From contig OZ024762.1 of the NCBI GenBank assembly GCA_964016885.1, forward strand, positions 13,330,001-13,394,000: DNA of 64,000 nucleotides, read 5' to 3'. Shown piece after piece: positions 1-64,000 of this stretch. Below the pieces are notes generated by a model. It did not search any database. It saw nothing but the letters and a program-made list of their open reading frames with translations, and was not told the origin of the DNA. The position numbers and the translations under genes were made by a program. Position 1 is the stretch's first letter; each line of letters opens with the position of its first letter. The DNA comes from Eledone cirrhosa. Its lineage: Eukaryota.

Positions 1-328
1 TTGTTGCTGCTGTTTGTGTAAGTGGGAAGGGGGGCGGGGATAACTTTATTTTGTTTGTTTTCTTCCATGTATATTGTGTTTTTATCAATGTGCAATCTTC
101 TGCAACCTGTCGGCCATTTTGGAATTGTTGTTGTTGTTTTTTCTACCATTTTGTTTTTATTGCTTTTGTGTGTGTGTGTGTTTTTTTTTTGTTCGTTTCT
201 TCCCTACATTCCTAACTCTCGCTTATCTTTTCTCGTTGTGTGTTTGTAGTGTATAAATATGCATGTGTGTGTGTGTTTGTGATCATGTTCTATTATATAT
301 ATATATATATATGTTTGTGTGTGTATAT

Positions 329-390
<62 letters not shown>

Positions 391-931
391 TCCATCCATT
401 TGAAAGACTTGTTATAGTCCAGAGGTTACTTGTAATTAAAACAGTGCAGACAGAGTGAGGTCGAGAATTATATTAGTATAGGTGACATTAATTATTAACA
501 TCCTGCACCACGCGAAACCACACCAGCAAGATATTCTTGAAAAAATACAAAGCAGTATTATGACTCCATCACATTAAAAGTTGAAATATTTTCTCTAATA
601 GTACACATTTTTATAAGAATCTGTTGACTACTAGAGATACTATAAACATTTGAGTTAGCAAATAAAACGAAGCACATTAGTAAGACATTCTTGAAAAGTA
701 AAAAACAGCACTACTATTGCACCACTTTATATATATATATATATATTGTTATATTTGGGGAGGGTCATATTGTTATAATATTGCCAGAAATAATAATAAA
801 ACACACTGTTTGGTTTGGATTGGTTTTCGCTTCTGTATCTTTTATATCTCCATATACACGATTTCATATAAAAAACTTTGCAAAGCTTATAAACTATGTT
901 TTTTTTCTAACTATACACACACACACACACG

Positions 932-1003
<72 letters not shown>

Positions 1004-1422
1004 ATTTTTGAGAATTTTATTAATAATATTCGATTCGTTTGCAATATTATTAATATTCGAAAAACTCAGATTACATTTATTGTTTATATATATATATATA
1101 TATATTTATATTTAAGTAAACGTGGTATCGTTTAAGGCAATCGCCCCTTCATTATATATATAATATTATAATTTGAAATATATATTTATAGCCAGTAACT
1201 CAAATATACATGAAAAGTGAAGTGGAGTTTTAAAATAGAAACAAAAATATCAAAACTATATATATGAAAATAGAATTATAAAGCACAGCTATGCTGAATA
1301 CCGGATAAAACAGCTATGCAGAATTATAGATAGAATACCAATAAAATAAACAGATATATATATAGGGAGACAAAATTATACATATAAAGAGACACTAGAT
1401 AAGCAGAAAATAGATAGATAGG

Positions 1423-1476
<54 letters not shown>

Positions 1477-1743
1477 TGTTTCTTTATTAGCCACAGGGGC
1501 ACAAAAGTAGGGGATAAATACAAAGGGGGAAGTTTACATACAATAAAAACGTGTAAAATATTATCACAAATGCAATTTAAAAAATTAGTCGATTTTCCCC
1601 AATAGGGGGAGACAGTTCATATGGGTAACACATACCCTCCGAAAAAATGTGCAACCCTCATCTCCAGGAGTACGAAGAGTTTGTACTCCTTTCCTCTCCT
1701 CCTCCTTTTTCTCAACCTACAGGCTGATATAGAGAGAAGGCCC

Positions 1744-1810
<67 letters not shown>

Positions 1811-2431
1811 TGTAGAGAGAGATAGATTGAGAGGCATCCAGATATACCAAAAAAAATAGACGGAGAAATTTAAAGAGACAGAGAAACAAACAGAGAGACA
1901 AATAGAGAGAAAAAACAGATAAGCAAAATAATAATAATAAAAAAAAAACAGATATAGAAAATTATAAAGAAGACAAACTGGAAAGGAAAAAATAGATACG
2001 ACATAAAAAAACAACACAAAAACAGCTATGAAAATTTCAGAAAAACAGATAAAAAGAAGAAGAAAAAAAAAACAGATAAAAAAACAGATAGACAGATAAA
2101 CAGATTAGATTGCAAAATATTTAGACAGGTAAAATAGATTGATATAAGGTGAATAGACACAGTTTGGTGGTGGTGAGGAGGAGGGTGAGGGGATGGTGGT
2201 GGAGGTTTGGAAAAGCAGAAAGTAAAATGTCATCGCTATGGCAACCGGGTCAACGGCATCTGAGCAACTTAAATTCTATTCTATTCTATATTACGTTGAA
2301 TGGTGAGAAAGGTAAAGCTGTATATGAGTGCAGGAGCTCGCGAACTGTTACAACTCTGTGTGTGTGTATATATATATAATGTGTGTATATATATACATAT
2401 ATATATATGTAGACATACATATATATATATA

Positions 2432-2501
<70 letters not shown>

Positions 2502-2616
2502 GTGTGTATATATATATGTGTGTATATATATACATATATATATATATGTAGACATACATATATATATATGTGTGTGTGTGTATATATACATATTTATATA
2601 TATATATATTTATAAA

Positions 2617-2716
<100 letters not shown>

Positions 2717-2748
2717 AATGTATATATACATACATATGTGTGTGTGTG

Positions 2749-2779
<31 letters not shown>

Positions 2780-2818
2780 ATTTATAAATGTATATATACA
2801 TACATATATATACATACA

Positions 2819-2852
<34 letters not shown>

Positions 2853-2856
2853 AATG

Positions 2857-2895
<39 letters not shown>

Positions 2896-3022
2896 ATATA
2901 TATTTATATATGTATATATATATATATATATATATTATATAGACAAAGAAGAAGAGTGTAAGGAGAACACAGTTATACATTATAATATCTATGTGTATAT
3001 GTTATATATATATATGTGTGTG

Positions 3023-3072
<50 letters not shown>

Positions 3073-3099
3073 AGTAAATGTTATACATACACAACATAT

Positions 3100-3143
<44 letters not shown>

Positions 3144-4502
3144 GCGCGCGTATCTCATGTGCCTGTGTGAAGGTGAGTATGATAAAAGAGAGAGCATGTA
3201 TATATGTGTATATATGTGTATATATGTTTGTATGTATGTATGTATGTATGTATGTATGTGTGTATGTGTGTGTGTGTGTGTGTGTGAATGATAGGGGTGA
3301 CTCAAAATTAGGATTTTAGAGAGTAAATGATAAGATGATAGCGGTAGGGATGGTGGTGGTGTTGGTGGTGGTGGCGATGGTGGTGGTGGTGATGTTGGTG
3401 GTGGTGGTGGTGGCGGTGATGGTGGTGGCGATGGTAGTGGTGGTGGTGGGTGTATAGCTGAGTAAACGGGAGAGGAGCAAGCGAGCAAGACAGCGGAGAG
3501 GAAGGAGCGAGAGAGCGAGAGAGAGGGGGGGGGATTGTGTAAGGTGAGAAGAGAATTGGGTGTGGATTGGGGTGGGGATGGGGTGGAGGAGGGAGAGTAT
3601 GTTTCAAATTCGTTCAAAGATTGAACTGAAAGAAGACTAAAGCTAAGTGGAAGGGGGAGTTGAGTAGTGGGGAGAGGAGGAGGAGGAGAAAGAACGTATA
3701 GCAGCAAAAGGAGGAGGAGGAAGAGAAGGACGCGGTGGAGGGAGAGGCGGTGGAGAAGGTTTTTTGTGGAAAGATGGAAGAAGAAGGGGGGGGGGCGTTT
3801 GGAGGGGAGGTGTGTGGTGGTGGTGGTGGTGGGGTGGTCGGTTTGTCGTCGAGTGAAGCTGGCGGGGGTGTAGGGAGGGGTGTGGAGTGAGGGTATAAGA
3901 GTTGAGTAAGCATTGGTAATAGAAGGGAGTTTGAGTGAGGGTGGAGTGAAGGCGGGGATGGATTGAGTAAGCATGGTGGTGGGGGAATCGGCGATGTAAT
4001 AGTAGTAGTGGTTGTAGTGGTAGTAGTAGTGGTGGTAGTAGTAGTGGTAGTGGTGGTAGTAGTAGCGGGAGGAAGGGGAGGGGAGGGGGAGTTTCTTCTA
4101 GATGAAAGGAAATAGAGATAGAGAGAGAGGGGGGGACTAAGAAGAGAATGATGGAGGGTATGTGTGTGAGTGTGTGAAAGATTGAGTGAGTGTGTATGTG
4201 TGTGTATGTATGTGTGAGTGTGTGTGGTATGTGTATGTGTGTGTATGTATGTGTGAGTGTGTGTGTGTGTGGTACGTTGATAGAGAGAAAGAGATGATCA
4301 AAGGTGATAGACTGAGGAAATATCGGTTGAGAGAAAGAGAGAGTTTGTACGAGAGAGAGAGAGGGAGAGGGAGAAGTTGTGTGTGTGTGTATGTGTGTAT
4401 GTGTGTGTGTGGGTGAATCAGTGTGTGTGTGTGGGTGGGTGTGTGTTAGAAAGGGAGTATTAGTGTGAGAGAGAGAGAGATGTAGTTTGTGAATTCATAA
4501 TT

Positions 4503-4569
<67 letters not shown>

Positions 4570-5353
4570 GCGATGGGAGGGAGGGGAGAGGCGTATATAT
4601 ATGGAGAGAAAGATAGAGAGATGAGGGAGAGAGAGAGAGAGCGAGAGAAGCAGATATATATATAAAGACAGAGGGGAAAAGAGAGAAAAAGAGTTAGGCA
4701 TATATATGGAGAGAGAGTGGGTGAGTGAGAGAGATGGGTAGATGATAGAGATAGAAGAGAGAGGGGGTGTGAGAGAGAGAGAGTGTGTGAGAGAGAGAGG
4801 TAGATGATAGAGATAGAAGAGAGAGGGGGTGTGAGAGAGAGAGTGTGTGTGTGAGAGAGAGGTAGATGATAGAGATAGAAGAGAGAGGGGTTGTGTGAGA
4901 GAGAGAGTGTGTGTGTGAGAGAGAGAGTGTGTGAGAGAGAGAGAGAGGGGTAGATGATAGAGATAGAAGAGAGAGGGTGTGTGTGAGAGAGAGAGTGTGT
5001 GAGAGAATGAGAAAAAGAGAGAGAGAGAGAGAGAGAAGTAGAAATAGAAAGACAGGCACAGACAAAAAAGGGGGGAACGAGTGCGTGTGCAGGAAGAGAG
5101 GGCACGTGACTAGCTAAGTAAGTGATAGGGGGAGGGGTAAAATGGGTTGTGGTGAGAGCAGATGATATAGGACAAGACGATGGAGGGAGGGAGGAAGGGG
5201 AGAGACATTATAATAATGAACAAGGGGTGCGGGCAGAGTAGTTAGGAATGCTACAGTGAGAGGAGCAAAGAGGAGGTGCGAGAGATGTTGATAGACTGAG
5301 GGGCGAGGGGGAGTAGAGAAAGACAGAAAGATAGAGATAGAGGGAGTGAGTGG

Positions 5354-5384
<31 letters not shown>

Positions 5385-6405
5385 TGAGAGAGGGAGAGAG
5401 TAAGTGAAACGTGTAAGATGAAGCGAAAGAAGGCGGAGGAGGTGGAGGAGGAGGAGGATGGGGAGAAGGAGGAAGAGGAGAGATGATAGACTGACGAAAG
5501 GGATAGAGTGATATATATATGAGAGAGAGAGAGAGAGAGATGGAGGGGTGGAGGAAGGAAGAGAAGGAGAGAGAAGGAAGAGAGGTGGGAGAGAGATAGA
5601 GAGGGAGAGCAGATGAAGGCAGTGGAGACGGGGAGATGCCAATAGACTAAAATAAAATAGAGGAGCGTAGAGAGTGATAGAAAGATAGGAGAGAGAGAGA
5701 GTGAGAGGGAGAAAGAGAGGGGACAGGGAGAGAGAGAGTGTGAGAGGGAGAAAGAGAGGGGACAGGGAGAGAGAGATGAACAGAGAGAGAGAGGGGGACA
5801 TAGAGAGAGAGAGAGAGAGATTGACAGAAAGAGAGAGAGAGAGAGAGAGTAGATGAAAGGTGCAAAACTATTGTAAGAAGGACGCGGAGAGGGGATAGAA
5901 GGGGGTAAAGGTGAGAGGCAGGTATATAACACAGTGAGGGTGAGTGAGTGAGAGAGAAGGGGGGGGGGGGGGAGAATGAGAGGGTGATGAGGAATAAGTG
6001 TGAGGCAGGTATATTACAGAGAGAGGGGGTGAGAGTTAGTGAGGGAGTGTAAGAGAGGGGGACGAGGAATAACTGAGGCAGGTATATTACAGAGAGAGGG
6101 GGTGAGAGTTAGTGAGGGAGTGTAAGAGAGGGGGACCAGGAATAAGAGAGAAGAGACTCGGCAGATGCAGATGTAGGGAGAACATGAAAGGAGAGAAATG
6201 GATAGGTGTGTGTGTGTGTATGTGTGTGTCTATGTATATATGTGTGTCTGTGTGTGAGTGTATATATATGTGTGTGTGTCTGTGTATGTATGAGTGTGTG
6301 TGTATATGTGTGTGCGTGTGTGTGTGTCTGTGTATCTGTGTGTGTCTGTGTAAAAGAGGAATGGATATGTGTGTATGTATGTGTGTGTGTGTGTGTATAA
6401 GAGAG

Positions 6406-6457
<52 letters not shown>

Positions 6458-6603
6458 AGGTACGAGAGAATGGGTATATATATATGTATATATGTATATA
6501 TATATGTGTGTGTATGTGTATGTAGGAAAGGAATGGATATGTATATATATGTGTGTGTGAAGGTAAGGATTAGGACGTGTGTGTATATATGTGTAGAGAA
6601 CGA

Positions 6604-6638
<35 letters not shown>

Positions 6639-7074
6639 CGAGTGTGTCGGTATGAATGTAAGCATGTGTACGTTTTTGTGTGTATCTCAATATATGTGTA
6701 GTTGTGCGTGTGCGTGTGAGTGTGTATGAGTGTGTGTGTGTGTATATGTGAGTGTGTGTGAGTGTGTATGAGTGTGTGTATGTGTAGTTGTGTATGAGTG
6801 TATGTATGTGTAGTGAGAGCATAGTTGAGTAGTAGTAAGAGCAAAGTCTATAAGCAGTGTCAGAGAGAAAGAGAGAGAGAGAGAAAGTGAGAGATAGAGA
6901 GCTAATGTGGGAGACAGAGAGAGGAAGAGAGCGAGAGAGGGAGAGAGAGGGGGGAGCGGGAGAAAGAGAGGGGGAGAGAGAGAGGAGGAGTGTGATGGAA
7001 CTATGTAAGGAAGGTGGCGGGTTGAGTAAGTTATTGGAAAAGGAGAAACGTGCAGTTAGAAGAATGGTTAAAGT

Positions 7075-7105
<31 letters not shown>

Positions 7106-7156
7106 GTGTGTATGTGTGTGTGTGTGTGTGATAGAGAGAGAGTGTGCATATGTGTA

Positions 7157-7195
<39 letters not shown>

Positions 7196-7272
7196 ATGTG
7201 TATGTGTGTATATATATATATGTGTGTGTGTATGTGTATGTGTATATGTATGTACGTGTGTGTATATATGTG

Positions 7273-7314
<42 letters not shown>

Positions 7315-7465
7315 AGTGTATATGTGTGTGTGTATAATATAAGGTTGGGTTGGAGGTAGATAGATGGATAGACTGATTATATGTATGTATATATATATAT
7401 ATGTATATATGTATATATATATATATATGTATATACACACATATATATATACATGTATATATATG

Positions 7466-7496
<31 letters not shown>

Positions 7497-7557
7497 GTAT
7501 ATATATATATATGTATATATATGTATATATATATATATAATTATATATATTTATATA

Positions 7558-7654
<97 letters not shown>

Positions 7655-7667
7655 GTATATATATACA

Positions 7668-7702
<35 letters not shown>

Positions 7703-7709
7703 GCATATA

Positions 7710-7744
<35 letters not shown>

Positions 7745-7762
7745 GTATATATATATACATGC

Positions 7763-7811
<49 letters not shown>

Positions 7812-7820
7812 CATATATAC

Positions 7821-7903
<83 letters not shown>

Positions 7904-7916
7904 TATATACATATAC

Positions 7917-8019
<103 letters not shown>

Positions 8020-8032
8020 CATATATATATAC

Positions 8033-8084
<52 letters not shown>

Positions 8085-9951
8085 GAGAGAGATAAACAGA
8101 CAGACCTATATATATGTGTCTATCTGTCTGTCTCTCATAGATTAATAGATAGATAAAGAGATAGACAGATGCATAGTAAAACAAGCTACTACTACTACTG
8201 CTGCTGCTGCTACTACTGCTGCTCCTGCTACTACTACTACTACTACTACTGCTACTCCTGCTACTACTACTACTACTACTGCTCCTGCTGCTACTACTGC
8301 TCCTGCTGCTACTACTACTACTACTACTACTACTACTAGACGAGTGAAATAGTTAAAGGTGTAAAAATATGAGAGGGGTGAAAGAGAAGTGGGGGAGGCA
8401 AGGTGTGTTGAAGTGGGAGGAAGGGGAGGAGAGAAATCCAAGAAGGATGAAAGGAAAGATTTTACTATAACACTATTGTGTGGGGTAGGTGGGGGGGGGG
8501 CAGAGAGAAAGACAGAGAGAGGATTAGAGAGGGAGTGAGGGAGTGTGAATGAGAGAGGGTTGGGGTGGAGAGAGAGAGTGAGAAAGAGTTGAGGTGTAGT
8601 GAAAGTAAGAGAGAGTGGAGGGGTATGAGTGAGTGAGGGTGGAGGTGGAGTGTTGGGGAGAAAGATAGTTGAGGTGAAGTTTGAGTGAGAGAGTGAGAGT
8701 TGAGGTGAAGTTTGATTGAGAGTGAGAGTTGAGGTGAGTTAAGGAGAGCAATGAGAAAAGGAGAGCAAGGAGAGCAAGGATAAAAGGAGAGCAATGAGGA
8801 AAAGAGAGGAAGGAGAACAAGGAGAGCAAGGATAAAAGGAGAGCAAGGAGAGAAATGAGAAAAGGAGAGCAATGATAAAAGGTAAGCAAGCAGAGCAATG
8901 AGAAAAGGAGAGAAAGGATAAAAGGAGAGCAAGGATAAAGGGAGAGCAAGGAGAGCAATGAGAAAAGAAGAGCAAGGAGAACAATGATAGAAGGATACAA
9001 TGAGAAAAGGAGAGCAAGGAGAGCAATGAGAAAAAGGAGAGCAAGGAGAGCAATGAGAAAAAGGAGAGCAAGGAGAGCAAAGAGAAAAGGAGAGCAATGA
9101 GAAAAGGGGGAGGGGGCAGGGAGAGCAGGGAGGGAGTTGAGAAAGGGGCAAAGGGGAGATAGCGGAGGATTTCAAATTAGCTATTGGCAAATTTGATTCA
9201 GAACGATTTTAAACATTTGCTGGGGTTGCCTGGATGTGACCCCATACATTTCTCTAAGAAGAATAAAGGAAATAGTCTAGATAGGGAACAGTATATCATT
9301 ATACGATGTTCCAACTTCAAGGTGTTTGAGGGTCGCCTAAGAGTTGTCCGATTGAGCTAAAATTTTGTACACCCGGTGCCTTTGTAGATTGGAACAGGAT
9401 TAGGTGATGGGAGCCGCAAAACTCTCGGGAAATTACCTATTGTTAAGGGCCACCCTAATATATATATATATACATGCATAGATACACACACACACACATA
9501 AATACATACATACATATATACATACATACATACATACACACACCCATACCTACATACATACACACATAAATACACACACAAACACACACATATACCTACA
9601 TACATATATAAATACATAAATACACACATACATACACACATAAATACATACATACACACACACACACACACATACACACACTCATCCATACATACACACA
9701 GCAACAACCAGAGCAACAACAGCAACAACAACTGTGAAAGTGTCGGCTGCTTTTCTTGAAATATTTTTTACAAGTTGTTGTTCTATACAATTATGTTTTC
9801 CTATTTGATCAGGGAATGAGTTTGGAGGAGTTGGAGAGTCTTTCAAGAGGGATGGTCACCAGAGAACATGGCCAATAAACGCCATTATCGTGACAGACGT
9901 TGTATACAACCACTTCAACGAAACCACGTTCGAGTCCAAAACGACGGTACC

Positions 9952-9988
<37 letters not shown>

Positions 9989-10120
9989 CTCATGTTCAAT
10001 TAAGCTAACTACAACACATACACATGTGTGTATATATGTGTGTGTATGTATGTATATATATATATATATGTATACATATATATATATGTGTGTGTGTCTG
10101 TCTGTTTATATATATATATT

Positions 10121-10151
<31 letters not shown>

Positions 10152-10204
10152 ACATATGTATATATATATATATATATGTGTGTATATATGTACGTATATA
10201 TATA

Positions 10205-10254
<50 letters not shown>

Positions 10255-10433
10255 CATGTATGTGTGTATTTATGTAGCTATATATGTGTGTGTGTATATA
10301 TATATAAATGTATGTGTGTAGCTGTTAAGTATTGACGGTCGTGTGAATGAGTACTCAATACTCTAGTGTAGATTAACATTATTTTCATTAAGGCCAACTG
10401 TGAGTCTCTCAATCTATCTTATTTCTCATTCTT

Positions 10434-10469
10434 TCTTCTGATGAAGGACTAGCGTCCGAAACGTTAAGA
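10434..10469 (+). ncRNA. Minimal type I hammerhead ribozyme motif (PLE-type)
   Basis: TCTT-CTGATGA-A-GGAC(TAGC)GTCC-GAAA-CG-TT|AAGA: stem I 4 bp, stem II 4 bp, palindromic stem III ACGT. Confidence 0.75.
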
Positions 10470-11537
10470 CCCTCTTCCTGCTATATCAAGCGTTAACCTA
10501 TATACCATCCATATACTTTACCACTTGTATTGTTATTTCTGTTTACCTTTTAAATATATATATATAACTATATATATATATCTACACACACACACACACA
10601 CATTTATATATATCCCTATTTTTCTGTATTTCTCTCTCCCTCTCTCAACCTCTCTGCCCCTCTCTCTCTCTCTCCCCTCTCAACCTTTCTCTCTCTCTAA
10701 TAACCTCTCTCCCTCTCTCAACCTCTGTCTCTCCCCTTCTCTCAACCCCCCCTCCCACTCTCTCTCAGTGCCACTCCAAATCAATGGAGTTTCTCTTGAG
10801 ATTAAACTAATCTGTGCTCACCACTCAACACAAGTGTCATCCATTGATTCATCTGTCTTTCTGTCTGTCTGACTTCTGTCTGCATGCTTGTCTGTCTGTC
10901 TGTTTGCATGTGTGTGTGTCTGTATGGCTGTCTGTCTGTCTGTCTGTGTCTCTGTCTGTCTGTCTGTATGTCTAACTTTTCGTCAGCCACTGTCTATCTG
11001 TTTGTCATCGCTACCTTCACCAGCAGCCGACACCACCACAAACACCACCTCCATTACACCACCACCACCACCACCACCATCACCACCACAAACTCCACAA
11101 GACCACCATCATCTTTACTCTACCGCCACCAACACCACCACCACCACGACCACCTCTACTACATCACCACGCCACCACCAACACGACCACCACCATGTAC
11201 TGCCATTCTTCTCAAGTGTCGATCAGTACAAACAGACCAGCATCTCTGTACAGACCGCAACCAGCAGCAATATATAAACCTACTTTACAACACCACCACC
11301 ACCACCACCACCAACAACAACAACAATAACACTAACAAAAGCAGCAACAACAACAATGTAGCGTAAACAATTCTCATTATAGTTCTCTGGTAATTGAATG
11401 GTGTTGTTGTTGTTGTTGTTGGTGGTGGTGGGTGATGGTGACGATGAAGATTATAATTACGATCATGATGAGGATGTTGGTGTTCATGACGATTTATAAT
11501 GAGGATTTTGATAATGATCATGACACAGATAATAACA

Positions 11538-11570
<33 letters not shown>

Positions 11571-11599
11571 AAAAGGAACACATATTGGTACTGAATATC

Positions 11600-12480
<881 letters not shown>

Positions 12481-12635
12481 ATAACAGCATGTTGGTTTAC
12501 ACAACACAGATATATATATATATATATATTTTTTTTTTTATGTGTGTATTTCTATATATATATATATATACATATATATATGTATTTTTTTTATGTGTGT
12601 ATTTCTATATATATATATATTTTTTTTTATGTGTG

Positions 12636-12724
<89 letters not shown>

Positions 12725-13194
12725 GTGTGTGTGAGTGTGTATGTGTATATATATGTGTATATGTGTGAAAGTGGGTATGTATATGTATATGCCGCATCTG
12801 TATACACCTATATGCATGCAGCTGACGCCTGTATGGTGGAATATAATGTGTTTATAGATTTATACCTGTCGAAAACTTCCATCCTCACAACTACGACACA
12901 ACCACCACCACCACTGCACCTCCACCATCACCCCACCCCACCAATAACAACAACAACAACACCAGCACCACCACCACCACCACCAATATTGCTCAATTCT
13001 TCTTCATTTTATCAAAAGTGTTCTAAACCACTTAGTAACACAGCTGGGAATCTACTTCAAGTGGATTATACACACATACACATATATACACACACCCACA
13101 CACACATATATACACCCCCCCCCCACACACACACATCTACATGCATGCACGTGCCAGCATGTATATATATACATACAGGTGTGTGTGTACTTGT

Positions 13195-13265
<71 letters not shown>

Positions 13266-13498
13266 TACATGCTGGCACGTACATGCGTGTATATATGTGT
13301 GTGTGTATGTACATACACATACCTACAGTCTCTGACACACACACACACACATACATACATGCAAATTTATACTCATGCGCAACCTCACTCTTTATAGTAT
13401 TAGCGGTGATAATAATGATGATGATGATAATGGTGCTGATGATGATGATGGTGGTGGTGGTGAAGACGTTGGTGATGATGATGATGATGGTGGTGGTG

Positions 13499-13529
<31 letters not shown>

Positions 13530-14022
13530 TGGTGGTGTTGATGATGATGATGATGATGGTGGTGGTGTTGAGGATGAGGATGGTGGTGGTGGTGATTGTG
13601 GTGTTGACATCAGTAATTGATATACTATTGCTGCTGCTGCTGCTGCTATTACTGCTGCTGTCACTGTGTGAAGGTGACCCCCTCCATTGTAATACAGGAT
13701 GAGAGAAACTCTAAGTATCTTTTACAGAAGGATTGTGGCTCTGATGAGATTTCAATTCTGTCTTGGTGTCTTCAAATATGGCTTAAGTGCTTCCTTGGGT
13801 ATTTAGTCCCCTTTCTTCTCCCTATGGAACATTGTGAAGAAGTGAGAACTCTTTCACCTGGCTCATACGCCAGCGATTGTTACGGCCCCAGCTCCCAGGT
13901 TGTGCTCAGATCTGCAATGAGTTTCTTTCACAAACCTCGATTAGGGGTTTGCCCTCACCGCCACTAAAACCACCTACACCGTCAACACCAACGGCAACAA
14001 CAACAACAACACCAGTAGCAAT

Positions 14023-14055
<33 letters not shown>

Positions 14056-14263
14056 ACCAGTAGCAATAGCAACACCAACAACACCTTCACCATCAACACC
14101 AACAGCAACAACAACACCACCACCAGTAGCAACACCAACAACAACAACACCTACACCATCAACACCAACAGCAACAACAGCAGCAACAACAACACCTACA
14201 TCATCAACAACACTATCAACAACAACACCTACATCATCAACACCAGTAGCAACAACAACACCT

Positions 14264-14295
<32 letters not shown>

Positions 14296-14684
14296 GTCAT
14301 GGTGTTGGACAACAAAAGAGCAAAAAGTCAGATTTTCCTAAGTGGTAATGTCACACATAGAAAAAAAGAAAGAAACGAACATACGTCTGAAGGAAAGAAA
14401 GAAAGGGAAAGAACCAAGTAAGAATGAATGATGGGGAGTAAAAAAGAAAGAAAGAAAGAGAGAGGTAAAGAAAGAAAGAGGGAGAGGTAATAAGAGACGG
14501 GTAAGGGGGAAAGGTAGACACAGTAAAAGTGCTGAGATGCACTTCACACCTTTTTTTGGTGCGGTTTATTGATGTCAACATATCTTTGGATAACTTAAAT
14601 ATTATCATCTCTTGCACCGTCTGTCTGTCTGTCTACGACTATGTCAGCCTCTCCCTTTCTCTCTCTCTCTGTCTCTCTCTCTCG

Positions 14685-14728
<44 letters not shown>

Positions 14729-14748
14729 TATATATATATTCATACATA

Positions 14749-14819
<71 letters not shown>

Positions 14820-15033
14820 ATGTAATTTCGGTTACAATGGGTTCGCCGTTTGAAGCATTCAATGCTGTTACGATGTCCGAATCGTGTTGAGTTGCATTCC
14901 AGAGATAAGGTGGCTGTAGTGTGAGGAGTGTGAATAAAGTAGGTAGCATCGAAGTGCCTGTTGCACCATATATGTACACACACATATATATATATATGTA
15001 TGTATATATATACAATATATATATATATATATA

Positions 15034-15442
15034 TATTAAAGTACAAATATTAATAAAATAGATGTTCTTTTTGATCAATTACATTTTATTATACATATTT
15101 CGGATGTACAACAGTATGTCCTCATCAGACAGAGAAAATATAATGATACATGACATACCCCGAGATGTTAAATGGTTAAGAGGTTAAGATTTAATCAGTA
15201 CCTTGATTAAATCTTAACCATTTAACATCTCAGGGTCATGTATCATTATATTTTGTCTGATGAGGACGTACTGTTGTACATCCGAAATATGTATAATAAA
15301 ATGTAATTGATCAAAAGAACATCTATTTTATTAATATTTGTATTTTAATATTAATAACTCTGGAAAATTATTTTCCCGTAGAGTTCTTCCAATCTACTGT
15401 AAAACTCCTTCTTTGATATACTCATTGAATCTTGTTTAACTC

Positions 15443-15448
<6 letters not shown>
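15034..15448. mobile_element. Foldback element (arms 15034-15350) with an HHR on each arm; right arm extends as a tail
   Basis: Near-perfect inverted repeat. + HHR at 15250-15302: ATTTTGT-CTGATGA-GGACGTAC(TGTT)GTACATCC-GAAA-TATGTA-TA|ATAAAAT. Mirror copy on - at ~15083-15135. Flanked by (TA)n. Confidence 0.85.
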
Positions 15449-15506
<58 letters not shown>

Positions 15507-15507
15507 G

Positions 15508-15597
15508 GCATATTACAATCGTTTCAATATCGGTCAGCTCAGGGTACAATGATAATGACCGGGGCCCGAAGCTTCTTCGATATCTCCTCAGATATGC
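15508..15597 (-). ncRNA. Type I hammerhead motif with large stem II loop
   Basis: GCATAT-CTGAGGA-GATATCG(~45 nt)CGATATT-GAAA-CGATTG-TA|ATATGC: stem I 6 bp, stem II 7 bp. Confidence 0.75.
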
Positions 15598-15946
15598 GAG
15601 TTTATACGTGCAAAGACACATTCAAACTGAGAACATGACGGCAACAACAACATCTTCGCTGTATAAAGACGAAACTCTTGCTTATAACGTTCAGTTTTAT
15701 TGTCTTGTAGATGGAGGTAACGTGAGAACCTGTTGACTTCTAGTGAAGAAGAAGGAGAAGAAGAAGAAGAAGAAGAAGAAAAAGAAGAAGAAGAAGAAGA
15801 AGAAAAAGAAGAAGAAGAAGAAGAAGAAGAAGAAAAAGAAGAAGAAAAAGAAGAAGGAGTAGAAGAAGAAGACGAATAATAATAATAATAGTAATAATAA
15901 TAAGAAGAAGTAGTAGACGTATATTTATCAATGTGTTTGAATCTGT

Positions 15947-16086
<140 letters not shown>

Positions 16087-16648
16087 ATATATTGGTTATT
16101 CTACGCACTTACATAGTAAAACATATACACACGTATATCTACACACATATATACGTGTGTGTGTTTGTGTGTAATGTATGCGCCTGTATGTGTTTATACA
16201 CACACACACACACACACACAAATATATATATATATATATCGTTGGTCGATGAGATATCAACAACAACAACAATAACATATCAAACATTTACTATCACAAG
16301 TTTGATGGAATGTGCATCAGAAAAACAATTTACTAAACGGGGAAAAAATCTGCAACAAAAATGGCTGATATCTTTACTTTTCCAATAACTAAGTAAGCCA
16401 TGAGAAAAACGAATTTTATCAGAAAAAAATATAAAGTAATAAAGTGAAGATTCAACAAACGTAAACGATGTTTAAAATGGGTTCCTTTATTGTATTGTGG
16501 TTAAGAAGAAACTTTTCAATGATGAAATTTCCAGTGTGAGGTATTTGAGCGTCGAGCTCTTGCCTTCCAACCTCGTCTCTGGTCCACCAATCAAAGTATT
16601 TTAAGTGACAACGAGTAGATAGAGACTAGGCGAATACACGTCAGATAG

Positions 16649-16708
<60 letters not shown>

Positions 16709-16716
16709 GATATATA

Positions 16717-17145
16717 ATTCAATTGATATTAGATAAATGGAAACTATATTTATAAAACCATATCTATTCTATTATATATATTTCAAGGGTACCAAAACTG
16801 TTGGTACGCTATCATCAGATAAAATACAAAATGTTTTATAAATATTTGACATTACCAAGGTTGATATACCTTAACGGTTCCAAGGATAACTTGAACCATT
16901 AAGGTATATCATCCTTGGTAATGTCAAATATTTATAAAACATTTTGTATTTTATCTGATGATAGCGTACCAAAAGTTTTGGTAACCTTGAAATATATATA
17001 ATAGAATAGATATGGTTTCATAAATATAGTTTCCACTTATTTAATATCAATTGAATACTTACTCCAGAAATCTGTGTTGAGTGCTTTGAATCAGTTGTAA
17101 ACATCTATATTTGTTGGATTTCCAACAAATTAAATATCTCTTATA
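16717..17145. mobile_element. Foldback element (arms 16717-17056) with an HHR on each arm
   Basis: Inverted repeat; + core CTGATGA 16955-16961, GAAA 16989-16992, stem III ATATATAT; same family as 44921-45438. Confidence 0.85.
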
Positions 17146-17153
17146 CATACATG

Positions 17154-17235
<82 letters not shown>

Positions 17236-17778
17236 GATATTGAAAAAGTGGAGAATACCATGGTCAACAGTAAAAAAGGGTTCAGCAATTTTTAGACAAC
17301 TTAATCAGTGAAACAATTGTCAGACTGTAAATAAAACCCTTTTTTGTACTGTTGACCATGTTCACTTTTTCAATATTATTATTCCAAGATAAACATACAT
17401 AGGAATACAAGTGAAATCATAAACTCGCCACCTACCTGAACCTCTTGTTGAGTCAAACAATGCCGTACGATAAAACTATCCATAATAAGGAGTATTCACA
17501 ACCTCTAACTGGATTACCTATAACGATATTTTGTTATCCCTTATATATATATGATATATATATACGATATATGTATATATATATACATATATACATATAT
17601 ATATATAAATGTATAAATTATAAGAAACTAAACGAACTCTGTGGTTAATGTAAACAAAGTTTAAGATGGTAGTATGGACGAAACAAGAAAAGAAAAGAAA
17701 TCCTTCATCAGCTGCAAAAACCGAGATCAACATGTTTCGGCGCTTAATACAGGACATCTAAAAGAGATCAGAGGCGCG

Positions 17779-17817
<39 letters not shown>

Positions 17818-17945
17818 GTTCAGCCCTCCAGTTTTAATCACTTGACAAGGAATCTACCCCCTGGGTGGGATAATTGTGAAGTTTCCTTATTTTAAAGTAC
17901 TTTACAGCGATCTTCCATTTGGTTAGTTTGCGTAAGATATTTCTA

Positions 17946-18003
<58 letters not shown>

Positions 18004-18107
18004 AATTAATATCTAGTAACATATATATACATTTCAGAAACTAATTAGTTGGAAGTGATATTTTAGTAAGTTAATTTTATAATTTTCTTATTTTACGTCT
18101 CTCATAT

Positions 18108-18153
<46 letters not shown>

Positions 18154-18313
18154 ACATGTGTGTATAAATATGATCAAAGAACTAGAGCAGTCATTATAGA
18201 TATCATCGTCGAAACCGACGAAGGATTTATTTGCTTTTGTACTTACTGTATAATTCACAGAATCCATAATTTACTATATATATATATATATACATATATA
18301 CATATATATATAT

Positions 18314-18345
<32 letters not shown>

Positions 18346-18379
18346 TTATATATAGAGATATCTATATCTATATACACAT

Positions 18380-18411
<32 letters not shown>

Positions 18412-18433
18412 GTGCATATATCATATATATATG

Positions 18434-18479
<46 letters not shown>

Positions 18480-19157
18480 CATATATATATGATATATGTG
18501 TGTGTATACATATACTTACGTAAACACATAAACACATATATATACACACACACATATATATATATATATACATATATACATACACATATACATAGAAACA
18601 CATATATACCAAAATATGAATATACAGCTTTCTTCACATGCCTATATACATACATGACATGTAATATATACTTATGAACGAGTGTATATAGGCTGCGACA
18701 CAATAGATTAGTGTGTCGAACGCGACAGGGCTTGAAATAAGCCGCAGTATAGCACTTAGAATAATGGAAAAGGTAGCAGCCTGTTTGTTCATTGTCATCA
18801 AATCAGCCAGGCGGATCAGCTCGGATGACCGACTGCTTGTGCTCGATCTCACTACTGTCGTGTTATCTATATATATGCTGAATATCTATATATATGGATG
18901 TATATATATATATATATATGGATGTATATATATATATATGGATGTATATATATATATATGGATGTATATATATATATATATATGGATGTATATATATGGA
19001 TGTATATATATATATATATGGATGTATATATATATATATGGATGTATATATATATGTATATATATATATATATGGATGTATATATATATGGATGTATATA
19101 TATATATATATATATGGATGTATATATATGGATGTATATATATATATATATATATAG

Positions 19158-19188
<31 letters not shown>

Positions 19189-19468
19189 GGATGTATATAT
19201 ATATATATATATGGATGTATATATATATATATATATATATGGATATATATATATATATATATATGGATATATATATATATATATATATGGATATATATAT
19301 ATATATATATATGGATATATATATATATATATATGGATATATATATATGGATATATATATATATGGATATATATATATATATGGATATATATATATATAT
19401 ATGGATATATATATATATATATATGGATATATATATATATATGGATATATATATATATATATATATAT

Positions 19469-19507
<39 letters not shown>

Positions 19508-19528
19508 TATCTATATATATATATATAT

Positions 19529-19609
<81 letters not shown>

Positions 19610-19668
19610 GGATATACACATATACACACACACAAATTTGCACTCATATATGAATATTTGTGTGTATG

Positions 19669-19729
<61 letters not shown>

Positions 19730-19863
19730 CCCTATCTCTACCATGTATATACACTCATGTATGTAAGTGCAAAGTAAGAGAAAGGGGGAGATAGGGGAGA
19801 GTAGGGAATACATAATTCTGATATGCATGATGTAAATATATTAATTTCTTACTACGCAATATA

Positions 19864-19994
<131 letters not shown>

Positions 19995-20071
19995 ACATAC
20001 ACGCACATATATATATACATATCCATTCATACATATACGCACATATATATATATATATAAAGACATACATG

Positions 20072-20102
<31 letters not shown>

Positions 20103-20145
20103 TCATACATATACGCACATATATATATATAAAAAGACATACATT

Positions 20146-20177
<32 letters not shown>

Positions 20178-20292
20178 AAGGCATACACGCCATGCCCTTA
20201 CCGCCACCGCGTACTTATGTATATATAATGAGAAGGAACTATACACACACACACACACACATATTTATATATATATATATATGCACATACAC

Positions 20293-20341
<49 letters not shown>

Positions 20342-20639
20342 TACACACTCACATATGCGTGTGAATGTATGTGTATATATATTATATATAATTATACATG
20401 ACAGCATTTCTGTATGCACAACTTATTATTACACACATACACTGACTTACACACACACACACAGACACACAGACACGCACACACACACACACACTTATAC
20501 TGACGGCATTATGACACCATTGCAGTTACTTGCAATGGTGTAACTGCAGTGCATTACAGCTGCAGCCAGTCAATATATTGCACATATACACCAGCAGCCA
20601 ACTGCACCAACTTGTCAGGTCTGCAATAGAGAGAGAGAG

Positions 20640-21580
20640 AGAGAGAGAGAGACATGTAGTGTGCTACATGGTAGAGAGAGAGGGACGTAGTGTGCTACAT
20701 GGTAGAGAGAGGGATGTAGTGTGCTACATGGTAGAGAGAGGGACGTAGTGTGCTACATGGTAATATATATATAGAGAGAGAGACATGTAGTGTGCTACAT
20801 GGTAAGGAGAGGGATGTAGTGTGCTACATGGTATTATATATAGAGAGACATGTAGTGTGCTACATGGTAATATATATAGAGAGACATGTAGTGTGCTACA
20901 TGGTAATATATATAGAGAGACATGTAATGTGCTACATGGTAGAGAGAGTGATGAAGTGTGCTACATGGTAATATATATATGAGAGAGACATGTATAGTGC
21001 TACATGGCAGAGAGAGAGAGTGAGAGATGTATAGTGCTACATGATAATATATAGAGTGATGTATAGTGCTACATGATATATATATAGAGAGAGAGGGACA
21101 TGGCTAGTGCTACATGGTATATATAGAGAGCCATGTATAGTGCTACATGGAAGAGAGAGAGAGAGAGAGATGTATAGTGCTACATGGAAGAGAGAGAGAG
21201 ATGTATAGTGCTACATGGTTATATATAGAGTGATGTATAGTGCTACATGATATATAGAGAGGGACATATATAGTGCTACATGGTAGAGAGAGAGAGAGCT
21301 TTATAGTGCTACATGGTAATATATAGAGTGATGTATAGTGCTACATGATATATATAGAGAGACATGGCTAGTGCTACATGGAATATATAGAGATATGTAT
21401 AGTGCTACATGGTAGAGAGAGATGTATAGTACTACATGGTAATATATAGAGACGTACAGTGCTACATGATAGAGTGAAATGTATAGTGCTACATGGTATA
21501 GAGAGATTTGCATTGCTATATGATATATAGAGACATGTAGAGTGCTACATGATAGAGAGAGATGTATAGTGCTACATGGT
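20640..21580. repeat. Minisatellite with core TGCTACATGG and variable (GA)n/(TA)n linkers
   Basis: About 30 units of roughly 25-35 bp. Confidence 0.9.
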
Positions 21581-23610
21581 AAAAACATTTGTAGACACCA
21601 CTGAGGAAGGGGCAGCAGGATTGAGAAGAGGTGTAGTGGGAGTAGATGATGTGAGGAGGGTGGAGATCTGGAGGAGGAGGAGGTGAGAGGAGGAAGTGAG
21701 AGGAGATGATGAATGGAAGGTGTTGTAGGAGATTTAGAAGGGGAGGGAGGGGTGGGTGGGAGGAGGAGGTGTAGGGGGAGAAGATGATGAAAGGAAGATG
21801 GAGGAGGGAAGAGGAGGGAGAGGAAGAGTGTGTCGTCTGCTCCAGTCAGTTGTAAGTCTTACATCTTACACCTAATGACCTTGGTGGTATGTGTCGGTGG
21901 TATGGTGGTGGTGGTGGTGGTAGTGGTGGTATGTGTCGGTGGTATGGTGGTGGTGGTGGTAGTGGTGGTATGGTGGTGGTGGTGTTGATGGTAGTGGTGG
22001 TATGGTGGTGGTATGGTGGTAGTGGTGGTATGGTGGTGGTAGTGGTGGTGTCGTTGGTGGTAATGGTGGTGGTATGGTGGTAGTGGGGGTAGTGGTGGTA
22101 GTGGTGGTAATGGTGGTAGTGGTAGTGGTGGTAGTGGTGGTATCGGTGGTGGTAATGGTTGTGGTGATGGTATTGTGGTAGTGGTGGTGTCGGTGGTGGT
22201 GGTGGTATGGTGTATGTGGTGGTGGTATATATGGTGGTGGTATGGTAGTGGTGGTAGTGTAGTATGGTGTATGTGGTGTAGTATGGTGGTGTATGTGGTG
22301 GTGTAGGTGATAGTAAGCTGTGCTATATCAATGATATTCCTTACAATAACAAGTTACTCCTAATCTTGTATTTCATCCAGTTAACATCTACACACCGTCA
22401 CTATCTAACGACGATGATAACGGTGATAACGGTGATGAAGACGATAACGACGATGATAACGATAACAACGATAACGACGATGAAGACGATAACGACGATG
22501 ATAACGACGATGAAGACGATAACAACGATAACGACGATGAAGACGATAACAACGATAACGACGATGAAGACGATAACGACGATGATAACGACGATGAAGA
22601 CGATAACAACGATAACGACGATGAAGACGATAACAACGATAACGACGATGATAACGACGATAACGACGATGAAGACGATAACAACGATAACGACGATGAA
22701 GACGATAACGACGATGAAGGCGATAACAACGATAACGACGATTAAGACGATAACGATGATGATAACGACGATAACGACGATGAAGACGATAACAACGGTA
22801 ACAACGATGACGAGGATAACGACGATAACGACGATGACGACGATAACGACGATGATAACGACGATAACGGCGATAACGACGACAATAACGAAGATGATAA
22901 TGATGAAGAAAGTTAAAGAAAAGAAAGCAAGAAGGAAAAGATGAAGCCGCCATTAAAGAGCGAACAACTGTCAGCCATCTTCCGACTTTAGCTTGGTCAT
23001 GTGACAGAGAAAGGCAAGCAGAGTCACGTGTGTTGTCCTCGTAAGATGGCCAATCACTGAGGTGACAGTTAAGAGGCGAGAGGTCAAGTGGATTGGGGCA
23101 AATATTTAGTGGCACATCACCTCTGGAGACTGATGTAGAGGTGGGGGTGGGGAGAGGAAGAGGATGGAGGTGGGAAGGGGGGAATGGAGGAGAGAGGGTG
23201 GAGGGAAGGAGACCTGTAAGTGATGGAGATGATAGAGAGGAGAGGGAAGTTGATAGAGAGAAAAGGAAAGGGAGATGACCGGATGGAAATGTAAAGAGAA
23301 AAGGAGAGCGGGAGAGAGAGATAGGTGGAGGGGGAAGTAGAGAGAGATGAGGAAGAGAGAGGGTGGAAGGGAGAGGTGAGAGAGGTGGAAGGGAGATGAG
23401 AGAGGAAAGGAGTGAGTAGGAAGAATTGGTGAGGGCGTAGAGGGATTGGTGGAGGTGTGGAGGGGGTCGGGGAGAGAGATTAATTTGACACTTGAGGTTA
23501 ATAGATTCAATATGAGACAGGCTTTCATTCGTTTCGTGAATTCAGTTGGTGTTGTTATTGTTGTTGTTTGTATATCATGCTGATTGTATATATATATATA
23601 TATATATATA

Positions 23611-24011
23611 CTAGCAGGTGTACCCGGCGTTGCTCGGGAAATGAATGACAGCCTGAATTGTTCACGGTCGTTTATGGCTTAGCTAGCAATTTCTGAGTGC
23701 ATGTCAGCTTATGGGCTAGCCAATGAAAGATCACCTCAATAGCACGTGCCAAGTCCTTCTAGTACTTCAAAAGTTAAAAGGAGACTAGTATTTGTACACA
23801 GACAGATACACACACAAAATCGATATTTCGGCCATAACATCGATTTTTTTTTCAAATTTGTTTTTGTCCAAAACCTGCTCTGGCATATAAGCAACATGTG
23901 TGCCAAATTTGGTTGAAATCGGCCTAGTACTTAAAAAGTTAGAAGGAGCCTAGTATTTGTACACAGACAGACAGACAGACACACAGACCGACTTGCTTTT
24001 ATATATATAGA
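23611..24011 (-). mobile_element. Non-autonomous Helitron
   Basis: On - strand: 5' TC terminus, subterminal hairpin CCCGAGCAACGCCGGG, 3' CTAG terminus, inserted between A and T; internal (CAGA)n. Confidence 0.75.
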
Positions 24012-24014
24012 TAT

Positions 24015-24192
24015 ATATAAATTTCGTATTTCTAAAGAAACAAGGTATGATTACAGGTAAACATTTAGAGAGCCGTAGCTATGCAACAAAAAAAACATGG
24101 ATAACGCCCTCTAGTGGTGTCCAGCAGAAGCAAGGGGGACAATCGTTGATGCATTTCAGACTTAACTGGTCCTCATCAAGACGACCCCACCC

Positions 24193-24223
<31 letters not shown>

Positions 24224-24512
24224 AATTGAGCCAACTTATATAGCTTCATATACAAATGAGATTAATCAGCTCATGTACACAGACAAGAAAACCGTATATT
24301 CTCGCCTGTTTTCAAAGTCCAGGAGTTGTAAGAGTGGGTGGGATCGTCCTGACGAGAATCAGTTCAGTTCGAAATGCACATCGACGATTGTCCCCCTTGC
24401 TTCTGCTGGACACCACCAGGTGGCGATAGCCGCCGGTGTTTTTGCATAGTTACGGCTTTCTAAATGTTTATTTATAAACATACCGTATTTCTTTAGAAAT
24501 ACAAAATTCTAT
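24015..24512. mobile_element. Diverged foldback element with an HHR and a CTCF-consensus motif on each arm
   Basis: Arms ~24015-24193 and ~24335-24512 are reverse complements; HHRs at 24343-24388 (+) and ~24142-24186 (-). Confidence 0.8.
24343..24388 (+). ncRNA. Canonical-core type I hammerhead motif
   Basis: ATCGTC-CTGACGA-GAAT(CAGTTCA)GTTC-GAAA-TGCACA-TC|GACGAT: perfect 6-bp stem I, AUC cleavage triplet. Confidence 0.85.
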
Positions 24513-24558
<46 letters not shown>

Positions 24559-24822
24559 CGTAATAAGGAGATGAAGGTGTGGAAGAGGAGGGAGAGACAA
24601 ACTAAAGAGAGGTGAGGGGAGAGAAAGGAGAGTGGAGAATATATACAATTAAAAGGATGCATAATAAAATACATGGAACTTTTCTACCCATCTTTTAATT
24701 TCTTCTTATATATATATATATATATATATTAATAAAAGGAATTCCAACTTTGTCTGATTAACTCGTTTTATTAATATAATCTTCTATACACAATCATACA
24801 CACCCGTGTATATTTATTTACA

Positions 24823-24911
<89 letters not shown>

Positions 24912-24958
24912 GCGGTAACTATCGGCACAGCCGAGTTTCGGTAGATCCTCTACTTGCA

Positions 24959-25109
<151 letters not shown>

Positions 25110-25355
25110 GGCGGTGTCTATTGTTCTCTGTCAACCCATGTTACTAAGTATAGCATAGTTTTCTCTATACAATGAACTACACCTGGTTGAGGGCCGTGTA
25201 TATATATATATACATGAATATATATATATATACATGAATGTATATATATATATATATATATACATATATATAGATACATATACACATGTATGTGTATAAA
25301 CACACAAATATATACATGTATATATAACTAGTATGTGGATACATACACATTTGTA

Positions 25356-25409
<54 letters not shown>

Positions 25410-25729
25410 TGTGTGTGTACACATATATGTATGTATATATGGAATGTATCGCCCTCGGCTCCGATGACCAGTGTTCCAGTTATTCAATCAATGACACAGT
25501 CTCCCCGTGACTGAGCATTCTACAGACACGTGTACCTCTAATGTAATTCGCAGTTTATTTGAAGAAAACCAAATGTGTCACGTCTTAGTTTTGATAATAT
25601 AAAAATAGATAAGGTTCAAGGGAGATAATAACCAAGGAAGATAACTTTTGAAAGGGAAGTAATATTAAGGGGAAGTAAGTTTAAAGAATTATTTCCAGAG
25701 TTTACTCCCTTTGTTTCAGTAATGATTTT

Positions 25730-25880
25730 TTCTATTTTTGGAACAGGGCAGGCAATTATCACAGTACATCACTGGTTCTGTATTTTATCGACCCCGCATT
25801 GATTTGAACCCAGAGCGTAAAGGGGCGTAACTCAATGCTGCAAAGCATGACGTCCGACCCTCTACCGATACTGCCAAATA
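25730..25880 (-). mobile_element. tRNA-derived SINE, family B (partial)
   Basis: Reverse complement of the family B motifs GGTTCAAATC and GGGGTCGATAAAATA. Confidence 0.6.
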
Positions 25881-25892
25881 ATTTAGGTTTGC

Positions 25893-26085
25893 TAAGCCTT
25901 GATCTGGAACCCGAAGGGTAAGAGGAAGAGGGGGCGCCCCTGCGGCTGCTGGAGGTGTAACACTGAGGCTGAATTAAGAAAGCCCGAAGCCAAATGGAGT
26001 GGTGGGGAGTGACGAGAATAGCCCAGGGTCGTGTACAATGGCGGAGCGTCGTAAATGGTCTCTGCTCCACAGAGACACTGAATGA
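25893..26085 (+). mobile_element. RTE-clade LINE 3' fragment
   Basis: Translates ALIWNPKGKRKRGRP..W and AQGRVQWRSVVNGLCST, typical of RTE ORF C-termini. Confidence 0.7.
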
Positions 26086-26204
26086 ACGAAGGTCTTAGCG
26101 AGCCAGGTGGAACTCGTCAAATAGGACCAAGGAAACAATGTGTCCATTGGTCTTTCCGTTTGCTAATACGATCTACCTATCGCGAATCCTGGCAGAAAAA
26201 GGGA

Positions 26205-26912
26205 AACGTGAAATAAAGTGTCTTGCTGAAGGACACAGTGGATCGGAAGAACGTGAAATAAAGTGTCTTGCTGAAGGACACAGTGGACTGGAACAACGTA
26301 AAATAAAGTGTCTTGCTGAAGGACACAGTGGACTGGAACAACGTGAAATAAAGTGTCTTGCTGAAGGACACAGTGGACTGGAACAACGTGAAATAAAGTG
26401 TTTTGCTGAAGGACACAGTGGATCGGAAGAACGTGAAATAAAGTGTCTTGCTGAAGGACACAGTGGACTGGAACAACGTGAAATAAAGTGTCTTGCTGAA
26501 GGACACAGTGGACTGGAACAACGTGAAATAAAGTGTCTTGCTGAAGGACACAGTGGACTGGAACAACGTGAAATAAAGTGTCTTGCTGAAGGACACAGTG
26601 GATCGGAAGAACGTGAAATAAAGTGTCTTGCTGAAGGACACAGTGGACTGGAACAACGTGAAATAAAGTGTCTTGCTGAAGGACACAGTGGACTGGAACA
26701 ACGTGAAATAAAGTGTCTTGCTGAAGGACACAGTGGACTGGAACAACGTGAAATAAAGTGTCTTGCTGAAGGACACAGTGGATCGGAAGAACGTGAAATA
26801 AAGTGTCTTGCTGAAGGACACAGTGGATTGGAAGAACGTGAAATAAAGGGTCTTGCTGAAGGACACAGTGGACTGGAACAGCGTGAAATAAAGTGTCTTG
26901 CTCAAGGACACA
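26205..26912. repeat. 45-bp tandem repeat (~16 copies) derived from the SINE family A core
   Basis: Unit AACGTGAAATAAAGTGTCTTGCTGAAGGACACAGTGGACTGGAAC matches the SINE at 28452-28497. Confidence 0.92.
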
Positions 26913-26980
26913 CTGGTAGTATTCCAATACTGGAATTGAATAATCAAGACCGTAGCGGTATGTCATATATCAAATCATAT

Positions 26981-27180
26981 ATTTTATCTGATGAGGACGT
27001 ACTTAAACACCATAGTACCTTTGAAATATGTATAATAAAGTATATATTTTGATTATGAGAATATTTTTCATTTGTTAACATTTTGAATAATAATAAAAAC
27101 TCCAGGAAAACCCCTTGTTGAGTGCTTCTAATCTATTGTAAAATTGTATTCGTTGAGTAATCAACGAACCATACTAATCT
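26981..27180 (+). mobile_element. Single-arm HHR element of the ATTTTAT family
   Basis: ATTTTAT-CTGATGA (26988-26994)...GAAA (27023-27026)-TATGTA-TA|ATAAAG, then the family tail CTCCAG..GTTGAGTGCT. Confidence 0.7.
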
Positions 27181-27312
27181 TTGGTCATACAGACACACAC
27201 ACACACACATATTAATATATATATATATATATATATATCCGACTGAGAAAATAAGAGTACTCAATACCGAAGTAGAGTTTTAATAATCATTTTTTTAAGG
27301 CTAAATAGTGAG

Positions 27313-27362
27313 TCTTGTTACTCCAGAGTTTCGTCTGTTTATCACAGGGTTATCAGACAAGA
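27313..27362 (-). ncRNA. Hammerhead motif with G8>A change (probably inactive)
   Basis: TCTTGT-CTGATAA-...-GAAA-CTCTGGAG-TA|ACAAGA: stem I 6 bp, stem III ACTC/GAGT. Confidence 0.6.
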
Positions 27363-27665
27363 AGTAGCACAAATATATATATACATACACATATATATAT
27401 ATATACACAAATATATATACACACAAATATATATATATATATATATATATACAAATATATATATATATATATATTTCGTTGACAAATATATCAATATGCT
27501 CAGACATGCAGATATATTGCCCTTGATATTTATGACATTATGTGCATCATGTATTCTGTCTTTTTCCATATAACGCTGGCCTCGGGACCCCCTGCTGGTC
27601 CTTTAACCTTGTTCTGGTGACGCAGCTCGATGGAGCATGCAACTACTGATATACTCTTGTTTATA

Positions 27666-27712
27666 GGCTCTGATGATTCCTGCCATGGTGTATGGATGAA
27701 ACACTGTTAGCT
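27666..27712 (+). ncRNA. Hammerhead motif with U-U at the base of stem II
   Basis: GGCT-CTGATGA-TTCC..GGAT-GAAA-CACTG-TT|AGCT; related to 50237-50285. Confidence 0.6.
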
Positions 27713-27878
27713 AATAAAACAATGTATTTCTAAGCACTCTTTGGTTATTCCTATAACTATATATATATATATATATATACATACACAAATATATATGCAT
27801 AGACAAATAAATATATATACAAATATATTTGTGCTTTCATTGTGTAAGCATTATGTTACACAAATTTATATATATATA

Positions 27879-28012
27879 TGGCTTAGTGGTTAGAGCATTG
27901 GCCTGGCAATCGAAAGGTTGTGAGTTCAATTCTCAAACCGGGTGATGTCTTGTTTTCTTGAGCAAGACACTTTATATCACATTGCTCCAGTTTACTCAGC
28001 TGTAGAAATGAG
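27879..28012 (+). mobile_element. tRNA-derived SINE family A, 5' part (CORE-like domain)
   Basis: Box A TGGCTTAGTGG, box B GAGTTCAATTC, then CTTGAGCAAGACACTTT. Confidence 0.8.
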
Positions 28013-28039
28013 ATGATAGGGACTGGGGTCCCTATCATT

Positions 28040-28213
28040 CCACTGCAAAGTGGTCGTGGAGGTGCCACGGCAAAAAAGCACCCAGCACTCACTGTAAATG
28101 AGGTTGGTGTTAGGAAGGGCATCCAGCTGTAGAAATCAAGCCAGCATCAGTTCTCGTCCCACCCTTGCAAGCAGGGAAAAAGCGGACGTAAAATGAAATG
28201 ATGATGATGATGA
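28040..28213 (+). mobile_element. SINE 3' part carrying an RTE-derived tail
   Basis: Ends CCACCCTTGCAAGCAGGGAAAAAGCGGACGTAAAATGA..(TGA)n, like the RTE copies ending at 35787 and 43170. Confidence 0.7.
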
Positions 28214-28232
28214 TACACAGATATATATATGT

Positions 28233-28570
28233 AAGAAGAAGACCCCCTTCGGTCATGAATGACCATGTGATTTGCACCTAGAAAGTTTCCCTCCGAGGCA
28301 CAAGTCTGGGTAAGGTTGTTTTGAGGAAGACCAGCAGTCGCCCATACATACGAGTCTTCCCTCTCCACGCCACTGATGAGGTCCAAGGGAAAGGCAATGG
28401 CCAATATAACATGGCACCAGTGACGTCGCAACTCATTTCGACAGATGAGTAAACTGGAGCAACGTGAAATAAAGTGTCTTGCTCAAGGAAACAACACATC
28501 ACCCGGTCCGAGAGTTGAACTCACAACCTTTTAATTGCAACTCCAATGCTCTAAGCCATGCGCCTTCACT
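28233..28570 (-). mobile_element. tRNA-derived SINE family A, near full length
   Basis: Box A and B, CORE-like domain, and 3' GGTCATTCATGACC shared with 55790-56130. Confidence 0.85.
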
Positions 28571-28587
28571 ATATATTTATATATGAA

Positions 28588-28618
<31 letters not shown>

Positions 28619-28666
28619 ATATATATGTATATATACACACACAGATATATGTATATATATACACAG

Positions 28667-28717
<51 letters not shown>

Positions 28718-28722
28718 CACAG

Positions 28723-28763
<41 letters not shown>

Positions 28764-28774
28764 TATATACACAG

Positions 28775-28817
<43 letters not shown>

Positions 28818-28824
28818 ACATAAT

Positions 28825-29200
28825 ATATAAGAACCACAGATAGTTAAAAGAGTTCCATGTATTTTATTATGCGCATTTCCAAAACAAATATCATCATTGG
28901 ATGATATTTGCGTTCTCATCAGATAAAATAGGGAGACATGATATGAGCTTAAAAAACACTTGCGAGCAGTGATATGTAGATTTAACACTTCACTGCTAGC
29001 AAGTGCTTTTTAATCTGCATATCATGTCTCCCTATTTTATCTGATGAGAACGCAAATATCATCCCATAATAAAATACATGGAACTCTTTTAACCATCTTT
29101 TGATCTTATATTATTTATACTCCAGTCCTACAAACTGTAGAGTGCTACTTATCTGATATTTGCATTGCTTTATTGTGCTACAATAAAACTCACCTCCTAC
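28825..29200. mobile_element. Foldback element (arms 28825-29112); - HHR largely intact, + HHR has lost GAAA by deletion
   Basis: - strand: TATTTTAT-CTGATGA-long stem II-GAAA-TGCGCA-TA|ATAAAATA. Confidence 0.8.
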
Positions 29201-29295
29201 ATATATATATATATATATACATATATACATATATATATACACACACACTCACACAGATATATATATATACACAGATATATATATATATACACACA

Positions 29296-29377
<82 letters not shown>

Positions 29378-29381
29378 TATA

Positions 29382-29463
<82 letters not shown>

Positions 29464-29502
29464 TATATGAATATATATATATATATATATACAGATATAT
29501 GA

Positions 29503-29535
<33 letters not shown>

Positions 29536-29705
29536 TATATGTGTATATATATATACACAGATATATGTGTATCTATCTATCTAAGGCGGGTAAAATTCCC
29601 GAGATCCATGGACGAGTTCTCTCCAGCGGTCTCTGTCCCTCATTATCGCTGCCATATCCTGCATCTCCAACAGACCAGTGTCTGTCCTTAGGGCATCAAC
29701 ATATA

Positions 29706-29737
<32 letters not shown>

Positions 29738-29743
29738 CACAGA

Positions 29744-29832
<89 letters not shown>

Positions 29833-30848
29833 TCATGTGAAGGGTGAACGTCACCGTCCTTGAGAATTTAGGTTCAAGGTCGTCATTCCCGTGTCTTCTA
29901 TTGTTAATAAGCACACTAGCTTTACCTCTCTCTCTTTCTGGCACACTAGCTTTACCTCTCTCTCTCTGGCACACTAGCTTTACCTCTCTCTCTCTCTAGA
30001 TGTACCCCTTCTCTCTATTTATATATGTCATGGAAAGTGTGTATTTCTACTAACATTCTCTCTATATATATATACGGTTGTCTATTTACACACACATACA
30101 TAAACACACACACATAGCCATACGTATATATATACACACACACAGACATCTAAAGAAAGATAGATAGAGAGAGAGCGTGAAATATTTCTATACGGCTGTA
30201 TATTTACACATAATTACGCGCACATACACACCCACACATATATATACACACATAGACATATAAAGAGAGAGAAAGAATGTTAGAGACATAGAGAGAGACG
30301 TAAGAACTCATCTTTCGCTTCCATAGCGTTGGAACAAGCCGTTAAAATCACAGCTTTTCCCCTTAAAAACACATTTTTATATAAATTTCATTCAGTTTAG
30401 TTTAGTTTAGTTTATATTTAGTTTAATTTTAATTTTATTTTATTTTATTTCGAGCTAGTTTACAGATCCATTCTACTAATTTGGCTAAACTACTATAATT
30501 CGGTGAAGAACACCACACCACACCACACCACACCCCTACTATATACGTATATGACATATATATTATATATAAATATATATATACCCAGGATTCTGTAGTT
30601 CAAGCAACGACAGTCACATATAGACATACATATATAAATTATATATAATTATATATTTACATATATATTTATATACACAAGACAGCCCCACATAAAAATA
30701 CACATATATTTTATATATAAATTGTATATATATTTATATACTTGGGACTCTAAACTCCAAGACAGCCCCTATATAAACACACACGTACATATATATAGAC
30801 ATATATATATATAAATTAACAACAACACAGCAATAGGAACCAACAAAA

Positions 30849-46812
<15,964 letters not shown>

Positions 46813-47400
46813 ACCAACTGATGCTCCCAACGGCCCACAACAATGGAACGCCCCAAAACCTTAAGTCCATCCACTCGCATCCTGAAATATGAACTGGGTA
46901 CTTCCTCCCCATTCCTTTGCTGAAAAAAACAAACCAACAAACAAACCCCCTCCCCCAATATAGGGCCTCTACCTCATTTGAGCAAATAACCCGTTCTTCA
47001 AACAATGGAGCTCCTTAGTGGACGCTGTTTTATATTTTATTTTTGTTTTGTATTTTTCCCCCTGTAATAAATAAAAAGGGTTTTTTTTTTAAGGGTTTTT
47101 TTTTTTTTTTTTTTCTTTTTTTTGAGGATGTATTTTTTTTAATTTTATTTTGGGAAAATATATTTTGTGGCCTCTTGAATTCGTTTTCTTTCAGCAAATG
47201 AACTGAAATAATAATAATGATAATGATAATAATAATAATAATGAATAATATAAATTATTTGGATTAATTTATTTCGATTTTTTTTTTTTACTGAATACAC
47301 CCCTCCCCACGCGAACCAAACATACACACCTTTGTTAATTTAAAAAAAATATTTTTAAATTTTTTTACACCATATTGATTTATGTTGATTTCAAATAATC

Positions 47401-47460
47401 AATAAAGAAATTCAGTTTATGGAAAACTAATGTATGGTTGTTGTTGTTGTTACTGGTTTT
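47401..47460 (+). terminator. Probable PGM polyadenylation signal with GT-rich downstream element
   Basis: AATAAA at 47401-47406 followed by tgtatggttgttgttgttgtt; an alternative AATAAA lies at 47066-47071. Confidence 0.5.
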
Positions 47461-47829
47461 GCTTATTGTTATTTATACAGAGTGACCCAAAAGTCACCAG
47501 ACCATTATATATAAATATATATATATTATGGTCCTCAAACACTCCATCAAGCAGGTCCTGTCAGAAGCAACTGTCTGAAAATAAATACAAGGAGTAATAG
47601 CAGGTGATTTAACCCTACGATGGACTTGCGTCATGTCCAGGTTGGTGCGAGTCTTGTCCGATCAATCATTTAACGCCACAGAAACTAGGATAAGTACCGG
47701 CCTGTTGAGTTTCAGGGCTCGAGACAAACTTTAGACTTCTTAAAGATAAAAAAAAAAAAAAAAAAAAATCGATTTTTGAGTTATCTCCCTGGAAGAAAGA
47801 AACCATTGATACAAGAGTTGCCTCCCACA

Positions 47830-48050
47830 GTGAAAACGCGTGGCTTAGTGGTTAGAGCGTTGGTTTTGCAATGATAGAGGTTGTGAGTTCGATTCTCGGA
47901 CATGATAATGCGTTGTCTTCTTGAGCAAGAAACTTTATTTTACATTCCTTCCAGTTTGCACCACTGTGGAAATGAGTTGCGACGTCACTGGCGCCATGTT
48001 GTATCGGCCATTGTCATTCTCTTGGACAACATTGGTGGCGTGAGGACTGG
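47830..48050 (+). mobile_element. tRNA-derived SINE family A
   Basis: TGGCTTAGTGG, GAGTTCGATTC, CTTGAGCAAGAAACTTT. Confidence 0.8.
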
Positions 48051-48087
48051 TATGTATGTATATATATATATATATATATATATACAT

Positions 48088-48625
48088 AAGCAAAGAGAAA
48101 TTTAATTTGCTGGTAATTCAACAAATTTATTTATTATAACAGATTCGAAGCACTCTACAGATTTCCTGGAGTATAATATCAATGATATTAATAAATGGAA
48201 AACCATATTTATTTCATTGTGAATTGGCAGTATCGGTAGAGGGTCGGACGCCTTGCTTTCCAGCATAGTTACGTCCCTTTACGGTAAATAGTTACGTCCC
48301 TTTACCTCAAATTCCGTCGAGGTTAACTTTGCCTTTTATCCTTACGGGGTCGATAAAATAAAGTACCAGTAATGTACTGGGTAATTTTGCTGGCCCTGTG
48401 CCAAAAGTAGAAACAATTATATATATTTCAACCAAACCTTATCGGTTCAGGTGCCATTTGTAACCTGAACCGATAAGGTTTGTTTTATCGGGTATGTCAC
48501 TATTTATGAAACAAATTTTGTATTTTATCTGATGAGCGCGTACCAAAATGTTGGTACCCTTGAAATATATATAATAAAATAATTATGGTTTTATAAATAT
48601 AGTTTCCATTTATTAATATCATTGA
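48088..48625. mobile_element. Foldback HHR element whose left arm is interrupted by a family B SINE
   Basis: + HHR at 48521-48581 (CTGATGA 48529-48535, GAAA 48562-48565, stem III ATATATAT); central hairpin AAACCTTATCGGTTCAGG / CCTGAACCGATAAGGTTT. Confidence 0.8.
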
Positions 48626-48737
48626 TATATATATATATATATATATAATGGAAAAATTTGAACAGGGACAAAACAGAGAGGCAGTACAATAAATGTTTAT
48701 TAATTTCACGCTCAGGAGAGTGGGGGGTAGGTGGGGG

Positions 48738-48769
48738 ACGACGTTTCGGGCATAAGCCCTTCCTCGGGT
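48738..48769 (-). ncRNA. Minimal hammerhead motif, U4>C variant
   Basis: AC-CCGAGGA-A-GGGC(TTAT)GCCC-GAAA-CG-TC|GT; same architecture as 10434-10469. Confidence 0.55.
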
Positions 48770-49037
48770 GAGAAGTGTGTGGGAACAGCGTTCAAAAGGT
48801 GTGTATATATAATTTGCTAGGTTGTATATACTGGTCAAGGGACCATACTTTACAGGATTTACGCTTAATGGAGTAATCTATATAGACACAGGCTGGGCTT
48901 ATATATACATATATATATGTGTGTGTGTATATATATATATGTGTGTGTATATATATAAATAACTATAGATACTTACATACACATATACACACTTACACAC
49001 ATAGATACCGTTATAAACATACACACACTAAAGTGTG

Positions 49038-49068
<31 letters not shown>

Positions 49069-50009
49069 ATATATATATTTACAACTAGATGTTTGCACAC
49101 ACACACACACACACACACACACAATTACACACACCTTATGTGTATTGATCTGTTAGTGAACATATCACCGGAAACCCACCACACGGGATGGAGGAACACA
49201 TACCCCCCCCCCCCCCCGCATCCTCTTCCTACCCCTCTTCCTCCTCTGCTACCTCCTCATCTTCCTTCAGTATATATACACACTGTCTCCCCCACTACAC
49301 CACCACCACCACTACCGTTGTCTCTTTCCATTCTCCACCACCACCATTGTCTCCTTTCATTCTCCACCACCACCACCACTACCACCACTACCACCACCAC
49401 AACCACCATCATTGTCTCCTTCCATTCTCCACCACCACCACCACCATCGCCACCACCACCACCATTGTCTCCTTCCATTCTCCACCACCACCACCACCAT
49501 CGCCACCACCACCATCATTGTCTCCTTCCATTCTCCACCACCACCACCACCATCGCCACCACCACCACCATTGTCTCCTTCCATTCTCCACCACCACCAC
49601 CACTACCACCACCATCACCACCATCATTGTCTCCTTCCATTCTCCACCACCACCACCATCACCACCATCGCCACCACCACCATTGTCTCCTCCCATTCTC
49701 AACCACCACCATCGCCACCACCACAACCACCACCACCACCGCCACCACCACTACCACCGCCACCGCCACCAGATATAAACCACACTCGGTTGTTATGTTA
49801 CCCTACAGCTGAAATATTTCTTTTGTAAAGACCTTTATCTCACAAATCATACAATTTTCAATGGAGGGCTGCTATTGTCTCTAACAAAATGTCTCTTTCT
49901 TCGCCGCCCTCTCTTTTACACACACACACACACACATACACATACACACATATATATATACATATATATATATATATAAGTCCCGGGCTCAATCTGGGGT
50001 AACCACAGT

Positions 50010-50182
50010 AAGCAAGGTACTCAATACATTAGTAGAATGTATACAGAAAATATAATATAGAAATGGCTTCTACAGGACTAGAACTGTTTCGTTCGAAGGA
50101 AATCATTAGGAAAGCCTTAATGGTGATTTTCTGAAGTTTTCCTTCGAATGAAACATTTCTAGTCCTGTAGAAGCCTTCTATA
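50010..50182. mobile_element. Short foldback element with HHR-like arms; second copy at ~51565-51724
   Basis: GGCTTCTACAGGACTAGAACTGTTTC / GAAACAGTTCTAGTCCTGTAGAAG; the - arm of copy 2 reads CTGATGA-TTTTCTTCGAAT-GAAAC. Confidence 0.7.
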
Positions 50183-50236
50183 TATATATATATGATAAAG
50201 AACACAAGAGCGTCTACAACATCAAAAGATTTTTAT

Positions 50237-50285
50237 TGGCTTACAATGTTTCTTCCTTACGTAACCGTAGGATTCGTCAGAGCTA
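50237..50285 (-). ncRNA. Hammerhead motif
   Basis: TAGCT-CTGACGA-A-TCCTACG(GTTA)CGTAAGGA-A-GAAA-CATTG-TA|AGCCA. Confidence 0.6.
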
Positions 50286-50390
50286 TAAAAGGGGTTTGAT
50301 TAGTACCAGTAATGTACTGAGTATTTGCTGGCCCTGTGCCAAAACCTTAATGGGACACGCTATACAATACCTAACTCCTATTAACCTAAG

Positions 50391-50438
<48 letters not shown>

Positions 50439-50800
50439 TCAGGTTTGAGGTTCACCACTGTATAGAGCTGGTCTATTCCGTATGGTCAATCGTAATGCAA
50501 TAATATAGAGAGTACTCAACGTAAAGCAGTTCAACCGTCTTTGTTTTTGTAGTTGGTGGTGTAATAAACCTTTCAAGGATTTACACAAATCCAGCCTCCT
50601 GTCATTTCATTATATTATATATATATATATATATATTAGGATTGGTGCTCTGAAATAGCGATCTATACATGAATGTATATATATAGTATAGCTGGCGATA
50701 TACTGTATGTTTAATTAAAAACATTTTGAAGACCTTGCGCTATTATTTTAAAGTAGTGACTAAGTCACTTGCTTCATTTTTCAACAAAGGAAGGGAGATA

Positions 50801-50838
50801 ATCTGACAGATCTGTTTCACACAGTGTTCATCAGAGGT
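50801..50838 (-). ncRNA. Minimal hammerhead motif with a 10-nt palindromic stem III
   Basis: CT-CTGATGA-ACA(CTG)TGT-GAAA-CAGATCTG-TC|AG; GUC triplet, weak stem I. Confidence 0.65.
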
Positions 50839-51123
50839 GTTTATCAGAACTTCGCTGACCTTTGCTGAAAATTATAGAGGCTTTATAGAATTCCAGTAAT
50901 AATCAGGAACTGATTATACAGAGCGATTGCCGGCCCAGCAAAAATTGAAAATTAGGATTGGTGCTCTGAAATAGCGATGTATACATGAATGTATGTATAG
51001 TATATCTGGTGATATACTGTATGTTTAATTAAAAACATTTTGAAGATCTTACGCTATTATTTTAAAGTAGTGACTTACTTCTTTTTTCAGCAAAGTATAT
51101 TGCAAAATATACTATACATACAT

Positions 51124-51165
<42 letters not shown>

Positions 51166-51424
51166 GGGATAACAAATTATTGTTATAGGTAGTCCACTTA
51201 GATGTAGTCCAGTTAGGGTACTCCGAGTAGTGGATAGTATTAACACTTGGCTAAGTTTCACTCAACAAGACGTTTCCATAGTGATGCTGCGAGTACGCGG
51301 TGATTTCTATAACAAATAATTGGTGATCGGGTAGCGATCTCTAGACCTACCAGTTCAGAGAAACAATTGTCAGCAATGTTAATAAAGCCCTTATTGTATA
51401 GCAAACCATGTCACTCTTCTCTCT

Positions 51425-51478
<54 letters not shown>

Positions 51479-52366
51479 GTATATATGTATATATATATAT
51501 ATATGTATGTATGTATGTGTGTGTGTTTGTGTAAGTACTGGTTTCAATCAGGTGTAACCAGAGTATGTAATGTACTCAATACATTATTTGATACAAAATC
51601 TAATATAGAAATGGCTTCTACAGGACTAGAACTGTTTCATTCGAAGAAAATCATCAGGAAAGCCTTGATGATGATTTTCCTTCAAATGAAACAGTTCTAG
51701 TCCTGTAGAAGTCATTTCTATATAAAAGTCATTTCAACAGCTGAATAAACTGGAACAACGTGAAATAAAGTCTCTTACCCAAGAACACAACGCAACTTTC
51801 AGTCTGGGAATCGAACTCACAAACTCACGATTCTGAACTCGACACTGTAACTACTAAACCACTCAGCTTTTCTACCAAATTCCAATAACAAAACATTGGT
51901 GAATCCGATGCCATCTTAGTAGACATAAAGCCATTTATGCAAGGTTCCGTGAAGTGAACTGAAACCAAGAACTACGTTGGTGTGGAGAGGACACTTTGAC
52001 TCGGAGACGTCTGTTGGAATTGGTCAACCATTCTTCTCACTAAAATCGTAATTTCTTCTTCTTCTTCTTCTTCTTCTTCTTCTTCTAGTTCTTCTTCTTC
52101 TTCTAGTTCTTCTTCTTCTACTAGTTCTTCTAGTTCTTCTTCTTCTTCTTCTTCTTCTTCTTCTTCTTCTTCTTCTTCTTCTTCTTCTTCTTCTTCTTCT
52201 TCTTCTTCTTCTTCTTCTTCTTTCTTCTTCTTCTTCTTCTTCTTCTTCTTCTTCTTCTTCATCATGGTTGTTGCTGTTGTTGTTGTTGTCGAACTCTAAG
52301 ACATGAAATGGTGAATTATTGCTCGGTACGTTTAATAAGATTTCGTTTGATTAATAGCGGCATGTA

Positions 52367-52419
<53 letters not shown>

Positions 52420-52549
52420 AACATGTATATATATCTATATATCTATATATATCTATCTATATATATCTATATATATATATATATATGTACATACATGTAC
52501 ATATATATATATATATATACATACGTACATATATATATGTATATATATA

Positions 52550-52595
<46 letters not shown>

Positions 52596-52665
52596 TACAC
52601 ATACAGTATATACATACATACATATATATATATACATGCATACATATTTACATATATATACGTAG

Positions 52666-52742
<77 letters not shown>

Positions 52743-52746
52743 AACA

Positions 52747-52834
<88 letters not shown>

Positions 52835-53089
52835 CATACGTACATATATATATATATGTATAGTATAAATATGTATATATATATATATATCATGAATCAT
52901 GTCCTTAAAATTATTAGATAAAATAGATACCATTTCCTCTCCCAATCATGTATATACTGTATGTGTATATATGTATATATATATATGTATGTATACATAT
53001 ATATATATATATATATATATATGTGTTTGGCATATTATATTCAACAAAATGGGAAAAATCACTTGCAGTGGAATAGTCATGTTAGTTAC

Positions 53090-53130
<41 letters not shown>

Positions 53131-53178
53131 TATATATATATATATATATATATTAATATATATATATATATATATATA

Positions 53179-53257
<79 letters not shown>

Positions 53258-53264
53258 ATACATA

Positions 53265-53324
<60 letters not shown>

Positions 53325-53379
53325 CATACATACATGCATATATACATACATATATATATATATATTTATATATATATAG

Positions 53380-53440
<61 letters not shown>

Positions 53441-53515
53441 CATACATACATGCATATATACATACATATATATAAATGTATGTACATATATATATATATA
53501 TATATAGAATGATAC

Positions 53516-53551
<36 letters not shown>

Positions 53552-53559
53552 AATGATAC

Positions 53560-53600
<41 letters not shown>

Positions 53601-53712
53601 AGTATACGAGCACATACATACAGACGTACATCCTGTTAAATAGCGAGGATAAAATATTATGTAGCCAAGTGTTGCTATTGATTTCAGAGATTATCTGGAG
53701 GATCAGACATAA

Positions 53713-53773
<61 letters not shown>

Positions 53774-53935
53774 ATGGATCAGGCATAACAAAGCGATAAA
53801 ATGTCACATGTCTTGGATTACGATCGTTTCTGATGTAGATATATTGATATTACAGAGACATATGTGTAGAGACATTGATACAGATATAATCGGAAATTGC
53901 GTTTCGCTTATTTCTACCCGCACGATTAACGCTGA

Positions 53936-54031
<96 letters not shown>

Positions 54032-54043
54032 TATATATATATA

Positions 54044-54076
<33 letters not shown>

Positions 54077-54096
54077 CTATATATATATATATATAT

Positions 54097-54193
<97 letters not shown>

Positions 54194-54232
54194 GAGTGTG
54201 TGTCTAAAAATCTGTATGCGTGTGAGTGTATA

Positions 54233-54346
<114 letters not shown>

Positions 54347-54347
54347 C

Positions 54348-54396
<49 letters not shown>

Positions 54397-54423
54397 CATA
54401 TATATACATATACATATATATAC

Positions 54424-54457
<34 letters not shown>

Positions 54458-54478
54458 ACATAAACATATATATACATA

Positions 54479-54560
<82 letters not shown>

Positions 54561-54652
54561 CCACAGTTCTGTCTCTATCGTTGGCATGGAATGAACTTAT
54601 GTGTGAACGTGTGTATATATGTGTGTATGCATGAGTGTGTGTGAGTGTATAT

Positions 54653-54745
<93 letters not shown>

Positions 54746-54932
54746 TATGTAAACCATATTTCTCCATAGTTGGTCGTTGGCATGGAGCATTAAAAGATGA
54801 TGAATTGTTGGAATTTATGAACTAAATCTGATTATATCTCAGCTCAGTCTCAACCTTCATCTATTTCCCGCCAAAAGCTATACCACTGTGTGAATTTATA
54901 TATACGTCGACATCTGTGACTAGGACTGTGTG

Positions 54933-54978
<46 letters not shown>

Positions 54979-54989
54979 GTATATATATA

Positions 54990-55052
<63 letters not shown>

Positions 55053-55127
55053 GTATATATATATGTACATATATATATATATGTATGTATGTATGTATAT
55101 AGACATATATATATATATATAATTATA

Positions 55128-55178
<51 letters not shown>

Positions 55179-55226
55179 CTACACACATATATATATATGT
55201 GTGTTTGTGTGAGTGTAAATGTATTC

Positions 55227-55277
<51 letters not shown>

Positions 55278-55342
55278 CATACATGTGTCTCTGTGTGTGT
55301 GAGTGTATATATATATACATATATGTGTCTCTGTGTATACCT

Positions 55343-55427
<85 letters not shown>

Positions 55428-55469
55428 AATGTGTGTGTGAGTGTATATGTGTATATATATATATATATA

Positions 55470-55513
<44 letters not shown>

Positions 55514-55789
55514 AATGTGTGTGTGTATCTGTGTGAAAACAAATAAAGTTTGGTTGAAATTATTAGATTTTTAATTAGATCTTCGACGTTCCTCCATGTA
55601 TTATGGATTTTATAGATTACAAGTGCCCCGTTTCCAGTATACTGTAACGGTTACAGGGTTGTTGCCTCTAAGATCGTAGGAGATCTTTTCTTTCATGAGG
55701 ACGGAACTCCTGTTCCTGCAGGACTTAATCCGAATAAGAAATCCTTCGCACTTCGAAGCCAACCACTTCTAAATGATGTCAGTAATCCT

Positions 55790-56130
55790 TGACGCGTGTT
55801 GAAGAGTTGGATTCGTAATCGCGAGGTTGCGAGTTCGATTCCGGACTGGTTGATGCGTTATATCATCGAACAAGATGCTTTATTTTAGGTTGCTCGCTCT
55901 GACAGGAGTTGCGACTGGTAGATAGTATCAGAAACTGGGGCCAAGCTGTATCATCCTTTACTTTTCCTTGGACAACATCGGTGGCGTGGAGAGGAGAGAG
56001 CGAGACTGATATATACATGGGCAACTGCTGGTCTTCCACAAACAACTTTGCCCAGACTTGGCCCTCGGAAGGGAAACTTTCTAGGTGAAAATCCTATGGT
56101 CATTCGTGACCGATGAGAATCTTTGCCCTT
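55790..56130 (+). mobile_element. Diverged SINE family A; partial - strand copy at ~51737-51868
   Basis: Box B GAGTTCGATTCC and the 3' region shared with 28233-28570. Confidence 0.75.
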
Positions 56131-56424
56131 TTATCACACTAACTATCCTGTCATTTCAGGTACAGACGTTTCAGTGGGTTCCACTCAAATAGGCTCCAAT
56201 TCAGCAGCTTTTTACTGACAATGTTTTGTAACGCCAGCATAGTTAGAGTAATAAATATCTGAATACCACAACTCGTCCCACTGATTGAGTGCTCTTCCTA
56301 ACTTTGGATATCCTTTCCCAAATTTCACAAAACTATATACGTACAAGCACACACGTGCTTTTTCTCTCCCAACCTAAATATGTCCCCGTCTTTTTCTCCT
56401 CTCACTCCCGTCATTCTTTCTATT

Positions 56425-56520
56425 AGTTTATTTCTCATTCTATGTTCTGATGATGTACTAAAGTCCGAAACGTTAAAGCTATTTTCCTACTATATCATTC
56501 GTTAAAATAACACCTTCATT
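56425..56520 (+). mobile_element. Decayed copy of the 10410-10500 HHR element
   Basis: TTATTTCTCATTCT..CTGATGA..GTCCGAAACGTTAA; stem II mismatched. Confidence 0.6.
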
Positions 56521-56645
56521 GCACTGTATCGTTCTGCTGTTTTGTTTATCCGTTTACTTCCCGCATGTCCATGTAGAAGGTGAATATAATTGAGATTCAG
56601 CTACAACTTTAAAAACTACAAAGCAACTGATCTGGATATATAAAC

Positions 56646-56732
<87 letters not shown>

Positions 56733-56750
56733 GTATATATATATAATATA

Positions 56751-56795
<45 letters not shown>

Positions 56796-56826
56796 GTATA
56801 TATATATATATATGTATATATATATG

Positions 56827-56909
<83 letters not shown>

Positions 56910-56942
56910 CTATATATAGATATATCTATATATATATATATA

Positions 56943-57056
<114 letters not shown>

Positions 57057-57215
57057 TATACATATGTGGAGAGGAGGCACAATGAGTTAGAATATATTGT
57101 TAAATAACAAAGTAAAACATTTCGTTTTAATCATTTTCTAACCCAGGAAAAAAGGGAAAAAAATATATTTTTCTTCCTCATAATCGTCTCTTTCTCCCTG
57201 TTTTTCATATATATA

Positions 57216-57316
<101 letters not shown>

Positions 57317-57359
57317 GATATATATATATATATATAATGTATATATCTATATCTATCTA

Positions 57360-57401
<42 letters not shown>

Positions 57402-57519
57402 CATATATAGATATATTTATAGATGTATGTAACCTATATATAAATATGTAATACACACACAATATATATATATATAATATATATATATGTGTGTGTGTGT
57501 GTGTATGCATATATATATG

Positions 57520-57600
<81 letters not shown>

Positions 57601-57753
57601 ATGTGTGTATGTGTGTGTGTGTGTATATATATATATATGTGTGTATATATATATATATATATGTGTGTATATATACATATATGGCGGCGAAAATACCGAG
57701 AAGTCTCATTATTGAAAACTATTGATCGCTGCCAATGATGTTATCTTTGCTGT

Positions 57754-57784
<31 letters not shown>

Positions 57785-57943
57785 GCATCATTGTTATTAG
57801 TAGTAGCAGTACTGGTGGTGGTGGTGGTGGTAGTAGTAGTAGTAGTAGTGTTAGTAATAGTAGTCGTAGTACAAATAGTAATATCTAAGAAACTAACAAA
57901 CAAAAAGCTGAGACAGAAAGAGAGAGAGAAGGAAAGAGAGTAC

Positions 57944-57986
<43 letters not shown>

Positions 57987-58144
57987 TTTGTGTCAATATT
58001 TCATAAAAAGAATATTTGTACTTTGAACAGTTTACATATTGGGGGGGGGGGGGGGGAAGTGGCTTCGTTATTGACTGACATGACTGTGGGGACTTAGAGA
58101 CATATATGTATATATATATATATATATACACATATATATATGTG

Positions 58145-58176
<32 letters not shown>

Positions 58177-58294
58177 TACATATATATTTATATATGTATA
58201 TATATATAAATATATACATATATATTTATATATGTATATATATATATATATATACATATATATTTATATATGTATATATATATATATATATACA

Positions 58295-58358
<64 letters not shown>

Positions 58359-58392
58359 TATATATATACATATATACATATATATTTATATA

Positions 58393-58427
<35 letters not shown>

Positions 58428-58430
58428 TTA

Positions 58431-58476
<46 letters not shown>

Positions 58477-58523
58477 TATTTATATATGTATATATATATA
58501 TATAATATATATATATACATATA

Positions 58524-58575
<52 letters not shown>

Positions 58576-58596
58576 TATTTATATATATATATATAT

Positions 58597-58637
<41 letters not shown>

Positions 58638-58659
58638 CACACACACATATAATATACTG

Positions 58660-58697
<38 letters not shown>

Positions 58698-58704
58698 ATA
58701 TATG

Positions 58705-58736
<32 letters not shown>

Positions 58737-58738
58737 CG

Positions 58739-58778
<40 letters not shown>

Positions 58779-58813
58779 CATATATATATACACATATATA
58801 TACACATATATAT

Positions 58814-58864
<51 letters not shown>

Positions 58865-59295
58865 ATATATACAGACCTATAGAGAGACACACGCACCTAC
58901 ATATAAACACACACATACACCTATACGTAGACAGACACATACACACACTGACACACACATAGACACACACACTCACACGTTAACACCAACATTGCTCTAA
59001 GTCACAATAAACATCAAGTGCATCTTATCTCCCACACACACTATCACACACACACACACAGCCACACACACACACAGCCACACTGTTACACACACACACA
59101 CTATTACACACACACACACACACTATCACATACACACACACACACACACGCGCGCAGTATCTGCATCATTGTCGACACCACTACCACCGACATGTGTATA
59201 ACCACCACCACCACCACCAGCATGTGTTTAACTATCATCATTATCACCATCATCATCACACCAACATAAACATTATTAACTTCCACACCACCACC

Positions 59296-59401
<106 letters not shown>

Positions 59402-59547
59402 TCACATTTTTTAACTAATCTTATACTATGCGATATGATTAGTAATGTTATACTAATTAATATTAGATAAAAGCTAATTAATTTTGCCTCAAGTTTTAAC
59501 GAGACAATGATTGGTCTACTGACCTATCAGTAGCTATAATAAACTAA

Positions 59548-59845
59548 TTTACCTATAGAACAGACATTAGAAGTGAGATAAGAATCTCGAGGAAAGGTAA
59601 ACATCACTTCTCTAGTGAGCTTTCTCTAGCTTTCTTATACAAACACAGTTTAACTTTTACCAAAGTATCCCAAAGTAGAGATAGATATACTAATAGAAAT
59701 AGCAAAATATATTAAACTTAACATATTTACCTATAGAACAGACACTGGAAGTGAGATAAGAATCTCGGGGAAAAGTAAACATCACTTCTCTAGTGAGCTT
59801 TCTCTAGCTTTCTTATATAAACACAATTTAACTTTTACCAAGGTC
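59548..59845. repeat. Local duplication with ~179-bp period
   Basis: ATTTACCTATAGAACAGACA..CTTTTACCAA occurs twice. Confidence 0.8.
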
Positions 59846-59884
59846 TCCAAAAGGAGGGAACGATATATACACACACACACACAC

Positions 59885-59915
<31 letters not shown>

Positions 59916-59969
59916 TGTATGTATGTATGTATGTATGTATGTATGTATGTATGTATGTATGTATGTATG

Positions 59970-60010
<41 letters not shown>

Positions 60011-60761
60011 TATATATATATATATATATTAAAATAACAGAGTAAAGTTTAAGTTTAAGCGAAGAATCGCTGCTTTCACCCTTAACGGGATCTTCTGAAG
60101 TTCATATATTTTATACATTTTTTATATATATTATCCTTATCGAGCTCGTTTCGGATTTCAGTCTTCACATTTAATATTATTACTATATATATATATATAT
60201 TATATATATATATATATATAATAATATATATATATATATAATATTAAGGATACTAATTTATAGCTATGTATAATTTTAAACTATAAACAACTAGAAACAG
60301 GGAAGGTCAGTAATTTATTATTACCTTATTACCAGTCAGATAAATACCTCAATGTAAGAACATCAGTTGCTTTACAGAGCAGTAATATTGAAATCACAAA
60401 TCAAAGCTATGTTCAAAACATTTATCCACTGACAATTGTTTCTTCCAATATATATTATATATATATATATATATTATATATATATATACTATTATATATA
60501 CATATATATATATATTTAATACATTAACAGAGAAAGCTTTAAGCAATACTCCGACCGGCTTCCGTCTCACTCAACAAACATTAGGATATACCTTAGTATA
60601 ATCCGAATTATACGTTTGGGGTGCAAACTATACGTATTTTGCGGATAGCCAGTTGCATTATTTTATATGAGACATAATTAAAATACATCTCTCTTTCCAA
60701 ACGATCGTGTCATTATAAGTTTTCTACAAATGGGAAAATAATGTCCTGGTTATGTAGAAGC

Positions 60762-60961
60762 NNNNNNNNNNNNNNNNNNNNNNNNNNNNNNNNNNNNNNN
60801 NNNNNNNNNNNNNNNNNNNNNNNNNNNNNNNNNNNNNNNNNNNNNNNNNNNNNNNNNNNNNNNNNNNNNNNNNNNNNNNNNNNNNNNNNNNNNNNNNNNN
60901 NNNNNNNNNNNNNNNNNNNNNNNNNNNNNNNNNNNNNNNNNNNNNNNNNNNNNNNNNNNNN
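60762..60961. other. Assembly gap (200 N)
   Basis: Run of N. Confidence 1.
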
Positions 60962-61001
60962 AACCTCGGCGGGATTTGAGGATTGCTCCGAACGAAATAC
61001 C

Positions 61002-61092
61002 CGTGTCTGAAAGAACCTGCAGCCGTAGAATCAGCCAGATCCATACAGTGACCATGTCTCGAGCTACGTGTCGGCGAAACAATTGTAACACG
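61002..61092 (+). ncRNA. Hammerhead-like motif with extended domain II
   Basis: CGTGT-CTGAAAGA-..GCCG..CGGC-GAAA-CAATTG-TA|ACACG: perfect stems I and III, atypical core spacing. Confidence 0.5.
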
Positions 61093-61221
61093 CAATAAAT
61101 TAAGTCCAGATGCATCACTGATTTTTCGTTTTCTTTATGCTATCTACACTCTACTCTGCTGAATATCGAGTGCTAATTTTGGCATACCGCCTATGGAAGC
61201 ACCATAGCTACCATTATACAC

Positions 61222-61258
<37 letters not shown>

Positions 61259-61754
61259 TAAAGCAAAGAGATATTTAATTTGCTGGTAATTCAACAAATT
61301 TATTTATATATTTATATAAAGAATGACTTCACTTGTAGTTCTAAACTATTTAATTAGATTTTGTGATATTATAATTTTACAATTTGGTTTTGTAAATCTA
61401 GAAAGTTTGTTGGTAACTTTGTTGAAGAGATTTTTTAAATACTCCTGGTTAACTTTCTTGGAGAAATTTCTCGCATTCGGATAGATATATACACATTTTC
61501 ATACACACCTACATTTATCCATTCATAGATAATAAAATCGATAGCTAGGGTACAAGAATTCTACACATTGTTTCATGTCTGTTGAAACATAGCTAGAAAT
61601 TGCTGCCAACCATTGCTCATGATATTTACCTCCTGTCGATAAGGAAGTTAAGGAAAACTGTTGCATATTAAGTATAGGGCGAGAAGATGAAACATTCCAC
61701 TTGAGTGGATTGTCTCGCTTGCCGCCATATGAGGTGGAGAGATAGAGTGCGTGC

Positions 61755-61845
<91 letters not shown>

Positions 61846-62528
61846 AGATGAAATAGGGAGATGATGTGTAGGTAGGTAGTTAGATAGGAACAAAGAACAG
61901 AAGGATAGATAGATATATTTTGGAAAGGTCACTATAAAGGTCAGATGAAAACACAGGAAGATAGATAGGGCGAAATATAGAACGATAGATATGTAGATAG
62001 ATAGATAGATAGATAGGTATGTAGATAGATCTCTCTCTCTCTATATATATACGTGGACCCATAGAGAGATAGCTATATAGATATATAGATAGATCTATAG
62101 CGAGATAGATTGATAATCTATCTAGATACACAGTTAGACATGTATATATATAGATACGTATATGTAAATAGATAGATATAAAAATAGAGTAATGTGAGAG
62201 TGGACAAAGTAATTATATTTACAAATATACAAGCAGAAACCTTTACATACCCAGCACCCCCCAGGATAGTTCAGAATAACCTCGTCTAACAACTCGGCTG
62301 ATAATAGTCATGGACGAAATATACAAGAAATATTTTATAAACGGTATTAAAATTTAATTCAACGTCATTAGAATCGAGAATAATAATTACTTTTATTGGA
62401 AAAAACTATAATTTAAGCAATTTAAAACAGCAGTTCTTATATTTAGAAGATCAGACAATAAATGTAGATTAAAATTAGTCAAATCAAAAATACATCATTT
62501 TATTTTTAATTGATGAGAGTAAAATTTT

Positions 62529-63030
62529 ACGATGGTCAGCTGAAAAGTTCTTCATAGTCTGACCAAGATACTCTCACGGAATGATCAAATGAGGTTATTT
62601 TTCAACATAGTCCCTGGAAAGAAACGATGCAGTTATTAATAAAGAGAGTTGCAATTAATATAGCAAGATTTCACAGCTCTAGCATCACTCCTGCTTAGAC
62701 TGACCAAGATACTCTCATGGTATGACCAAATGAGGTTTATTTTCAACATAGTCCCTGGAAAGAAACGATGCAGTTATTAATAAAAAGAGTTGAAATTAAT
62801 ATAGCAAGATTTCACAGCACTAGCATCACTCCTGCTTAGACTGACCAAGATACTCTCATGGTATGACCAAATGAGGTTTATTTTCAACATAGTCCCTGGA
62901 AAGAAACGATGCAGTTATTAATAAAAAGAGTTGAAATTAATATAGCAAGATTTCACAGCACTAGCATCACTCCTTCTTAGACTGACCAAGATACTCTCAT
63001 GGAATGACCAAATGAGGTGTATTTTTCAAT
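62529..63030. repeat. 141-bp tandem repeat (~3.4 copies), beginning at a possible mariner-like terminus
   Basis: CTGACCAAGATACTCTC at ~62560, 62700, 62841 and 62982; preceded by TACGATGGTCAGCTGAAAAGTTC. Confidence 0.8.
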
Positions 63031-63307
63031 ATAAACTTACCCTTCCCTCTCTCTCCTTCCCTCCCTCTCTCCTTTCAGTAACATTTCTCCATCTCTCTCT
63101 TTCCCCTCCCTTCTTTCTTTCTATATCATCTCTTCCCTCTCTCTCGCCTCTTCCCTCTCTCACCTTCCCTCTCTCACTTTCCCTCCATCTTCCCCCATCC
63201 TCTCCTCTGTTCCCTTCCCTTCCTCTCATTTCTCCCCCACTCCTCATTCTCTCTCCTTTCTACACCATCTTTCCCTTTTTCTCCTTCCACCTCTGTCCCG
63301 CCTCCTT

Positions 63308-63344
<37 letters not shown>

Positions 63345-64000
63345 TTATATATATAACTGTGTACACACACACACACAAATATATATATATATATATATAT
63401 AGTTTTATATATAAAACTATATATATATACACACACACACACATATATATATATATATTTATATATATATATATATATATACACATACATATATACATAT
63501 GTATATACGCCTGAATGTTTATGTGTGTATATGTCTATATTTGTGTATATATGCATATAAACATACACCTATGTGCCAGCCATTGAAACGAAAGACATTT
63601 TGTTTCTGATCAAACAAGAGAGGACATGATACTATGTTTAGTAAACGTTGTTAAACATGGCCGCCATTTTACTTTGATTGACCCGAGAAGCTATCCTAGA
63701 TGAAAGCTTTATAATCCATACAATGTTTGGCAGTAATTTTAACCTGATTGGTGTTATGGTGATTGGGTGATTGGGTGATTGGATGATTTGATCATTCGAT
63801 GACTTTCTGATTTGGTAATTTCGTATAAAAGGAGAAAAAAAAAATATAGAAAGAAGAGTCATGGACTTTGGTGTAATCTGATAGTGAAGAAGATAAAGAG
63901 AAAAAGGGAATAAGGAGGAGATGGGAGAGAGAGAAGGAGCAAAAAAAAAGAGAAAGAGAGAGAGAGAGAGAGGGGATAGAGAGAGATATAGATGGAGAGA

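What the first reader, a model, noticed from the sequence alone, without database searches (positions are those of the whole stretch)
24105..24425. Ribozyme foldback carrying a divergent pair of CTCF-consensus motifs
Seen: about 30 nt downstream of each HHR cleavage site is a match to the CTCF core CCASYAGRKGGCR: CCACTAGAGGGCG on - (24105-24117) and CCACCAGGTGGCG on + (24413-24425). The copies differ at three positions, all degenerate positions of the consensus (Y, R, K). Established: divergent CTCF sites typify loop/TAD boundaries in vertebrates, CTCF is present in most bilaterians, and TEs can spread CTCF sites. Inference: a palindromic retroelement would deliver a ready-made bidirectional insulator, here between a promoter-like island (22940-23130) and PGM. 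With only three differences, the pattern could be chance.
Basis: partly seen in the sequence, partly recalled or inferred. Interest (0 to 1): 0.75.

Follow-up and report, generated by a model that had tools for sequence, protein, structure and literature searches.

The report
Retrozyme hairpin mimicking CTCF sites
Two copies of a common jumping repeat with a predicted self-cutting RNA motif sit back to back here, each with a perfect match to the binding motif of the genome-folding protein CTCF; the repeat supplies about a third of such matches in this genome, but the match decays like neutral DNA and is likely a by-product of an RNA hairpin rather than a working insulator.

Summary
The two 13-mers are real and divergent. 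They lie in two copies of a ~330-nt, non-coding, Penelope-type hammerhead repeat (non-LTR retrozyme; thousands of copies). The foldback is not one palindromic element. The arms belong to different subfamilies (14/14 and 13/14 diagnostic sites) with a (TA)n tract between them, so most likely two insertions into one microsatellite. The motif is the 5' strand of an RNA hairpin whose K position covaries with its partner across four subfamilies. Across 107 copies picked without regard to the motif it decays no slower than the rest of the element (10.0% vs 8.1%). The commonest subfamily and an older one break the consensus. What survives: the family gives at least 774 of the genome's 2,440 perfect CTCF cores; close opposite-strand pairs are always divergent (15 vs 0), as Penelope 5' inversions predict; and the genome encodes an 11-finger CTCF. 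Binding is untested. The scan noted two-armed retrozymes of other unit lengths in this genome before, not this family. Interest 0.35.

The parts
24020..24193 (-). Left arm: 5'-truncated copy of the hammerhead retrozyme, subfamily B
   Evidence: 87-91% identical to other genomic copies; 13 of 14 diagnostic columns are B
24105..24117 (-). CTCF-consensus 13-mer of the left arm; its hairpin partner strand is decayed in this copy
24142..24185 (-). Type I hammerhead of the left arm, likely inactive: first core base C is T and the first helix I pair is a mismatch
   Evidence: sequence against family columns; inactivity inferred
24194..24219 (.). (TA)n tract between the arms, likely remnant of the shared target microsatellite
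   Evidence: absent from the junctions of 8 of 8 other two-armed loci printed
24220..24511 (+). Right arm: near-unit-length copy of the retrozyme, subfamily A
   Evidence: 89-94% identical to the best other copies; 14 of 14 diagnostic columns are A
24343..24388 (+). Type I hammerhead of the right arm with minimal helix III; predicted cleavage after 24382
   Evidence: core words in sequence; helix I and II covariation; cleavage not tested
24318..24410 (+). Long stem enclosing the hammerhead (24318-24325 pairing with 24403-24410)
   Evidence: 97% of cells paired over 9 pairs, 2 with double changes; fold
24413..24425 (+). CTCF-consensus 13-mer of the right arm
24419..24434 (+). Six-pair RNA hairpin with a four-base loop; its 5' strand is positions 7-12 of the CTCF-like motif
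23998..24019 (.). Outer (TA)n flank of the left arm
24512..24558 (.). Outer (TA)n flank of the right arm
22930..23140 (.).
   Evidence: one match genome-wide
30849..31094 (+). First coding exon of phosphoglucomutase (context only), 6.3 kb downstream
   Evidence: PF02878 match; ATG

Best explanation
The foldback is two copies of a non-coding hammerhead repeat from different subfamilies, likely inserted independently and in opposite orientation into one (TA)n microsatellite by a Penelope-type reverse transcriptase, and the CTCF-like 13-mer is likely a by-product of a GC-rich RNA hairpin of the repeat rather than a selected insulator. Steps. (1) Shown: a 317-339-nt unit occurs in thousands of copies as 5'-truncated monomers, tandem dimers and two-armed inversions ending in (TA)n. 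(2) Shown by covariation: hammerhead helices, an enclosing stem and a hairpin 30-50 nt past the cleavage site are kept as paired structure between subfamilies. (3) Inferred: transcripts self-cleave and are copied in trans by a Penelope-like element that targets TA repeats. (4) Inferred from the geometry: Penelope-type 5' inversions join copies head to head, so any word downstream of the ribozyme ends up in divergent pairs. (5) Shown: after insertion the motif mutates like its flanks. (6) Untested: unmethylated, accessible copies may well bind CTCF, as passengers.
For: Different subfamilies: arms 82% identical vs 89-90% within subfamilies; 14/14 and 13/14 diagnostic sites. In 8 of 8 other two-armed loci printed, both arms carry the same subfamily word and join with no TA tract (16 loci given, 9 printed with the window's). 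Neutral decay: motif 131/1310 (10.0%) vs rest 1103/13656 (8.1%) in 107 copies anchored outside the motif; non-CpG G/C columns 9.6% vs 8.3%, p=0.25. Score-selected sets: A 8.0 vs 5.9%, B 4.8 vs 5.4%, C 14.9 vs 8.6%. Only 14 of 99 anchored copies carry the exact consensus. Subfamily words: A CC(A/G)CCAGGTGGCG, B CCACCAGAGGGCG, D TCACCAGAGGGCG, C CCGCTAGACGGCG; 8/13 invariant vs 68/98 elsewhere, p=0.54; 3 of 5 variable positions are degenerate ones, p=0.25. D outnumbers A+B in exact sites, 1,025 vs 774. K position covaries: T-G/T-A in 17 of 19 A, G-C in 15 of 20 B and 16 of 18 D, C-G in 13 of 28 C; hairpin 80.8% paired, 0 of 500 shuffles as high, slid controls 20-59%. In the oldest copies a hairpin persists while the CCA half is gone (L135, L196, L197, L211). 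Inverted 5'-truncated copies and TA targeting are described for Penelope-like elements.
Against: A first pass gave fewer non-CpG G/C changes in the motif than outside (7.5 vs 11.4%, p=0.011; 9.9 vs 17.7%, p=0.017). This vanished once non-homologous ends and the C-run were excluded. CpG decay inside the motif runs towards the consensus 37 times and away 24 times (p=0.12). The R position is unpaired (A.C) in 32 of 38 B and D copies, so pairing does not explain it. The YAGRKGGC half is kept in nearly all subfamilies. In the left arm the motif is intact while its hairpin partner is decayed. Covariation counts reflect about four subfamily-level events, not 84 independent ones. Arm identity alone does not separate the window (0.84) from L173, L021 and L010 (0.85-0.87). 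A constrained minority of copies (under about 10%) would be invisible to these tests. No autonomous Penelope partner sharing this sequence was found.
Confidence: 0.72

Rival explanations
1. Exapted insulators (first reader, widened to the family): the motif arose in the repeat, CTCF binds many copies, and a minority, especially divergent pairs like this one, now act as chromatin boundaries, as mouse B2 SINE sites do.
For: At least 774 of 2,440 perfect cores lie in this family; 15 divergent vs 0 convergent close pairs; CTCF orthologue with fingers 3-5 nearly identical to human; CTCF-like motifs reported at squid TAD borders and coleoid loop anchors; B2-borne sites act as barriers as often as old sites.
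Against: No excess conservation. The divergent geometry follows from the insertion mechanism. Orientation-dependent CTCF function is not established outside vertebrates: no orientation pattern in echinoderms, none identified in squid.
Confidence: 0.13
2. Selection on the source elements: the repeat recruits CTCF to keep its own master copies open or transcribed, so the motif is kept between subfamilies although inserted copies decay neutrally.
For: All four subfamily words lie within two changes of the consensus; R is not explained by pairing in B and D; an octamer-like word is also kept upstream of the ribozyme (seen; not counted), hinting at an internal promoter.
Against: The commonest subfamily carries T at the first C, subfamily C carries C at K, the oldest copies lack the CCA half, and the motif is no more invariant than the rest of the RNA.
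Confidence: 0.1
3. On the geometry only: the foldback came from one Penelope-type event in which the enzyme copied a B RNA on one side of the break and an A RNA on the other.
For: Two-armed divergent insertions are common in this family, and the spacing here (308 nt) is in their range (111-468 nt).
Against: A 26-nt TA tract separates the arms, unlike 8 of 8 other junctions; those 8 are all same-subfamily; both arms stop at the short 3' end, whereas 4 of 6 other two-armed loci with both ends readable have one short and one long end.
Confidence: 0.15

Closest known systems
Metazoan non-LTR retrozymes (Cervera and de la Pena 2020, PMC7229834, passages read; Li, Clavereau and Pollet 2026, 10.64898/2026.07.22.740005, parts 1-3 of 5 read)
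   Same: Non-coding unit of 317-339 nt, GC under 50%, one type I hammerhead per unit, head-to-tail dimers and dispersed monomers, thousands of copies; mussel units are about 350-390 bp.
   Different: Mostly truncated monomers and two-armed inversions rather than long arrays; carries a CTCF-consensus word, which the passages read do not mention; cleavage and circular RNA not shown here.
Penelope-like element pseudo-LTRs (Craig et al. 2021, 10.1101/2021.04.23.441226, passages read)
   Same: 5' truncation, partial tandems, inverted 5'-truncated copy at the 5' end, two 3' ends about 40 nt apart, (TA)n targets, minimal-helix-III hammerhead.
   Different: No RT or GIY-YIG ORF found fused to the unit; no autonomous partner identified.
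SINE-borne CTCF sites: rodent B2, dog SINEC-Cf, opossum MAR_Mdo (Schmidt et al. 2012, PMC3368268, passages read)
   Same: One non-autonomous retroelement family supplies over-represented motif words, hundreds to thousands of sites.
   Different: Those were defined by ChIP-seq; here only motif matches. The carrier is a ribozyme repeat in an invertebrate, the motif overlaps a covarying RNA hairpin, and the insertion mechanism yields divergent pairs.

Membership tests
Non-LTR retrozyme | Type I hammerhead core and helices | tested here: met
   Core words in most copies; helices I and II 90-92% paired with 3 double-change pairs each. Rfam gave no ribozyme match.
Non-LTR retrozyme | Short non-coding unit of about 150-450 bp in head-to-tail repeats | tested here: met
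   Six tandem intervals of 317-339 nt; no Pfam match in the three frames over the element that were scanned.
Non-LTR retrozyme | Multi-copy dispersal, GC under 50% | tested here: met
   2,469 exact hits of a 16-mer; 2,813 candidates; one natural unit is 44.5% GC.
Non-LTR retrozyme | Self-cleavage and linear/circular monomer RNA | not testable with these tools
   Needs in vitro transcription or raw RNA reads.
Penelope-mobilised element | 5' truncation, inverted 5' copies, TA targets, two 3' ends | tested here: met
   (63 long, 53 short, 38 run-on ends among 154).
Penelope-mobilised element | Sequence shared with the pLTR of an autonomous element | tested here: inconclusive
   Penelope-like ORF pieces near 3 of 13 flanking ORFs scanned give only sub-threshold RVT_1 or GIY-YIG hits; the two contexts read (L224, L134) are separated from the unit by microsatellites.
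CTCF site / insulator | Core motif match | tested here: met
CTCF site / insulator | CTCF protein with conserved core-reading fingers in the genome | tested here: met
   Single locus on C12, 11 fingers, best PDB match human CTCF, E=3e-112. Fingers 6 and 7 differ at several helix positions. That the central fingers read the core is recalled.
CTCF site / insulator | Motif conserved above flanks | tested here: not met
   (family level; this one locus could not be compared across species).
CTCF site / insulator | Second (M2/upstream) motif | not tested
   No matrix on hand; not required (dog and opossum repeat sites lack it).
CTCF site / insulator | Occupancy and insulation in vivo | not testable with these tools
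   No ChIP, ATAC or Hi-C data available.
Single palindromic (foldback) element | Arms from one template, transposed as a unit | tested here: not met
   Arms from different subfamilies with a TA tract between.

The most novel reading that the evidence does not exclude
A ribozyme-bearing retrozyme has seeded a third or more of this genome's perfect CTCF cores, and the Penelope inversion mechanism stamps about one in six of them out as ready-made divergent pairs. CTCF binds them and a subset forms boundaries: an invertebrate counterpart of the B2 SINE expansion, with boundary geometry written by the transposition mechanism itself.
Probability: 0.15. Interest if true: 0.75.

Novelty: new member of a known kind. 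Interest (0 to 1): 0.35.

Why it matters
Whether CTCF works by oriented loop extrusion outside vertebrates is open, and in cephalopods the evidence read here is motif enrichment only. One repeat family giving at least 32% of perfect cores, with a built-in divergent bias, is a confound for such analyses in this genome. It is also a natural experiment: subfamilies A and B (perfect core), D (first C changed) and C (core arises by CpG decay) share the same backbone and targets, so one CUT&Tag plus Micro-C data set could test binding, orientation and insulation with internal controls. As the evidence stands, this locus itself is ordinary repeat pile-up.

Tried and rejected
Rfam: no match at gathering score in the window, only microsatellite-driven chance hits at E up to 10. 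One palindromic element: rejected. Three degenerate differences as evidence of constraint: rejected. In one search, 18 of 99 anchored copies were left out (old subfamilies or no homologous upstream part), one copy per set served as reference, and a few copies occur in two sets. Directional CpG decay: 37 vs 24, not significant (subfamily A position 2 left out). Autonomous Penelope partner: not found among 13 flanking ORFs scanned, picked from the 90 printed of 172. Sequencing runs for the island: no RNA holder listed; laying X1-X3 gave no contigs; neither is evidence. The octamer tally returned nothing because of a faulty pattern, so the octamer is uncounted. The structure count used a mis-registered string and is void; one search is the valid one. 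Literature searches: hammerhead + retrozyme + octopus, 3 papers (2 listed), none on this; CTCF + Penelope + hammerhead, 0 papers; CTCF + ChIP-seq + mollusc + motif + repeat, 7 papers, and CTCF motif + transposable element + spiralia, 7 papers (3 listed), none on a CTCF-bearing retrozyme by listing. Supplementary Data 8-10 of PMC13652810 (loop-anchor motifs) were not read and may bear on CTCF and repeats. A sequence look-up in earlier scan notes found nothing.

Full report
1. Observation. Both 13-mers are present at the stated coordinates, divergent, 308 nt apart, and are the only exact matches to CCASYAGRKGGCR in the window. They lie in an imperfect inverted repeat, 24020-24193 and 24335-24508, 81% identical, with (TA)n at both outer ends and between the arms. 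Each starts 30 nt after a predicted hammerhead cleavage site. Rfam does not detect the ribozyme, but the core words are present in most family copies. Across 42 copies, helices I and II are 90-92% paired with double changes, above all 500 shuffles and all slid controls. The genome is 3.0 Gb in 1,796 contigs. That it is an octopus is my inference from size, chromosome-scale contigs and repeat make-up; no call confirms it.

2. The element. Each arm finds thousands of relatives (2,813 and 1,587 candidates; 2,469 exact hits of one 16-mer). Copies are 5'-truncated monomers, head-to-tail dimers with 317-339-nt spacing and two-armed inversions, ending in (TA)n at one of two 3' ends about 40 nt apart. 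This matches non-LTR retrozymes and Penelope-type insertion structure. At least four subfamilies exist, called A, B, C and D here, plus older remnants.

3. The foldback is a composite. Identity is 89-90% within A or B and 82% between them; the two arms are 82% identical. At 14 diagnostic columns the right arm is A at 14 and the left arm B at 13. Of 16 loci examined for divergent pairs, 9 were printed. In the 8 other than the window's, both arms carry the same subfamily word and join without a TA tract. Both arms here stop at the short 3' end, whereas 4 of 6 other two-armed loci with readable ends have one short and one long end. Two insertions into one microsatellite is the simplest reading. 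TA tracts in this genome often hold several unrelated inserts. A single event using two templates is not excluded.

4. Divergent pairs are nonetheless a family trait. Among the first 100 family motif sites on contig C1 there are 9 divergent, 0 convergent and 1 tandem pair within 1 kb. Among the first 100 anchor sites there are 6, 0 and 4. These are 15 distinct divergent pairs against 0 convergent (p=6e-5). This is what 5' inversion predicts for any word downstream of the ribozyme and needs no selection. These lists cover only part of one chromosome.

5. The family is a major source of perfect cores. The genome has 2,440 exact matches against 259 for the reversed control. Of these, 774 (31.7%) have the family's five upstream bases, a lower bound. 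Of the first 30 matches, 13 are A/B-type copies and 2 more lie in subfamily C copies. The remainder is still up to 6.4 times the control and includes other repeat families. A single CTCF gene with 11 fingers lies on C12; human CTCF is its best solved match, with fingers 3-5 nearly identical and fingers 6-7 partly changed. Binding to these words is therefore plausible.

6. The motif is not under detectable constraint. In 107 copies anchored on sequence outside the motif, substitutions are 10.0% in the motif and 8.1% elsewhere; for non-CpG G/C columns 9.6% vs 8.3%. Score-selected sets agree. A first pass suggested slower change at non-CpG G/C motif columns (p=0.011 and 0.017), but it counted non-homologous ends and an unstable C-run as flank, and the effect vanished on cleaning. 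CpG decay in the motif goes towards the consensus 37 times and away 24 times (p=0.12). Only 14 of 99 anchored copies carry the exact consensus. Between subfamilies 8 of 13 motif columns are invariant, against 68 of 98 elsewhere (p=0.54); 3 of 5 variable positions are degenerate ones (p=0.25). Subfamily D, with T at the first C, has more exact sites than A and B together (1,025 vs 774). Subfamily C has C at the K position. The oldest copies keep a hairpin but lack the CCA half. Limits: the samples lean to younger copies, and a constrained minority would not show.

7. Why the word looks as it does. Motif positions 7-12 are the 5' strand of a six-pair hairpin. Over 84 distinct copies 80.8% of cells pair, above all 500 shuffles, while slid controls give 20-59%. 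RNAalifold independently predicts the three central pairs. These counts reflect about four evolutionary events.

8. Context. The 22930-23140 island is single-copy. PGM's ATG is at 30849, with repeats filling the gap. If the island is PGM's promoter the element lies in a 5' intron rather than between units; this is undetermined.

9. Comparison and novelty. The element works like, and on the testable features is, a non-LTR retrozyme with Penelope-type insertion marks; cleavage and circles are untested. As a motif carrier it resembles B2 and other SINEs, but those were shown by ChIP-seq. Orientation-dependent CTCF function is not established in invertebrates, and cephalopod evidence is motif enrichment. 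My searches found no paper joining CTCF with Penelope or hammerhead repeats (held library only). Papers were seen as keyword passages, except the 2026 preprint (parts 1-3 of 5). Papers on masking of repeat-borne CTCF sites were seen as search listings only.

10. Verdict. Observation partly confirmed; interpretation partly supported at family level, not at this locus. New member of a known kind; interest 0.35. Most novel reading (bound, boundary-forming divergent pairs made by the transposition mechanism): probability 0.15, interest 0.75.

Noticed in passing
window 24250-24257 and family copies (e.g. L005, L013, L218-L243): An octamer-type word (ATGCAAAT; label recalled) lies about 90 nt upstream of the hammerhead in many copies of subfamilies A-D and older ones; the right arm carries a one-base variant. 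Possible internal promoter element; not counted.
   Followed up: no
L075, L219, L243 (subfamily C): CpG decay at two sites turns the subfamily C word into a perfect CTCF core (2 of 28 copies, plus L075): sites are born by decay.
   Followed up: partly
L063/L064, L079/L085/L086, L067/L076/L081: At least three other repeat families also carry exact CTCF cores; L085 and L086 are a 98% identical divergent pair 5.5 kb apart.
   Followed up: no
G000:C1:143348669-143796151: Six same-strand family copies with the subfamily B word, spaced 59-117 kb apart; possibly a tandemly duplicated gene cluster with one motif per unit.
   Followed up: no
window 22930-23140: Single-copy island with several transcription-factor-like words (YY1-like, two E-boxes, CCAAT; labels recalled); a promoter or enhancer candidate.
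   Followed up: partly
window 31189 and 60079; L097, L134, L224, L027, L083: (TA)n tracts host pieces of other repeats and Penelope-like ORF fragments (sub-threshold RVT_1 and GIY-YIG hits), so they act as shared landing pads.
   Followed up: partly
L245 (G000:C12:30707294-30710325): CTCF's N-terminal region and all 11 fingers lie in one 876-codon open frame.
   Followed up: partly
L151 (G000:C21:5350644-5354060): A second phosphohexomutase-family gene as one 632-codon open frame.
   Followed up: no
window 26200-27000: A 45-nt tandem array derived from a SINE-like fragment that also occurs once near 28460.
   Followed up: no
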